This document shows positions 1-64,000 of a stretch of 64,000 bases of DNA, one piece after another. Source of the stretch: Candidatus Bathyarchaeia archaeon (lineage in GTDB: Archaea; Thermoproteota; Bathyarchaeia; Bathyarchaeales; Bathycorpusculaceae). Under the pieces are notes generated by a model. It searched no databases, was not told the DNA's origin, and saw only the letters and a program-made list of their open reading frames with translations. Location: contig JBEKKK010000003.1 of assembly GCA_050010755.1 (NCBI GenBank), positions 96,001 to 160,000 of the forward strand, written 5' to 3'. Made by a program: the position numbers and the translations under genes. Every line of letters begins with the position of its first letter. Position 1 is the stretch's first letter.

Positions 1-1798
1 GCGTCCACTCCAGCTAATCCAATTGATTCTTGGGTTATGGATTTCAGTCCGCCAGCCGGAACATTGTATTCGTATACAACTGGTCCAGGCACTGGCGGAG
101 CAGACGTAGTGTTTTCTTTTGGCCCCGTGGCTCCGCTTTTGACGATAGATTCAGGCAATTGGTCTTGCTACGTATACGTTTCAAACACCACAACTAGTTC
201 TATGATTTTGGATATAGGCGAAAGTACTGGTCAATTCGGTGAATTGTTTACAAGTCTCTGGACAGCCATTTTTTGGGCACCAAAAGCGGGCTGGAACACC
301 ATAACTTGGTCTGACTCTTCTTCACGAGTGGTTCATCCTGGGAATTACTTGGCAATTGATACTCGTCTAGCTAGTAATGGGTCAGTAACCTTCCCGCCCC
401 CGCCCCCTGGGTCAATAACATTGCTTTGGGATACTGATACTTACGATAGTCGTCTTGTTAGTCCGCCCGCGCAATCCGGTTCAACGTCTGTCATATGTTC
501 ACCAAACTCTGTTTCCCCCGGTTCGTCAGTCACCTGCACTGCTACCGTGTTAGGGTCTAACCCAACGGGAACGGTTACTTGGAGCACAAACAGCAGTACT
601 GGCTCCTTCTATTCTTCCATTTCCACTTTGTCCAGTGGAAGCTGTTCGACCAATTACGCTGACACCAGCGCCGGCAACGTAACGATAACGGCGAGCTACA
701 GTGGAGATCCAGATAATACCCCTAGCAGCGGCACGTGCGTGCTCCAAGTTATACAACATTACAATGTTACTTTTGGTCAGACAGGTGTTGGTTTGGACTT
801 CACTGGCCCAGTGTTGACGGTAGATGGAACGAACTACACTGCGAACGATCTTCCAACGTCGTTCTCATGGGACAACGGCTCAACCCACACCTTCACCTTC
901 CAGTCACCCCTAATCGCCGAGGCGAACGCTGAACAGTATGTTTGGGCAGGCACAAGCGGTTTGTCGGCTACGCAAAGCGGCTCCATAAACGTGACAACAG
1001 ACGGAAGCATTGTGGGAAGCTACGAGACTCAGTACAACGTAACGTTTGATAGTACAGGTGTTGGTTCTGACTTCACCGGGCCAATTGTAGTCATAGACGG
1101 ATCTAACTATAACGTCAGCGCCCTTCCAACTTCATTCTGGTATGACAGCGGCTCAACCCACAGCTTCGCATACCAGTCGCCACTAGTTGGCTCGTTAGCG
1201 TACTACGAGTGGAACTCTACAACAGGCCTGTCAACGCTGCAATCGGGTTCAATCACCATCACAGGCGCAGGAAACGTGACAGGCAACTACTTGATGCACG
1301 AACGAAATCACAGTTACGAACGTAACAGCCATCACTACGTGGGTCTACCAAGGATGGACACCCACGATCAACGTCACAGTCGAGAACGTCGGGGATTTCA
1401 ACGAATCCGCCGTGTCAGTCACCCTGTACTACGACGTAACAGCCGGCAAGAGCGTAAACACATACCCATTAACCTTGGGCCTCGGACAAAGCCTGACGCT
1501 AACATTCACATGGAACACTAATGGCGTACCCTGCCAAAACTACACACTGGCAGCAGTCGCAACAATACCCACAGGCTCGAACACACTCTCAGACGGAAAC
1601 ATATTTATCAGACTTCTGGGCGACGTAAATGGCGACGGAAGAGTCGACCTGAAAGATCTGGCGTTGGTGGCTCGCGCTTTGGGCTCCACTCCTGGCAGGC
1701 CAAACTGGAACCCAGCATGCGACTTTTACGGTGACGGCACAGTCAGCATGAAAGACTTGGCACTCGTAGCCAGAAACTTCGGACAACACTACCCCTAA
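1..1798 (+). pseudogene. Secreted multi-Ig-domain surface protein with C-terminal dockerin; 5'-truncated by the window and frameshifted at ~1291-1304
   Basis: Frame 1 is open from base 1. After GNYL, paralog-like sequence (EITVTNVTAITTWVYQG...GDVNGDGRVDLKD) continues in frame 2 from 1295 to the stop at 1798. Matches the C-termini of the dockerin proteins at 50-59 kb. Confidence 0.8.
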
Positions 1799-1870
1799 CC
1801 ACTTTTCCTAATTAACAGAAATCTTAAATCTGCACGCCAATAGAATAGGCTAAACAGGGTAAGTGTAAGA

Positions 1871-2110
1871 ATGAATAAGAAAACCTTACCATTAATTGGA
1901 TATGCGTTACTAATAATAGGAATTGTAATGCTTGTTCTAGGTTATTTTGAAACAGTATATGTTTTTGCTAGTGGTCTTGTGCTGTTTGTGATTGGTATAC
2001 TTTTGCTTCTTATTCCTCATGCTCTCAAGAATAGAGCTGACAACATTAGACGTGATGAGGACAAATTGGAACAAAAAGAAAAGCCTAACCATGCCGTACA
2101 AAGGCTCTAG
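1871..2110 (+). CDS. Small membrane protein (2 TM helices)
   Basis: 79-aa ORF with two hydrophobic segments and a charged tail; TATA-like CTTAAAT upstream. Confidence 0.7.
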   Translation: MNKKTLPLIGYALLIIGIVMLVLGYFETVYVFASGLVLFVIGILLLLIPHALKNRADNIRRDEDKLEQKEKPNHAVQRL

Positions 2111-2378
2111 TTAAGCTGAAAGAGGGTTCATCGCTCCATCAGTCATTGATGAGTCACTTTTCTTTGTTCTCTTACCATCCAAATCACCAAGTGTCTAAGT
2201 CTGTTCACGATTCTTTTACCGTCTGTTGATACTAAATAATGACAATCTGACCCGAATTAGCGCACGTAACGAATGTTGGAAAATGACGTTTCACCCTTGG
2301 AGTGCGACTCACCGCAAAGTATATCTCGGCAGCAAAGTGAATACAGCCTCCAAATCCATCGGACTTGAGTGAAACTCT

Positions 2379-3101
2379 ATGACCATAAAGGCCGTAATTT
2401 TCGATTTGGACGGAACTATTGCAGCCTTTAACCTCGATTACATGACAGTAAGGTCCGAAGTGAGAGGTTTGCTCCTAAGAGCTGGTGTACCGGCATCGGT
2501 TCTGTTCGTGAACGAAAGCATTTTTGACATGTTGAACAAAACTGAGATTTTCATGAGGAACACGGGTAAATCGGCGAGAGCCCTGAATAAGGTGCGCAGC
2601 GAAGCATTGGCGATAGCTGAGAGACACGAGTTGGAAGCAGCAAAGGTGACGAGCTTACTTCCAAACGTGGTTGAAACACTGAAAACTCTCAGAGAAATGC
2701 ACTTGAAAATCGGCCTCTGCACCGTCAACAGTGAAAAATCCGCAAACTTCATCCTGAAACGGTTCGGAATCGCCGATTTCTTTGACGCCGTAGTCCCACG
2801 CAACAAGGTTAAGCATGTCAAACCCAGCGGCGAACATCTACAGGCAGTTCTGAAAGCTTTGAAAGTGACTCCAAAAGAAGCGTTACTTGTGGGGGATGCA
2901 ACCCGCGACGTGGAATGCGCCAGAGAGTTGAAAGTGATGGCCGTCGGCCTGCCAACCGGAGTTTCAACCCAAAAACAACTGATGGATGCTGGAGCAAACT
3001 ATCTCATAACTTCAATCGCTGACCTGCCGAAGCTGGTCGAAACCATCAAACTATTGCCGAGACGAAAACTGAGAGAACACGCAGACTTACTATCAGGTTA
3101 A
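2379..3101 (+). CDS. HAD-superfamily hydrolase (phosphoglycolate-phosphatase-like)
   Basis: Motif I FDLDGT, the KP motif and motif IV VGD...D are present. Confidence 0.92.
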   Translation: MTIKAVIFDLDGTIAAFNLDYMTVRSEVRGLLLRAGVPASVLFVNESIFDMLNKTEIFMRNTGKSARALNKVRSEALAIAERHELEAAKVTSLLPNVVETLKTLREMHLKIGLCTVNSEKSANFILKRFGIADFFDAVVPRNKVKHVKPSGEHLQAVLKALKVTPKEALLVGDATRDVECARELKVMAVGLPTGVSTQKQLMDAGANYLITSIADLPKLVETIKLLPRRKLREHADLLSG

Positions 3102-3272
3102 GCGGGTTTGAAGCAAAGCCAGTGTCACCAAACGGTAACGATAATTGTCTCCCGCACAATCGCCTTTTTTTCTCTTTTGCTTTCTCATAGTCACGATTTC
3201 AATTGAACAGTCTTCCACAAGTCATAAGAACTGATTCAATTACTCGTAAACTATGCATAGAAGTGAAAATGG

Positions 3273-5378
3273 ATGAACAGAGTTGTTTTTGCTTCGCTCA
3301 TAATTCTGTGTTTGCTTTCCATATCCTCAATAACGGGGCTGGTACATTTAGCAAAGGCTGACGTTGGAACCATTTACATTTACGCTGACGGGAGCATAGG
3401 CCCGTCAACTGCTCCTATTTATTCGGCAGATAAAGTCACGTACACCTTAACGGGCAACATCAACGTCACCAGCGATACGGACGGAATTGACATCGAAAGA
3501 AGCAACATTGTTTTGGACGGGGCAGGTTACACCGTGAACGGAAGCGGATTGGCAGGAGGAATAAGGCTCACGGGCACGAACAACGTGACAGTAAGAAACA
3601 TGACGATAACAAACTTTGACATTGGAATCTCGCTTGACTCCGCTCCAGGCTTTGCCACAGTCTCAACAGGCAATTCTTCTGATAACAATGTTTTGTCTGG
3701 CAACAACATCACAAACAACGGACTGGGCATTGGGCTCGGTTCTGCTGATGATAACACTTTATCTGGCAACAACATCACGGCAAACTGGATCGTCGGCATC
3801 GAGCTCTTACAATCTGATAACAACACCTTGTCTGGCAACGTGATGGGTAACGAGCACAACCTTTGGGTCTCTGGCACTGTTCTTAGCGACTTTCTACAGT
3901 CTATTGACACTTCAAACCTCGTGAACGGCAAGCCAGTTTACTACTTCGTGAACCAGTCGAACATTATTGTAAACCCTGAGGCGTATCCAGAGGTCGGATA
4001 CTTGGGATTCGCCAACTGTGTCAACGTGACCGTGCAAGGAATGAACCTGACAAACAACGGTCAGGGACTCTTGCTCGCCTACACAAACGGCTCAGAAATC
4101 ACCGGCAACGACGCCACAAACAACTTTGAGAATGGCATCGACCTCGAATATTCTTCTAACAACACTTTGTCTGGCAACAATGTCACGGCAAACACCTTTG
4201 ATGGCATTGACGTCGAATATTCTTCTGGTAACGTTTTGTCTGGCAACAACGTTACAGCAAACAACTTTGGTGGTGGCATTTATCTCTACTCTTCTTCTAA
4301 AAGCACTTTGTCTGGCAACAACGTCACAAACAACTTTGATGGCATTGGGCTCGACTCTTCTTCTGATAACACTCTGTCCGGCAACAACGTCACGGCAAAC
4401 ACCTTTGAGGGCATTTATCTCCAATCTTCTTCTGAGAACACTTTGTCTGGCGACAACGTCACGGCAAACATCGAGTTTGGCATTTATCTTCAGTCTTCTC
4501 CTGGCAACACTTTATCGGGCAACGTGATGGTAGATAATAAATACAACTTTTACGTTGAGGGTTCTGCTTCTTTGGGTGACTGGTTCGAGTCGGTTGACAC
4601 TTCAAACCTCGTGGACGGTAAGCCAGTCTACTACTTCATGAACCAGTCGAACATTGCGGTAAACCCTGATGCGTATCCAGAGGTCGGGTACTTGGGCTTT
4701 GTCAACTGTGCCAACGTGACGGTGCAAGGAATGAACCTGACAAACAGCGGTCAGGGGGTTCAACTTGCGTTCACAAACGACTCAACAGTCACTAACAACA
4801 ACATTGCAAACAACTGGTACGGCATCTGGCTCTTTTCTTCTTCCAATAATAGCGTAAGCGGAAACAACATAACAGCAAGTGGAAACGTGGATATCTATCT
4901 GCAATATTATTCTTCTAACAACAGCATAAGCGGAAACAACATAACAGGCACGAAGGAGGGCATCGAACTCGATGACCTCTGCAACTATAATAGTGTTTTA
5001 GGCAACAACATAACCAACCATCAATTAGGCCTTGACATCTGGCTATCTTCAAACAACAATATCTATCAAAACGACCTTGTCAATAACAGCGGACAAGTCA
5101 TTTCTTACAACTCAACTAACGTTTGGGATAATGGGAGCGCGGGTAACTACTGGAGCGACTATCTCCCAAAGTATCCAAATGCCACTGAAACAGACGGCGT
5201 CTGGAACACGCCTTATGTAATCGACTCGAACAACACTGACTACTATCCGCTTACGGTTCCATATGCAACAGTTCCAGAGTTTCCGACGATTCAAGCCACG
5301 ATGCTTTTCATGCTGGCAACACTGCTGGCAGTAATAATCTACAAAAAGAAAGGCGTGAAAGCAAGAGCCCGTTCTTGA
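3273..5378 (+). CDS. Secreted right-handed beta-helix (NosD/CASH-like) protein with PEF-CTERM-like sorting signal
   Basis: Signal peptide, many GIxL..SxxNTLSGNNVTAN repeats and a GNYWSDY motif; C-terminal VPEF + TM helix + KKK. Confidence 0.9.
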   Translation: MNRVVFASLIILCLLSISSITGLVHLAKADVGTIYIYADGSIGPSTAPIYSADKVTYTLTGNINVTSDTDGIDIERSNIVLDGAGYTVNGSGLAGGIRLTGTNNVTVRNMTITNFDIGISLDSAPGFATVSTGNSSDNNVLSGNNITNNGLGIGLGSADDNTLSGNNITANWIVGIELLQSDNNTLSGNVMGNEHNLWVSGTVLSDFLQSIDTSNLVNGKPVYYFVNQSNIIVNPEAYPEVGYLGFANCVNVTVQGMNLTNNGQGLLLAYTNGSEITGNDATNNFENGIDLEYSSNNTLSGNNVTANTFDGIDVEYSSGNVLSGNNVTANNFGGGIYLYSSSKSTLSGNNVTNNFDGIGLDSSSDNTLSGNNVTANTFEGIYLQSSSENTLSGDNVTANIEFGIYLQSSPGNTLSGNVMVDNKYNFYVEGSASLGDWFESVDTSNLVDGKPVYYFMNQSNIAVNPDAYPEVGYLGFVNCANVTVQGMNLTNSGQGVQLAFTNDSTVTNNNIANNWYGIWLFSSSNNSVSGNNITASGNVDIYLQYYSSNNSISGNNITGTKEGIELDDLCNYNSVLGNNITNHQLGLDIWLSSNNNIYQNDLVNNSGQVISYNSTNVWDNGSAGNYWSDYLPKYPNATETDGVWNTPYVIDSNNTDYYPLTVPYATVPEFPTIQATMLFMLATLLAVIIYKKKGVKARARS

Positions 5379-5485
5379 CCGCGAGTAGCGCACGCTAGCA
5401 GGCTTTGAATATGTATACACAACCACAGAAAACATTATGTTGTCCTGAAAGAGGAAATAGAAAAATGCCAAGGTTTAAAGAAAAT

Positions 5486-5893
5486 TCACACGGGCTTGAA
5501 GCAGTATCTGGGCCACTGTGGCCATGGTTGGGCCGCGGCGCATGTTCCGAAATCCATCTTCAGTTCGACTCCTATCTTGATACTTTCTGGAGCCATGCCC
5601 TTGATTATTCCAGGGAGCCTCAACCCGTTTGCGAGTTGAACTATGCCCACAGGGTACGGGGCCATCGACTGGAACTGCGCCGGGGCAATGTGAATGATTG
5701 TGTAAGTTACTAGTTTTCCCGTGCAGGGGATTTCAGTCCATTCAAAGTCTTTTGAATAACAGTTGTCGCACAGGGGCCTTGGTGGAAGATGCACTTTTCC
5801 GCACTTCGTGCACTTGCCTGCTAACAGTTTTCCTTGGTTGATGTGTTTATAGAACTCTTCAATCGTGAAGCGTGCCTGTTCAGTCATTCTCAT
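5486..5893 (-). CDS. DUF35-type Zn-ribbon/OB-fold protein (thiolase partner)
   Basis: CxxC-x10-CxxC followed by GKLVTYT OB-fold; overlaps the thiolase stop. Confidence 0.9.
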   Translation of the reverse strand: MRMTEQARFTIEEFYKHINQGKLLAGKCTKCGKVHLPPRPLCDNCYSKDFEWTEIPCTGKLVTYTIIHIAPAQFQSMAPYPVGIVQLANGLRLPGIIKGMAPESIKIGVELKMDFGTCAAAQPWPQWPRYCFKPV

Positions 5894-7062
5894 CCTCTCC
5901 TGTAAACGTGAACTGTTGCTGTCGCCCCTGAGCCTCCCACGTTATGAGTCAAACCAATCGTTGCGTCTTTGACCTGCCTCTTCTCCGCTTGCCCAGTCAA
6001 CTGCAAGTAGATCTCATAAGCTTGGGCCGTGCCCGTAGCGCCCACGGGGTGACCTTTCGCTTTCAACCCTCCACTGGTGTTGACTGGTAATCTTCCTCCC
6101 AGCTTTGTTTCTACGTTCTCAACCAATGTCTTTCCTTGACCCGGTTTGCAGAAGCCGAGGTCCTCATAGGCGATGAGTTCGGCTATCGTGAAGCAATCGT
6201 GCACTTCAGCAACGTCAAGCTCTCCTGGAGTAATTTGCGCCATTTCATAGGCTTTTCCCGCAGCCACCTTGGCGGCTTCAATCGATGTGAGACTTTTTCT
6301 TTCATAAAGTCCTATAGTGTCACTCGCTTGGCCGCTTCCCACGATATCGACCCATGTGTCAGTGAATTTTCTTGCCAGTTCCGGCTTTGTCAAAATAAGG
6401 CAACTGGCTCCGTCAGTGATGAGGGAACAGTCGTACAGTTTCAGAGGCCATGCTACCGGCCGTGAGGATAGTGCAGTCTCGAGCGTTATTTCCTTCTGCA
6501 TGTGAGCTTTCGGGTTGAGGCTTCCGTGATAATGATTTTTCACGGCTATCATGGCAAGATGACGCTCCGTCGTACCGTACTCGTGCATGTGTGCAGTAGC
6601 CATCAGCGCATACAAACCGGGAAAAGTCATGCCGTTCCATTGCTCGAACGGAAAGTCCGAGGCCATTGCAAGATACTCTGTAACCTCGGCTGTGGGCAGA
6701 TGGGTCATTTTCTCAACACCCCCAACCATCACAACATCGCTGAGACCCGAACGCACCGCACAAATTGCGGTCCTCAAGGCTACGCCCGAAGAGGCGCAAG
6801 CTGCTTCAGTTCTCGTTGCCGGAACGTGCCCCAACCCTATCCAGTCCGCCATTGTGGCCCCAGTGTGCCCCTGATGCTCATATGATTCCCCCATGTGGCC
6901 CACGAAGAGGGCTTCGATGTCCTTTTTTGGATCTAGTTTGGGGCATCGGTCAAAAGCTTCCTTTGCCGCTTCAGCAAATATCTCTCTTGCATACAGTCCT
7001 TCAAGCTTCCCGAACTTTGAAAGACCCACAGAGACTATCGAAACCAGTGGTTGTCCCTTCAA
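5890..7062 (-). CDS. Thiolase (acetyl-CoA C-acyltransferase, archaeal/SCP2-type)
   Basis: EAACASSG catalytic Cys, EVHDCF, GHPVGATG. Confidence 0.93.
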   Translation of the reverse strand: MKGQPLVSIVSVGLSKFGKLEGLYAREIFAEAAKEAFDRCPKLDPKKDIEALFVGHMGESYEHQGHTGATMADWIGLGHVPATRTEAACASSGVALRTAICAVRSGLSDVVMVGGVEKMTHLPTAEVTEYLAMASDFPFEQWNGMTFPGLYALMATAHMHEYGTTERHLAMIAVKNHYHGSLNPKAHMQKEITLETALSSRPVAWPLKLYDCSLITDGASCLILTKPELARKFTDTWVDIVGSGQASDTIGLYERKSLTSIEAAKVAAGKAYEMAQITPGELDVAEVHDCFTIAELIAYEDLGFCKPGQGKTLVENVETKLGGRLPVNTSGGLKAKGHPVGATGTAQAYEIYLQLTGQAEKRQVKDATIGLTHNVGGSGATATVHVYRRG

Positions 7063-7222
7063 GAGTCATCCCCCATGTATTGGCAGCATTAAGCTGGAAA
7101 TCTGAGTAAAAGCTGAAACGTATATTTAAGCTTCTGCCGTCACCTTTCGCCTTTTGTTTTTTGGAAAAAGAATGTGAAGAATGCAACAAATATAGATCAG
7201 AAGATGGAAAATTGGTTGTTGA

Positions 7223-7912
7223 TTACTTCTTTTCTCCGAAGTTCTTTTTGACCCATACTCGTGTTTTGTCCATGTCTTCTCTGAAGCGTTTCAGTTCTTC
7301 TGGCGTTCTCTTGGGGGCTACTGGTTCTTCCGCTGGCGTGGCGAACACGTCTAGAAGGTCTCCTTTGGGTTGTTTGGATATGTTTATGTTGACTTTTAGG
7401 CCGATGTTGACTTTTTCAGGGTCTATTTCTCGCATGGTCATCGGCAAACAGGTGTTCGTGCCGTCGACTCTTACCATCGCTCCTACGAGTGGTTGCAGGT
7501 GTGCCATTGAGGGCCATGCAATCGTCATGATAGTGTAGGAGTGAACTTCTCCCTTCTTCGGAAGCTCGATCCATTTCGTCTCTTCAAGTCTACATTTGGG
7601 GTTGAAGCAATGAGCCCTTGGAGGGCAGTACACGAGCCCGCATTTTGGACACTTCGTTCCGTAGAGCTTTCCATCCAAGATTCCCATGAAGAACTGCGAT
7701 ACTTTGCCGTAGCTGTGGTGAAACAGGCTTCCATGCGGTCTGTGGACGATTAGAAACTTGTCAGGTTTCAGGCTGTTCAGCGTCGGTCCATCGTTCATCT
7801 CGATTATCTTCCAGCCTTCAGGTGTCCAGCCGCCCCTGCGTTCCCAGTCTGCCCAGTTCTTTTCGTCGATTTTCTTTTCTTTCAGAATCTTTTCGGGTCC
7901 AGGTTGCTTCAT
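7223..7912 (-). CDS. DUF35-type Zn-ribbon/OB-fold protein with N-terminal extension
   Basis: CPKC...HC-x4-C and GEVHSYT; directly downstream of the second thiolase. Confidence 0.85.
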   Translation of the reverse strand: MKQPGPEKILKEKKIDEKNWADWERRGGWTPEGWKIIEMNDGPTLNSLKPDKFLIVHRPHGSLFHHSYGKVSQFFMGILDGKLYGTKCPKCGLVYCPPRAHCFNPKCRLEETKWIELPKKGEVHSYTIMTIAWPSMAHLQPLVGAMVRVDGTNTCLPMTMREIDPEKVNIGLKVNINISKQPKGDLLDVFATPAEEPVAPKRTPEELKRFREDMDKTRVWVKKNFGEKK

Positions 7913-7915
7913 CTC

Positions 7916-9217
7916 TCACACCTCCAAGACCACGGCGCCTGCTTGGCATCCTGTGCCGCCGTGCCCGTGAATGAAGGCCTTCTTCGGGTTGTTTAGCTGC
8001 CTGTTCGGCGCACCCCACTTCTTCCCTATTTGGTTGCTGAGTTGCCAGTAGCTGTCGACGACTTGGGCAATAGACGTTGAGCCTACTGCATGCCCTTGAG
8101 CAGTGAGGGCTCCGCTGAGTTGGCAGGGAAGCTCCCCGCTAGGTTTGATCATGCCTTCGCGAACCATTTTCTTGCCCTCGCCTCTCTTGCAGAAATCGAA
8201 ATCCTCCAAGCCGGCTAGTATCACGCCTGCGTATGGGTCGAATATTTCCACGAAGCTTATTTCTTTAAGCGGGTTCTTGATGCCAGCGTCTTTGTAAGCC
8301 ATTCTTGCCGACACTTTCAGAGAGCCAAAGTTGAGCAGATCTGGATATGGTGACAATGGCTTTGGAACCGTTTTCGGCCATATCTTTTCGTCTTCTGGAT
8401 ACAAGCCTTTCCAGGCGGGGTTATCCGGTCGGTCTCCGGCTCTCATCGTGTCGCTGCCGAAACCCACACCTGTAATCCATATGGGGTTATCGGTGAGTTT
8501 TTTCGTCATCTCCTCATTAGCCAACAAAAGCGCAGATGCCCCTTCGCTCGTCATCGCACATTCATAATTTCGATACGGCCATGAAATCAACCGCGACTTG
8601 TACACGTCATCTACGGTGATTTTGGCGGAACCGTGCTGGGCGGGCCACTGGGCGTAAGGGTTTTCAAGAGAGTTGTTGTGGTTCATTGCAGAAACTTCTG
8701 CAAGGTCCTCTTCCCTATCCCCGTAAACGTGCATCCGCCTTGCTTCCATGGTTGCGTAGAAGGCGTTGTACGTGAAGCCAGAAACGAAGTCCCAGTCCGT
8801 GTCCCCGGCGATGGCAATCGCTTCGTTCACTTTCTGGATTGGCAGTTCATTCATTTTTTCCCAGCCAACCACGAGAACAACGGGAAACATTCCTGAACGT
8901 ACCCACAAAGCCGCGTTCACTATAGCATCTATCGGAGTTGCTCCTCCGCCCTCGACCCTGTACGAAGCAACGCCGCTCAAGCCCAAGTAGTCGTTGATTA
9001 TCCATTGCATGCACTGCTGCTGCTCAAGAATATCGCTGAAATACGAGTAGCAACACGCGTAACCTTTCTTGAGGAAATCACCGAGTTCCAACTCTGGAAC
9101 GTCGTCAAGTATCATCTTCACGGCCTCTGCACACATCTCCTCTTGCAGCGTGTGCCTAGGAAGGTCAAACCGAGAAATACCGCCCGCAACTATCCCGACT
9201 TTCTTCAAGATCTCCAC
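7916..9217 (-). CDS. Thiolase-family protein lacking the catalytic Cys
   Basis: Thiolase fold motifs (VGWEKM, NPYAQ, GHAVGST), but EGGGAT replaces EAACAS and EIFDPY replaces EVHDCF. Confidence 0.88.
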   Translation of the reverse strand: MEILKKVGIVAGGISRFDLPRHTLQEEMCAEAVKMILDDVPELELGDFLKKGYACCYSYFSDILEQQQCMQWIINDYLGLSGVASYRVEGGGATPIDAIVNAALWVRSGMFPVVLVVGWEKMNELPIQKVNEAIAIAGDTDWDFVSGFTYNAFYATMEARRMHVYGDREEDLAEVSAMNHNNSLENPYAQWPAQHGSAKITVDDVYKSRLISWPYRNYECAMTSEGASALLLANEEMTKKLTDNPIWITGVGFGSDTMRAGDRPDNPAWKGLYPEDEKIWPKTVPKPLSPYPDLLNFGSLKVSARMAYKDAGIKNPLKEISFVEIFDPYAGVILAGLEDFDFCKRGEGKKMVREGMIKPSGELPCQLSGALTAQGHAVGSTSIAQVVDSYWQLSNQIGKKWGAPNRQLNNPKKAFIHGHGGTGCQAGAVVLEV

Positions 9218-9396
9218 CCCAAATTTAAGACGATGTTAGTGCGATTCAAGAACTATAATACATTTACTATCGACGAACCCTTTTCCTGTACATGTTCGGC
9301 GCGCTCATCAACGTCTTTTCGCGCACATGATCAACACGCATAAAGATTAAATTCTGCCAGCAGTTCAATACGAGTTGCAAGTTGCCCGGAAATTGA

Positions 9397-10014
9397 TTGG
9401 AAATGAGCTTTTTCAAATGGTTGTCGAACAAACTCAATCCCCCTCGAGCAAGGATTGCCCTCGGAACTCAGAAGAATGAATATGCGCTTGGAGAAGAAGT
9501 GAAAGGAGACTTTCAAATCGTTTCTGAAGAAGAGTTCGAGGTAGAACAAATAGCCGTGAATTTGTCGTGCTGGGAGAATCTGAAGAAAACGCGCACAGTT
9601 TCCACTCAGGTCGGCAACACTCAAAAGCATAGACAAGAGGAATACTGGGATCAAGCTAAATTGTATTCAGACCAGTTTGTCGTCTGCAATGTTGCACGAA
9701 TACCTCAGGGTTTCAGCGCCAAGTACCCATTCACTCTGAAAATACCAACAGTTGCGAGAGAAACATACTACAGCGTTGACAACAACGTGAAATGGTGGAT
9801 GCAGGCAACCGTGAGAGTCAGAGGACGACCAAGCGTAGAAACAGAAAAACGCGAAATCCTAGTTGCAAAACAACAGACCCCTCCTCCGCCTCCACAGATG
9901 ATTTCAAAAGAGACCATCCGAGAAGTGGTTCTGATACCATGCGCATACTGCGGCGGACTCATGCCCCAGACTTCGCTCTTCTGTCCGAACTGTGGAGCAA
10001 GAAGAAGAGTCTGA
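9397..10014 (+). CDS. Arrestin-fold/SpoOM-like protein with C-terminal zinc ribbon
   Basis: Beta-sandwich pattern (YALGEEVKG...YPFTLKIP...NVKWW), Pro linker, CAYCG...CPNCG. Confidence 0.75.
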   Translation: MEMSFFKWLSNKLNPPRARIALGTQKNEYALGEEVKGDFQIVSEEEFEVEQIAVNLSCWENLKKTRTVSTQVGNTQKHRQEEYWDQAKLYSDQFVVCNVARIPQGFSAKYPFTLKIPTVARETYYSVDNNVKWWMQATVRVRGRPSVETEKREILVAKQQTPPPPPQMISKETIREVVLIPCAYCGGLMPQTSLFCPNCGARRRV

Positions 10015-10376
10015 CGAAGCGCATCAACTCCAAGAACACTTTAAAAACCCCATACACAATCCGCTGCCTGGACCTGCGCCTGAACGGGTTTAAGCTTCTA
10101 GGGACTCATACCCAAATGGGTTCAAGTCCCTTTGTTTCCTTTGCAAAAAGTGGGGCTACCCGTCCCCATACCTAAACGGGTTCAAAACCTTGGTTTTTTG
10201 ATCAATCGTTAGTTCATGCACGCAGCCGACCGGACACTGTTAACTAAAGGGAACACCGAAAAAACTCTCTAAGATCCAAGAATTTTTCAGTTGGAAGGCC
10301 AGTTCAACATGATAATAACGGGTTTAACAAGTTTTAATAGCAACGCACTGACATTTTCAACCGTTGCATTCAAGTC

Positions 10377-11237
10377 GTGGTAAAGATGCACTCAGGAAAG
10401 CCAAGCGGAACGGCTCTGGCAGCTGCCCGACACCGTGCTGCCCATCAGGTCATAGAGCAAAGCTGCGTTTTCTCGGATCCACTGGCACTGCGAATTCTCG
10501 GCGAAGACTCAGAGACTGTTATCCGCGAAGCTGAGAAGCACCCATCTGGACGAAGGATCCGGATGTTCGTCGTTGCGAGAACGCGGTTTGCAGAAGATGC
10601 TCTTGCCAAAGCTGTTGGACATGGGGTCCGTCAGCTTGTGATTCTGGGCGCAGGCTTAGATACCTATGCTTATCGCAGCCCGTTTGGTGACCGTCTTCAC
10701 ATTTTTGAAGTAGATCACCCAGCTACGCAATCTTGGAAACGTCAACGTCTCGACGAAGCAGCAATTCCGTTGCCAAATTGGCTGACCTTTGTTCCCCTTG
10801 ATTTCGAACATGAAAATCTTGCTGACTGCCTATTAACCGCGGGCTTTTATCCCGAGCAGCAAACGTTCTTCACTTGGCTCGGAGTTGTGCCGTATCTCAC
10901 TGAGCCAGCAATATGGTCCACACTTAGCTACATTGCCAGCTTGTCCAAAGGATCACACGTAGTGTTTGACTATAGCAATCCGCCATCTTCATACTCGCCA
11001 AGAAGGCTCATCGCTTACAACAAGCGAGCCGGCCGAGTAGCCAAACTTGGCGAAACTTTCGTTTCTCACTTTGAAACTGAAAAACTCCATAACAAATTGA
11101 GAGCCCTAGGTTATGTTCAAATTGAAGACCTCGGACCGCCACAAATAGCGAAACGTTTCTATTCAAACTCAACAAGCCCTGTTGCCAAGAATGGAGGTCA
11201 CGTCCTCCACGCATCGACCATCAAAGTAACGTTTTAA
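10377..11237 (+). CDS. SAM-dependent methyltransferase (LCM/TIGR00027-like)
   Basis: RTRFAED, QLVILGAGLDT, FEVDHP motifs. Confidence 0.9.
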   Translation: MVKMHSGKPSGTALAAARHRAAHQVIEQSCVFSDPLALRILGEDSETVIREAEKHPSGRRIRMFVVARTRFAEDALAKAVGHGVRQLVILGAGLDTYAYRSPFGDRLHIFEVDHPATQSWKRQRLDEAAIPLPNWLTFVPLDFEHENLADCLLTAGFYPEQQTFFTWLGVVPYLTEPAIWSTLSYIASLSKGSHVVFDYSNPPSSYSPRRLIAYNKRAGRVAKLGETFVSHFETEKLHNKLRALGYVQIEDLGPPQIAKRFYSNSTSPVAKNGGHVLHASTIKVTF

Positions 11238-11458
11238 GAAAAACATGTCCCTTAAGTTGACAGTATCAGCCGACCGCATAACTTTAAGGTTCAAGTCCGA
11301 CGGGAATTGCTGTCCCAGAGGAAGCGCGCGTTGTTGCGGATCTGCCCTTCCCGCCATCGATATATCTGTATGCTTTTGCTAACATATTGTGATTACTTAT
11401 TGTGAATATTCGATGTGAACTGACTATTTATGTTCGGGTTGAGCGTGGTCTCTTAGGA

Positions 11459-12466
11459 ATGGGATCTCACATGAATAATGAAATCATCGAGGCACAAGGC
11501 CTGACGAAAATCTATGGGAATACGGTCATGGCGGTGAATCAAATCTCCTTTTCTGTAAAAGAGGGAGAGCTGTTTGGTTTTCTTGGACCCAACGGCGCCG
11601 GAAAAACCACGACCATCAAGATGCTCACGACGCTTGCTTCCATCACGGCTGGTAGGGCGACCGTAGCAGGCTACGACGTAAGGAAAAAACCTGCGGAAGT
11701 CCGCGCTATCGTCGGTATCGTCCCTCAAGAATTTACAGCAGACGACGAGTTAAAAGGAACAGAAAACCTGCTACTGGCTGCGAAGCTTCATCACGTTCCC
11801 AACGCTACAGCCCACGAAAGATCGAAGAACTTACTCAAACTCGTAGATCTGGAGGGGGCCGCAGAGCGACGGGTTAAAACTTACTCTGGTGGAATGAGAC
11901 GACGCCTCCAACTTGCCATGGGTCTCATCCACTCTCCAAAGATTCTTTTTCTCGACGAGCCTACTCTGGGACTCGACGTCCAGACAAGGAGAAACATATG
12001 GAACTATATTGAACAGCTCAACCGAGAAAACGGAGTCACAGTCTTCATGACAACCCACTATCTTGAAGAGGCAGACTCGCTCTGCCACAGAATCGCCATA
12101 ATCGACGGCGGTATCATCAAAGCATCAGGGTCTCCTGCCGAACTGAAGGAAAAACTGGGCGGCGACGTTCTCACGATAGAACTCTCGGACGGCCCAGACA
12201 TGACAAGCTTCTTCAAAACCATCAGAGACGTTTCCGAAGTAACTAAGATAGGCTCAGCCTACAAAATACGACTTTCAAGAATAGAGCAGGATTTGCCGAT
12301 TATAGTCGAGGGCGCTACCAAGAAAGGTCTCAACATTACAGGAATCGCGTTGGCCAGACCCTCACTGGATCAGGTGTTCCTAGAAATCACTGGCAACTCC
12401 ATGCGTGACAACGAGAGAAACGGCGATTCATATGCGCAGCGGGTCATGATAGAGAGGCTGAAATAA
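11459..12466 (+). CDS. ABC exporter ATP-binding subunit (DrrA-like)
   Basis: GPNGAGKT, YSGGM, LFLDEPT, TTHY. The start codon is uncertain (ATG at 11459 or 11471). Confidence 0.93.
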   Translation: MGSHMNNEIIEAQGLTKIYGNTVMAVNQISFSVKEGELFGFLGPNGAGKTTTIKMLTTLASITAGRATVAGYDVRKKPAEVRAIVGIVPQEFTADDELKGTENLLLAAKLHHVPNATAHERSKNLLKLVDLEGAAERRVKTYSGGMRRRLQLAMGLIHSPKILFLDEPTLGLDVQTRRNIWNYIEQLNRENGVTVFMTTHYLEEADSLCHRIAIIDGGIIKASGSPAELKEKLGGDVLTIELSDGPDMTSFFKTIRDVSEVTKIGSAYKIRLSRIEQDLPIIVEGATKKGLNITGIALARPSLDQVFLEITGNSMRDNERNGDSYAQRVMIERLK

Positions 12467-12468
12467 TA

Positions 12469-13332
12469 ATGATCGCCGACACCATAGCATTGACCGTTCG
12501 GGCCCTCAAGAAATGGATAAGAAATCCAGCCGCCATCATGCCGGGCTTATTCATGGCCATCTTCTGGTTGGCACTGTTTGGGAACTCGTTCAACCCAGCC
12601 AACTTGATGCCAACGCAGATAGGCAGCACCACGTTGCCGCCGACACTTCTTCAGCAAATCCGCTCTGCGATAGTGGGACAGACTTTCGGCGGTGCCCCGA
12701 CCTATATAACCTTCCTCACTGCAGGCGTCATCTGCCTCATAATCGTAGTCAACATGGCTTATGGAGGAATCGACATCGTGCTCGACAGACAACTCGGCTA
12801 CCTAAGCACATTGCTCTCATCGCCAATATCCAGGGCCTCAATATACTTCTCTGGCGTACTCCAAAACTTCGCAAAGGCCATGGTGATAGCCTTCTTGACC
12901 TTCATAGTGGCCTTGGTTCTTCCCAACGGCTTGGAGTTATCAGCAGGGTTCAACGTTCTGGATTTTCTCGGCGTTTTCGCCGCCTTCGCTCTACTGGCCT
13001 TCGGCTTCTGCTGTCTCTTCACCACTGTAGCCTTCTCAGTCAAGGCTGTCGATTCACTCGTCGCCATAGCCAACTTCGTAGCTTTTCCAGTTGTCTTCAT
13101 CAGCAACGCCATGTTCCCCACAGCCTCGTTTCCGAACTGGATGAAGAACATCGCTCAGGTCAACCCTGTCAGCAAGGCCGACGAAGCCGCAAGACTACTC
13201 ATCGTGAACGGAAGCCTCACCACCAACCAACTTTGGCTTTTCATCGCAGACATCGGGTACCTTTTGGTCTTCACACTGGTTCTAGCAGCGCTAGGATATG
13301 CAGCAGCAAGGAGAGTTCTGAGAGCCGAATGA
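12469..13332 (+). CDS. ABC-2 type permease (DrrB-like)
   Basis: About six TM segments and a FPxxxFPxW..NP motif; adjacent to the ATPase. Confidence 0.9.
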   Translation: MIADTIALTVRALKKWIRNPAAIMPGLFMAIFWLALFGNSFNPANLMPTQIGSTTLPPTLLQQIRSAIVGQTFGGAPTYITFLTAGVICLIIVVNMAYGGIDIVLDRQLGYLSTLLSSPISRASIYFSGVLQNFAKAMVIAFLTFIVALVLPNGLELSAGFNVLDFLGVFAAFALLAFGFCCLFTTVAFSVKAVDSLVAIANFVAFPVVFISNAMFPTASFPNWMKNIAQVNPVSKADEAARLLIVNGSLTTNQLWLFIADIGYLLVFTLVLAALGYAAARRVLRAE

Positions 13333-13412
13333 CTAAAACCCAGAATGAACGAGTTTTCCGAGACCGCCAGAAATATTAGCCAGAATCTAACCGATCCAAA
13401 GAGGAGCTAAGA

Positions 13413-14663
13413 ATGTCATCCCTGCAAATCAAATCCGGAGAAACTGCGCAGCTAGATCACGTCAACGGCGATCTCCATGTAGGCCGCAATGCCAAAATCA
13501 AGCCCCGTGATGGCAAGCGGGTCACTGTGAATAAGGCCGCCGTTTTTGAGGGCAACGCATCCGTGGAAGGCGATTTCGAATGTGACTCTCTGACAGTGAA
13601 CGGCAAAGGAACTCTGAGAGTAAACGGCAACCTGAAGATCCACAATAAGCTTGACGTAATGGATTCGTTATTCGCCATGGCCAGGATCACGGCCCTAGAA
13701 ATAGATGTGGGCGGGAAAGTGACTGCAGGATCCGTCGTTTGCAGCAGGCTAAGGGCTGGCGGTGTCGTGGAAGTAGAGGACACCCTGGAGGCCGAAACTG
13801 TTGACGTGGGCAGAAGAGTGACCGCCTCTGGTCAGGTGGCACTGAAAAGCCTTCAAGTTGGGGGTAAGACCGAAATCGGCGGAGGAACCATCACGGAGCT
13901 CGCTAAGATGAGCGGAACATTCAGCAGCAGTTCCAAGTTGAACTTCAGTGAGTTACAGGTTTATGGCAAGGCATCGTTGCCAACTGGCTGCAAGGGTCAA
14001 AGAATCAGGTCCTTTGGTCGCCTTTGCGTGGACGGTAGCATTACCTGTGAAGAGATAATGGTTGAGGGAGCCGCCGACATTCGAGGAGACTGCCACACTG
14101 CAAAGATGGAGGTTGACGGCAGACTTGACGTGTCCGGATCGCTAATGGCCTCTAATATGCTTGAGAGTTTTGGCCAAACAGAGATTGTAGGTCAGTTGCA
14201 AGGCAAGAGCCTTCGAGTAGGCGGCAAATTCAAGGCAAGAGAAGTCGTCCTCACTGAAACGGCGGATCTCATGGGCGACGTCAAGACAGAGGATGGACTG
14301 AGAGCGAAGTCTCTGATCATCCGAACAGGCACAAGGTGCGAGGGCATAATAGTCGGCGAACGTGTAGAAGTGGGCAAGAGCAGCCTAGTCGTTGCCAACT
14401 GGGCGACAAAATGGGCCCACCAATCAATCTCCATAAGGCTAGTAGGCAAAATGACGCAGGTTAACGATGTTTACGGCACGAAAGTGACCCTGGGCAAGGC
14501 ATCCAAAGCCCGAAGGATATTTGCTCAAGATGTCGAGCTAGAGAACGGATCAATCGCTGAACAAGTGACATACACTGGCGAGCTGAAGAGGAGCGACCAC
14601 GTTTTCATTAGGCTTCCACCAGAGAAGGCCATCAAGCTTCCTGACCCTCCCCTGAAAGGTTAG
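13413..14663 (+). CDS. Bactofilin/polymer-forming-like beta-solenoid repeat protein
   Basis: ~17-aa repeats of V/I-x-G (VGGKV, VDGRL) along 416 aa; SD GAGGAG upstream. Confidence 0.7.
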   Translation: MSSLQIKSGETAQLDHVNGDLHVGRNAKIKPRDGKRVTVNKAAVFEGNASVEGDFECDSLTVNGKGTLRVNGNLKIHNKLDVMDSLFAMARITALEIDVGGKVTAGSVVCSRLRAGGVVEVEDTLEAETVDVGRRVTASGQVALKSLQVGGKTEIGGGTITELAKMSGTFSSSSKLNFSELQVYGKASLPTGCKGQRIRSFGRLCVDGSITCEEIMVEGAADIRGDCHTAKMEVDGRLDVSGSLMASNMLESFGQTEIVGQLQGKSLRVGGKFKAREVVLTETADLMGDVKTEDGLRAKSLIIRTGTRCEGIIVGERVEVGKSSLVVANWATKWAHQSISIRLVGKMTQVNDVYGTKVTLGKASKARRIFAQDVELENGSIAEQVTYTGELKRSDHVFIRLPPEKAIKLPDPPLKG

Positions 14664-14700
14664 AGGAGCAAGTCTCGAAAGCGGGAGGCAAAAAAGGTCC

Positions 14701-14985
14701 ATGAGCGGCAACAACTCCAAGAGGTCAAGAACGGACCTGTACGCGAAGATCCTGGAAGTGCTAATCCGTTATCCCGAAGGAGGAAGAATAACCAGAATGT
14801 CCTACGGCGTTGGTGTTCCCGTGGACAGGCTTAGAGCCATGGCCGAAAACCTCTGCTCCTTTGGCCTGGTCAGGAAACTGACTGATGAGGATGAGATATA
14901 CTACTTTGTTACGCCCCGAGGCTTAGAGTTCCTTGAAACCTACAGGAAAATGAATGGCTTCTTGGCGGCGTTCGACGAAAAATAA
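14701..14985 (+). CDS. Winged-helix transcriptional regulator
   Basis: RSRTDLYAKIL...YFVTPRGLEFL pattern typical of small archaeal wHTH proteins. Confidence 0.85.
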   Translation: MSGNNSKRSRTDLYAKILEVLIRYPEGGRITRMSYGVGVPVDRLRAMAENLCSFGLVRKLTDEDEIYYFVTPRGLEFLETYRKMNGFLAAFDEK

Positions 14986-15350
14986 GCGCGCAGCATCTCG
15001 GTTACTACGTTGTCATCAGAAAATCCATTATGTGCTTTTCCTATCTTCGGAGATGTTATTTGTGTATCGATTCAACTATTAGTTTTTCTGTTCTGCACTT
15101 TCACTCTCTTTTTTAAATCAACTAATTAATTGACACTTAGATTATTGGTTGTTCTAGCGGTTCATATTTGGATCATATCGTAGACCGAGTGGAGGGGCCG
15201 TCAGCGCACACTAGAAGCCCAATTCTGCCCATGCGCAAAACTCAAAACAAACATCTGGGCCACATTAGGACAAGAAACCGAATTTGGGAACACGCACAGC
15301 GCTACCATGAACGGACAGGTTTTATATTTTCATCAGTCTTCCTATCTGAT

Positions 15351-16469
15351 ATGCAAATCATACAATTATCAACCGCTCTGCCCCCGAATGAATACTCAAC
15401 AGAAAAGCTGATAGAATTGTTCCCATGCGAACTTCCGCAGCCCGTAATTCAAAACGTGCTCAACCTCGGAGTCTCAAAACGCCATCTGATTAAGCAGTCA
15501 ACCCTCACAGACGAGTCAGAAACACCGATGGATGAAACACCTCTCATAGACCTGTGCTCCGAGGCGTGCCAGAAAACCCTTAGGGGAGCCCACCTTCGTC
15601 CCACCGACATAGACTGTCTCATCGCTGCTTATGATACAAATCCCTTCCTGAGCCCGGGCCTCAGCCAACTGCTAGTGCCAAGTCTGGGTTTGGATCCTTT
15701 CATCAAACATGTCAACGCGCAGGGAATCGCCAGCACGGCATTCACGAAGACTTTACAGCTAGCAGGAGATCACCTTGTTGCCCATCCAAAAGACAACGTG
15801 CTGATTTGCGTATCAGGAGTCAGTTCCTACTGGTTCCAAAATCAAGTACAAGGCCTAAATGGCGTGATGGAAATCGGCAAGATCAGCTCGATAAAGAACA
15901 ACAGAAGAAAGCAAACGGAGCTAAGAAAGTGGGTGGCCACGATGCAATCCTTTCTTTTCGGGGACGGCGTGGCTGCAGCCCTGGTATCGGAAAAAAGAGA
16001 GGGTATGAAGGTCGACGAGATAGCCGAACTGACAAACATCGATTCAAAAGACTACCTTGCGGGTTATGCTAGACTCTCCTTCCTGAACGAGCCCTTCAAG
16101 TTCGGCTTCGATTCACACTTAGGCAAAGAAATCCCAGACTTAGGCGTCAAGTACACAAGTCTGGTTCTTGACAGGTTGTTCGGAAAGAATCTAGAGAAGA
16201 GAACAAGAAGTGCGAAGAAGTGGGCCGTTCACACAGGCAGCGAAAAGATACTCGACGCTCTTGCTGAACACCACGATGTTGAAAAGGAGAAGCTGAGAGA
16301 ATCCCACGAAGTGCTAAATGAGTACGGCAACCTTGCAGGTGCAAGCCTGCCCTTCATAGTCAACCGAATAGACTCGAAGAACAAGTTCTCAAGCGGAGAC
16401 ACCATATTAATGCTAGGCTACGGCTGGGGATTCTCCGCGTCGGCAGGTCTACTCGAATATTGCAGTTAA
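15351..16469 (+). CDS. Type III PKS / chalcone-synthase-like condensing enzyme (Ser at the catalytic Cys position)
   Basis: LFGDGVAA, WAVHTG...IL, YGNLAGAS and GYGWGF motifs. ATG 15351 lies ~25 nt after TTTTATAT. Confidence 0.85.
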   Translation: MQIIQLSTALPPNEYSTEKLIELFPCELPQPVIQNVLNLGVSKRHLIKQSTLTDESETPMDETPLIDLCSEACQKTLRGAHLRPTDIDCLIAAYDTNPFLSPGLSQLLVPSLGLDPFIKHVNAQGIASTAFTKTLQLAGDHLVAHPKDNVLICVSGVSSYWFQNQVQGLNGVMEIGKISSIKNNRRKQTELRKWVATMQSFLFGDGVAAALVSEKREGMKVDEIAELTNIDSKDYLAGYARLSFLNEPFKFGFDSHLGKEIPDLGVKYTSLVLDRLFGKNLEKRTRSAKKWAVHTGSEKILDALAEHHDVEKEKLRESHEVLNEYGNLAGASLPFIVNRIDSKNKFSSGDTILMLGYGWGFSASAGLLEYCS

Positions 16470-16611
16470 AGACTTGAACCTCGATTCGGTTGAGAGCTCA
16501 CGGAGCTGATTGCTCTCACGATTTTTGAACCGATAATAAAATATCTTCCTACATCAATTGGGATAGTAACTCAAGCTAGCTCATGGCATTTATTGGAGGC
16601 AGAACGCTGGA

Positions 16612-18294
16612 ATGTTTGACAAGAGAAAAATCGAAGAAGTAAGCAAAGAACGTATACGCTGGGAACAGACGACTTTGCCGAGCTGGATTAAGCAATCCAG
16701 TGAAAGGAAAAAAGAATTTCGGAATACTTCTAACATGCTGATCAACAGGTTGTACACGCCTGAAGATGTCAAAGGGCTTGATTATCTGAAGGATATTGGT
16801 TTTCCAGGAGAATTTCCGTTCCTGCGCGGCGTGCATGCCACTATGTACCGTGGTCGATTCTGGACCATGCGCCAGTTTGCAGGGTTCGGGACAGCAGCAC
16901 AGACAAACAAACGCTTCAAGTACCTCCTAAAGGAAGGAGAAACGGGACTCAGCATAGCCTTCGACTATCCGACAATAATGGGCTACGACTCCGATCACCC
17001 CATGGGAAAGGGCGAGGTCGGCATATGCGGCGTAGCCATTTCCTCGCTGAGAGACATGGAAGCTCTGCTCGACGGAATTCCCTTGGACAAAGTCACAACG
17101 TCTATGACGATAAACGGCCCTGCAACCATGCTGCTCGCCATGTACGTTGCCGTAGGCGATGAGCAACATGTGCCAAGAGAGAAACTTGGAGGAACGACCC
17201 AGAACGACAACCTGAAAGAGTACTTCGCTCAGAAGCTCTGCATATACCCACCGAAACCGTCCCTCAAACTGACAACCGACATCATAGAGTACTGCACGCG
17301 GCACCTGCCAAGGTGGAACCCCATAAGCATAAGCGGATACCACATCAGGGAGGCCGGCGCAAACGCCGTGCAGGAACTAGCATTCACCATCTACGATGGA
17401 ATATCCTACGTAGAATCCACACAGCAGAGAGGCCTGAAAGTCGACGACTTCGCTCAACGATTGTCATTCTTCTTCGCCTCACACAACGATTTCTTCGAAG
17501 AACTCGCCAAGTTCAGAGCAGCTCGAAGAATATGGGCAAAACTGATGAAAGAACGCTTCCACGCCAAGAACCCACGATCGATGTGGATGCGCATGCACGT
17601 TCAGACTTCAGGATGCACACTCACGGCTCAGCAACCACTGAACAACATTACCCGCACCACGATCCAGGCCTTTGCAGCGGTTCTGGGAGGAACACAATCA
17701 CTGCACACAAACTCCTTCGACGAAGCACTAGCCCTGCCCAGCGAGAATGCCGTCAGAGTCGCTCTCAGAACCCAGCAGATAATAGCCCACGAAAGCGGCG
17801 CAACCAACACAATCGACCCCATGGCCGGTTCATACTACGTTGAAGCCCTCACGAACGAGATGGAAGAAAAAGCGATGGAGTACATCCAAAAAGTCGACGA
17901 CATGGGAGGAGCCATAGTCGCAATAGAAAAGGGATTCTTCCAGAAAGAAATAGCCGACAGCTCCTACAAATACCAGAGAGAAATAGACGAGAAGAAACGG
18001 ACCATAGTCGGCGTGAACGACTACAGAATCGAGAAAGACAAGTACCCAATAGAACTGCTCAGGGTAGACCCAAAAGTCGAAAAAGAACAACTAGCCGACC
18101 TCAACCGCCTCAGAAAAACGCGAAACAACAAGAAAGTCGAAGCAACCCTTAACAAGCTAGAGCGCTCGGCAGAGAAGGATGAAAACCTCATGCCCGCGAT
18201 AATCGAAGCAGTAAAAACCTACGCGACTCTGGGCGAAATTTGCGAGGTACTGCGGAAAGTTTATGGAGAATACAAGGAGTTAATCGTGATTTAA
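16612..18294 (+). CDS. B12-dependent acyl-CoA mutase large subunit, isobutyryl-CoA-mutase-like
   Basis: [43 protein letters not shown]. Confidence 0.92.
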
Positions 18295-18307
18295 AGAGGC
18301 GAAAGCA

Positions 18308-18715
18308 ATGGAAGATACAAGAAAAATCAGAGTTCTAATCGCGAAACCCGGCCTTGACAGTCACGACAGAGGCGCCAAAGTCGTGGCCAGAGCCCTAAGA
18401 GACGCCGGCATGGAAGTCATCTACACGGGACTCAGACAAACCCCGGAACAAATCGCAGAAACAGCCCTGCAAGAAGACGTGGACGTCATAGGCCTAAGCA
18501 TTCTCTCAGGCGCCCACAAAACCCTCTTCCCCAGAATAATGAACCTCCTCAAAAAACAAGGGCTAACAGACGTGATGGTCTTCGCCGGAGGAATAATCCC
18601 CGAAGAAGACGTTACCGAAATGAAAAAACTGGGCATAAAAGAAATCTTCGGACCAGGAACAACGACCGAACAGATAATACATTACGTGACGGACAACCTC
18701 CCAAAAAGAGACTAA
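18308..18715 (+). CDS. Acyl-CoA mutase cobalamin-binding small subunit
   Basis: [10 protein letters not shown] (DxHxxG), SILSGAH. Confidence 0.95.
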
Positions 18716-18737
18716 GCACTCACGATGTGCAAAAGTT

Positions 18738-19697
18738 TTGACCAGAACTCAAGAAATCGCACAGGGTGTTCTGAAAGGCGATCGCAGAAGCATAGCAAAA
18801 GCCATAACAATCATCGAGAACAGCACGCCTGAAGCCCAAGAACTCATTGCAACCGTTTTTCCCCACACGGGAAGAGCCCACATCATAGGCTTAACCGGAG
18901 CCGGCGGAGCTGGAAAAAGCACGCTCATCGAGAAAATCATCCGCGAATACAGACAAAAAGGCAAAACAGTGGGCATTATCGCCGTAGACCCCACGAGTCC
19001 CTTCACAGGAGGGGCATTCCTAGGCGACAGAATCCGTATGCAAGAATTGAGCACCGACGAGGGCGTCTACATAAGAAGCATGGCAACCCGCAACTACGCG
19101 GGCGGAGTATCAAAAGCAACAAAGGACGCAGCAAAAATACTGGACGCCGCAGGAAAAGACATAGTCATCGTCGAAACCGCCGGTGCCGGCCAGTCTGAAG
19201 TCGAGATCGTCAACGTAGCCCAAACAATCGTTGTCATGCACGCTCCAGGGCTCGGAGACGAGATACAAGCGATAAAAGCGGGAATAATGGAAATAGCAGA
19301 CATATTCGTGATAAACAAAGCCGACCGAGAAAACGCAGACAAGACCGCCACAGACATACAAGCGATGCTCCAGATGAGCAACAAGAAAGACGGATGGAAA
19401 CCGCCCGTGCTCAAAACAGTGGCGCTCACCGGCGAAGGCGTCCCAGAACTCATCGAAAAAATCGAAGAACACAGATGCTTCCTCGAAACAGACACGAAGC
19501 ACAGAGAAAACCTGTTGAAAACCAAGGCCGAAGCAGAGCTGATAGAAGCCATAAAAGAAAGGATATCCAAGGTACTCGTAAACCAGCTTAAGAGAGAAGG
19601 AAAACTCGACAAACTCCTCAGCGAAATCGTCGAAAAAAAGACAGACCCAGCTTCCGCGGCTGAAAAACTCGTCAGGAAAACGATTAACCATGTCTAA
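18738..19697 (+). CDS. meaB: Mutase-associated GTPase chaperone MeaB
   Basis: GAGGAGKST, AVDPTSP, GDRIRM, ETAGAGQSE, NKAD. Confidence 0.93.
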   Translation: MTRTQEIAQGVLKGDRRSIAKAITIIENSTPEAQELIATVFPHTGRAHIIGLTGAGGAGKSTLIEKIIREYRQKGKTVGIIAVDPTSPFTGGAFLGDRIRMQELSTDEGVYIRSMATRNYAGGVSKATKDAAKILDAAGKDIVIVETAGAGQSEVEIVNVAQTIVVMHAPGLGDEIQAIKAGIMEIADIFVINKADRENADKTATDIQAMLQMSNKKDGWKPPVLKTVALTGEGVPELIEKIEEHRCFLETDTKHRENLLKTKAEAELIEAIKERISKVLVNQLKREGKLDKLLSEIVEKKTDPASAAEKLVRKTINHV

Positions 19698-20220
19698 ACT
19701 CGAGAAAGGACTCATCCAAGTTTACACCGGAAACGGAAAAGGAAAAACATCCGCAGCCTTCGGCCTAGCGCTGAGAGCAACAGGCAGAGGGCTCAGCGTA
19801 TACGTGATCCAGTTCATCAAGGGCGGGTTCGACTACGGCGAACTCCACATTCTGGACAAACTTCCCAACATCACCCTCAAAGCCTTCGGAAGAGGCAAGT
19901 TCATAACGGCAAAGCCACCTGAAAAAGAAGACATCAAACTCGCCGAAGAAGCCCTCAAACTGGCAAAAGAAATCACAGAAGCCGGAGAACACGACATCGT
20001 CATACTCGACGAAATCAACGTCGCCATAGACCTAAAACTCATAAAACTCCAAGAAGTCATCGAAATCATAAAAAAGAAACCCGACAACGTTGAAATCATC
20101 CTAACCGGCCGCAACGCACCAGAAGAAATAATCAACCTCGCAGACCTCGTCACGGAGCTCAAGGACATCAAGCACCCATTCCATAAAGGCTTCAAAGCCC
20201 GAAAAGGAATCGAATACTAA
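19690..20220 (+). CDS. cobO: Cob(I)alamin adenosyltransferase (CobO/BtuR family)
   Basis: VYTGNGKGKTSAAFG, QFIKG, ILDEI, LTGR, KHPF...GIEY. Confidence 0.93.
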   Translation: MSKLEKGLIQVYTGNGKGKTSAAFGLALRATGRGLSVYVIQFIKGGFDYGELHILDKLPNITLKAFGRGKFITAKPPEKEDIKLAEEALKLAKEITEAGEHDIVILDEINVAIDLKLIKLQEVIEIIKKKPDNVEIILTGRNAPEEIINLADLVTELKDIKHPFHKGFKARKGIEY

Positions 20221-20300
20221 ATTTTCACACGACGCGGCGCGCGCGCAATAGCAACATTTCTTCTAACCATTTTCTTTGGTGGTTGTATTGTTTCGCTCAA
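20217..20300 (-). pseudogene. Truncated 5' fragment paralogous to 21097..21684
   Basis: Reads MSETIQPPKKMVRRNVAIA versus SETKPKKMVSRSLAIT; similarity stops at ~20244 (GCGCGCGC). Confidence 0.7.
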
Positions 20301-20477
20301 TTTTGAACCTCTAGTTTGTCTTCTGTTGCTGTGCCGACAAGATTTCTGTCTTTGAGGTTTTGCGGAAAAGTTATAGCTAACTCGGTCTTTCTAGTTCCGA
20401 TTTCTAACTCAGATAGTGGTCAAACTAGCTTAAAAGGACTGATAGAAGAATCCTCTAGCCTCAGTTAATCAGAGAAG

Positions 20478-20993
20478 CTAACCAATTGTGATTTTTGGTT
20501 GGCTCTTAGATTTTGTCTCCTCAACTTCTTTCTTGAGGTCTTCAAATTCCTTCTTCATTGTTTGACCAATATCTTTAATGGCTAAAAGACCCATCAAAAG
20601 AAATAGAATAGTCGAACCGACAAAGGAAAGGGGCAACCAACCATCTAAGTTTTGTTTTTCCCAATTCACTAGCCATCCGTAACTCATCAAAGTAGAAACC
20701 ACATAGCCGAAAAAGGTAATTCCCATTCCCCAGCTTAGATAAACAGGGAATCCACCCTGTTCTTCAATAGTTGTCAGTTTGGTTTTCAGTTCGCTCAACT
20801 TTTCTGGTGATATGCGAGTGTCAGCTTTACGAGCACCTTCTTTGAACTTTTGAAGTGTTTCATAAACATCTTCCGCCCTATGACTGAAAATTCTCTTGTA
20901 CAAAGGAATAATCAATGCAAATACAGCAAGAACAAGACCCGCACCTGTTATGCTGGCTTGAAGTAGGGTCAAAACTAGGTTTTCATCAAGCAT
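20478..20993 (-). CDS. Membrane protein (3 TM)
   Basis: 171-aa ORF with three hydrophobic segments. Confidence 0.75.
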   Translation of the reverse strand: MLDENLVLTLLQASITGAGLVLAVFALIIPLYKRIFSHRAEDVYETLQKFKEGARKADTRISPEKLSELKTKLTTIEEQGGFPVYLSWGMGITFFGYVVSTLMSYGWLVNWEKQNLDGWLPLSFVGSTILFLLMGLLAIKDIGQTMKKEFEDLKKEVEETKSKSQPKITIG

Positions 20994-21096
20994 AGAGTAT
21001 TATATTCAACTGCTAGAACATAGGTTTTTCTAATTTGCATCCTTTCACAAATCTTTAAATCGCTATAGCAATACAAGACAAGCTAGGGGTTCAAAA

Positions 21097-21684
21097 ATGA
21101 GTCAAACAAAACCGAGCGAAACGAAACCAAAGAAAATGGTTAGTAGAAGTCTCGCTATTACGCTAGGAATAGTCTGCATTCTATTGATAGCTGGCTTAGG
21201 TGGAGCAATCGCTTACTACACTAATACAATCAACAACAAAGATTCAACATACAATGACTATGTTTCAACGCATCATCACACCGATTCCGATTACGGTTCA
21301 TTGAATACACAGAACACAAACCTACAAAACCAAGTAAATGGTCTCAATACCGCTCTCAACTTGGGCAATTCCACGGTCTGGGTTAGTGACCAAACGGTAA
21401 GTCAACCTGCTGGGGGTCTCGGAATTTCTTACACAACTTGGGCAGAATCAGCAAGCTATGCAGGATATGTTTCAATTAGCGTCACATCGTCAACAACTGC
21501 CAGCACCGATGCGAATGTAGTCTACTCTGCGTATGGCGTTAGCTATAACAATCCAATAACTGTTGGAACAAGTGGAACAGCAAACTTTCCCGTCTTGCCC
21601 TCTTCAAGCATAACAGTCGAAGTCGGAAACGGAAACTTAGTTGGCGGAGCAACAGAAACCGTAACAATAACATATTACTACTAA
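21097..21684 (+). CDS. Membrane-anchored extracellular protein
   Basis: N-terminal TM helix, short coiled coil, Ser/Thr-rich beta domain ending TITYYY; TATA and SD upstream. Confidence 0.82.
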   Translation: MSQTKPSETKPKKMVSRSLAITLGIVCILLIAGLGGAIAYYTNTINNKDSTYNDYVSTHHHTDSDYGSLNTQNTNLQNQVNGLNTALNLGNSTVWVSDQTVSQPAGGLGISYTTWAESASYAGYVSISVTSSTTASTDANVVYSAYGVSYNNPITVGTSGTANFPVLPSSSITVEVGNGNLVGGATETVTITYYY

Positions 21685-22032
21685 ACCATCTCTCTTTTTC
21701 TAGCCTAAACCATACGATACAAAAGGTTCTAGTCAAGCTGATTGAGGAATAGAACTATTTTCGTTGTCTAGTTGGCTTGAGGCTCGGTCCGAGCGGGGTT
21801 AAAGTAAGGCTCTAGTTAGAAGTCTCAAACCCCTTCGTCTGTTTGGGTGAGTGAAAAAGTCGAGTCGTAGTTGACCCATATTTCCCAAACTTCATCGTCA
21901 TCTTTCATCGGACCTTCTCAGCCAAATCATCGATGATTGTGAATAGTGGACCGAGAGAAGGTAGGTGCTCGTCACTCGGTCCAAGAGTCTTGAAACCTAG
22001 CGAAACACAGTAAGGTGGACGAGTGCTAGACT

Positions 22033-22458
22033 TCACGACTGTTCAACCTCTTCTTTTTTCTGGACCCATTTCTCGAAAAACTTAGGAAATGTTTTTCTCC
22101 ACTCCCGCATTTTAGGTTCTGAACCGTCCAAGTATTCCAAAGCTTTTGAGACAGCTTCAACCCGCTCTGATTTTCGCTCAAACACCCATTCTTTTTGGTC
22201 GCATTGATAGTCTTGGAATTCTGGAAAGCTGGCGTTCGGATGGTCCCTTCGATAATCGGAAAAAGTTTTGTAGAATGTTAAGTCTGTATCGATTAGCAAC
22301 AGCCCGTTTACATCTGAGGGAAAGAGCTTGGAAATAGTTTCGTTTACTGTTCTCAACATCTCGATTCTAGCCGATTCTCTTACTTCTTTTTGTTGCTCTC
22401 GGTAGTGCTGATTATACAGACGCTTTTGCTCTGCATCTTTAAACGGAAACTTTGTCAC
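22033..22458 (-). CDS. Hypothetical element protein
   Basis: 141-aa ORF, GTG start with AAGGGGT SD-like sequence. Confidence 0.7.
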   Translation of the reverse strand: MTKFPFKDAEQKRLYNQHYREQQKEVRESARIEMLRTVNETISKLFPSDVNGLLLIDTDLTFYKTFSDYRRDHPNASFPEFQDYQCDQKEWVFERKSERVEAVSKALEYLDGSEPKMREWRKTFPKFFEKWVQKKEEVEQS

Positions 22459-22613
22459 ACCCCTTAGTGAATTGTGAAGGACTGCATTGAATCACCTAAA
22501 GTTGAGTTTTAGGTTACGGATTTTTCTATCTCCTAAGAGAATAGGGTCACGACACACACCATGGTAGGGAGTAATTCGTGCCATACCGTCCTTATGCAGT
22601 CCTGTCACTGTGC

Positions 22614-22811
22614 TCAATCGCTCCCTTCCCAGATTTGCACTAAGGTTGTTTGTTCTCTCTGAGTCTTAGCCTCTTTTTCTTGTCGTTTTCGAATTCGCTC
22701 TTGTTTTCTTTCATACTTGAGACTGTGGTCGATGGAGCAAAACGGAAAATCACCCACCCATGTAACAAGAGGACGGGGTATTTTTCGTTTACAATATTTA
22801 CATTTAGGCAA
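22614..22811 (-). CDS. Small zinc-finger (TRASH-like) protein
   Basis: CKYC...FCSIDH plus basic helix; overlaps the upstream gene. Confidence 0.7.
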   Translation of the reverse strand: MPKCKYCKRKIPRPLVTWVGDFPFCSIDHSLKYERKQERIRKRQEKEAKTQREQTTLVQIWEGSD

Positions 22812-23325
22812 GAGCTTTCTTCTTCCTTTCTCGTTCGAGTTTCAAATCGGCGATTTCATTAAGTTTCTTCTGGAATTCAGCGTCTTCTTTGTCGTCCTTT
22901 TCGAGACCAGCCATAATCTTATCGTTGAAAGCTCGGTCCCGCTCTTCGATTCTCTCAAGCATTTCCAGAGTTTTTTGGTGAAGCTCATAATCTCGTGAAT
23001 CTATATCGTTGAGTCTTGCCAAAACATTATTGTGAAGCTCTTCGTTTTCCTTTTCTCGTTTCTGTAGAAAGTCAATCACGAGCTTACGCCAGTAGCCTTC
23101 GAAAGCCTCAGCATCTAGGAAAAGCTTGAATTCTTTTGCGGTAGCGTAGCGTTTTCTCACTTGATTAGCATACTCGATTCCGTGGGTTTTCTCTAAGGCT
23201 TTGCAGTAGTCGTCAACTTGCTTCTCGAAAGATACTTCTTGGTTTTGCTGTTCTTGCTGGTCGATTTCGTCCTCTGAGTTTTCTTCCTGTTCTGAATCTT
23301 CTTGGTTTTCGTTTTCTTCGTCCAT
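22804..23325 (-). CDS. Acidic coiled-coil hypothetical protein
   Basis: 173 aa, E/D/Q-rich N-terminus, AAGGTGA SD. Confidence 0.78.
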   Translation of the reverse strand: MDEENENQEDSEQEENSEDEIDQQEQQNQEVSFEKQVDDYCKALEKTHGIEYANQVRKRYATAKEFKLFLDAEAFEGYWRKLVIDFLQKREKENEELHNNVLARLNDIDSRDYELHQKTLEMLERIEERDRAFNDKIMAGLEKDDKEDAEFQKKLNEIADLKLERERKKKALA

Positions 23326-23434
23326 ACTATCACCTTTTTGTTACTATGAAATGTGAAGGCACGGCAGACTGAAAATGTCCGAAAGAGGCGTGATTTGTGC
23401 AAATAGGAGTAAGACCACCGTGCCCGTCACCGTT

Positions 23435-23758
23435 CTATTCGAAGGGTAGGGTTTTATGGGGCTGTTTTGGTTGAAGTCGTTTCTTGCCTTCTTTGATTGG
23501 GTAACTGTCGCCTTCGGTGTATTCCTCTTCGGGGTTCTGTTCCTGTTTGTTGCCATCATCTGATTTGATGTCTGTTTGAATTGTTGGGTGCTGTGACATA
23601 TCAGCGTCTTGAGTTACAGCGTTGTCTTGTGGTGTGTAAGCATCAGCCTTAACTTCGTTGAAGTAGCTGGGGTCGTTGTAGTGTTTGTCCCTCTGTTTCT
23701 TTTTTGTTTCGTCCACATTCAACGATTCTTTATTGCCCGTTTCTTGATTGTTGCTCAT
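23435..23758 (-). CDS. Hypothetical low-complexity protein
   Basis: 107-aa ORF with GGTGGTGA SD. Confidence 0.65.
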   Translation of the reverse strand: MSNNQETGNKESLNVDETKKKQRDKHYNDPSYFNEVKADAYTPQDNAVTQDADMSQHPTIQTDIKSDDGNKQEQNPEEEYTEGDSYPIKEGKKRLQPKQPHKTLPFE

Positions 23759-23777
23759 GATTTTTTCACCACCTTTG

Positions 23778-24203
23778 TCAATTTTCTATCCACGGAAGAG
23801 CAAAATCTTCTGTGAGAAACAAACAACTGGCACTTGATATTTTTTCGAATGCCTCTTTTGAGCTAATCACTTTTTCGTCTTCGGAAATTTTGATTGAGAG
23901 ACCGTCATATTTCGAGCCAATCGAAATTTGCTCGGTACAACCTTCGCCTTCTTTATCGATTCGGCATACATAGATTTTCAAGCATCTTTCTGGCGTTTGT
24001 GGTTTGTCTGGGGCAAGTTTTATCATGCGTCCCGTGTGACCTTTAAGCAGTTTCACGGTCCAATTGACATAATCGTCTTCATTCCAGCACTTGATGTTTA
24101 CAGAGGTTTCTAAGAAGATTCTGGTTCGCCTTCCGTGCGAATCGGCATTTTCACGGTAGAAAATTATCGGCACTGTGATGTTTCTTCCTTCTTTGACTAA
24201 CAT
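23778..24203 (-). CDS. Hypothetical protein
   Basis: 141-aa ORF, 1 nt from the upstream stop. Confidence 0.7.
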   Translation of the reverse strand: MLVKEGRNITVPIIFYRENADSHGRRTRIFLETSVNIKCWNEDDYVNWTVKLLKGHTGRMIKLAPDKPQTPERCLKIYVCRIDKEGEGCTEQISIGSKYDGLSIKISEDEKVISSKEAFEKISSASCLFLTEDFALPWIEN

Positions 24204-24204
24204 T

Positions 24205-24933
24205 TTAGCTTACCTTCTTCTGGCGTTCTTTCTGTCTCTGAGCTTCTGCCTCAGTTTCGAGATAGTAATTTTGACTTCTTTCCCTAGCCTTTTGTCGTTC
24301 TCGTTCGTTGCATCTGGCTAAATATCTTTGAAGCTCACTGTTAGGGTCGTTCTTTTCCGAACCCGTTAATTCAACTTGAACGGCACTTTTGCCCTCTTCT
24401 GATTTAGGATTATCACCGTTCGAACCGTAGCTGATATTTTGCCCGTTTTTCATAGCTTCAACCGTCTTACGCCATAATGCGTCCAACACCTGTTTAGCCT
24501 CAGCCTTTTCCTCTTGTGTGCCGTTTTGCTCAAGCTCACGCAAATGACTAACCATCGCCTCATGGCTTTCGAACTTCATGCTTTTCAAATCGCTGTTTTG
24601 GTTGCGTCCGAGTTGAGCGTCATTCATAGGTGCTGTGCCACTCGGTGCACCACGAGCTTCATCACGGAGCTTAACCAAGTTCGCAATAGCTGAATCCAAG
24701 TCTGCCTTTGTTGAAACATCACCTAAAGTCAAACCCAATTTCGCATAATCTTGGGCAAGACGCTGTTTTGTTTCGTCAAAGAACTTCTGAGCCTCTTCTG
24801 CACCTTCGAGACCTTTCGTCAAAAATTCGTTTTCGACTTTCTTTTGAGCTATCTCTTGAGCCATCTCTTTCATTGCGGTATCGTCTATATGCACTTCGAG
24901 CTTGTGCTTTTTCTGATTGTCTTCGGTGCTCAT
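24205..24933 (-). CDS. Helical/coiled-coil hypothetical protein (possibly scaffold-like)
   Basis: 242 aa, charged and helical; ATGA overlap with the upstream gene. Function is inference only. Confidence 0.75.
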   Translation of the reverse strand: MSTEDNQKKHKLEVHIDDTAMKEMAQEIAQKKVENEFLTKGLEGAEEAQKFFDETKQRLAQDYAKLGLTLGDVSTKADLDSAIANLVKLRDEARGAPSGTAPMNDAQLGRNQNSDLKSMKFESHEAMVSHLRELEQNGTQEEKAEAKQVLDALWRKTVEAMKNGQNISYGSNGDNPKSEEGKSAVQVELTGSEKNDPNSELQRYLARCNERERQKARERSQNYYLETEAEAQRQKERQKKVS

Positions 24934-25298
24934 GCTTTAACACCTTTCAATTCTTTTCTGAGTTTTTGAGCAAGCTCTTTGTTTCCAGCAAGCTCGGCAT
25001 CTTCGACTTTTTGAAGGTCGGAATAGTATTTTTGCGCCTCTGGCGGGAGTTGACTTAGGTTGCAAAGTCCGAGAAAACTGTTCGAGAATTTCAGATGAAT
25101 TTCTTTGTTTGGCAAATCATACTCGGTACAGAAAAGCAGTCTTTTGCCTTCGTACAGGTCGGCGAGAATCTGCTTCACATTCTTTCCGAAAATCTCGTGT
25201 AGGATTGCCGTTGAATCTATGCCCGTAGCTTGAGTCAAGATTCTGAGCGTTTCGGCGGTTTCGGTTGTAATCCACGCCGTAGTTCTGTTTTGCGTCAT
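24930..25298 (-). CDS. Putative ribbon-helix-helix regulator, first gene of the leftward operon
   Basis: N-terminal RTTAWIT strand followed by two helices; TTTATA box upstream at ~25345-25350. Confidence 0.65.
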   Translation of the reverse strand: MTQNRTTAWITTETAETLRILTQATGIDSTAILHEIFGKNVKQILADLYEGKRLLFCTEYDLPNKEIHLKFSNSFLGLCNLSQLPPEAQKYYSDLQKVEDAELAGNKELAQKLRKELKGVKA

Positions 25299-25683
25299 GA
25301 TTATCAGTCCTTTTGTCTATAATATAGCGTGCTAAGGTCAACTATATAAACTTAACGGTTCAGTTAGTGGCTTACGCCCTATCTTAGCCACTACAGGTAG
25401 CGGTTAGAAGAAAAAGAAGCTCAAAAATTAAGCTATTGATTAAACGGACCCCGAATCGAACCGTAAACCTTAAATATTTGGGTTGCTACTCTATATTGAG
25501 TAAGCACAAATCAATCTAGCACGGGGATTGTCAACTCTCTTCATGTCGTACACTTTTTTCCCGTGCTTAAAATCACTAGCCGTAGTGCCTCATTCTTTGT
25601 TCTGGACACTAGCGAACCCGTAAAGCTTATATATAAAGGTTTGCGTTTCTTCCATCATACGACATAGAAGAGAAAACGATAGA

Positions 25684-25851
25684 ATGCCAGCACCTAACAT
25701 TGAAAACAACATCTGTCCGATTTGCGAAGCACGAGAAAAGAAGAACGGAAAAACTAAGCTCGGCAAAATTCGGTTCAGATGTCCTCATTGCGGTTTCAAC
25801 GAGACAATAGGCTCGGTAGCTCACAACAGAAGCAAGAGGTCACAAACATGA
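25684..25851 (+). CDS. 55-aa zinc-ribbon protein (IS1 InsA-like ribbon), absent from the ORF track
   Basis: Hand translation: MPAPNIENNICPICEAREKKNGKTKLGKIRFRCPHCGFNETIGSVAHNRSKRSQT*. TATA at ~25627; ATGA overlap with the HNH gene. Confidence 0.75.
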   Translation: MPAPNIENNICPICEAREKKNGKTKLGKIRFRCPHCGFNETIGSVAHNRSKRSQT

Positions 25852-26231
25852 GCTTCGGCATTATGAGAGACATCAGAAGACAGCAACAAAAAGAATATGC
25901 TCAGTCACCGCTCTATCAACTGAAAGCTCGAACAAGAGCAAAAACAAAAGCGCACCACTTGAGAAAAGACTTTTGCGAAACATGTGGTTCAACCACGGAC
26001 CTAGACACACACCACTTCACATACGAATTCGAATGGAGCTACAAAGACTGTGTAACCGTGTGCTCAAAATGTCACGGAATAATAGAAACATGGATGCACA
26101 AATTCGGACCAGACGAAACACGAGCCTTCGTCATCGACATAACAATCAAACGAACAAACCCACAACTAACAATCGACACCGACAAACCAAGCATTCACGA
26201 ACCAACACTAACCCTAACTCAGAGGACTTAA
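25848..26231 (+). CDS. HNH-type endonuclease
   Basis: CETCG...LDTHH...VTVCSKCH zinc-binding HNH pattern; ATG at 25848 after GAGGT. Confidence 0.82.
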   Translation: MSFGIMRDIRRQQQKEYAQSPLYQLKARTRAKTKAHHLRKDFCETCGSTTDLDTHHFTYEFEWSYKDCVTVCSKCHGIIETWMHKFGPDETRAFVIDITIKRTNPQLTIDTDKPSIHEPTLTLTQRT

Positions 26232-27281
26232 CGACTGTGCCAATACGGACCTAACAATCGTGCCAATGAACGAGCGGGAACAAGTGAAGGTTCAAAAGTA
26301 GAAGACACTATCGTACAACAACGACACTAACAGCAACTTTATCTTTTCAGTAAGAATGCTTGATTTTGCTATAGACACACCAACAGCACCACAACAGAAA
26401 GTGTTAGTCATCTACACAGCACTAAGAGGGACTTCGAGATAATACACATGGAGTCTAAGCGTTCTTGAATAGGTCGAAAATGTGGATGTTTTTCTACACT
26501 AGGTTGTTTTGGTACACTACCACCCTACCTCTAGCCCTCTATGGGGAATTTATCGGTAAAATCTGGAAATATTGGAATCGCCTAGCTGGAATGCTGGAAA
26601 AATGGCTTATGAATCTTTGATGGAATCCGAGCCAATAATGAGCCGAAAATCATTGAAAAACCGTGGAAAATGCCGTCTGGAAAAATCGGTCCGTAAAATC
26701 TAATCTGAATCGAAAGTGCGCTTATGTATTAGGTGAGGTAGGTTCTGGGGGTGGGTCTGTTTCTGGGCTGTTGACCTGTCGAACGAGTTAATCAATAGCT
26801 TAATTAACCCAGAATAGGCTCCGTATCCTATGAAAGCCGTGATTCTTGACCCGTTCGCCGTGTCCATGCCGTTTCATCGTCCGTTGCTGTTCTTCTATAT
26901 AAACCGTTCGGTCTGGGCTTAATATATGTTGCGGAAAAATTAACCAATTAGTTAAACTGCTTGGCTAATTCGTCCATCCTCAGAGCTACAATTCATATCG
27001 CAAAGTTTACGATACCAAACCACGAATTAAGCCCAAAGAATGCCGCAAAAAGCAATAAACCAGAACTATAAAGTCAAAGTTACATTAAACCCTAACCTCA
27101 AAACAAAAACAGTTAAACAGCTTCAAAGTCCATGATAACAAGCCAAAACAAACCCAAAACAGCCACAAAACCCCCCTACCACTTCAAAACTCGAAGAAAA
27201 GGACAGGATTATGGTCCGTACCTGTATGATGTAGTGGTGGGTTGGGAATCTTGGAAAATTGAGCTAAAAGAGGATTGGCTC

Positions 27282-27539
27282 TTATTCTTCTTCGTCCTCT
27301 TCTTTCTCTTCCTTCTCTTCTTTCTCTTGTATCTTAGGCTCTCGCCTATAGGTTTGAAATAAGTCGTCTGTGTAACCTAAACGAAACATAGCGTCTTTGA
27401 ATTGATGTTTCGCTCTTGAAATCTTCTTTTTTTCGCTCCAATCCTTTCGCTCTAAAATCTCGACCCCGTACCTCAATATTTGCAGAATAGTTTGGAAGTG
27501 AGGCGGTTTCATGTCTTCAATTTTTGTTTTTCTTCTCAC
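27282..27539 (-). CDS. Hypothetical 85-aa protein with acidic tail
   Basis: GTG start directly after the conserved TATA+leader motif; the track's longer ORF runs through a terminator and promoter. Confidence 0.65.
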   Translation of the reverse strand: MRRKTKIEDMKPPHFQTILQILRYGVEILERKDWSEKKKISRAKHQFKDAMFRLGYTDDLFQTYRREPKIQEKEEKEEKEEDEEE

Positions 27540-27618
27540 ATTGAACCCTCTAGTTTGTTTTCTGTTGCTGTGGAGATTTAAGGTTTTTTGATGTTGACAA
27601 ACAGGGAGAAAAAAGGGT

Positions 27619-27696
27619 TTAAAGGTCGTCCTCTGGGTCTGGGTCCTCATCATCGAATCCTGTTTCGTCTGGGTCCTCTGGTTCTTCTTCGTTCAA
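27619..27696 (-). CDS. 25-aa acidic micropeptide
   Basis: TTG start after GGTGA; MNEEEPEDPDETGFDDEDPDPEDDL*; followed by an oligo-T terminator. Confidence 0.5.
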   Translation of the reverse strand: MNEEEPEDPDETGFDDEDPDPEDDL

Positions 27697-27700
27697 GTTT

Positions 27701-28051
27701 TCACCGTCCTAACAAAACTTGTATAGGCTCTTCGTGAGGTGCTGTGTATATTGGCATTTCAAAGCACAAGTCGTTGTTTTTGCTAACCGCTTGAACGCTC
27801 TGTTTAGTCGCCGTTTTGATTTGCTTCATAATGTCCATGAATTCTTCGGTGTTGAATCCTATGTTTTCCGTGTAGATTTCCCAGATTTCAACTTTGTCTT
27901 TCTCTTCTTTGCCTTTGTCGTTGACCCAATACCCTGTAGCTTTTGGAATAATGGTTAATCCGTGAAACATTTTCACCAAAGATTTCCGTAACCGTTCTAA
28001 CACTTGAGCGTTTGGCATTTCCGTCTTGACTACAAAGATTTGTATCTTCAT
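27701..28051 (-). CDS. Hypothetical protein, DUF3574/PII-like pattern
   Basis: FHGLT...ATGYWV...E motif; translationally coupled to the integrase. Confidence 0.7.
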   Translation of the reverse strand: MKIQIFVVKTEMPNAQVLERLRKSLVKMFHGLTIIPKATGYWVNDKGKEEKDKVEIWEIYTENIGFNTEEFMDIMKQIKTATKQSVQAVSKNNDLCFEMPIYTAPHEEPIQVLLGR

Positions 28052-29058
28052 GCTCTCACCTCTACTCGTCTTCGTTCGTTGACATATTCCTCTATTACCT
28101 CTTTGTCGGTTCGTAGGTCTGGACCTGTCATTTTTGCGGATTCAAATTGGTGAGTTTCTTTCTCGATGAGCTTGCGTAATGCAGACATTACTAGGTCGAG
28201 AGCTTCTTCTATGTTGTTTACTCGACCATTTCCGTTCGTGTGTTCCAGAGGCATTGAATCGATAACCTTCTTCCACGAATCTTTGAGGTCGTTTCTGTCG
28301 AGCATGTAGGTTAGGAGAGATTTGTCAACACTCTTGAACGAGAGAATTTTCACAATCGGCTCGGACAAACCTAGATTGATTGCTTGAGAAATCCAGATTT
28401 TTCTGAAAAGATGTTGATTGAGCCGTTTCTGAAACCCAGCAACTCGGCAAGCGTTCGCAATCATTTTGTCGATTCCCCTCTGGCTAGTCGGTAGCTGAAT
28501 GTTCGCCTCTTTCAATTGTCGAAACAGAGCCTTAGTTTCTTCACTGATGTAGCATTTGCCGACTACATTCTCTTTTTGGCTGATTAAAACGAATTCTCCC
28601 GTTTCGATTTGTTCGGGCGTTATCTTCAACAAATCGCTCATTCTTGCGGGACAATCTCGACTGAGGCTCAACCACGCTTTAGCCGAAATATCGCCGAGTC
28701 TGAAAACTTTCTGAATATCGTCTAAGCTGGGTCGCCAATTCTCAACTTTAATGCCGATAGCTGGAAGCTTGTTCTTTAGGTTCAACGGTTCTTTGATGTA
28801 AGCGAAGAAGCTCTGAACGGACACAACTCTAGCCCTAGCTGAATTCTTGTTCAAGCCTTTCTCTTTCTGCAACCATTGGAAAAATTGAAGCACCTTCGTT
28901 TCGGCTTTGGGCAAGCCTCTAAGCTCTTCGGCTTTACTCATCCCTAGAAACTCTAGGAAATAGCCCATTCCCTTCTTATAATGAATCTTCGTGCTTGCCC
29001 CTAGAATCTGGCTCAACCACTCTTCTTCTAGTCCCATATCATAACTCATTTTTCCCAT
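28048..29058 (-). CDS. Tyrosine recombinase/integrase
   Basis: SAM-like N-domain, PARMSDL (R), QKE (K), HLFRK (HxxR), C-terminal Tyr (LLTY). SFK replaces the usual GH. Confidence 0.88.
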   Translation of the reverse strand: MGKMSYDMGLEEEWLSQILGASTKIHYKKGMGYFLEFLGMSKAEELRGLPKAETKVLQFFQWLQKEKGLNKNSARARVVSVQSFFAYIKEPLNLKNKLPAIGIKVENWRPSLDDIQKVFRLGDISAKAWLSLSRDCPARMSDLLKITPEQIETGEFVLISQKENVVGKCYISEETKALFRQLKEANIQLPTSQRGIDKMIANACRVAGFQKRLNQHLFRKIWISQAINLGLSEPIVKILSFKSVDKSLLTYMLDRNDLKDSWKKVIDSMPLEHTNGNGRVNNIEEALDLVMSALRKLIEKETHQFESAKMTGPDLRTDKEVIEEYVNERRRVEVRA

Positions 29059-29157
29059 CTCCCTTAACTTTTATGAAGTAGAAATCAGAACTGGAGGGTA
29101 AGGTTCATAGCTGAACCGAGATAGACTACTTTGTGTGGCAATTGCTGGGTGTTATGA

Positions 29158-29601
29158 ATGGTTGACATTTCAGAGATGTCTACGATAGTGGCAGCAGTAG
29201 GCGTGTTGATAGGTGTGGTTCTTACTGTCGTGGAGCTGAGAAATCTAGTCAGGCAGAGACAGACAGACCTTATAATGAAACTTTACTCGGATTTCGACAA
29301 TATCGAATTCCAGAAGGTATGGCGGGAGGTTTTGAACAGAGAAGCCAAGTACGTTCATGATTATGAGAATAAATATGGCTTCGCTGAATTAACCGCAGTT
29401 GGCATGTTCTTTGAAGGAATCGGTATTCTTCTTAAAAGAAAACTCATAGACATAGACCTAGTTGACGACATGTTCACTTCGCCTATCAAATGGACATGGG
29501 AAAAAATAAAGGATATAACATTAGAAGCCAGAAAGGACAGAAATCAACCAGAGATATTGGAGTGGTTCGAATATCTTTACAATGAAATGAAGAAAAGATA
29601 A
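29158..29601 (+). CDS. Membrane-anchored protein (DUF4760-like)
   Basis: N-terminal TM helix, FFEGIGILLKRKLID, W...FEYL pattern. Confidence 0.8.
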   Translation: MVDISEMSTIVAAVGVLIGVVLTVVELRNLVRQRQTDLIMKLYSDFDNIEFQKVWREVLNREAKYVHDYENKYGFAELTAVGMFFEGIGILLKRKLIDIDLVDDMFTSPIKWTWEKIKDITLEARKDRNQPEILEWFEYLYNEMKKR

Positions 29602-30040
29602 CAACGACAGTAGGGTTTTCTCTACGCTCTTTCTAAGCTTGTTTGACCCGTTGATTCCAGCGTTTTTCTGTTCTGCACTTTCGATATATTCTTTTCTTTA
29701 GTCTAGTCTCTCGGTCCTCAAGGTTTTAGTTTAGTCTAGGCTTTAGTGCCTCAGTGCCTCTTAATCACTGGTGGTAAACTTACACAAAGTAACCCCTTTC
29801 TTTTTCTAGTTAATCTCTGTCAAAGGATAGTACGTTTATGACTACTAAAGTAGAAGAACAGCTTTATAGAAAGGTAGTTAAATCTAAGACTGTTCCAGAG
29901 ACTAAGACTGATTAAGACTACCATAGAATAATCTTTTCAAACAGTTCTATAAAGTATGTCCTAGACAGTGATAACATCGTTTGTCACAAAACAACATCAC
30001 AACTAACCTCACAAACGCAGAGCCGGGGGGTCTCACCACT

Positions 30041-30494
30041 CAACATGGAAATTTACGCTTACACATTACAAAGCAACATTACAACAGACGTAAAGAAAAA
30101 AAGGGGAGGGGGACACAGTCAACATTTGAAATCGTCCACTCCGACGGAATGTCAAACCCAGACACGAACAGAGAGAGAAGACAGACACTAAAACCATGCA
30201 AACAACATTTTCTGCCATTTTCGGAAACACGCGTCACCGCCAACATGGACACACACGTGGATCCATTACGCGTATCCATTACATCTGATGTGTGTGAAAA
30301 AAAGGGAGGGGCACCGTTCACCATCGAAATCTAACACAACCTCAGACGCAAACACGAAGAAAAAGGGCGAACTCAACTACCGCCAGGATCAAGTTTCAGC
30401 CTCTTTTCGGAACGCAGACGCGCAACATTGAAACCTTACAATGCAACATTACAAAGCAACATTACATCTGATGTAAAGAAAAAAAAGGGAGGGG
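30041..30494 (+). repeat. Degenerate ~190-bp tandem array (3 cores ending GA(C/T)GT..AAAAAAAGGGAGGG-like)
   Basis: Cores end at ~30112, ~30311 and ~30494; units share CAACAT, CATTACA, GAAATC and TTTTCGGAA submotifs. Confidence 0.85.
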
Positions 30495-30609
30495 CCAAAA
30501 CGGGCAAGTCTCTTGTAACTCGGTTGAAAGGAATAGAGAGGTTTTCTCCCAAATTGCTTTAATAAGAGATTTTAGCCTTTATAGGAGAGGCCTAGAGGCA
30601 AAAACATTA

Positions 30610-32562
30610 ATGCTGATCCAAGAGGTCATCCTCGAAAACTTCATGTCCTACGAGTACGCGAGAGTACCGTTCAGGCCCGGCGTGAACGTCATCTGCGGAC
30701 CCAACGGCTCAGGAAAGTCCTCGCTGTTACTCGCAATCTCCGTGGCCCTTGGACAGTCTTACACGGAACGTTCCAGGAAACTCAGCGACCTCATACGCTG
30801 GAACAAGGAACAAGCCCGTGTCACCCTGATTCTGGACAACAGCAGACAGGGCAAGAACAGACCCGTGCAGAAATTCAACAAAGACCAACTCTTCCTCACA
30901 AGAGTCCTCCGCCGAGACGGAAACTACTGGTTCGAACTCGAAAACCGAGCCGTCACAAAAAACGACGTTGAAAGACTCCTAGGTAAGCTGGGCGTCGACC
31001 CGGACAACATACTCATCATAATGCACCAGAACATGGTCGAACAGTTCACCGTGCTCTCACTTCAGGAGAAACTGCGCATAGTAGAAGCAGCCGTCGGGCT
31101 CGAACCCTACCGCGAAAACGTGCTCCAAGCCCAAAGAAAACTAACCCACATACTCAGCCAAGAAGACTCCATGAGCAAACTCCTAGAGACAGCAGAACAG
31201 ACCCTCAACTACTGGAGAGAACAATACGACAGATACCAAGAAAAGAAACAACTGCAAACAAAAAGAAGATTCCTCGAAAGAGAACTCGCCTGGGCAGAAG
31301 CCTCAAGAAGAGAAGAAACACTCAGACAAATAGAAACCAACAGGAAAAAGCTCCACGAAGCCCTAACACATATAGAAGAAGAACAAAAAACCGTCAAGGG
31401 CAACCTGCAAGACCAACAGGACGAAAGCGGAAAACTCAAAAACGGCTGGAAACTACTCATCGATGAACGACTGAGCCTGGAACGCGAAAGAGCCACAAAC
31501 GCCTCAACAATCTCGCTATGCGAACAACTACAAACCGAAACAGCCATGATACACTCCCTCGTCGAAACTCATTCCGCCAAAACAGATTCCAAAGCCAGAG
31601 AAAACTCACAATTCAAACTCCTAAGAAGCGGATACCTAAAAGATCTAATACAGAACTCCAACGAGAGACTGTCAAAACTAAACAACCAGATAACCGGAAA
31701 CGAAACAAAAACCCAAGAACTCGAAGAAACGGCCGAAAAAGTCAACGGCCAAGTCCTAGAAATCCGAATCAAACTAGCCCTATTACAGTATCGCAGGGAA
31801 ACAGCAGAGGCCAACCTGAAAGAACTGGAGAAATCACTCTCAGACGCTCGAGCACGAGCAGAAGAATCAACAAAGAAAGCAGAACAAGTCGGCGCCCGAA
31901 TCGCCGCGATAAAAGAAGTCGGAGAAATTCTGGACGAAATAAGAATGACCGAAGGACACCTAGCCGCATTATCCGACGTCTCGGAAGACGTAGAACGCAT
32001 GTACGAATCCTACTCAAAACTCTACCTGGAACTGAAGGAGAAAGCCCAACTCGTCGCCGAAAACCGCGAAAAAACCCTGGAAGAAGTAAAGACCAGGATG
32101 CAGTCCTGGCGAACCGTCATACACAACCTTCTCAACCGCGTCAACCTCGAATACCAAAAAACCCTAGTTCAAACCCAAGCAGTCGGCGAAGTCAGGCTCG
32201 CCAACGAGAGCGACATAGAAGGAGCCGGCCTCGAAATACTCGTAGGCTTCAAAGGAGGCAAACCAGTTCCGCTGGACTCCTACACACAAAGCGGCGGCGA
32301 GAGAACCACCGCCATGATGAGTTTCCTCCTAGCCCTACAGCAGCACGTCCGCTCACCCTTCCGCGCCGTCGACGAATACGACATACACATGGACCCAAAA
32401 AACCGCGAGCTGATCGCACAGATACTCATCTCTTCTGTAAACGACTCCACCGCGCAATACCTCATCATAACACCCAGCCAAATAACATTCGCAAAAGAAG
32501 ACGTGAACATAATAACAGTGCAAAACATCGACGGCAAATCGATAATCCGAGAGGTGATCTAA
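30610..32562 (+). CDS. Short hingeless SMC-like ATPase (ClsN/Sph-like)
   Basis: ENFMSY, GPNGSGKS, long coiled coil, QSGGE signature, RAVDEYD Walker B; only 650 aa. Confidence 0.9.
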   Translation: MLIQEVILENFMSYEYARVPFRPGVNVICGPNGSGKSSLLLAISVALGQSYTERSRKLSDLIRWNKEQARVTLILDNSRQGKNRPVQKFNKDQLFLTRVLRRDGNYWFELENRAVTKNDVERLLGKLGVDPDNILIIMHQNMVEQFTVLSLQEKLRIVEAAVGLEPYRENVLQAQRKLTHILSQEDSMSKLLETAEQTLNYWREQYDRYQEKKQLQTKRRFLERELAWAEASRREETLRQIETNRKKLHEALTHIEEEQKTVKGNLQDQQDESGKLKNGWKLLIDERLSLERERATNASTISLCEQLQTETAMIHSLVETHSAKTDSKARENSQFKLLRSGYLKDLIQNSNERLSKLNNQITGNETKTQELEETAEKVNGQVLEIRIKLALLQYRRETAEANLKELEKSLSDARARAEESTKKAEQVGARIAAIKEVGEILDEIRMTEGHLAALSDVSEDVERMYESYSKLYLELKEKAQLVAENREKTLEEVKTRMQSWRTVIHNLLNRVNLEYQKTLVQTQAVGEVRLANESDIEGAGLEILVGFKGGKPVPLDSYTQSGGERTTAMMSFLLALQQHVRSPFRAVDEYDIHMDPKNRELIAQILISSVNDSTAQYLIITPSQITFAKEDVNIITVQNIDGKSIIREVI

Positions 32563-33383
32563 CGCTCCCCGAGAGAGAACAGAAAAAACTCGGAAGGGAA
32601 AAGCTTCAACGCATAATCGACACATGCAAATCCATCGAAGGACGCTCACTCGACCCCTTCACAGTAGACGTTAAGGACAACGTTGACACCCTCAAAAAAT
32701 ACTTCCCAGAATGGAAAATTCCAGAAGACCTGTGTCTAGATGCCGAAACGATACATCAACTGGCATCCATCATAAAACTTCAAAGCGAATGGGTCAAACA
32801 CCGCTCCACGACTCTATACACGGACCCGTTCCTACTAGACGAAAAAATCAGACGAATACAAAAAATAGACATCGTCAGAACCTTCATCAAAGTCTGGCAC
32901 CCGATAATCGAGCTGGAACAAATCTCGATCCAAAGCCTGGCAGAAGCATTGACATACTGGGAAAGCCTAGTCCCACTAAACGAAAGATGGAACGAAATGA
33001 CGCCGACACAAACAGCGTCTGGCACAGCAACCAGAGAAGAACTTGTCAACCAGAGAATCCTACGCGACGAAGCCTTTTCCCAGGAATTAGAAGATTTCTG
33101 GCAAGAACTGAAAAAACAGGTTGCCCAGACCGGGAAAAACGGGAAGATCCGATACCAAAGCTTCGTCTATGCAGACACTTACGGAGAAACCGCGAACAGA
33201 GCCTACATGACAAGTTTTCTCATCACCTACGGTTACGCAACCCTGGAAATTCACCCTCTAGAGGAAGAAATGTTCATAGCGCCTTACGAAAAACCAACAG
33301 TCAAAACCGGCAACAAACAACTGGTTTCGATTCCCATAGCCCTAACCGCAGAAGATTGGAAGAAATGGAAGAGGGAGAAATAG
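32562..33383 (+). CDS. Putative kleisin/ScpA-like partner (apparent ACG start)
   Basis: LDPFTVDV N-terminal motif, winged-helix-like C-terminus, position after the SMC gene; no ATG/GTG/TTG in the first ~129 codons. Confidence 0.7.
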   Translation, partial: TLPEREQKKLGREKLQRIIDTCKSIEGRSLDPFTVDVKDNVDTLKKYFPEWKIPEDLCLDAETIHQLASIIKLQSEWVKHRSTTLYTDPFLLDEKIRRIQKIDIVRTFIKVWHPIIELEQISIQSLAEALTYWESLVPLNERWNEMTPTQTASGTATREELVNQRILRDEAFSQELEDFWQELKKQVAQTGKNGKIRYQSFVYADTYGETANRAYMTSFLITYGYATLEIHPLEEEMFIAPYEKPTVKTGNKQLVSIPIALTAEDWKKWKREK

Positions 33384-33384
33384 A

Positions 33385-33945
33385 GTGAGCAAGAGAAAGG
33401 CATACTACACGAGCAAGGTCAAACGAGCCACCCACATGCTGTTCTACAAGAGACACAAGAAACCAGGAGTCAAGGGCTGGGAACTTCGAAAGACAATAGG
33501 CTCAGACTACCCGAAAGTACTGAGAATAATGGACGATTTCCTGAAACCGCTCGACCTGCAAATCAAAACAGTCTTCGAAGAAGGAAAGCAGGTTGAAAAA
33601 CCCACTCAGGAACAGTTGGACAAAGCCAGATTCCTCGTAGAACTACGAGGGGAACTGGCACCAAAAGAAGCCAAAATGATCGGCTGGCGAATAGACGACC
33701 TAGCAGGACTGGCGATCGCCATCTCCTACATAATATCCAAAAAAGGAAAATCCCCCAGAAAAGAAGTCGACGAACTACTACGGGAAAAACTCCCCGGATG
33801 GAAAGTAGCCATCAACATCGACAGATACGTAAAATATGGGTACCTAGCCCAAGACGAAAACCAACAACTATACCTAGACTGGAGAACGACCGCAGAGGTA
33901 GATCAAAAAGCTCTAGTAGATTTGCTTCTAAAAACCGAACCGTAA
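33385..33945 (+). CDS. Putative kite/ScpB-like tandem winged-helix protein
   Basis: 186 aa, two wHTH-like halves ending YVKYGYL...LYLDWRT; third gene of the operon. Confidence 0.7.
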   Translation: MSKRKAYYTSKVKRATHMLFYKRHKKPGVKGWELRKTIGSDYPKVLRIMDDFLKPLDLQIKTVFEEGKQVEKPTQEQLDKARFLVELRGELAPKEAKMIGWRIDDLAGLAIAISYIISKKGKSPRKEVDELLREKLPGWKVAINIDRYVKYGYLAQDENQQLYLDWRTTAEVDQKALVDLLLKTEP

Positions 33946-33956
33946 TTTGCTAATAT

Positions 33957-34157
33957 CTATTTTCTTATCCGATGGTACAAAAAAGCCAAACCAGCTAAGA
34001 CGATTACAGCGGCAAGAATGAGCAGCGGACTACCCATAAACTGGGCGCCAAAAGACTCATCCGCAACGCGAACAAGCCCGGCCAAAGCGAACATCAGAAA
34101 ATACCAGAACAAGCCTGACACCGCATCAAGTCCCACGATATAACCTTCCGAATTCAT
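33957..34157 (-). CDS. Small membrane protein
   Basis: 66 aa, two TM segments, ATGA overlap with nusA. Confidence 0.55.
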   Translation of the reverse strand: MNSEGYIVGLDAVSGLFWYFLMFALAGLVRVADESFGAQFMGSPLLILAAVIVLAGLAFLYHRIRK

Positions 34158-34591
34158 GTTATGCTAACATTTTGTATTTGGAAGTACCTCTTCATCAAGA
34201 ACCGCAAGCGCTCAGCGTTACGGCCGTTCTTCCCTATGGCCACGCCCTTGTCCTTGGGATTTACAGCTACAACAGCGATGGTTTTGCCGTCAGGCCTTTC
34301 AGTCAGACGAACTTCCTGGACCAAAGCTGGTTTCAAAGCGTTCTTAATGAACTGCGCAGGCTCTTCTGCATACTCGATTATTTCGTGTTTCTTCCCCGTC
34401 ATCCTCTCCAGCGTGTGAATGTTTCTCCCTCCTCTTCCAATTGCAACCCCGACCTGGCCTTGTCCAACAACGTAAAGCACCCGTCCCTGCTCTTCATCGA
34501 TTATACAGTCTTTGACACTTGCGCTTGTTATGCTCTCAAAAAGCGCGATGTAACGCATTTCGTTGCTCGTGAACTTTATTCCGCTAGTCAT
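34154..34591 (-). CDS. nusA: Archaeal NusA (two KH domains)
   Basis: AIGRGGRN and AIGKNGRN KH motifs; conserved position after L30e. Confidence 0.95.
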   Translation of the reverse strand: MTSGIKFTSNEMRYIALFESITSASVKDCIIDEEQGRVLYVVGQGQVGVAIGRGGRNIHTLERMTGKKHEIIEYAEEPAQFIKNALKPALVQEVRLTERPDGKTIAVVAVNPKDKGVAIGKNGRNAERLRFLMKRYFQIQNVSIT

Positions 34592-34923
34592 TCGTTTCCT
34601 CCGCTGAGTTCCTCACTTTCAGGGGTCTCCGTCAGCTTAAGGATTTCTGAGTCACCTGGCTCTCTTATACTTAACGCTGAGACGCTGAAGGGCTTACCGC
34701 ACACTGCAGCTAGGTCCAGCGACGTACCCTTGTAGATTATCATGGGGACCTTCGAGAGTTTTGAATAGTACTCCACGTCCCCACGAACATCTTTCGGACA
34801 GTTTGAGGCCAGGATTATCAGCTTGACTTTACCTGTTTGAGCATTCTGCACCGCAGAAGCTGCTCCGAGAGACACCTTGCCAGTTTTTACGGCCGTGGTG
34901 ATTGCTTTGTCTACGTCTATCAT
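34588..34923 (-). CDS. rpl30e: 50S ribosomal protein L30e
   Basis: AVKTGKVSLG, ILASNCP, CGKPFSVSAL...PGDSEI. Confidence 0.96.
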   Translation of the reverse strand: MIDVDKAITTAVKTGKVSLGAASAVQNAQTGKVKLIILASNCPKDVRGDVEYYSKLSKVPMIIYKGTSLDLAAVCGKPFSVSALSIREPGDSEILKLTETPESEELSGGNE

Positions 34924-37900
34924 TTCTTCTTCTCCTTTTTCTCGAACGTCGACATGAATAGCTCAACTAAGCCCGTGCCGATTGGTATTGATTGGCCCAC
35001 TATTACGTTTTCGGTCACTCCTGCCAAGGGGTCGCTTTCACCTTTAACAGCTGCTTCAACGATGTTTGGAACCGTGATTTCAAACGCTGCTCTGGCCAAC
35101 ACACTTGACTTCTTTCCGCTTATTCCATGTCTGCCTATCTGTTGCACCTCTCCTGTAGAGGTCATCATGTCTGCAACGAGCATCACGTGACGGTTATCCA
35201 CATCCAACCCTTGCTCTTCTAAGACCCCCTTAGCCTCGTGAACCAATGCGTTCCTGGAAGCTTCGATTCCTATGGTCTTGGCGATTTCATGCACGTTATT
35301 CGTCGTGGTCCTCGACGTGTCCACTCCTGGAACCTCCAAAACCTTTGGCAGGTTTGAACCGTCGGTGTTGATGACCCATTCTCCATGTTCCTCGCTGACC
35401 AGCACTCGTTTTATGCCGGGCACGCCTTTAACGTGAAAAACTGAGACCTTGCCCAGCAGTTTCCTGATTGTTTCAACTTTCTTGGGCTGTATGAGTATGT
35501 TGTTTCCTTTCGTCTTCGTCGTGGCGTTGGGTATTTGCAGTCTGTCCTTCAGCTCCTGCATTGTTATTCCACGATCATCCATCATGGTTTTGCTGGGTTC
35601 GATCACTATCTCGTCATGCACTGGATCTATGTATACGGCTTCAGCCACGTTTTCCAACGTTGTATAGATTATGTCCCGGGCAACCTTGACCGCAGCGTCT
35701 CGGCTCTTTCTGTATTCCGGACTCAGATAAATCGTCATTACTGGTGTTGACGGAATTCTTCTGGCGTCAACAATTTCAATCAATCTTGGCAAACCGAGAG
35801 TCACGTTTTGCTCCTTGACTCCAGCATAGTGGAATGTCCTTAGCGTCATCTGAGTGCCTGGTTCGCCGATGGACTGTGCAGCCACGATGCCAACAGCCTC
35901 ACCTGGCTCCATCAAAGCGCGCTTGTAGCGATCAACAGTTAACCCGATTGCTTTCTCAACACTTGCCGTGCTCAGTTTATATTTGACCAAGTTTTGTTTA
36001 AGTTCATCCCTCAGAATAGGCGTGAGTTGTGCTTCCACTTTCTCCAACTCTTTCTTGACAAATTCAGCGGATGCTGGTTTTCCTCTCTCCTTGCCGATTC
36101 TTATTTGGTCAACCAAACGAGTTACGTTCACTGCTTTGCCATGGTCACTCTTGGCGGGGTCAACGCCATCTTCGCCGTATTGGAATTGAATTATGTCGCC
36201 TGTTGAGTTTCTCACAGTCCCATCGTATTCCAAACGTATGTGCTCTAACGCGTTAATCAGTCTTCTTTGCATGTAACCGCTCTGCTGAGTTCTGACGGCT
36301 GTGTCCACCAAACCTTCTCTTCCGCCCATAGCATGGAAGAAAAACTCGATGACATCAAGACCGTGCTGATATGACGAGTAAACGAAACCCCTCGCTTTTG
36401 GACGTTGATCTCCTGCCTGAAAATGCGGCAAAGCACGATCGACGTATCCTCGCAGAATTCGCTTTCCACGTACGGCCTGCTGACCGACGCACGCACTTAT
36501 TTGGCCGATGTTCAAGCTGGAACCCCTGGCACCTGTCCTCGTCATCACTATGCCCGAGTTATCCAACGTGAAATCTTCATCTGCTATCTTTCCAGATTCG
36601 TCTCTCGCTTTTGCCAGCTCGTTCATTACATATATTTCGAAAGAGTCTTCGATTGTTTGGCCTGGAAGCCTAGATAGCGTGCCTTTGCGATAACTTTCAA
36701 TCAATTCCTCTATTCTCTTCTCAATCTTCTCCATAGTTTTAGCTATTCTGTCCTCGGCCTTCGCAGAAAGCACCAGCTCGTCGTATGAATAAGTGAAACC
36801 TCGCATTGAAATGAAAACCTTTAACATTCTAGTAATCTTGTTAAGAAAGTCTCTCCCAGATTCCGTTCCATAATCCTTTATTATCCGGTGGAGAAGACTT
36901 TCAGACTGTTCGGCCCCTATTGAACGCCTATCTATCACTCCGCTAACCAGTTCACCGTTCCGCACAACCACATAAGCATCGTACTGGCATTCTTCCTCCA
37001 AGCATTTTACGCATCCCTGACAGATATTTGCTTTCAAAATGTAATTCATATCCTTAGGCAGGAACAGGCTGAAAATCTGTTTTCCGCTCCAAAGTGGTTG
37101 GGGCGTCTTGATTTTCGGTTCTGGGACCGGACCCTCGTATTTCGCGGACAGCAACAGCTTGTTGACTTCGTTCCGCGTCACGTAGTTTGATTTTCTTGTG
37201 AACAGATAGGCAGAAGTTATAAAATCCCTTATCGCACCTATTATTGGACCTCCGAATCGAGGTGACAGAATCTGATCCTGAACTTGCATCAGCAAAAGTG
37301 CCTCAGTTCTTGCTTCTTCGCTTTGCGGTACGTGCAGGTTCATTTCATCTCCGTCAAAGTCCGCGTTGTAAGGCGGGCAAACGCACAGATGTAGTCGGAA
37401 AGTTTTGTAGGGTAATACGCGCACGTAATGCGCCATTATTGACATGCGGTGGAGTGAGGGCTGGCGGTTGAAGATGGCCGTATCACCGTCTCTGAGATGC
37501 CTCTCCACAACGAAGCCCAGTTCAACGGCTTCGGCGATCTTTTCCCTGTCCACTACGAACTCGAGCCTTATCCGTTTGCCGTCCGGCCTGATTATGTAAA
37601 GGGCTCCAGGGTACTTTTCAGGCCCGTTAGTGACTAGTTTCCGCATCTCTTCAATGTTCCATTCAGTGACTTTCTCTGGAACTGACAAGTGCATGGCAAC
37701 TTCCAGTGGGACACCAACTTCGTTTATGTCAAGGTTCGGATCAGGAGAGACCACAGTTCGAGCTGAGAAATCTACTCTTTTTCCTGAAAGGTTGCTCCTG
37801 AACCTTCCTTCCTTTCCCTTGAGTCTTTGTGAGAGAGTCTTCAGTGCTCGTCCGCTCCGATGTCTCGCGGGCGGTATTCCCGAGGCTTCGTTGTTGAAGT

Positions 37901-38741
37901 ATGTTGTCACATGATACTGCAGGAGCTCTGACAGATCTTGGATTATGAGCGTCGGGGCACCTGCATCCATGTTTTCCTTCAGTCTCTGATTGATTCGAAT
38001 TATGTCCACAAGTTTGTGCGTCAGGTCATCCTCTGAACGTATACCAGATTCCAGTGTTATTGATGGACGAACGTAAACCGGAGGAACTGGCAAAACTTGC
38101 AGAACCATCCACTCAGGCCTTGCCGTATTCGGATTGAATCCCAAGAGCTGAAGATCCTCATTAGGTATGCGTTCCATTCTCTCCCGAACCATGCTAGGAG
38201 TCAATGGTTCCGAACCGCTATCCGGAATCTGCTCACTGAACTTCGTGGGTTTTTCGAAGGTTATTTTGAACTGTACACCTGCGCAATGAGGACATTGTTT
38301 CCTCTTCGTCTCTTGCATAATTGTTTTGTAGACTTCATCCGGAACCAAACCTAAGAGTTCCCTAGTTTTTTCAATCCTTGCTTGAACTTTCTTGATGGTT
38401 TCATCGGGAAGCAAGATGCGCCCGCAGTTTCGACATGTGCACTTGAGGAGATCGAATATTATCTTGGTGAATTCTATGTGTATTATAGGAACCGCGAGTT
38501 CTATGTGGCCGAAGTGACCGGGACAGCGAATCGCTGTGTTGCCGCATGTCTTGCATCTCTGTCTTGGTTCAAGGGTTCCAAGTCTTCCGTCCATCAATCC
38601 AGCCGTGATCGGCGCACCATCTTCGTCGTAAGTGTCAGGTGTTTGAATCTCAACAACCGAAAGCTTGCGAACGTCTTGCGGCGAAAACATGCCGAAATCT
38701 ATCTCGTCTACGACCTTATGGATTATTTCTTCAACAGCCAT
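34920..38741 (-). CDS. rpoA: RNA polymerase largest subunit, fused A'/A''
   Basis: NADFDGD, CPGHFGH and A'' motifs (GEPGTQMT, ARAAFE) in one 1273-aa ORF. Confidence 0.98.
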   Translation of the reverse strand: MAVEEIIHKVVDEIDFGMFSPQDVRKLSVVEIQTPDTYDEDGAPITAGLMDGRLGTLEPRQRCKTCGNTAIRCPGHFGHIELAVPIIHIEFTKIIFDLLKCTCRNCGRILLPDETIKKVQARIEKTRELLGLVPDEVYKTIMQETKRKQCPHCAGVQFKITFEKPTKFSEQIPDSGSEPLTPSMVRERMERIPNEDLQLLGFNPNTARPEWMVLQVLPVPPVYVRPSITLESGIRSEDDLTHKLVDIIRINQRLKENMDAGAPTLIIQDLSELLQYHVTTYFNNEASGIPPARHRSGRALKTLSQRLKGKEGRFRSNLSGKRVDFSARTVVSPDPNLDINEVGVPLEVAMHLSVPEKVTEWNIEEMRKLVTNGPEKYPGALYIIRPDGKRIRLEFVVDREKIAEAVELGFVVERHLRDGDTAIFNRQPSLHRMSIMAHYVRVLPYKTFRLHLCVCPPYNADFDGDEMNLHVPQSEEARTEALLLMQVQDQILSPRFGGPIIGAIRDFITSAYLFTRKSNYVTRNEVNKLLLSAKYEGPVPEPKIKTPQPLWSGKQIFSLFLPKDMNYILKANICQGCVKCLEEECQYDAYVVVRNGELVSGVIDRRSIGAEQSESLLHRIIKDYGTESGRDFLNKITRMLKVFISMRGFTYSYDELVLSAKAEDRIAKTMEKIEKRIEELIESYRKGTLSRLPGQTIEDSFEIYVMNELAKARDESGKIADEDFTLDNSGIVMTRTGARGSSLNIGQISACVGQQAVRGKRILRGYVDRALPHFQAGDQRPKARGFVYSSYQHGLDVIEFFFHAMGGREGLVDTAVRTQQSGYMQRRLINALEHIRLEYDGTVRNSTGDIIQFQYGEDGVDPAKSDHGKAVNVTRLVDQIRIGKERGKPASAEFVKKELEKVEAQLTPILRDELKQNLVKYKLSTASVEKAIGLTVDRYKRALMEPGEAVGIVAAQSIGEPGTQMTLRTFHYAGVKEQNVTLGLPRLIEIVDARRIPSTPVMTIYLSPEYRKSRDAAVKVARDIIYTTLENVAEAVYIDPVHDEIVIEPSKTMMDDRGITMQELKDRLQIPNATTKTKGNNILIQPKKVETIRKLLGKVSVFHVKGVPGIKRVLVSEEHGEWVINTDGSNLPKVLEVPGVDTSRTTTNNVHEIAKTIGIEASRNALVHEAKGVLEEQGLDVDNRHVMLVADMMTSTGEVQQIGRHGISGKKSSVLARAAFEITVPNIVEAAVKGESDPLAGVTENVIVGQSIPIGTGLVELFMSTFEKKEKKK

Positions 38742-38742
38742 T

Positions 38743-41700
38743 TCATGCCTTCTCCTTGAGCTTCAGTTTGGGCGATATGCAAAGGCTCATCAATTCTTGC
38801 AGCAGAAGCTTAAACGCATACGAGACCACCACTGGAGAGATTTTCGATTTATCTTCGCAGAGTTTGCATACGTACTTTCTCTGTTTCATGTCGTAATAGG
38901 CTATATGCCCGCAACTTTCGCATATGTAAAGAGTGTACTTGTCCGATTCCTCCAGCAATCTGTCCCTCAGAAGCATAGCGGCTCCGTGACCAATCAGACA
39001 GTCACGTTCCATTTCACCGAACCTTAGACCCCCGCCCCTTGCTCTTCCCTCTGTGGGCTGCCTGGTCAGCATCTGGACCTGTCCTCTCGCTCTTGCATGA
39101 ATCTTGTCGGCAACCATGTGATGCAGCTTCTGGTAATGTATCACTCCTACGTAAATGTCCGCGACAAACTTTTCACCCGTGACGCCACTGTAAAATACTT
39201 CGGCGCCAGTGTTGCTATAGCCCAACTTGACGAGTTCTTTCCTAAGTTGGTCAGGCGTTTCATTAGAGAAGGGAGTTCCGTCCACAGGGCTACCTCTCAT
39301 TGATGCCACCTTTCCAGCTAGTGATTCAATAAACTGGCCAACTGTCATCCTTGAGGGGATAGCGTGCGGGTTGACTATTATGTCCGGAACTATTCCATCC
39401 TCCGTGAAGGGCATGTCTTCTTGGGGAACTATCAAACCAATTACACCCTTTTGTCCGTGTCGAGAAGCAAACTTGTCGCCCAACTCCGGAACGCGTTGGT
39501 CACGAACCCTCACCTTTACCAGCTTGCTCCCTTCTCCTGATGCCGTCACGAAAATAGCGTCAACTATACCCGTTTCCGACGGGCGCATGTCTACCGAAGT
39601 GTCGCGCATAGAAGGACCTTTAACCTCGAATTCCTTGTACTCTTCAAGAAACCTAGGCGGACTGATTCTGCCGATGAGAACGTCGCCCCCCGTCACAGCT
39701 GACTCGAGACCTATTATTCCGTCTGGTTCCAGCAGTCGGTAGTACTGTTCACCCCTGTACCCTCGTGTTCCAGCTTCTGGCAACGTGAACTTGTCCTTCA
39801 ACCCTCCTAGGTACTGGCGGCACTCGGCTTCATAAATGCGGAAGAAAGTTGAGCGTCCCAAGCCTCTTTCTATCGAAGCTTTGTTGAACACCAACGCGTC
39901 TTCCATGTTGTACCCTTCATACGACAAGACGGCCACAACACAGTTTTGGCCAGACGGTCGGAGTTTGTAACCCATCGTTTCCATCAGAGCCGTCTCGGCG
40001 ATGGGGAGTTGCGGATAGTGTAGAATGTGCGAACGGGAGTCCACGCGTTGCTGAAAGTTCGTCGAGTAGACTCCTAGAGCTTGCTTTGCCATCGCGGCTT
40101 GATAGGAATTGCGTGGTGATTGGTTGTGCTCAGCATATGGGATGGTTGAAGCGCAGATCCCGAGAATCGTGTACATTGCAATTTCCAAGTGCGTATGTGA
40201 AGGCTCTAGCTCTTCAGGGCACAAGGCGATGTAGGCGTTTTCCTCTTCCTCAGCGTCTATATATTCTATTATGCCGTTCTTGATTAGATCTTCCCATGCC
40301 CACTCGCCGGAGCTTATCTTTTCGACATGCTCTTTTCGGAGTTTGGGAACGCCGTTCTCGACTATTATCAGGGGCCGCCTAACCCTTCCTTCGTCACAGT
40401 TTACATACAGTTCTTCCCTCTCGCCCTGAGCTTTTGTGAAATAAGCCACGTTGACTTCGGTCGATATTTCTCCCCTCCTCCTCCGTTCAACGAGTTCTCG
40501 AGCTAATTCTCCTGGTGAGCCGAAATATCCAATTATGTTTCCGTCTACGAAGACTTTTGAACCAGAGAGTCTTAAGGTTTCATCTGCCTCCAGTACTGCC
40601 CGAACGCCAGAACTGAACAGCAGCTGCTTTATTTTATCGGGATTTACGCCCACTGAGATAGTTGCGGACAATGCTAGGTTCTTGACCAATCCGCAGTTTG
40701 AGCCTTCAGGCGTTTCGTTGGGGCACAGGCGACCCCAGTGTGTTGCGTGCAGATCCCTTGCCTCGAAGTTTGGTTGACTTCTGCTCAGAGGCGACTGCAA
40801 CCTGCGCAGGTGGCTCAGAGTAGAGATGTGGTTCGTCCTATCCAAGAGTTGAGTTATGCCAACTCTTCCTCTTCCCCAGTTTCCAGTCGCAAGCGCGTGC
40901 TGAAATCTTTCGGAAATTATTCCAGGGCGCACGGCTGCTGAAACGGTTATTATCGGCCCCTTCACGCCTATGCGTTCTAGCTGATATTTTATGTCGCGCG
41001 TGAGGTTTCTAAAGGCTACCCTGAAAAGGTCGGCGAGCAAGGGTCCTGCAAGCCTCAGTCGCTTGTTCTTGAAATGGTCCTTGTCATCGATTTTTCGTCG
41101 TTCAAGTTGCAGCTCAATGGCTCTGCAAGCCATCTCACTCAAGAACAATGCTTTATCTTTTCTGCTCTGGTCCGTTCTGCCAATATGCGGCAGAAAGTTT
41201 TTGTCTATCGCCGTTTCGGCTTTCTGGACTCGATATTCTTCCACTTGCCCGTGCGCCACACGATTCCCGATGAACAGAATCGCGTCTTTTGCTGTGTCTA
41301 CTCCTAAGGCTTTTTCGTAGGAAGGCTCTAAAGAGGTTTGTACGTCCTTGTCCAGAGAAATTGATTCTGCGATTTCTTTGTCTGATTCTAGTCCCAGGGC
41401 ACGCATTAGCACGACGAACGGGATTTCCGAGGGCACTCCTGGGATTGAAACGTATATTGCCGCGTCAGATTTTATCTTTAATTCTATTCTTGCCCTGAAA
41501 CCAACGGTGGTTGAGAAAATCTTTGATTGGTATACCGGCGTTGCGCCCTTTTCGTCTATGTCCACGATTATGCGGTTCGGGGCCAGGTCTTCCATGGCTA
41601 CTATTACGCGTTCGGAACCGTTAACTACAAAGTAGCCGCCAGGGTCGTCTGGATCTTCTCCGCATGCTATCAGTTCTTCTCTTGAAAGTTGAGACAAGAA

Positions 41701-42108
41701 GCACAGTTTCGACTTGAGCATTACGGGTATGTTTCCGACGTAGACGAGTTCTGTGTCTTGTTCCCTGCCGTCTATGACGGGTGTCATCTCGAGAGCTACG
41801 GGGGCGGCGTATGTTAGGTTTCGCAGTCTGGCCTCCATCGGGTAGATTTCGTGTTTTGTGCCGTCCACTTCTGTCGCGTATGGTCCGGTGATTCTGGTCT
41901 GAGGGTCTATGATCCAAATTTGACCCAGCTTGACCTTGTAGGGGCTCTCGGGAACTTCTATTGGGATTTCGCCTATTTCGTCGATTACTTCCTGAAGGCC
42001 TCGGTCGATGAACTCGTTATAAGAGTCCAGATGTTGGCGTACCAAGCCCTTGTCCTTGAAGAAAGCGTTCAGCAGTAGGTGTGTGTCTTCTTTTGATACT
42101 TCAGCCAT
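38743..42108 (-). CDS. rpoB: RNA polymerase subunit B (unsplit)
   Basis: GYNMEDA, GDKFASRHGQKG, GLRFGEMERD. Confidence 0.98.
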   Translation of the reverse strand: MAEVSKEDTHLLLNAFFKDKGLVRQHLDSYNEFIDRGLQEVIDEIGEIPIEVPESPYKVKLGQIWIIDPQTRITGPYATEVDGTKHEIYPMEARLRNLTYAAPVALEMTPVIDGREQDTELVYVGNIPVMLKSKLCFLSQLSREELIACGEDPDDPGGYFVVNGSERVIVAMEDLAPNRIIVDIDEKGATPVYQSKIFSTTVGFRARIELKIKSDAAIYVSIPGVPSEIPFVVLMRALGLESDKEIAESISLDKDVQTSLEPSYEKALGVDTAKDAILFIGNRVAHGQVEEYRVQKAETAIDKNFLPHIGRTDQSRKDKALFLSEMACRAIELQLERRKIDDKDHFKNKRLRLAGPLLADLFRVAFRNLTRDIKYQLERIGVKGPIITVSAAVRPGIISERFQHALATGNWGRGRVGITQLLDRTNHISTLSHLRRLQSPLSRSQPNFEARDLHATHWGRLCPNETPEGSNCGLVKNLALSATISVGVNPDKIKQLLFSSGVRAVLEADETLRLSGSKVFVDGNIIGYFGSPGELARELVERRRRGEISTEVNVAYFTKAQGEREELYVNCDEGRVRRPLIIVENGVPKLRKEHVEKISSGEWAWEDLIKNGIIEYIDAEEEENAYIALCPEELEPSHTHLEIAMYTILGICASTIPYAEHNQSPRNSYQAAMAKQALGVYSTNFQQRVDSRSHILHYPQLPIAETALMETMGYKLRPSGQNCVVAVLSYEGYNMEDALVFNKASIERGLGRSTFFRIYEAECRQYLGGLKDKFTLPEAGTRGYRGEQYYRLLEPDGIIGLESAVTGGDVLIGRISPPRFLEEYKEFEVKGPSMRDTSVDMRPSETGIVDAIFVTASGEGSKLVKVRVRDQRVPELGDKFASRHGQKGVIGLIVPQEDMPFTEDGIVPDIIVNPHAIPSRMTVGQFIESLAGKVASMRGSPVDGTPFSNETPDQLRKELVKLGYSNTGAEVFYSGVTGEKFVADIYVGVIHYQKLHHMVADKIHARARGQVQMLTRQPTEGRARGGGLRFGEMERDCLIGHGAAMLLRDRLLEESDKYTLYICESCGHIAYYDMKQRKYVCKLCEDKSKISPVVVSYAFKLLLQELMSLCISPKLKLKEKA

Positions 42109-42374
42109 GTTTAATCATCCCCCGCAGCTTCACGTTGGACGTGAATGAAAGAGATCGTTTCGATGCGGGTTTCATCAAATTCTTGATTTCCTCCAACTAT
42201 GGATCATTCCGACTTGAAAAATGGTCACCAATATTTAAGGAGCTAGAAACGTAACTTATATGCTGTCTAATAAACTTTTTGTCCTTCGGCACGCGTTTCA
42301 GTTTGCTCCGTCGATCTGGAAAATTATTGGCAGTTCGAAGCGAAACGCATTAGTGGCTAGCGTCACAAGTTAGT

Positions 42375-42746
42375 GTGTGTGAGTTCAAGGTGGAACAGAG
42401 ATTCAGGGCAACGATCGTGTGGCTGATTTTGAACGGAAAAGCTGAAGAAGCGTTGGAAATTCTGGCTAGGAAATATGGTGTCAGAGTTCCCATTGTGAAA
42501 GTCGGTTTGCCCAAGAGGGATAAGAGGAAGGCGCTGGGATGTTATAACGGCAGGAAGAGGACTATTTTCGTTTTGAACAGTGACACGTTGAGAAATCCAT
42601 TCGTGATTCTGCACGAGTTTTACCATCATCTCAGGACTGGCGGCGATGCGAGGCATCGAGGAACTGAGAAGTATGCGAATGTTTTTGCGAATGAGTTCCT
42701 AGAAGCTTATAGGTCGATGGCAATTGCAGAATCGGGAAATGATTAA
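42375..42746 (+). CDS. Small HExxH (minimal zincin-like) protein
   Basis: ALGCY...VILHEFYHH...EKYANVFA; exact start uncertain. Confidence 0.75.
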   Translation: MCEFKVEQRFRATIVWLILNGKAEEALEILARKYGVRVPIVKVGLPKRDKRKALGCYNGRKRTIFVLNSDTLRNPFVILHEFYHHLRTGGDARHRGTEKYANVFANEFLEAYRSMAIAESGND

Positions 42747-42774
42747 TAAGAAAGAGCGGAAAATCTAACTGGGC

Positions 42775-42895
42775 GCAGCGGTAACCAAGCCAGGTCAAAG
42801 GTGAAGGACTCAAGATCGGTTTTCTTGGCCTGAAATGGCCCCTATGAGCCATCCTTTCCCGTAGGGGTTCGCCGGTTCAAATCCGGCCCGCTGCA
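42775..42895 (+). tRNA. tRNA-Leu(CAA) with 36-nt intron at canonical 37/38 (42815-42850)
   Basis: Acceptor GCAGCGG/CCGCTGC-A, anticodon stem AAGGA/TCCTT, long variable arm, T-arm GCCGG-TTCAAAT-CCGGC. Relaxed BHB: CTCA/TGAG helix with AGA and CCA bulges. Confidence 0.95.
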
Positions 42896-42995
42896 CTTTT
42901 AAGCCTACCTCGGGCTGGATAAAGCGGCATAGGAATTCAGGATGATTTACAGTTTTGCAGGGGCGATTGGGAAAACTTGCTTTCGCGGCGGGCCA

Positions 42996-43270
42996 CTCCC
43001 CTTTTTTTCTTTACGTCTGTTGTAATGTTGCTTTGTAATGTGTAAGCGTAAATTTCCATGTATCGTGCAGAGTGTTCCGGAAAACGGGTTAAAAATGGAT
43101 TATGCGCGTTAATGTCGGCCCTGTCTGTGTGAGTTTAGGCTTGAGTTCGTGTTGGATTGGGATTTCACCAGTGAACGGTTGACCCCCTCCCTTTTTTTCT
43201 TTACATCAGACGTATTGCTGCGGCGTAAACCGTGATGTGAGTGCGTATTAATACGTGCGAGTTTCGGAGT
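42996..43270 (-). repeat. Inverted copy of the 30-kb array (2 cores, ~190 bp apart)
   Basis: 42996-43061 is the exact reverse complement of 30043-30108; second core at ~43182-43210. Confidence 0.9.
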
Positions 43271-43809
43271 GAGAGATATCTGACAGTGGGGATGAGATAA
43301 TCGTTTAGAACTCTAGATATGATCAGCCTGATTCAACATGTCGCGCCGTTTTTGACTCTCTTGGTATTGCGACGTCGGTGTAGTTCAGTCGAACACCATG
43401 TGAGAAAGGCTTATATTACGATTCACGACATCGATGTCTCTGCACGGTTGGCGTTGAGAAAACATGAGGAAGAAAATAGAGTTAGAAGTGCGCAGGGGAA
43501 ACCAAAACTCAAAGTTTGAACCGCTCCTCGAAGAGTCTGTCTTTCGCGAATTTGTTGTCAATAGATTGCAGACATAGCGTGTAGGCGATAAAACACACCC
43601 AAACAATCCCTCCAGACGATGGGATCTGGACAAATCTCGCTTTTCAAAGAAACACGTGTTCGTTTTTGGTCCCTTAATCTTTCTTTTCAGCCCTTGTGCT
43701 GTCCAATTTCTTCAGAGTGGGAACCAGAAAAATGGAAGTCTGGGGGTAAATGCATATATCTCTCTGAATCGTTTAAAACGTTGCGCTGTTTGTCGTCTAA
43801 GGCGGAAAA

Positions 43810-44724
43810 ATGACCCTCGCAGACGAGATATTGAAGCTGAAGAAAGAGAAGAATGCAATAATTTTGGCGCATAATTATCAGAGAGAAGAGGTTCAAGATA
43901 TTGCGGACTACATTGGGGACAGCATAGAGCTGGGCAGGAAAGCCATGGAGGAGAAAGATGCGAAGATCATAGTTTTCTCTGCTGTTGATTTCATGGCTGA
44001 GTCGGCGGCGATCCTTAATCCTGGCAAAAAGGTTTTGCTACCGACGCTTGGTGCGCGATGTCCTATGGCGCAGATGCTCACCGTCGAAGAGATTAAGAGG
44101 GCGAAGTTGCACCATCCGCTCGTGCCCGTGGTTTTGTACGTTAACACTCTGGCAGTAGCCAAGGCCTACTGTGACATTTGTTGCACGTCGGCTAATGCTG
44201 TTGATGTGGTTGCGTCGGTAGATGCGGACACGGTGCTCTTCGGTCCAGACCGCAATCTTGCTGAATATGTGCAGAGGAAGACTGGAAAGACCGTTATCCC
44301 TATCCCTGAATGGGGATTTTGTCCGACGCACTTGCTCTTTCAATCGGAGGATGTCCAGGTGCTGAAGAGTAGATATCCGGAAGCCAAGGTTATGGTGCAT
44401 CCCGAGTGCACGTTTGAAATGCAGAAAGCCGCCGACTTTGTCGGAAGCACGTCACAAATGTGCAGGTATGCGAGAGAGTGTGAGGCTGAAACGTTTATAG
44501 TGGGAACTGAGGAAGGAATACTTCACAGATTAAAGAAAGATAATCCACGGAAGAAGTTCCTCTTAGCCTACGAAGAGGCAGTCTGCCCGACCATGAAGCT
44601 GAACACGCTTGACAGGATTTACACGGCTTTGAAAGAAGAGAAATATGTAGTGACTGTCCCCGAGCCTGTCGCAAGGCAGGCGAGGAAGGCCTTGCAGAGA
44701 ATGTTTGACCTAAAATGCAGATAG
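43810..44724 (+). CDS. nadA: Quinolinate synthase A
   Basis: LAHNYQ, FMAESA, CPMA, LYVN, HPEC, GST, VGTE, CPTMK. Confidence 0.95.
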   Translation: MTLADEILKLKKEKNAIILAHNYQREEVQDIADYIGDSIELGRKAMEEKDAKIIVFSAVDFMAESAAILNPGKKVLLPTLGARCPMAQMLTVEEIKRAKLHHPLVPVVLYVNTLAVAKAYCDICCTSANAVDVVASVDADTVLFGPDRNLAEYVQRKTGKTVIPIPEWGFCPTHLLFQSEDVQVLKSRYPEAKVMVHPECTFEMQKAADFVGSTSQMCRYARECEAETFIVGTEEGILHRLKKDNPRKKFLLAYEEAVCPTMKLNTLDRIYTALKEEKYVVTVPEPVARQARKALQRMFDLKCR

Positions 44725-45115
44725 AATGCTATACAGAAAAACCACCATCCTTGAACTTTCACTCGTTTTTTGGCGGCACGGTTATCTCTTGGTTTTCGAA
44801 TATGGTCAGCTTTGCCCTTGACTGCTATCGTCTCAAGATAGTGTGTTTGGCTAGGGTGGTGTGCATCGTAGAACAGATGATGCGTGTAAATCTGTGTTGT
44901 GGGTGGCTGAGCGCATTTTCGAGCTCTCCCGACTTCGTGATCATAAAGGATCATCATGAGCCCCGCTTGACATCCAGCAGCGCGCTAAGAGATGCCCATG
45001 GGGCTGATTCTAAGGGCTTGCCGCAAGGATCGTATGTTTGAAGGAAGAGCAACTTTTTGAGTTGGAAGAGTGATATGTGTTCTTGCAATGACCCTCTTGG
45101 CGGAGCTGGTTTGAC

Positions 45116-45577
45116 TTGGAAGATTTGAGAATAGCGAAGAAGCATCTCGTAGAGGAAGGTTTGACGCTTTCCATCGTCAAGGATGGGTGTGTGCTCTTTG
45201 AGACTGGTTCGCATGGGATTTCGGGCTTGTTGAGGGCGATTCAAGAGGTTGGTGAGCGGCTTAGGGGGGCTTCTGTTGCGGACAAGGTTGTTGGCAGGGC
45301 GATTGCACTCTTGTGTCTCTTTGCTGGGGTTGGAGGGGTGTATGGTTCGGTCATGAGTGGGGCGGCGGAGGAGTTGTTTGAGGAGAATGGGGTTCATGCT
45401 GAATGGGCGGAGTTGATTGGAAGCGTGCTCGACGAGTGCAAGTCGGCGACGTGTCCGTTTGAGAGGTTGGCTGGGGGAATCTCGGATCCTGAGGAGGCTT
45501 ACAAAAAACTTAAAGCTCTGCAGGATTCTCTAAAGCATGGTAGGTTGGGAGACAAAGTTGGGAAGCGAGGAGTCTGA
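45116..45577 (+). CDS. DUF1893 (TM1506-like) protein
   Basis: ADKVVGRA, VMS..A, CPFE motifs. Confidence 0.8.
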   Translation: MEDLRIAKKHLVEEGLTLSIVKDGCVLFETGSHGISGLLRAIQEVGERLRGASVADKVVGRAIALLCLFAGVGGVYGSVMSGAAEELFEENGVHAEWAELIGSVLDECKSATCPFERLAGGISDPEEAYKKLKALQDSLKHGRLGDKVGKRGV

Positions 45578-45968
45578 GGAGAAGGAACTGGAACGTTTGA
45601 GGAATAAGAAGTTGGGTGAGCTGGGGGAGAAGAAGCAGGAAGTGTGTGATACACCAGTTCACATTACGGATTCTAGCTTTAAGGAGATAACTGGCAAGCA
45701 TGGGGTGGCGCTGGTGGATTTTTGGGCGTCGTGGTGTGGGCCGTGTCGGTCATTGGCTCCGACGATTGAGGAGTTGGCTAAGGATTATGCGGGCAGGATT
45801 CTTGTGGGGAAGCTTAACGTGGATGAGAATCCGCAGACTGCGGAGTGTTTTCAGGTTTTCAGTATTCCGACGATGCTGATTATGAAGAATGGTGAAGAAG
45901 TGGACAGGATTGTGGGTTGCGTTCAGAAGAAATATATAGAGGCTGCTTTGAAGAAGCACATGGAGTAG
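45558..45968 (+). CDS. trxA: Thioredoxin
   Basis: VDFWASWCGPC, KLNVDEN, SIPT; TTG start chosen after the SD. Confidence 0.92.
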   Translation: MGSEESEEKELERLRNKKLGELGEKKQEVCDTPVHITDSSFKEITGKHGVALVDFWASWCGPCRSLAPTIEELAKDYAGRILVGKLNVDENPQTAECFQVFSIPTMLIMKNGEEVDRIVGCVQKKYIEAALKKHME

Positions 45969-45977
45969 GTTTGGGCA

Positions 45978-46105
45978 TGGACTTACCGGAGAGTCGGATG
46001 ATAGGCGCGCTGTTGCTTCTTCTGGGTGTTTCTGCGTTGGCTGTGGGTGCTTACACTGGCCAGCTGAGCGTCATAGTGAACCTGCTTGAGAAGATGTTCC
46101 CGTAA
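45978..46105 (+). CDS. 42-aa membrane protein
   Basis: MDLPESRMIGALLLLLGVSALAVGAYTGQ..., 9 nt after the trx stop. Confidence 0.55.
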
Positions 46106-46182
46106 TCGTTGCTGAGCAGGAGTTTTTCTGTTGTGCCGAACTGTTTCGGCTCGGTTTGTCTATTGAACGGGTGGGTGTTTGT

Positions 46183-46755
46183 TTGAGTCCGCCGGTTGTT
46201 GAGGGCAAGGACGGGGAGGGTGAGGCCGTTCTGGAGGCGGCTAAATTCATGTTGGCGGCTGCGCGAACTGCTCCTAAGACGGCGGGTGTGGATGACATTG
46301 TGGCGTTGGTTGTCTACGGGGCGGAGAAGGATGTCGTCGCCACTGCGATGGAGGAGATGGGGCAGGAGAGGGGGATAGAGGGTTTCAGGCGTGATGCGAA
46401 GAACGTTAGGGATTCTTTTGCCGTTGTTCTGATAGGCGTCAGGGGGGACAGGAGCCTAGGCTTGGATTGTGGAGCTTGCGGCTATGGGGGTTGCCGAGAG
46501 TTTGATGAGGCTACAAGGAGGAAGGGCGGGGACTTCGTGGGTCCTTCGTGCGTGTTTAAGATCTTGGACTTGGGGATTGCGTTGGGGTCGGCTGTGAAGA
46601 CGGCGAGTTTGCTTGATGTTGATAACCGGATTATGTATCGGGTCGGGGCGGCTGCTGTGAGGCTGAAGCTGCTGCCTGAGGCGACGGTTGTTATGGGGAT
46701 TCCGGTTTCGGTGAGGGGTAAGAACATCTATTTTGACAGGCCTGCGAAGATGTGA
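46183..46755 (+). CDS. DUF2148 ferredoxin-domain (nitroreductase-like) protein
   Basis: AARTAPK, CGACG..C, DLGIALGSA, DNRIMY, KNIYFDR. Confidence 0.85.
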   Translation: MSPPVVEGKDGEGEAVLEAAKFMLAAARTAPKTAGVDDIVALVVYGAEKDVVATAMEEMGQERGIEGFRRDAKNVRDSFAVVLIGVRGDRSLGLDCGACGYGGCREFDEATRRKGGDFVGPSCVFKILDLGIALGSAVKTASLLDVDNRIMYRVGAAAVRLKLLPEATVVMGIPVSVRGKNIYFDRPAKM

Positions 46756-46863
46756 CCGGGTCTTCGGTGAGCCTGCACTTTTTTGTGTTGTTTTGTTATG
46801 GGCTTCGGGTGAGTTGCTGATGTGGGGTTTGGTTCTGGCGGTTGAGGGCGTGTTGGGGTTTGG

Positions 46864-47451
46864 TTAGGTTTGGGTTTTTGTTTTTTCGTACATTTTTTCG
46901 AGTGTCCAGCGGATGCTTGATTTGAGTTCTTTGAGTCTTTCTGGGTCGATGTTTTTTATTTGTATTTCGCGGATGGTGTCGCCTTCTCTGAGGATGTTGT
47001 AGCAGAGGATTTTGTCTGGTGGTAGTTGTCCGTTTCTGGCGAGTTCGTTGTCTCTTTCTTGCATTTTGAGTAGGATTTTTTGTAGGAGGAACTGGTTGAA
47101 GGGTGGGGTGTTGAAATTGAAGTTTTTGTCGTCGGCGAGGACGACGCGGAGTCTGTCTTCTTCGACGTGCATGTGTGCCAAGAGTTCGCCGGTGTTTGTC
47201 TGGAGCGGTGTGATGTTGTCGAGTTCCTGTTCGATATGGGTTTCGCTTGTTGTTTCTGTTGTTGGTGTTTCTGTTCTTGTTGGTTCTTCTTGGATTTCTG
47301 GGCGTTTGAAGCCTTTTTCGAGGAGGAGGGTGTCGAGGGTTTCGAGCATGGCTTGTGAGTCTTTGAGTTCGGTGGTGAGGTTTTCGATTTTGGTTTCGAG
47401 TTTTTTCTTGAATTCGACGAGGCGTTTTATTCGATCAGCGTCTGTTGACAA
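46864..47451 (-). CDS. Conserved hypothetical archaeal protein
   Basis: N-terminal coiled coil, TPPFNQFL, ELKSSIRWTLEKM. Confidence 0.8.
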   Translation of the reverse strand: MSTDADRIKRLVEFKKKLETKIENLTTELKDSQAMLETLDTLLLEKGFKRPEIQEEPTRTETPTTETTSETHIEQELDNITPLQTNTGELLAHMHVEEDRLRVVLADDKNFNFNTPPFNQFLLQKILLKMQERDNELARNGQLPPDKILCYNILREGDTIREIQIKNIDPERLKELKSSIRWTLEKMYEKTKTQT

Positions 47452-47620
47452 TTCTTGTTCACTGTCCTAGCAGTAAGTGCTTGTTTGGCTTATCAATTCT
47501 TTGCGTCGTGTTTGTGGTCGTTGTTGTTTTTGTTGTTGTGGCGTGGCGGGGTCGGCTGTGTTTTTTGATGTTTGTGTTTTGGGCTGTTTTTCTGTTTTTG
47601 GGTTTGCATCAGTCTCAGGC

Positions 47621-47710
47621 CTCGACTGGATTCGACTGGATTCGACTTGAAATGACTTGATTCGACTCTGTTCGACTTGGTTTGACTCGTTTCGACCTGT
47701 TTCGTCTCGG
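47621..47710. repeat. Nine tandem 10-bp units, consensus TTCGACT-nnn
   Basis: ctcgactgga ttcgactgga ttcgacttga aatgacttga ttcgactctg ttcgacttgg tttgactcgt ttcgacctgt ttcgtctcgg. Confidence 0.9.
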
Positions 47711-47818
47711 GCGCATGTTGTTCGTGATGGTGCAGAACTGTCTGTTTGGTTACTCTTGCTTCATTCTTTTCGGAAGAGCTATAGCGGAACTTGGTATTCT
47801 ATAGAATGTGAGAGAGCA

Positions 47819-48601
47819 ATGTGGGTCCATTTTGATTTTAAGTGCAGAGTTGACGAGCAGATACGGCTGCATAAGAAGTTCAGACCGTTGATTTCTAAGT
47901 GGCGAGGTCCTCTTGTGAACGGCTGTGTCTTGACCTATCACTTCGAATCTCCGCGCACTCCAGATGACTCGCTTTACGTGTGCCTCAGCATACCTTCGAT
48001 GAAGCCAGTCGAGAGTCGCAGTTTGTACATTTCAGAAGAGCAGAGAGAACATATACCAAGCGAAATCCGGGATACGATGTCTGATTTTTCTTCAAGATTC
48101 CTCATCGACCCTCAGCGGGACAGGCTGGAGATTAAGGATTATGAGTTTGAGCTTGGCAAACCTGAGGTGTTATCTGAATACAATGCTTCTGTAGATGAAA
48201 TATTGAACTTCGTTTCGAGAGGAACTGACGTGGCCCTCGAACTGCTGGATGACGCCAGGACGAAACAGCTCAGTTGGACGAACGACAAGGAACTGGCGGA
48301 CACCCTCAAGGAGCGCATAGATGCTCGTCTAACAAGTGAAAACGAGAGAAACAGGGGATTTCATTTTGTCTGCAATTCGATGTGCTTTGGAGGGCACATT
48401 GAGAATTATCTGAGGGGTATACTGAATCAATCCTTCGACGGGGAAGACTACTGGGCGTTAGGATACCTGTACGAGTTAGAGAAGAGCGGCAACATCAAGG
48501 AAGCCTTCCAGAGATTTCTCCCAGTAACCGAGCTGAATCCCATGTTTTTCCTCCGCACAACTTACACAATGTCGAGACAAAAACGCTGGGAGTCATATTG
48601 A
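47819..48601 (+). CDS. Hypothetical protein
   Basis: Long ORF; ATG 47819 preferred because the track start lies inside the tandem repeat. Confidence 0.7.
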   Translation: MWVHFDFKCRVDEQIRLHKKFRPLISKWRGPLVNGCVLTYHFESPRTPDDSLYVCLSIPSMKPVESRSLYISEEQREHIPSEIRDTMSDFSSRFLIDPQRDRLEIKDYEFELGKPEVLSEYNASVDEILNFVSRGTDVALELLDDARTKQLSWTNDKELADTLKERIDARLTSENERNRGFHFVCNSMCFGGHIENYLRGILNQSFDGEDYWALGYLYELEKSGNIKEAFQRFLPVTELNPMFFLRTTYTMSRQKRWESY

Positions 48602-49029
48602 AGTTCACCAAGCTAACTCTTACCTGGCCTGTCGACCGCCTTATCGCATCATATGGAGCTAGGAAATTATGATAATCGCAAATTACGAATTCTCCCTTTT
48701 CTTTTCGAATATGGGCAGCGGTCAGCGGTGAGGGCGTTAAACATTGAATTGGCATGATAAGAAAAACTTTGGTTATGGGTAGTATTGTCCGAAGTTTCTG
48801 GCTACGAGGGCTATGTCTTTCATTTTGATTTTTCCTGAAAGTTTGACTTCGTTTTCCTCAAACGTATAGTCAAAGTATGTTTCAATTGAAGCAACCCCCG
48901 ACATTCTAGTCGTGTTGGTGCCCGTTCTTTAGGTTTCGGCTCGCTTCTGAAAGCGCAGGTGTTCCTAGGTGCTTGCGCTAAATGTTAATGAGCTTGTGGC
49001 GCATAATATAACTGGGAAGAGGTTGGGGC

Positions 49030-50175
49030 ATGAACAAGAAATCAAGAGAACTGTTTTTAGCTCTGTTTGTCGCGGTGACGCTGCTGGGCAACTTGCCAAT
49101 AATCATGCCTACGGTCAAGGCTCAGCCGCCTGCACCATGCATGTATCTTGTGGGCGCATCGGGTACTAGTAATCAGACTTTTTACGCGAACGCTGCTTCG
49201 GTGGGGAGTCTTTTCAATGTTACCGGGTGGGTGAACACGACGGAGACCAGCACGGGGTGGTCTGCTGCATTGGATTTCAACGCTTCACAGCTTCAGTTCG
49301 TGAAGGAAGTGTTCAGCGGCTCGGGAGGCGCGGAAAGTCAGTGGTTCCAAAACTCCGGTATTCCCACGGCTGACATTATTCCCGAGTCGGCGACTTGGAA
49401 CAACACGGCTGGGACTATAGGCGAGCCTGGGGGTTTTGGCGAATCAGCGCTTGTGCCATATGTCACAACGAGCAATCTTGGCAGCCTGTTCATCATAGAG
49501 TTTAACATCACGCAGGCTCCTCCGTCGGGGGGCTCACTCTCAAGCATCATCCAATGGGACGCGAACGTTTCGTGCGCCTTCGATGAAAACGGCATCACCG
49601 AGTCAGGGTTCAACTATGGCAACTGCACTTACACTTTCTATGGGAGCGTTGTCCCATCTGAGGACGTTGCCATCACCAACGTGACCAGGTACAAGACTGT
49701 AGTCGGACAAGGCTACGGGGTAAACGTGACCGTTACAGCAGCAGACTTGGGCCAAGACACAGAAACGTTCAATGTCACAGTCTACGCAAACACAACCGTT
49801 GCTGTTTCCCAGAATGTCACGCTATCGGCTGGAACGTACGGAAACGTCACGTTTGTTTGGAACACCACGGGCTTTGCTAGAGGCAACTACACTATCAGTG
49901 CCTACGCTTGGCCTGTTCCAGGCGAAACGAACACGACGAACAACAACTGCACAGGAGGCTGGGTAATTGTTTCTATCGTTGGAGACATCACGGGTCTGAA
50001 CGGTTGGCCCGACGGACAGGTTAACATGCGAGACGTAGCCACGGTAGCCAGAGCCTTCGGCTCCAAGCCTGGATCAGGCAACTGGAACCCCAACGCAGAT
50101 ATTAACAACGACGGCACAGTTGACATGAAAGACATAGCCCTCGTCGTCCGAAACTTCGGACAACACGCCCCATAA
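49030..50175 (+). CDS. Secreted protein: cohesin-like + CARDB/Ig + dockerin
   Basis: Signal peptide, VGSLFNVTGW...LDFNASQLQ...GSLFIIEF, duplicated Ca-loop (DINNDGTVDMKD). Confidence 0.85.
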   Translation: MNKKSRELFLALFVAVTLLGNLPIIMPTVKAQPPAPCMYLVGASGTSNQTFYANAASVGSLFNVTGWVNTTETSTGWSAALDFNASQLQFVKEVFSGSGGAESQWFQNSGIPTADIIPESATWNNTAGTIGEPGGFGESALVPYVTTSNLGSLFIIEFNITQAPPSGGSLSSIIQWDANVSCAFDENGITESGFNYGNCTYTFYGSVVPSEDVAITNVTRYKTVVGQGYGVNVTVTAADLGQDTETFNVTVYANTTVAVSQNVTLSAGTYGNVTFVWNTTGFARGNYTISAYAWPVPGETNTTNNNCTGGWVIVSIVGDITGLNGWPDGQVNMRDVATVARAFGSKPGSGNWNPNADINNDGTVDMKDIALVVRNFGQHAP

Positions 50176-50249
50176 TCCCCTTCTAGCGAGCGCTAGAGGT
50201 TTGTTTCAGAAAGGTAGATAAGCGCCCAAATCGAAATACCCATGTAGCG

Positions 50250-51191
50250 TTGCTCGGGGAGGAGGGTAGTTTGAAGAGGACAGTTTCTGGGATACTGTTC
50301 ATGCTGCTTTTGATAGCGACGTTCACACTTGCATTTGACCTCGGACCCGCCTCGGCGCGCGCGCTAGCTGTTCCTCCAACAATCAGGAATATTTCTCAGG
50401 TTCCTGACGTAAACAGCGTTAATGACAGCCAAGCTGTGGCAGTGTCGGCTAACGTGACGGACAACAGCGGCACAGGATTTGCGAACGTTACCCTCGTCTA
50501 TTCACCCGATGGTTGGACTATAAACTCCACTGCTGCAATGACGCCGAACGGTGCAACTGGGTTGTACGGTGGCACCATTCCAGGATTTTTGAGCGGAACG
50601 GTCGTCTACTATGTCATCCAGGCCTACGACAACAGCGGAGGCTTTACGGAAAGTACGCGCGGGACCTATACAGTCGTCTCAAAAGCGCAGGCGGTGCTGG
50701 TTACAGAGATAACACCCAGCACTACGTGGGTTTACCAAGGGCATGTTGTCAACGTCAACGTAACGGTCAGCAACGTCGGAGGTTCTGCCGAAAAGGTTTG
50801 GGTCACCCTGTTCTACAACTTAGCAGCCGAACTAATCATAGGTGCATATACCTCCGCCGTTATCCTGAATATGGGGCAAAACTACACGTTTCCGTTCACA
50901 TGGAACACAACAGGCATACCCATCAACTATCCTGGCTACACGCTGACAGCAGTGGCCATGATTAGCGGAGGCTCGAACACACTCTCCGGGAACATAACGG
51001 TCAGACTCATTGGCGATGTCAACGGGGACGGAAAGGTTGATCTGAGAGACCTCGCGTTGGCTGCTAGAGCATTCGGTTCCACTCCAACAAGTCCAAACTG
51101 GAACCCAGCCGCAGACATAAACGGCGACGGCAAGGTCGACTTGAAAGACATCGCGTTGATAGCCAGAAACTTCGGACAACGCTACTCATAA
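50250..51191 (+). CDS. Secreted Ig + CARDB + dockerin protein
   Basis: Signal peptide, VYYVIQAYD Ig module, GDVNGDGKVDLRD...DINGDGKVDLKD; start may be TTG 50271. Confidence 0.87.
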   Translation: MLGEEGSLKRTVSGILFMLLLIATFTLAFDLGPASARALAVPPTIRNISQVPDVNSVNDSQAVAVSANVTDNSGTGFANVTLVYSPDGWTINSTAAMTPNGATGLYGGTIPGFLSGTVVYYVIQAYDNSGGFTESTRGTYTVVSKAQAVLVTEITPSTTWVYQGHVVNVNVTVSNVGGSAEKVWVTLFYNLAAELIIGAYTSAVILNMGQNYTFPFTWNTTGIPINYPGYTLTAVAMISGGSNTLSGNITVRLIGDVNGDGKVDLRDLALAARAFGSTPTSPNWNPAADINGDGKVDLKDIALIARNFGQRYS

Positions 51192-51317
51192 TCCCTTTTT
51201 GCAGCGATGCTCGGTATAGCGCGTGCTGGCTTTGTCTTGTGAAGTCGGTTCGTTTCGAGTAAGGTTTGGGCCGTCATGGGTGTTGTTTGTTTCTTGGGCC
51301 GTTTTGCGGGTGTGTGG

Positions 51318-51815
51318 TTAGGCGAGTTGTGACAGTGTGTTGCTGGTTAGGGTGATTTCCGTATCTAGTGGGGCTTGGTATGATTGTATTTCGATTTTGA
51401 GCTCGTTCTGGAGGTAGGTTTCGAATTCATGGAACACAGGACTGTCTGTGTTGTTGAGTTTAATGCACTTGTTTTTTCCGTGTTGTACGGAGCTGAGGTC
51501 GAAGAGGGCTATGTTTTTGGAGTAGTCGGGTTTTTTGAGGACGGTGTTGTACATGTCTTGTGAGGGCGGTTCTGAGAAGAGCCAGGCTTGGTGGGATTGT
51601 TCAACGACTGTGTAGAGGAGTCCTTTGTGGACTATGCATTTTCTGTTTGTGATTATGGTTTTGAATGAGGCTGGGTTGACGTTTTTGGCTGAGAGGAAGT
51701 TGTGGTATTCGTTGTCGAGTTCGACCCAGTCTTCGTTTTCGGATGTTCTCCAGCCGCGGAGTCGGCAAAACTGTTTGAAGCTGGTGACGATTTCCCATAT
51801 TCTGGAAATGTTCAT
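51318..51815 (-). CDS. Hypothetical protein
   Basis: 165-aa ORF with SD GGGAAAG. Confidence 0.75.
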   Translation of the reverse strand: MNISRIWEIVTSFKQFCRLRGWRTSENEDWVELDNEYHNFLSAKNVNPASFKTIITNRKCIVHKGLLYTVVEQSHQAWLFSEPPSQDMYNTVLKKPDYSKNIALFDLSSVQHGKNKCIKLNNTDSPVFHEFETYLQNELKIEIQSYQAPLDTEITLTSNTLSQLA

Positions 51816-52064
51816 AATCTTTCCCCGAGTTGGAGCCTTGTTCTAGAACAAAGTTCTATTCTATCGGCCGAAGGAATTAAGTGTTTCTGTAACCACTTTC
51901 CGCAAAAATGAATATTTTCAGTCCAATTATTTGCGGTTTTAATTGCAAATACATGCGTTACACACAAATTCGCGGACAAATGGCGGCTATGGGTTTTTCC
52001 ATGGAAATGTCTAGGAACACGCTCTTTTGATGATAAGGAATAAATTCATACGAGTTCACTCTGA

Positions 52065-52583
52065 ATGGCGGAGACGCAGGAATTGAGAGTCAAGAACAAT
52101 ACGGTTTCCTTGGATGCCATGGACATCGAGATTCTGAGAGCACTGCAGAAGGATAGCAGCGAAACATACGCTGCCATGGGCAAGCGGTTTGGAATCGCTC
52201 ATTCAACGGTGCGTGACAGGATACGGAAGATGGAGCAGCAGGGGGTAATACAGAACTATACGGCCACCATCGACGCTGAGAAGATTGGATTAAGAAACAT
52301 AACAGCGATGATGACGGTTTACACGGATCCCAAGGAAACTGAGAGAGTGGCTGAGAAGTTGGCAGCGCTGCCAGAAGTTCTCGAGGCCTACACGTCCCTT
52401 TCAGAAGAACTCCTTATCATCGCAAAAGTGTCGGCGGCAAGCCAGGAAAACCTACATGAGTTCATAGCCAACTCTGTCGCTCCCCTGCCTGGAGTCTCGA
52501 GAATTCGCACGTCAATCATCACGAAAAAGTTTAAAGAAACCCAATTTTCAATCACAGAGGCGTCAAAAAAGGTAAATTTATAA
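52065..52583 (+). CDS. Lrp/AsnC family regulator
   Basis: LDAMDIEILRALQ, STVRDRIRKME..GVI, RIRTSII. Confidence 0.93.
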   Translation: MAETQELRVKNNTVSLDAMDIEILRALQKDSSETYAAMGKRFGIAHSTVRDRIRKMEQQGVIQNYTATIDAEKIGLRNITAMMTVYTDPKETERVAEKLAALPEVLEAYTSLSEELLIIAKVSAASQENLHEFIANSVAPLPGVSRIRTSIITKKFKETQFSITEASKKVNL

Positions 52584-52618
52584 AAGAGTATGCGATATCA
52601 AACACGGACTGACGAGTT

Positions 52619-52963
52619 ATGACTATGAATACGGATTCAAAGATCCTCAAAACAGTTCCGAGGGAGAAAGCGTTCTATTTCTTCACGTCGATTGGAAACT
52701 ACACTGGATCGAGCGCAGCGTCCCTGAAGGAATTCATGGGAAGAATAAACGAGGTTAACGTGAAGTCCTTGGAGTTTCACCTGGGCCGCGGAGACTTTGA
52801 AAAATGGGTAGCAGAGGTCCTGCAGGATCAAGAACTCGCGGGCGAAATCAAAAGGTTGCAGAAGCTAAACCTCACGGGCAACGGCCTGAGGGACCAACTC
52901 AGCTTTGTCGTTTCGCGACGTGTGAAAAGATTGACAACTCAACCTACCCCTAGCCGCTACTAA
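52619..52963 (+). CDS. DUF5752-like protein
   Basis: KAFYF...AASL.EF...SLEFHL.RGDFEKWV. Confidence 0.8.
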   Translation: MTMNTDSKILKTVPREKAFYFFTSIGNYTGSSAASLKEFMGRINEVNVKSLEFHLGRGDFEKWVAEVLQDQELAGEIKRLQKLNLTGNGLRDQLSFVVSRRVKRLTTQPTPSRY

Positions 52964-53114
52964 GAGCTCATACAAATTATCCAGCTCGCCTGCGGACAAA
53001 GACTGGCGAGATTTAAGAAAGCCGTCTTCGCTCTTGCGTCTTAGCTTTTCGTTCTAGATGAGTCTAACCATTGGCAAAAAACGTTTCTAAAACAGTGGAA
53101 GGAACAAGCCTGTC

Positions 53115-55265
53115 TCAATAAGCCGTCGTACGCGTGCCAAAGAACCTAACCACTATGGCCATGTCTTTCATGTTAACTTTACCGTCACAGTTTACGTCTG
53201 CGGCCAGGTTCCAGTTTGGACTGCCCGGGGTGGAGCCGAAGGCGCGGGCTACCAGAATTATATCTTTCATGTCGATTTTTCCGTCCCCGTTTACGTCGCC
53301 TCTGAGCCTGACAGTTATGTTGCCGTCAATAAATGTGTTCGAACCCGTTGGTATGGTTGCCACAGCTGCTAATGTATAAATGCCCACTGGCACGCCCACA
53401 GTACTCCAAACGAACGTGTGTGTGTAGTTTTGGTTCATCTCGAGATGAATTTGAAGCGCTCCTATGACCTGGTTGGCCGTTATGTTATAGTAGAGGGTGA
53501 TCATCGCGTCTTCGGCGAAGTCTCCGATGTTCCAGACTGTGACGGTGATGTTGGCGCATTCATGTGGAATGACGGGTATGTCTTGGTAAGTCCACGGTGG
53601 CCCCGTGACGCTTGTCACGATGACTTCGTGGATGCCTGTTATGTAAATGCCTGTTATTGTTCCGCATTCCTCAGTTACGTTGAGCGATGCCGACTCTAGC
53701 GTCGACAAGCCGGTGGTCGAATTCCAATGGTATGTCGTCACGCTGCCGACCAATCGCGGCAGAAACTCGAAGGTGTGAGTGGACCCGACGAGCCATATGA
53801 ACGACAAAGGCAGCTGCGCCGCAGAATATCCGACGGAGTCTACGATGACCACGGTACCATTGTAGTCAGAACCTACTCCAAGCTGATCAAATGTGACTGA
53901 AGCCTTCGGCGGTACGCTGATGGGAAGTATCTCGATGATAGGGCCAACCCACTCCGTAGCGATTGCCACGCCACCATCGATGGGATCTTTCCCGTCATAG
54001 ACGCTGACAATTACCGTAGCTGCGCCTGAGAACGCCGACTTCGGAATGCAACTGCTGCAAACGGGTACGCTAATTGTCCAGTTCTTGTACTCACCCCATG
54101 CTGCACCTTCCACAGTCGTCGTGAACTCTGCAGTTCCTATCGTAACATTCAGGTTGTCTGATATTTCAGCCAGAATAAGAATGGGGTATGGTTGACTAGT
54201 CGGGAGTTGTTGCATGTAGTATGAGCCGTAGGTCACGTAAACGTTAACGGGGTCGCCGTGGCCGTATCCAGGAGGTGGACCTGGCTCGGGCGGTGGATTG
54301 TCCGTCGTGACGTTCCAGACGTGCACGATGTAGTCATACTGGAATTGCATCGAATCTTCGACAAACTGATCGGCAACCTGAACTATCGTGGTCACCGTCC
54401 AAGTTCCAAGCAGACCGTCCGGGTTTGGGGATTGCCATGGCATTCTAACACTGACGCTGGCAACCCCAATCGAGTCTGTCACACTACCGAGCGTAGCGTA
54501 CAACGCGGAGTTTGGTTCCTGAATTTCGAAGGCAACCGTCTCGTTTTGCACCGGAACGCTGTTTGCGGTTACGAAAGCATTTAGGTATATCAAGGTCTGA
54601 GGCTCAACTACGTCCATCGGATTGTTGGGACCTTCTCCGCCGTATGGAGCTGGGAACGCTAAATCGGTTTGCTCAATGATGCCAACCAGGTTTCCATGGC
54701 CACCGTTTACTGCCCCACCGTATAGGTCCACATTCAAACCTGATTGAGTCTTCGCATACTGGAATTGCATCATATCCTCGGCTGACTGATTGGCAGCTTG
54801 TATTGTTGCGTTCACGGTCCAGGTGCCAAGAAGACTCTCTGGGTTTGTTGATGGCCATGGCATCCTAGCACTGACGCTGGCAACCCCAATCGAGTCTGTA
54901 AAACCCATAAGTGTAGTGTACAATGTAGAGTTTACTTCTTCACCGTAAATGGGTTCAAAAATTTCGAAGGCAACCGTCTCGTTTTGCACCGGAGCGCTGT
55001 TTTCGGTTACGTACGCGTTCAGGTAGATCAACGTTTGAGGCTCAACGGCGTTCATCGGATTGTTCGAGCCTTGTCCACCAAAAGGAGCCTGAAACGCCAA
55101 ATCGATTAGCTCGTGGACGCCAACCAAGCCTCCAGTGCCGCCGTTCACCGCCCCACCATAAAGATCGACAGCCAAAGTTGATAGAGCCCCAACTGGAAGA
55201 GCCCTAACGCACATGAAGGCTAGGGTAATGATAATCAAAAATAGAATAGTCACTTTGGCCCTCAA
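53115..55265 (-). CDS. Secreted multi-Ig protein with duplicated N-domain and C-terminal dockerin
   Basis: Signal peptide, two VDLYGGAVNGG modules, GDVNGDGKIDMKD. Confidence 0.88.
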   Translation of the reverse strand: MRAKVTILFLIIITLAFMCVRALPVGALSTLAVDLYGGAVNGGTGGLVGVHELIDLAFQAPFGGQGSNNPMNAVEPQTLIYLNAYVTENSAPVQNETVAFEIFEPIYGEEVNSTLYTTLMGFTDSIGVASVSARMPWPSTNPESLLGTWTVNATIQAANQSAEDMMQFQYAKTQSGLNVDLYGGAVNGGHGNLVGIIEQTDLAFPAPYGGEGPNNPMDVVEPQTLIYLNAFVTANSVPVQNETVAFEIQEPNSALYATLGSVTDSIGVASVSVRMPWQSPNPDGLLGTWTVTTIVQVADQFVEDSMQFQYDYIVHVWNVTTDNPPPEPGPPPGYGHGDPVNVYVTYGSYYMQQLPTSQPYPILILAEISDNLNVTIGTAEFTTTVEGAAWGEYKNWTISVPVCSSCIPKSAFSGAATVIVSVYDGKDPIDGGVAIATEWVGPIIEILPISVPPKASVTFDQLGVGSDYNGTVVIVDSVGYSAAQLPLSFIWLVGSTHTFEFLPRLVGSVTTYHWNSTTGLSTLESASLNVTEECGTITGIYITGIHEVIVTSVTGPPWTYQDIPVIPHECANITVTVWNIGDFAEDAMITLYYNITANQVIGALQIHLEMNQNYTHTFVWSTVGVPVGIYTLAAVATIPTGSNTFIDGNITVRLRGDVNGDGKIDMKDIILVARAFGSTPGSPNWNLAADVNCDGKVNMKDMAIVVRFFGTRTTAY

Positions 55266-55382
55266 TGAAAGCCCTTTCCCTCTCCCTTCTACAACTATTT
55301 CACGGTTACGTTGATTTAAATGTTTGCTCCACTAGAGTCTGCACGTCAGTTTGAACGAATCTTTGCTCAACTTGGGGAAGGA

Positions 55383-57113
55383 CTAGTAGGTCGCTTGGCT
55401 GCCAAAGAACCTGACTACTAAGGCCATGTCTTTCATGTCAACGACACCGTCACAGTTTATGTCAGCGGCCGGGTTCCAGTTGGAGCTGTTCGGAGTGGAT
55501 CCGAAGGCACGGGCCACCAACACGATGTCTCTCAAGTCGACCCTTCCGTCTCCGTTCACATCGCCTTTGATTCTGACGGTTATGTTACCGTCTACGTAGA
55601 TGAAGGAACCCGTTGGTATCGTTGCCACGGCCGTCAACGTGTAGGTTCGAGTTGGTATGCCAACAGTCTTCCAAATAAAAAGATGAGTGAAGTTTTGTCC
55701 TACTTCAAGATGGACCTGGAACGAGCCTACGAGTTGATTGGCGGTTATATTATAATAGAGGTAGACCGTTGCGTTTTCGGGAAAGTCTCCCACGTTCTCG
55801 ACCGTGACAGTGATGTTGGCACATTCATGAGGGATCACGGGTATGTCCTGGTACGTGTATGTTGGCGCCGAGACGTTAGTGATGATAACTGCGTGGAGGC
55901 CGGTTACGTAGTTGCCTATTATGTTTTCGCAGACAGCGGTCACGGTGATCGATGCCGACTGTAGGGTAAACAGACCGGTGGTGGAAACCCACTGGTACTT
56001 CCTGATACTGCCGACCAATGGTGACAGAAACGTGAAGTTGTGCGTGGAGCTGAGTATCCATATGAATGAAACAGGCAGTTGCGACAAGGAGTAGTTGACT
56101 CCGTCGACGATAAGCACGGTGCCATTGAAATCTGTGCCGACTCCCGTTACAAAAAAGGTTAGTGAACCTTTCGGCGGGACGCTTATGGGGAGTATCTCAA
56201 CCGTTGGACCTACCCACTCTGGCGTGATTGCCACACCGCCCTCTGATGGTTCTAATCCATCGAAGACGGAGATAGACACGGTGGCTAGGCCTGCGGCGGC
56301 GAACTTCGGTACGTCCAGGTTAACGTTAATTGTAGAGTTCTTGTACTCACCCCATGCTGCTCCTCCAACTGTTGTGGTGATTTCTGCGGTTCCTATCGTC
56401 ACGTTCAGGTTGTCTGTTACTTCGGCTAGGATGAGGACCGGGTACGGTTGGCTGGTCGGCAGTTGTTGCATGTAGTATGAGCCGTAGGTCACGTGGATGT
56501 TTAGAGGGTCGCCGTGGCCGTATCCCGCGGGGGGGCCAGGCTCGGGCAACGGGTTGTCCGTTGTTACGTTCCAGACGTGGACGATATAGTCATACTGGAA
56601 TTGCATCATATCCTCGGCTGACTTTGCCGCAACTTGTACTGTTGCATTCACGGTCCACGTGCCAAGCAGACCGTCCGGGTTTGCGGATGGCCACGGCATC
56701 CTAGTGCTGAAGCTGGCAACTCCCATCGAGTCTGTCACATTCCAAAGTTCAGCGTACGACGTAAAGTTTGGTTCCTGCAGCAGGAAGGTAACGTTCTCAT
56801 TTGACAACGGAAAGCTGTTTTCCGTAACGTATGCGTTCAAGTAGACCAGCGTTTGAGGCTCAACGACGTCCATCGGATTGTTAGGGCCCTCTCCGCCGTA
56901 TGGAGCTGGGAACGCTAAATCGGTTTGCTCAATGATGCCAACAAGGTTTCCATGACCACCGTTCACTGCACCCCCGTATAGGTCCACAGTCAAACCTGAT
57001 AGAGCCTTCACAGGAGCAATCTCGGTGCACATGAAGGCGAAGGCAACACTGATCAACAAGAACAACATTAATGTTCTTCTAATAGAAAGCCCTCCGCCCC
57101 TTTGCTTCAACAA
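55383..57113 (-). CDS. Secreted multi-Ig dockerin protein, close paralog of 53115..55265
   Basis: Same modules, with near-identical DNA tracts. Confidence 0.88.
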   Translation of the reverse strand: MLKQRGGGLSIRRTLMLFLLISVAFAFMCTEIAPVKALSGLTVDLYGGAVNGGHGNLVGIIEQTDLAFPAPYGGEGPNNPMDVVEPQTLVYLNAYVTENSFPLSNENVTFLLQEPNFTSYAELWNVTDSMGVASFSTRMPWPSANPDGLLGTWTVNATVQVAAKSAEDMMQFQYDYIVHVWNVTTDNPLPEPGPPAGYGHGDPLNIHVTYGSYYMQQLPTSQPYPVLILAEVTDNLNVTIGTAEITTTVGGAAWGEYKNSTINVNLDVPKFAAAGLATVSISVFDGLEPSEGGVAITPEWVGPTVEILPISVPPKGSLTFFVTGVGTDFNGTVLIVDGVNYSLSQLPVSFIWILSSTHNFTFLSPLVGSIRKYQWVSTTGLFTLQSASITVTAVCENIIGNYVTGLHAVIITNVSAPTYTYQDIPVIPHECANITVTVENVGDFPENATVYLYYNITANQLVGSFQVHLEVGQNFTHLFIWKTVGIPTRTYTLTAVATIPTGSFIYVDGNITVRIKGDVNGDGRVDLRDIVLVARAFGSTPNSSNWNPAADINCDGVVDMKDMALVVRFFGSQATY

Positions 57114-57188
57114 TCATTTCATCCCTGAATACGATTGCTCAATACTTGCCCAATCATTTGCGAACTCTATCTTTCGCTCCAACGCGCA

Positions 57189-59570
57189 CTAGTAGGTCGT
57201 AAAGGCGCCTATGTTTCTGGCTATTAGAGCTAAGTCTTTCATGTCAACTACGCCGTCGCCGTTTATGTCAGCTGCCGGGTTCCAGTTCGGGCTGCTTGGG
57301 CTTTGGCCGAAAAGCATTGCCACGGTCGCGATGTCCCTTAAATCAACTCTCCCGTCGCCGTTGACATCGCCAACAAGTCTGACGGTTATGTTACCGCCGA
57401 TAAACGTGCCCGAACCCGAGGGTATCGTTACCACCGCTGCTAGCGTGTATGTGTGGCACGACACGGTTCCAGTGTTCCACATAAATGTGAGCGTGAAGTT
57501 TTGTCCTTTCTGCAGGAACACAGGGTATGCGCTTATGCGACCGGTTGCCGTTTTGTTGTAGTATGTGATGATGACCCACGCGCTTTCGTTGAATTGCCCG
57601 ATGTCGCTGACTGTGACGCTGATGTTGACGCTGAACCCGTGATAGACCCACAGGGGCGCCGTTATATTTGTAACTACAACGTTATGGGCGCCAGTCGTGT
57701 AGTCGCCAATCACGCTTCCAGGGCCGCCGATGGTTATTGTGGCAGACTGCAGAGTCGACAAGCCCGTTGTAGAGGTCCAGAAGTACTGCTTTGCAGGCGA
57801 AACGACGACGAGTGGCGACTGGAACGCGAAACTGTGCGTTGAGCCACTGTTGTACCAGAATGAAGTCGGCAGACTACTGACGCTATAGTTTGAGCCGTCT
57901 ACGATGATCACTGTGCCCGTGAAGTCCGAGCCAACGCCTGATTGATTGAAAGTGACATAATATTGGGTCACGTAGTTCGCGGTCACTGTCTTATTTCCGT
58001 CCATCATAACCGTCGTTGATGGTGAGCTTGGGCTGGTTATTTCCTGCATGTTAGTTGTTGTCCAGCCGGTGAATTGGTATTGGGAAATACTGGACATTAT
58101 CGTGACGCTCTGGTTTGCCGTTATTGGCGCTGAAGAACCTGCAGAATAGAGCCCCTGTCCAGTGGGAGTGCCGATGTCAGGCGGGTTTGTGACCACCGTT
58201 AGGAAATACTGCGCAGTCGTAAAGGTTATAGCTTGACTTACGTTGGCGCTGCTGACCGTGATAGAACCAGACGCTGGAGAGGCCGCGTAGCCTAGGACAA
58301 TGCCGACGGTGTATGGATAACCGCCATTGCTGATCCCTGAGAATGTGATAGTATCGGACGTTGAAGACTGTGTCACTCCGTTAAACGTCACGTTCCACAT
58401 TGTGCCGGATGTTAAGCCGCTTTCGGTGAAGGACACAGAAAAAGTCTGCCCTGAGACAAAGTTGGCAGTTATCGTGCCTGGACTGCTGACGTTTGCCGTT
58501 GTGGAAGCTGATGATGGATTGCTCAATGTTATTGATCCCGTGGTCGTCCAGTTGGAGAACTTGAAGCCAGAGTTGGGCGTCGCGGATATCGGAAGCCCTC
58601 CAGCGTCCTCCCAGACATTCGTTCCCGATGGAGTAGTTGTTCCGCCTCCCGAAGGACTGACGGCAAACGATACTTCGTACTGAGTTTTGTAAGAGCCAGT
58701 CACGGTCTCGGTTGCTGAGACTGTTAAGGGCGAAGTGACGTTAACTCCCGTGTTGACGAACTGTTTGCCAGAAACGCTGCTTGAAACATTGGTCTGATAC
58801 GCAAAGAGTAGAGTGTCTCCAGTGTTGGCTGAAGTGATATTCGGCAGTTGGCTGAAAGTCTTCGCTGTGCCATTAACGGTTACAACCGTTCCAGAAGCAG
58901 AACTGTCCAGGCCAGATTGGGCGAAGGTGATCTGCTGTTTCGAAACAACGCTACTGCTGAAAGTGTAGGTGCAGTTGCCGTAATTGAATCCTGGCTCTTC
59001 GATGCCAAGATTATCAAAACCGTAAGAAAGGAGAGAGTCCCATTGGATGATGCTTGAGAGTGAGCCGCCCGGCGCAGGAGCCTGAGTGATATTAAACTCT
59101 ACGATGAACAAACTGCCAACGTCGATTGTGGCTAGGCCCGTACCCAAAATTGTTTCGCCAAAACCGTTAGGCTCGCCAATCGTGCCATCTGTGTTGTTCC
59201 AGACCGAGGGCTCTTGAACAAGGCTCGAAACGGCAATCCCGTTGGTCTCCATCCACAGGCTTTCTTTGCCCCCTGTGCCACTGAACGTAGCGGTCACTAC
59301 TTGAAGCTGTGACGGGTCGAAGAATAGTCCAGCAGACCAACCAGAGCTGCTGTCGGGGGCATCGATCCAACCGGTCACGTTGAATAGTGTGCCCACTGAA
59401 GCAGTGTTGGTGCTGAAAGTTTCGGTGCTCGGGTCAAGGTATAGTGATGGTTGGGGGGGCTGAGCCTTTACTCTTGGCGTGACCACTTGAAGGCCTAAAA
59501 TCTGTAAACCGACCATTAACATTGCCATGACAACTAGAGTCGAAATAATCTTGCTCAGTTTTCTATTCAT
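57189..59570 (-). CDS. Secreted cohesin-like + Ig/InlB-B-like repeats + CARDB + dockerin protein
   Basis: N-domain paralogous to 49030; VSFTESGL..GT.W.VT module; C-terminal dockerin. Confidence 0.88.
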   Translation of the reverse strand: MNRKLSKIISTLVVMAMLMVGLQILGLQVVTPRVKAQPPQPSLYLDPSTETFSTNTASVGTLFNVTGWIDAPDSSSGWSAGLFFDPSQLQVVTATFSGTGGKESLWMETNGIAVSSLVQEPSVWNNTDGTIGEPNGFGETILGTGLATIDVGSLFIVEFNITQAPAPGGSLSSIIQWDSLLSYGFDNLGIEEPGFNYGNCTYTFSSSVVSKQQITFAQSGLDSSASGTVVTVNGTAKTFSQLPNITSANTGDTLLFAYQTNVSSSVSGKQFVNTGVNVTSPLTVSATETVTGSYKTQYEVSFAVSPSGGGTTTPSGTNVWEDAGGLPISATPNSGFKFSNWTTTGSITLSNPSSASTTANVSSPGTITANFVSGQTFSVSFTESGLTSGTMWNVTFNGVTQSSTSDTITFSGISNGGYPYTVGIVLGYAASPASGSITVSSANVSQAITFTTAQYFLTVVTNPPDIGTPTGQGLYSAGSSAPITANQSVTIMSSISQYQFTGWTTTNMQEITSPSSPSTTVMMDGNKTVTANYVTQYYVTFNQSGVGSDFTGTVIIVDGSNYSVSSLPTSFWYNSGSTHSFAFQSPLVVVSPAKQYFWTSTTGLSTLQSATITIGGPGSVIGDYTTGAHNVVVTNITAPLWVYHGFSVNISVTVSDIGQFNESAWVIITYYNKTATGRISAYPVFLQKGQNFTLTFMWNTGTVSCHTYTLAAVVTIPSGSGTFIGGNITVRLVGDVNGDGRVDLRDIATVAMLFGQSPSSPNWNPAADINGDGVVDMKDLALIARNIGAFTTY

Positions 59571-59953
59571 TTTTTACGCCATTCTCCTTTATTCGAATGA
59601 AATTTGCTATGGCGCAAGGCTCGCGCCTTCTGTCTTTCTCTCTTACCCTCATCTATCAAGTTTTGCGACCGAGCCTATTATTGTTTCTGGAATAATCCTC
59701 CATGTCGTATTTCGTTCAGAATATCGCTAGGCCGCGATCCTTTGAAGCATGAGCATCTAAGCGAGCTATCCTTTGGGCTGAAGCCTTTTCATGATGATAT
59801 ATCAGAGTTGAACATATAGAGGTATCTTACATAGCTGATTAAATAGTTCCGTGTTCATGATTTTTTTGAAGTTAAAAGGAAGGAGTAGGCTTCGATGCGC
59901 GATTTGACGGGAGGTTAGCGCTGAAAAGCCGCCAGAAACTGGCAGTGTTGTGA

Positions 59954-61840
59954 ATGACTCTATGCAAACGGAAGCTGCGAGAACTCAACGTTTTGAAGCA
60001 TAGAGCGTGCGTCATACTCGTGATGCTTCTGGTGATCACGCTTGCTTCCACCGTTGTGGGCGTCAAGATTGTTCCTGCGAAGGCTCAATCGGGCAGCTAC
60101 GTGGATATCTTCACTCAGAGGGGTGGTGAGGGAGCAAACCAGTCAAGCGACATGTTTGGACCGCAAGAGATTGTCCAGTTGTACGCGGCGGTTGCAGCGA
60201 ACGAGGAACCTGTCGATGGCGTCTTGGTCACGTTTGGCATAACCGAGCCGATGCCTGTTTCGAACGGAATCGCATTCATCAGAACGGCGACAACCAATGC
60301 TAGCGGGGTGGCAGAGACGGATTTTTCGTTGCATTCTATGGGTCAGAATGAAGCCTTTGGAACTTGGACAGCTGATGCAACTGTTGATGTTGCCGGAATG
60401 ATCCTGACGGATAGCTTGACTTTCACAGTAGAATGGACGGTCGAAGTTGTTTCTGTCAGAACAGTCGATGCGAACCCCCCGAACTACAGCGGGTTCCCTC
60501 CTTCCCGCACTTCCTGGGGGGAGACTGGATGGGTCGGCCTTGAAATAGCCCTGAGGAATAATTTGATGAACATTCAGAATGTTTCTATAGCGATTTCCCT
60601 CGTTGATAATTTGTTGACGACCGTGAATTATACGCAGATAGATGGCTTTCTCATGCCCCCGAACGGAAAGATCGTCTACATCTTCAGAAACATTGGGATT
60701 CCAAAACACGCTGCACCAGGAAACGCATCAGTCCTCGTTGACGTTTTTAACCAAGAAAACGTATCGCTCTCTCCTCAAGCTTCAGCCAGCCTGCTAATAG
60801 ATATCGGCAACCCGGCTTTTCCGAATTTCATCGATGACTCAGTGGTTTACGCTTATCTAACTCCGACGTTTGTCGAAGTCGGCGGCCAGATCAACGCGAC
60901 AGTGCTCATAAGAAATGAAGGAACCGTCATTCTTAACGATATTATTGTGGACATGGAAGTCGACAACAGCATCGTGTCTGAACAGACGATTGCCTCGCTC
61001 GAGCCATACGACTACGAATTTCAAAGCGTGCTCCTGAACACCACCGGGCTCTCTGAAGGAATCCACGTTTTCTCTGTAAACGCCACCATTTTTCCCGAGG
61101 AAGCGGATCTCACCGACAACAACTACTCGGTACCCTTCATAATCGGGCCTGCTCAGACCCGAATAACTTTCGACCAATCGGGCGTGGGCCAAGATTTCAG
61201 CGGCACCATAGTCGTCGTCGACTCGGTCGGCTATTCTGCGGCGCAACTGCCAGTTTCGTTCGCATGGAGCGTCGGCTCCACCCACAGTTTCGCATTCGAG
61301 ACACCCCTTCGTGTAAACGCAAACGCCAAGCAGTATCTTTGGTCGAGCACGACTGGCCTGTCAACGGTCGAAAATGACACCATCACAGTATCAACTTCCG
61401 GAAACATAACAGGAAATTACAGGACACAATACTACCTGACTGTCACCTCGCCACACGATTCTCCCATTCCATCAAGCGGCTGGTTCGACTCTGGAAGCAC
61501 AATACCCGCATCTGTGACCTCCCCAGTGTCCGCAGATTCTGCAACCCAGTACGTCTGTACGGGTTGGACAGGCACTGGAAGCGTTCTAGCTTCTGGGTCC
61601 GCCACATCACTTACCTTCACCATCACTGAGCCCTCGAGCATAACTTGGAACTGGAAGACCCAGAGTCAAGTTAAACCATTAAAAATACCGGTTTACCTAA
61701 TTTTGCTGTTCCTCTTCGGGTTGGGGATCATCGGAGCTTTAGTCTTGTTCTTGTTCGCTGGAATCATGAGAAGACGACGAAGAAGAAAAAAGAAACTACC
61801 CGGACCTTCTTATGCGGTTATAGTTCATCCACACATTTAA
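59954..61840 (+). CDS. Membrane-anchored multi-Ig/CARDB surface protein
   Basis: N-domain related to the 53-57 kb paralogs; ends in a TM helix + RRRRRRKKK instead of a dockerin. Start may be TTG 59992. Confidence 0.85.
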   Translation: MTLCKRKLRELNVLKHRACVILVMLLVITLASTVVGVKIVPAKAQSGSYVDIFTQRGGEGANQSSDMFGPQEIVQLYAAVAANEEPVDGVLVTFGITEPMPVSNGIAFIRTATTNASGVAETDFSLHSMGQNEAFGTWTADATVDVAGMILTDSLTFTVEWTVEVVSVRTVDANPPNYSGFPPSRTSWGETGWVGLEIALRNNLMNIQNVSIAISLVDNLLTTVNYTQIDGFLMPPNGKIVYIFRNIGIPKHAAPGNASVLVDVFNQENVSLSPQASASLLIDIGNPAFPNFIDDSVVYAYLTPTFVEVGGQINATVLIRNEGTVILNDIIVDMEVDNSIVSEQTIASLEPYDYEFQSVLLNTTGLSEGIHVFSVNATIFPEEADLTDNNYSVPFIIGPAQTRITFDQSGVGQDFSGTIVVVDSVGYSAAQLPVSFAWSVGSTHSFAFETPLRVNANAKQYLWSSTTGLSTVENDTITVSTSGNITGNYRTQYYLTVTSPHDSPIPSSGWFDSGSTIPASVTSPVSADSATQYVCTGWTGTGSVLASGSATSLTFTITEPSSITWNWKTQSQVKPLKIPVYLILLFLFGLGIIGALVLFLFAGIMRRRRRRKKKLPGPSYAVIVHPHI

Positions 61841-62344
61841 CCACGAGCGTATTTCTAAGTTCTCGTCATCTCAAGATTCACCGAGTTGATCTATTCTTCA
61901 TGAAAAATGCTTCCCATTTCCAGATTTGTACAGCAACTCTCTTTAGATAAAGTCGATCGCGCACACTGTTCCACGAAGGGATCTGTAGAGTAATTTTGTT
62001 CTGAGAAACGACGGAAGGGATAGGTTGGATACGCGTACGTTTACGATCTCAGATTCTGAGTGGCTTCATGATGCAAGGACATGAACGAAGGATACCTTTG
62101 AGAAGTTCGGCAGCACATGAGCGCTTTTAGTATATCCATGCAGCATCTTAACGTTGACACAGTTAAGAAAGAATGCGCCTGGTACGTGACCTTTGGAGGT
62201 TTTTAGGATTGTTAAGTTCTTAAAGGACGAGACAGTTAACACGTGCGTTTTCTGCACTTTACTTTGGATTTTGGAATGTGTTCAATTTACGCGCAACCTT
62301 AATTTGGCAGCTCGTGATTCATTCTTATTTAAGGGAAGAAGGGA

Positions 62345-64000
62345 ATGAAGAGGATTTTTTCTTGGATATTACTGATTTTGCTTGCAACTTGCGCATTCAC
62401 TTTAGGGTTCAATGTGAGGCTTGTCCACGCGCAGGCTGAGACGGTTTACATTAACAGTGACGGAAGCGTTTCTCCGTCCTCTGCGCCCATCTCAAGTGTT
62501 GACAACATCACCTACACGTTCATGGGTAACATGACCTCTCCAACCTATGAGGGGGTTGTCGTCGAAAGAAACAATATCACGATTAACGGGAACGGATACA
62601 CTTTACAAGGAAATCAGAGTGGAGACGGCCTTTATCTGGCAAATATAAATAACACGGAAGTCGAAAACATGAATGTTGAAGACTTTCTTTACGGCATTTA
62701 TCTCAGCAGTTCTTCAAACGACACTGTGAGCGGGAACACCGTGACAGCAAACAAAGACGTTGGTATTTATCTCCTCAATCCTTCGAACGACACCGTTAGC
62801 AGGAACACTGCAACAGCAAACAGCTATGGCATCTTTCTCTCCTCTTCTTCGAACGATTACGTCTTAGAAAACAACGTAACAGCAAACAAGGATGGCATCT
62901 TTCTGAGCGCTTCTTCGTACGAGACTGTTAGCGGGAACACTGCAACAGCAAACAGCTATGGCATTTATCTAAGCGATTCTCCATACAACACTGTCAGCGG
63001 GAACACTGTAACAACAAACAGCAATGGCATCTTTCTCTACTCTTCTTCGAGCAACTTCGTCGACGAAAACAACGTAACAGCAAACAGCTATGGCATCTTT
63101 CTTTCCTCTGCTTCGAACGATTACGTCTACGAAAACAACGTAACAGCAAACAACAGTACGGGAATCGATATCTTAGGTTCTATTTTCAACACGATATATA
63201 ATAATGACTTTGTCGGAAACGTAGCCCAGGCCACAATTGACCAAACATCCCAAGGGGCGAACGTTTGGGAAGGCGCCTACTCCACAGGAGGAAACTACTG
63301 GAGCGACTACCACGGCAGGGACTTGCGCAGTGGCCCTTACCAAAACGTGACCGGAAGCGACGGCATAGGCGACACGCCATACATCATAGATGCAGCGGTA
63401 GATACTTTGGACAATGACACATATCCTTTGATGAAACCGTTCGGCCAGTCATCAACATTCGTCGTCACAACACCCAACCCAGTCCCTACCGGTCTCCCTG
63501 TCACCTGCACCGCAAGCGTATATGGATCAAGCCCAACGGGCAATGTCACTTGGACGACGAGCAGCAGCACGGGAATCTTCAGCCAGAAGGTTTGCACATT
63601 GTCCTCTGGAAACTGTTCTACCTCGTACACGGACAACAACACGGGCTACGAAACCATCACGGCAAGCTACAGCGGAGACTTGAACAACCTTCCAAGCAGC
63701 GGAAACACGACTCTAACTGTTTACGTTAATGTCGCGGCAGGGACGAACGTGACGGTCACTCCGAGGAACAATCTTGAACTGACGTTCGCCAACGTCACAA
63801 CCGCCGGTATCATCATCGCAATCGAAACGCCAACTGTCAACGCGCCCACACCGAACAATATGGTTGGACAGTTCTACAGCATCAACGTGACGGCTGGCTT
63901 TTCTGGCAGCGTGACGGTTGGCCTGGCGTTCGATGGGTCGAACATGACGCAACAGCAGAAGAGCGGTCTGCAACTGGTTCAGTACACGTCTATTCCCGGC
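62345..64000 (+). CDS. Secreted beta-helix (NosD-like) + Ig surface protein, 3'-truncated by the window
   Basis: Hand translation MKRIFSWILL...VYINSDGSVSPSSAPI, GIFLSSSS repeats, GNYWSDY, then an Ig module paralogous to ~490-735. Missing from the track because no stop occurs in the window. Confidence 0.85.
   Translation, partial: MKRIFSWILLILLATCAFTLGFNVRLVHAQAETVYINSDGSVSPSSAPISSVDNITYTFMGNMTSPTYEGVVVERNNITINGNGYTLQGNQSGDGLYLANINNTEVENMNVEDFLYGIYLSSSSNDTVSGNTVTANKDVGIYLLNPSNDTVSRNTATANSYGIFLSSSSNDYVLENNVTANKDGIFLSASSYETVSGNTATANSYGIYLSDSPYNTVSGNTVTTNSNGIFLYSSSSNFVDENNVTANSYGIFLSSASNDYVYENNVTANNSTGIDILGSIFNTIYNNDFVGNVAQATIDQTSQGANVWEGAYSTGGNYWSDYHGRDLRSGPYQNVTGSDGIGDTPYIIDAAVDTLDNDTYPLMKPFGQSSTFVVTTPNPVPTGLPVTCTASVYGSSPTGNVTWTTSSSTGIFSQKVCTLSSGNCSTSYTDNNTGYETITASYSGDLNNLPSSGNTTLTVYVNVAAGTNVTVTPRNNLELTFANVTTAGIIIAIETPTVNAPTPNNMVGQFYSINVTAGFSGSVTVGLAFDGSNMTQQQKSGLQLVQYTSIPG

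Follow-up and report, generated by a model that had tools for sequence, protein, structure and literature searches.

Three folded elements, E1, E2 and E3, are spaced along a minus-strand operon in a small, low-GC, integrated, virus-like element (element A) of a Bathyarchaeia genome. We lean, with moderate confidence, towards the view that they are cis-acting intercistronic RNA structures of a rare virus-like element, with a role in processing, stability or translational coupling. Comparison of related sequences suggests that a family of RNA processing or stabilizing elements is probably the best fit to the data. The argument that these structures did not arise by chance is based on their conservation and on compensatory changes in related elements; folding energy alone is modest evidence. 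The features lie in a window of 64,000 nucleotides, the whole stretch of DNA that was analyzed, and their coordinates are given in Table 1.

Table 1. Location of the folded elements, the surrounding genes and the upstream box in the window.
Feature	Position	Strand	Remarks
E1 hairpin	23353..23430	-	Gap between 107-aa and 173-aa genes
E2, 135-nt multi-helix element	22474..22608	-	Gap between 65-aa zinc-finger gene and 141-aa gene
Mini-ORF, 7 codons, MQSFTIH*	22472..22495	-	3' arm of E2; coordinates counted by hand
E3 hairpin 1	21986..22040	-	AGUC/GACU base plus 11-bp stem; relatives in elements B and C8
E3 hairpin 2	21947..21983	-	Stem GGACCGAG/CUCGGUCC, then CACUAUUCAC
107-aa acidic protein gene	23435..23758	-	Upstream of E1; poorly conserved
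173-aa coiled-coil-like protein gene	22804..23325	-	Downstream of E1
65-aa zinc-finger protein gene	22614..22811	-	Upstream of E2; weak FCS/FLZ-type matches only
141-aa protein gene (E2/E3 gap gene)	22033..22458	-	Between E2 and E3
Operon head, conserved: RHH-like 122-aa, 242-aa and 141-aa core genes	23778..25298	-	
Tyrosine recombinase, 336 aa, distantly Xer-like	28048..29058	-	
TTTATATA box	25343..25350	-	About 45 nt upstream of the first operon gene

Host element and operon

The TTTATATA box, which we take to be a TATA box from the archaeal TATA consensus, is likely the operon promoter. Assignment of the first operon protein as RHH-like is weak. The 141-aa core protein has a confident predicted structure (pLDDT 88) and no fold match in Foldseek searches, where the best E values were 0.05 (PDB) and 0.018 (BFVD), and among PDB sequences the 65-aa zinc-finger protein came closest to an FCS finger, at an E value of 0.2. 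The 336-aa recombinase scored 37.4 bits against the archaeal Xer model of NCBIfam (cut-off 220) and 16.3 bits against Pfam Phage_integrase (cut-off 27.1). Nine sequencing runs contain the stretch, all of them DNA and from peat or wetland.

Structures of E1, E2 and E3

The closures of E1 and E2, the words GGCACG and UUACUCC that they have in common and the trailing A(A/T)TTCA are present exactly as the initial annotation described them, and its placement of both elements directly after a stop codon also held. E1 and E2 each begin 3-5 nt past a stop codon and end 10-20 nt short of the following ribosome-binding site, which is of the GGUGA- or GGGG-type. Their outer ends read GGTGAC and TTCACA. 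On the minus strand E1 reads GUGA-C-GGGCACGG...CCGUGCC-U-UCAC, followed by AUUUCA, and is built from a GUGA/UCAC closure, an unpaired C, an 11-bp stem and an interior of about 41 nt. E2 reads GUGA-C-AGGACUGCAU...AUGCAGUCCU-UCAC, followed by AAUUCA; here the same closure and unpaired C lead into a 10-bp stem and three inner helices, on which RNAalifold and single-sequence folds disagree. Among all copies of E1 and E2 in related elements, the GUGA/UCAY closing module with an unpaired C just inside it is found in eight of nine, and in no copy is the base that follows GTGA complementary to the one opposite.

The shared closing module and short words are the reason for regarding E1 and E2 as paralogous. 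The two share seven 6-mers in element A against a shuffle mean of 3.1, a number reached by 61 of 1000 shuffles, and words specific to one element recur in both its E1 and its E2 in two of three elements. An E1 covariance model failed to recover the E2 copies at E <= 10. A loose GTGA-stem-TCAY pattern occurs 147 times in the genome, compared to 142-175 times in random genomes of equal size.

All three elements folded better than nearly all of their shuffled controls. The sense fold of E1 has an energy of -24.7 kcal/mol (z -2.83), with two of 200 shuffles equally good. E2 reached -46.0 kcal/mol (z -4.06; 0 of 200 shuffles equally good) and E3 -32.4 kcal/mol (z -2.92; 2 of 200). When the operon was scanned with sliding 110-nt windows, the one containing E1 (z -2.17) ranked third among 144 sense windows, after two coding windows; its fold stability is not outstanding beside coding windows of the same operon.

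The proposal of a single hairpin family was borne out for E1 and E2, through their shared closing module, and failed for E3, whose architecture differs from theirs. The GTGAA/TTCAC closure suggested for the third element is absent from its minimum-energy fold, which consists of two adjacent hairpins, and is not kept in two relatives. The UGA stop of the 141-aa gap gene sits in the 5' arm of E3 hairpin 1. In hairpin 2, by a hand alignment from the base of the stem, four of nine stem positions differ in both partners between A, B and C8, and one position shows three distinct Watson-Crick pairs.

At the 3' end of E2, a mini-ORF of 7-8 codons is found in all three copies, and its UAA stop always overlaps the ribosome-binding site of the next gene (Shine-Dalgarno-like UAAGGGG in element A). 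Indels of 5, 3, 1 and 4 nt separate the copies of E2, which we counted against a coding function; those of B (-1, +4) preserve the frame of the mini-ORF. Conservation of the mini-ORF may be a by-product of the pairing constraint on the same nucleotides. A frame of 24-26 codons within E1 encodes peptides that are unrelated among A, B and L009, and we rejected E1 as a coding sequence because its conserved words fall in different frames in these three elements. A pseudoknot between loop and flank (UUACU/AGUAA) was dropped as well, since by eye both parts are present in just two of six E1 copies.

Conservation in related elements

Six elements were compared: A, B and C8 from the same genome, plus G004, L009 and L013. 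The five relatives of A thus comprise two from its own genome, one from a sister Bathyarchaeia MAG and two metagenome contigs. E1 occupies the same intergenic position in all six, flanked each time by homologs of one pair of genes, while E2 was found in three (A, B and L009) and E3 in three (A, B and C8). Between A and B, blastn aligned 174 nt from the start of E1 at 79.9% identity, whereas the flanking 107-aa and 173-aa genes were matched by tblastx only, at 32-47% amino-acid identity. By this comparison, the hairpins are more conserved than the neighboring genes. Gene order, which the initial annotation had proposed to compare among related elements, was collinear wherever homologs exist in the six elements, and around E1 it was the same in all of them. 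C8 has two other genes in place of E2 and the 141-aa gap gene of A, B and L009, and contains three consecutive genes without a hairpin. L009 lacks E3 yet retains the upstream gene, and the E3 of C8 is located behind a different gene.

The element family is very rare, with 14 proteins among 5.8 billion and with matches in three of 332 genomes of the host family, one of these weak; the protein collection contains eight further members of the family. A BLAST search of the 2.19-Mb host genome with the three folded elements matched only the copies in element B, and the E1 model detected two copies in that genome; in 40 other genomes it found nothing convincing, the best E value outside the host genome being 0.04. 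Scans of genomes and viral contigs with the 141-aa core protein revealed no relatives beyond the sister MAG, and among 50,697 phage records tblastn detected nothing similar to the 141-aa or the 242-aa protein. One DNA-pattern match in a viral contig was discarded as chance, being inside a coding region, and another scan of viral contigs returned none. Two other intergenic gaps of G004 fold no better than shuffles (z -1.22 and -0.23).

The homologs and covariation that had been called for as a check were found, in that the five related elements keep their stems through compensatory changes. In the closing stem of E1, 97.6% of cells were paired over 15 pairs, seven of which had changed on both sides, and none of 500 shuffles did as well; slid controls were 34-58% paired. 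For E2, 96.4% of cells were paired over 28 pairs, with six changed on both sides, a result reached by one of 500 shuffles, and slid controls gave 27-48% paired cells and 0-1 double-changed pairs. These counts come from 3-6 sequences per element and lean towards structure, because these sequences also served to derive the structures and the model guided the alignment of E1.

The coding-sense strand was favored by the z-score in all three copies of E2 and all three of E3. The E2 consensus fold was -31.2 kcal/mol sense versus -23.3 antisense, with covariation terms of -2.76 and +1.14, respectively. Among the six E1 copies, the z-score was better on the sense strand in one, equal in three and better on the antisense strand in two. 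Raw minimum free energy was lower on the antisense strand in six of the nine E1 and E2 copies. The closing stems contain three A.C or C.A appositions, which would be G.U on the other strand, and sense G.U accounts for nine of 134 pairs.

Alternative explanations

One alternative is that E1-E3 are folded single-strand DNA sites, like attC or the attP of CTX phage, at which the Xer-like integrase cuts and joins hairpins and so shuffles genes. The geometry does resemble that of attC sites: the hairpins vary in length (78 and 135 nt), begin just after a stop codon and have a closing helix that is conserved, with one base always unpaired, around an interior that varies. A tyrosine recombinase is encoded nearby. 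E1 folds equally well on either strand, the content between hairpins differs in C8, and the element-specific words shared by E1 and E2 would also fit. We nevertheless consider this reading very unlikely. The attC RYYYAAC/GTTRRRY cores are lacking, as previously noted: no pair 40-160 nt apart occurs on either strand of 21900-23460. The integron-integrase models of NCBIfam matched none of the three integrases scanned. The hairpins of A and B are about 80% identical, yet their integrases share only 21% identity, and none turned up on C8, L009 or L013 within the extent of those contigs. E3 is absent from L009 where its gene is kept and lies behind a different gene in C8, which contradicts a unit of gene plus site. 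The collinear gene order and the run of three C8 genes without any hairpin also speak against shuffling. The better folds of E2 and E3 are those of the coding-sense strand, and attC sites act on the opposite one. The closing stem, at 12-18 rungs, also appears short for two recombinase-binding boxes. The non-canonical cassette shuffling envisaged initially is therefore disfavored by the missing cores, by the fixed gene order and by hairpins that do not follow integrase type. It is scarcely credible, too, that E1 and E2 are single-strand DNA sites of a hairpin recombination unrelated in sequence to attC, by which Xer-like archaeal integrases would swap gene blocks. The region that differs between C8 and A, B and L009 would then be an example of such a block.

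Double-strand DNA sites, such as an operator, replication origin or packaging signal, would make the GTGAC and TCAC words protein contacts and the stems incidental. TCAC and GTGA words are indeed dense at E2 and E1 (4-6 per 120 nt versus a module average of about 1), and after the hairpins TCAC recurs with a 7-nt period (TTCACAATTCAC). Repressors of the RHH type, omega for example, recognize heptad repeats, and the first operon protein is weakly RHH-like. Such sites are unlikely, however, given that stem sequences vary with pairing kept and inner helices covary, which a protein reading a duplex would not need. Arms 40-105 nt apart would be an unusual operator geometry, and GTGA/TCAC words are missing from the only clear promoter, the one that precedes the RHH gene; a heptad operator was rejected on this absence of TCAC words at the operon promoter. 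Moreover, the consistent mismatch between the base following GTGA and its counterpart suggests that selection keeps this base unpaired in a folded strand. It seems rather improbable that the hairpins are small RNA genes of their own, or the 5' leaders of transcripts that begin internally with GUGAC, and act in trans or as 5'-end stabilizers. A/T-rich words occur about 22-30 nt upstream of the E1 GUGAC in A, B and L009, and the hairpin would be exactly 5'-terminal if transcripts start there, but these words are weak compared to the TTTATATA box and are located in codons for conserved residues. E2 is not preceded by such a word, and a BLAST search of the genome (word size 7) found no complementary target. 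Functionless palindromic insertions of MITE or REP type, riding with the element, could account for the patchy distribution of E2 and E3. We give this extremely little weight: the BLAST and E1-model searches found no further copies in the host genome, conservation of the hairpins exceeds that of the genes on either side, their stems are kept by compensatory changes, and their placement with respect to the stop codon and the ribosome-binding site is fixed.

Matches to known families were also sought. Rfam 15, including self-cleaving ribozymes, riboswitches and archaeal sRNAs, gave no match at the gathering score in the whole window; at E <= 10, two weak C/D-box matches in 21700-23600 both fell in coding sequence outside E1-E3. 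ARAGORN predicted no tRNA or tRNA-like gene in the window, and the idea of a CRISPR-repeat mimic was set aside, as no repeat array was detected in the genome by a weak test that required exact 20-mers in at least three copies.

Proposed function and significance

If E1-E3 act as cis-acting RNA structures, all three would be carried on one polycistronic mRNA, transcribed leftward from the TATA box near 25345; we infer this single transcript from the one strong TATA box upstream. Cutting of the transcript or stalling of exonucleases would occur at the hairpins, and the segments flanking them would therefore have different lifetimes, setting the ratio of the encoded proteins. E3, at the 3' end of the operon, may protect that end. 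In addition or alternatively, it is conceivable that a ribosome ending the gene upstream of E2 melts its closing stem and frees the hidden mini-ORF of 7-8 codons, from which ribosomes would be passed to the next gene. Occlusion of ribosome-binding sites was considered and rejected. The predicted ensembles leave the downstream sites largely unpaired (mean P(unpaired) from -14 to -4 of 0.35-0.91 in nine copies, the start coordinate being off by one or two bases in four), suggesting that simple occlusion is not the mechanism.

Bathyarchaeia are an uncultured, abundant class of archaea. To our knowledge, no cis-regulatory RNA of a mobile element has been described for them, and literature searches gave none among the papers listed. 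Should the RNA interpretation be true, E1-E3 would represent a small new family of structured intercistronic RNAs from a mobile element of Bathyarchaeia, and a concrete case of an archaeal virus-like element tuning protein ratios from one operon. The GUGA/UCAY closure with its unpaired C would then be a defined motif for finding the nuclease or binding protein; we know of no archaeal enzyme for this motif. The reach of the finding is limited by the great rarity of the element family and by a function deduced from sequence.

Comparison with known systems

In phage T7 mRNAs, RNase III sites are related bulged hairpins between genes, and cutting leaves protective 3' hairpins. E1-E3 are similar in being related, bulged hairpins between the genes of a virus operon, and differ in host and enzyme, cutting at E1-E3 being hypothetical. 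The attP(+) of CTX phage has two inverted arms about 90 nt apart, which fold in single-strand DNA to a bulged stem for XerCD. Inverted arms that form a bulged stem and an Xer-type recombinase are common to both systems, but attP(+) is a full site of about 28 bp, present once per phage, while our elements have 12-18 rungs and occur several times between genes.

Integron attC sites, archaeal ones included (PMC9668308), parallel E1-E3 in being imperfect hairpins of variable length that directly follow genes, contain an unpaired base and a changeable interior, and have a tyrosine recombinase in their vicinity. Integron integrases carry an additional domain specific to IntI (PMC9668308). E1-E3 differ from attC sites in having no R''/R' cores, no match to an integron-integrase model and a fixed gene order; moreover, E2 folds better on the coding-sense strand, and the hairpins do not follow integrase type.

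Precedents for processing between genes are closer to the function proposed here. In a methanogenic archaeon, cleavage of polycistronic mRNAs is reported to take place shortly before ribosome-binding sites, increasing stability and translation of the downstream gene (PMC5499594). Those sites are marked by a downstream uridine, not by a conserved hairpin family, and lie in ribosomal operons of the host, not in a mobile element. In the cip-cel operon of Clostridium cellulolyticum, intergenic stem-loops together with processing sites set subunit ratios (PMC4423207). This system is bacterial, and its stem-loops are not a sequence family, whereas E1 and E2 have a closing module in common, along with joining strands that do not vary, E2 forms a multi-helix junction of 135 nt, and processing in our element is putative. 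The cip-cel stem-loops nonetheless also lie between operon genes, close to where one gene ends and ahead of the following one, and their stability sets the ratio of the flanking transcripts, which is the mechanism that we propose for E1-E3.

Locus organization and related elements

The structured intergenic elements E1, E2 and E3 lie on the sense (minus) strand in a low-GC island covering 20–30 kb of the window (GC 0.41–0.43, compared with 0.46–0.52 elsewhere). The window itself covers positions 96001-160000 of contig C3. The three elements belong to a tight leftward operon in the integrated virus-like element A, which runs, in order, through an RHH-like 122-aa gene, a 242-aa gene, a 141-aa gene (the core protein), a 107-aa gene, E1, a 173-aa gene, a 65-aa zinc-finger gene, E2, another 141-aa gene and E3.

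Features of element A and its surroundings in the window
Feature	Position	Strand
Tyrosine recombinase	29058-28048	minus
TTTATATA box	~45 nt upstream of the operon's first gene (RHH-like)	
141-aa core protein	23778-24203	minus
E1	23353-23430	minus
E2	22474-22608	minus
E3 hairpin 1	21986-22040	minus
E3 hairpin 2	21947-21983	minus
51-nt direct repeat	20283-20333, 27522-27572	
~66-nt repeat (three copies)	30046-30111, 30246-30311, 30429-30494	
18-nt inverted repeat	25426-25443, 26788-26805	

When E1–E3 were used as BLAST queries against the whole genome, the only hit was a second locus on the same contig. This locus, element B, is a paralog of A, with collinearity that starts at the RHH-like gene and reaches as far as the stop codon preceding E3. 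Searching 61 related genomes with the core protein revealed a diverged third copy in the same genome, on contig C8, and one in the sister genome G004; extending the scan to all 332 genomes of the family gave one additional, weak match (E 2.4e-4). A metagenome scan returned seven loci, five of them being A, B (twice), G004 and C8, and the new ones being contigs L009 and L013. A search of 5.8 billion proteins turned up 14 related to the core protein. Further down the operon, G004 and L013 encode an HK97-gp10-like neck protein (Pfam 26.5 bits, cut-off 21.4; PHROG 5 at 2.9e-12), which relates the module to head-tailed viruses. The elements are too small for complete viruses. The ends of C8 and L009 are identical in sequence, so the assemblies break at a repeat common to the elements. 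C8 is 19.8 kb long, with a GC content of 0.453 compared with 0.48 for the genome. The core protein gave a confident all-beta model (pLDDT 88, pTM 0.77) for which Foldseek found no counterpart in PDB or BFVD at E <= 0.001; it may represent an undescribed fold.

Several repeats accompany the element. The 51-nt direct repeats (76% identity, rising to near-identity over a ~28-nt core) enclose 7.2 kb including the operon and leave the integrase outside; the same word occurs twice in element B, 443 bp apart (C3 17946-18010 and 18389-18431). These look like att sites from tandem or successive integrations. The ~66-nt repeats, spaced 183–200 nt apart, each end in an A-run and GGGAGGGG, and have relatives adjoining the element B integrase (C3 25719-25833) and two on C8; they may be remnants of an integration target used repeatedly. 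The perfect 18-nt inverted repeat bounds a 1.3-kb segment, possibly an inserted or invertible piece within the element, with a small zinc-ribbon ORF and a 150-aa ORF (Cys/His pattern HNH-like by eye) on the opposite strand.

Structure and conservation of E1, E2 and E3

E1 and E2 read in the window exactly as the initial annotation described them, each being one long sense-strand hairpin with a GUGA/UCAC closure, an unpaired C and a 10–11-bp stem. The GTGAA/TTCAC closure that it gave for E3 is absent from the fold, which consists of two adjacent hairpins. Sense-strand folding z-scores of the exact elements were -2.8 (E1), -4.1 (E2) and -2.9 (E3). A sliding scan gave two windows in coding sequence of this operon that scored as well as E1, and the loose pattern GTGA-stem-TCAY occurs 147 times in this genome compared with 142–175 times in random genomes. 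Folding energy by itself is thus modest evidence of reality and the loose pattern is as frequent by chance; the case therefore rests on comparing related elements.

In all six elements E1 is flanked by homologs of one and the same gene pair. The C8 copy keeps the long stem and has lost the GUGA/UCAC closure, and the L013 spacer holds three hairpins, the third of which is favoured by the E1 model. In this most distant relative the spacer (1170-1400) spans ~225 nt and all three hairpins are strong, the last two having a z of -4.66. E2 occurs only in A, B and L009; in C8 the zinc-finger gene is followed by two other genes without any hairpin, and the corresponding gaps in G004 fold no better than shuffles. 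E3 is found in A, B and C8, and is missing from L009, where the stop codon almost abuts a convergent gene. Among the E3 copies, short BLAST pairs only those of B and C8 with each other; the A copy is tied in by its position, its architecture and a TCAAGACT word that it has in common with them. DNA similarity between A and B (79.9%) begins at the first base of E1, whereas similarity of the 107-aa and 173-aa genes on either side is detectable in the proteins alone (32–47% identity), indicating that the hairpins are more strongly constrained than their neighbours.

Compensatory changes were found in all three. For E2 (n=3), 28 pairs are common to the single-sequence folds, with 96.4% of cells paired and six pairs changed on both sides, a level reached by 1 of 500 shuffles; sliding the partners by 1–3 columns left 27–48% paired and 0–1 pairs compensated. 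RNAalifold gave 35 pairs, eight compensated, and arranged the inner part in a partly different way. Of the E2 structure, only the closing stem and one inner hairpin are firm. The E1 closing stem (n=6) has 15 pairs, 97.6% paired and seven changed on both sides, counts that are favoured by an alignment fitted to the structure; no shuffle of 500 reached this level, and slid controls were 34–58% paired. In E3 hairpin 2, a hand alignment shows 4 of 9 positions changed on both sides, one of which is A-U, U-A and C-G across the three copies. We conclude that E1–E3 are real: structured intergenic elements that form a conserved set.

The three had been proposed as one hairpin family, a grouping that holds for E1 and E2. 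Eight of their nine copies start with GUGA and an unpaired C and end in UCAC, or UCAU with a G.U pair, and the stem that follows starts GG(G)AC in most copies. The G004 copy of E1 has 8–14 6-mers in common with E2 copies, as many as other E1 copies do. Within elements, E1 and E2 have 13 6-mers in common in B (shuffle mean 4.5; reached by 3 of 1000 shuffles), 11 in L009 (3.6; 9 of 1000) and 7 in A (3.1; 61 of 1000). An E1 covariance model did not detect E2. We take E1 and E2 to be paralogs and E3, with its two-hairpin architecture, to be a different element.

Within one element, E1 and E2 also share element-specific words, a 10-mer in L009 (3846-3948, 4770-4922) and a 9-mer in B (L001 9552-9660, 10418-10590), neither found at the same positions of other elements, and common 6-mers are more numerous within than between elements in two of three elements. 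This suggests gene conversion between copies, or a co-evolving common partner.

Possible functions

Judged from sequence, E1–E3 are most likely cis-acting RNA. The E2 consensus folds at -31.2 kcal/mol as the sense strand and at -23.3 as the antisense strand, all three copies of both E2 and E3 have better z-scores for sense than for antisense, and the E1/E2 closing stems contain nine G.U pairs, counted for the sense strand. Against this reading, six of nine E1/E2 copies have the lower raw MFE when folded as antisense, and three A.C appositions in the closing stems could pair on the opposite strand; E1 has no strand preference (z better on sense in one copy, equal in three, better on antisense in two). 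The elements matched no Rfam family and no tRNA. Nor do the elements code for protein: the frame in E1 yields unrelated peptides, and its conserved words are read in differing frames.

The best-supported general reading is that E1–E3 would act as intercistronic processing and stability elements. Because E1 and E2 start 3–5 nt past a stop codon, ribosomes terminating there would have to open the closing stem. The 3' arm of E2 contains a mini-ORF (MQSFTIH in A, MPSSQLTH in B, VPSFTIH in L009), preceded in A and B by a GGUGA word 5 nt upstream of AUG and always ending in a UAA that overlaps the ribosome-binding site of the next gene. A translational relay at E2 may refine the general reading. Occlusion of the downstream ribosome-binding sites is unlikely, since predicted ensembles leave them mostly unpaired.

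The initial annotation also raised the possibility that the hairpins are attC-like cassette sites shuffled by the element's integrase, while remarking that they lack attC cores. That remark was correct, and we regard the cassette model as very improbable. The integrases match Xer-type models only, far below cut-off, and no integron-integrase model. Integrase identity is 59–60% between A and G004 and 21% between A and B, although the A and B hairpins are ~80% identical; the hairpins do not track the integrase. Comparison of related elements showed no variation in gene order, E3 does not travel together with its upstream gene, and C8 has three consecutive genes without a hairpin.

The archaeal integrons described so far, as presented in PMC9668308, retain canonical attC folding and the IntI-specific domain, in contrast to the core-less hairpins described here. 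Intercistronic processing and stability elements, our preferred reading, are documented in bacteria (for instance in PMC4423207) and in archaea (for instance in PMC5499594). The motif is new and its kind is known, and its host is a very rare Bathyarchaeia virus-like element.
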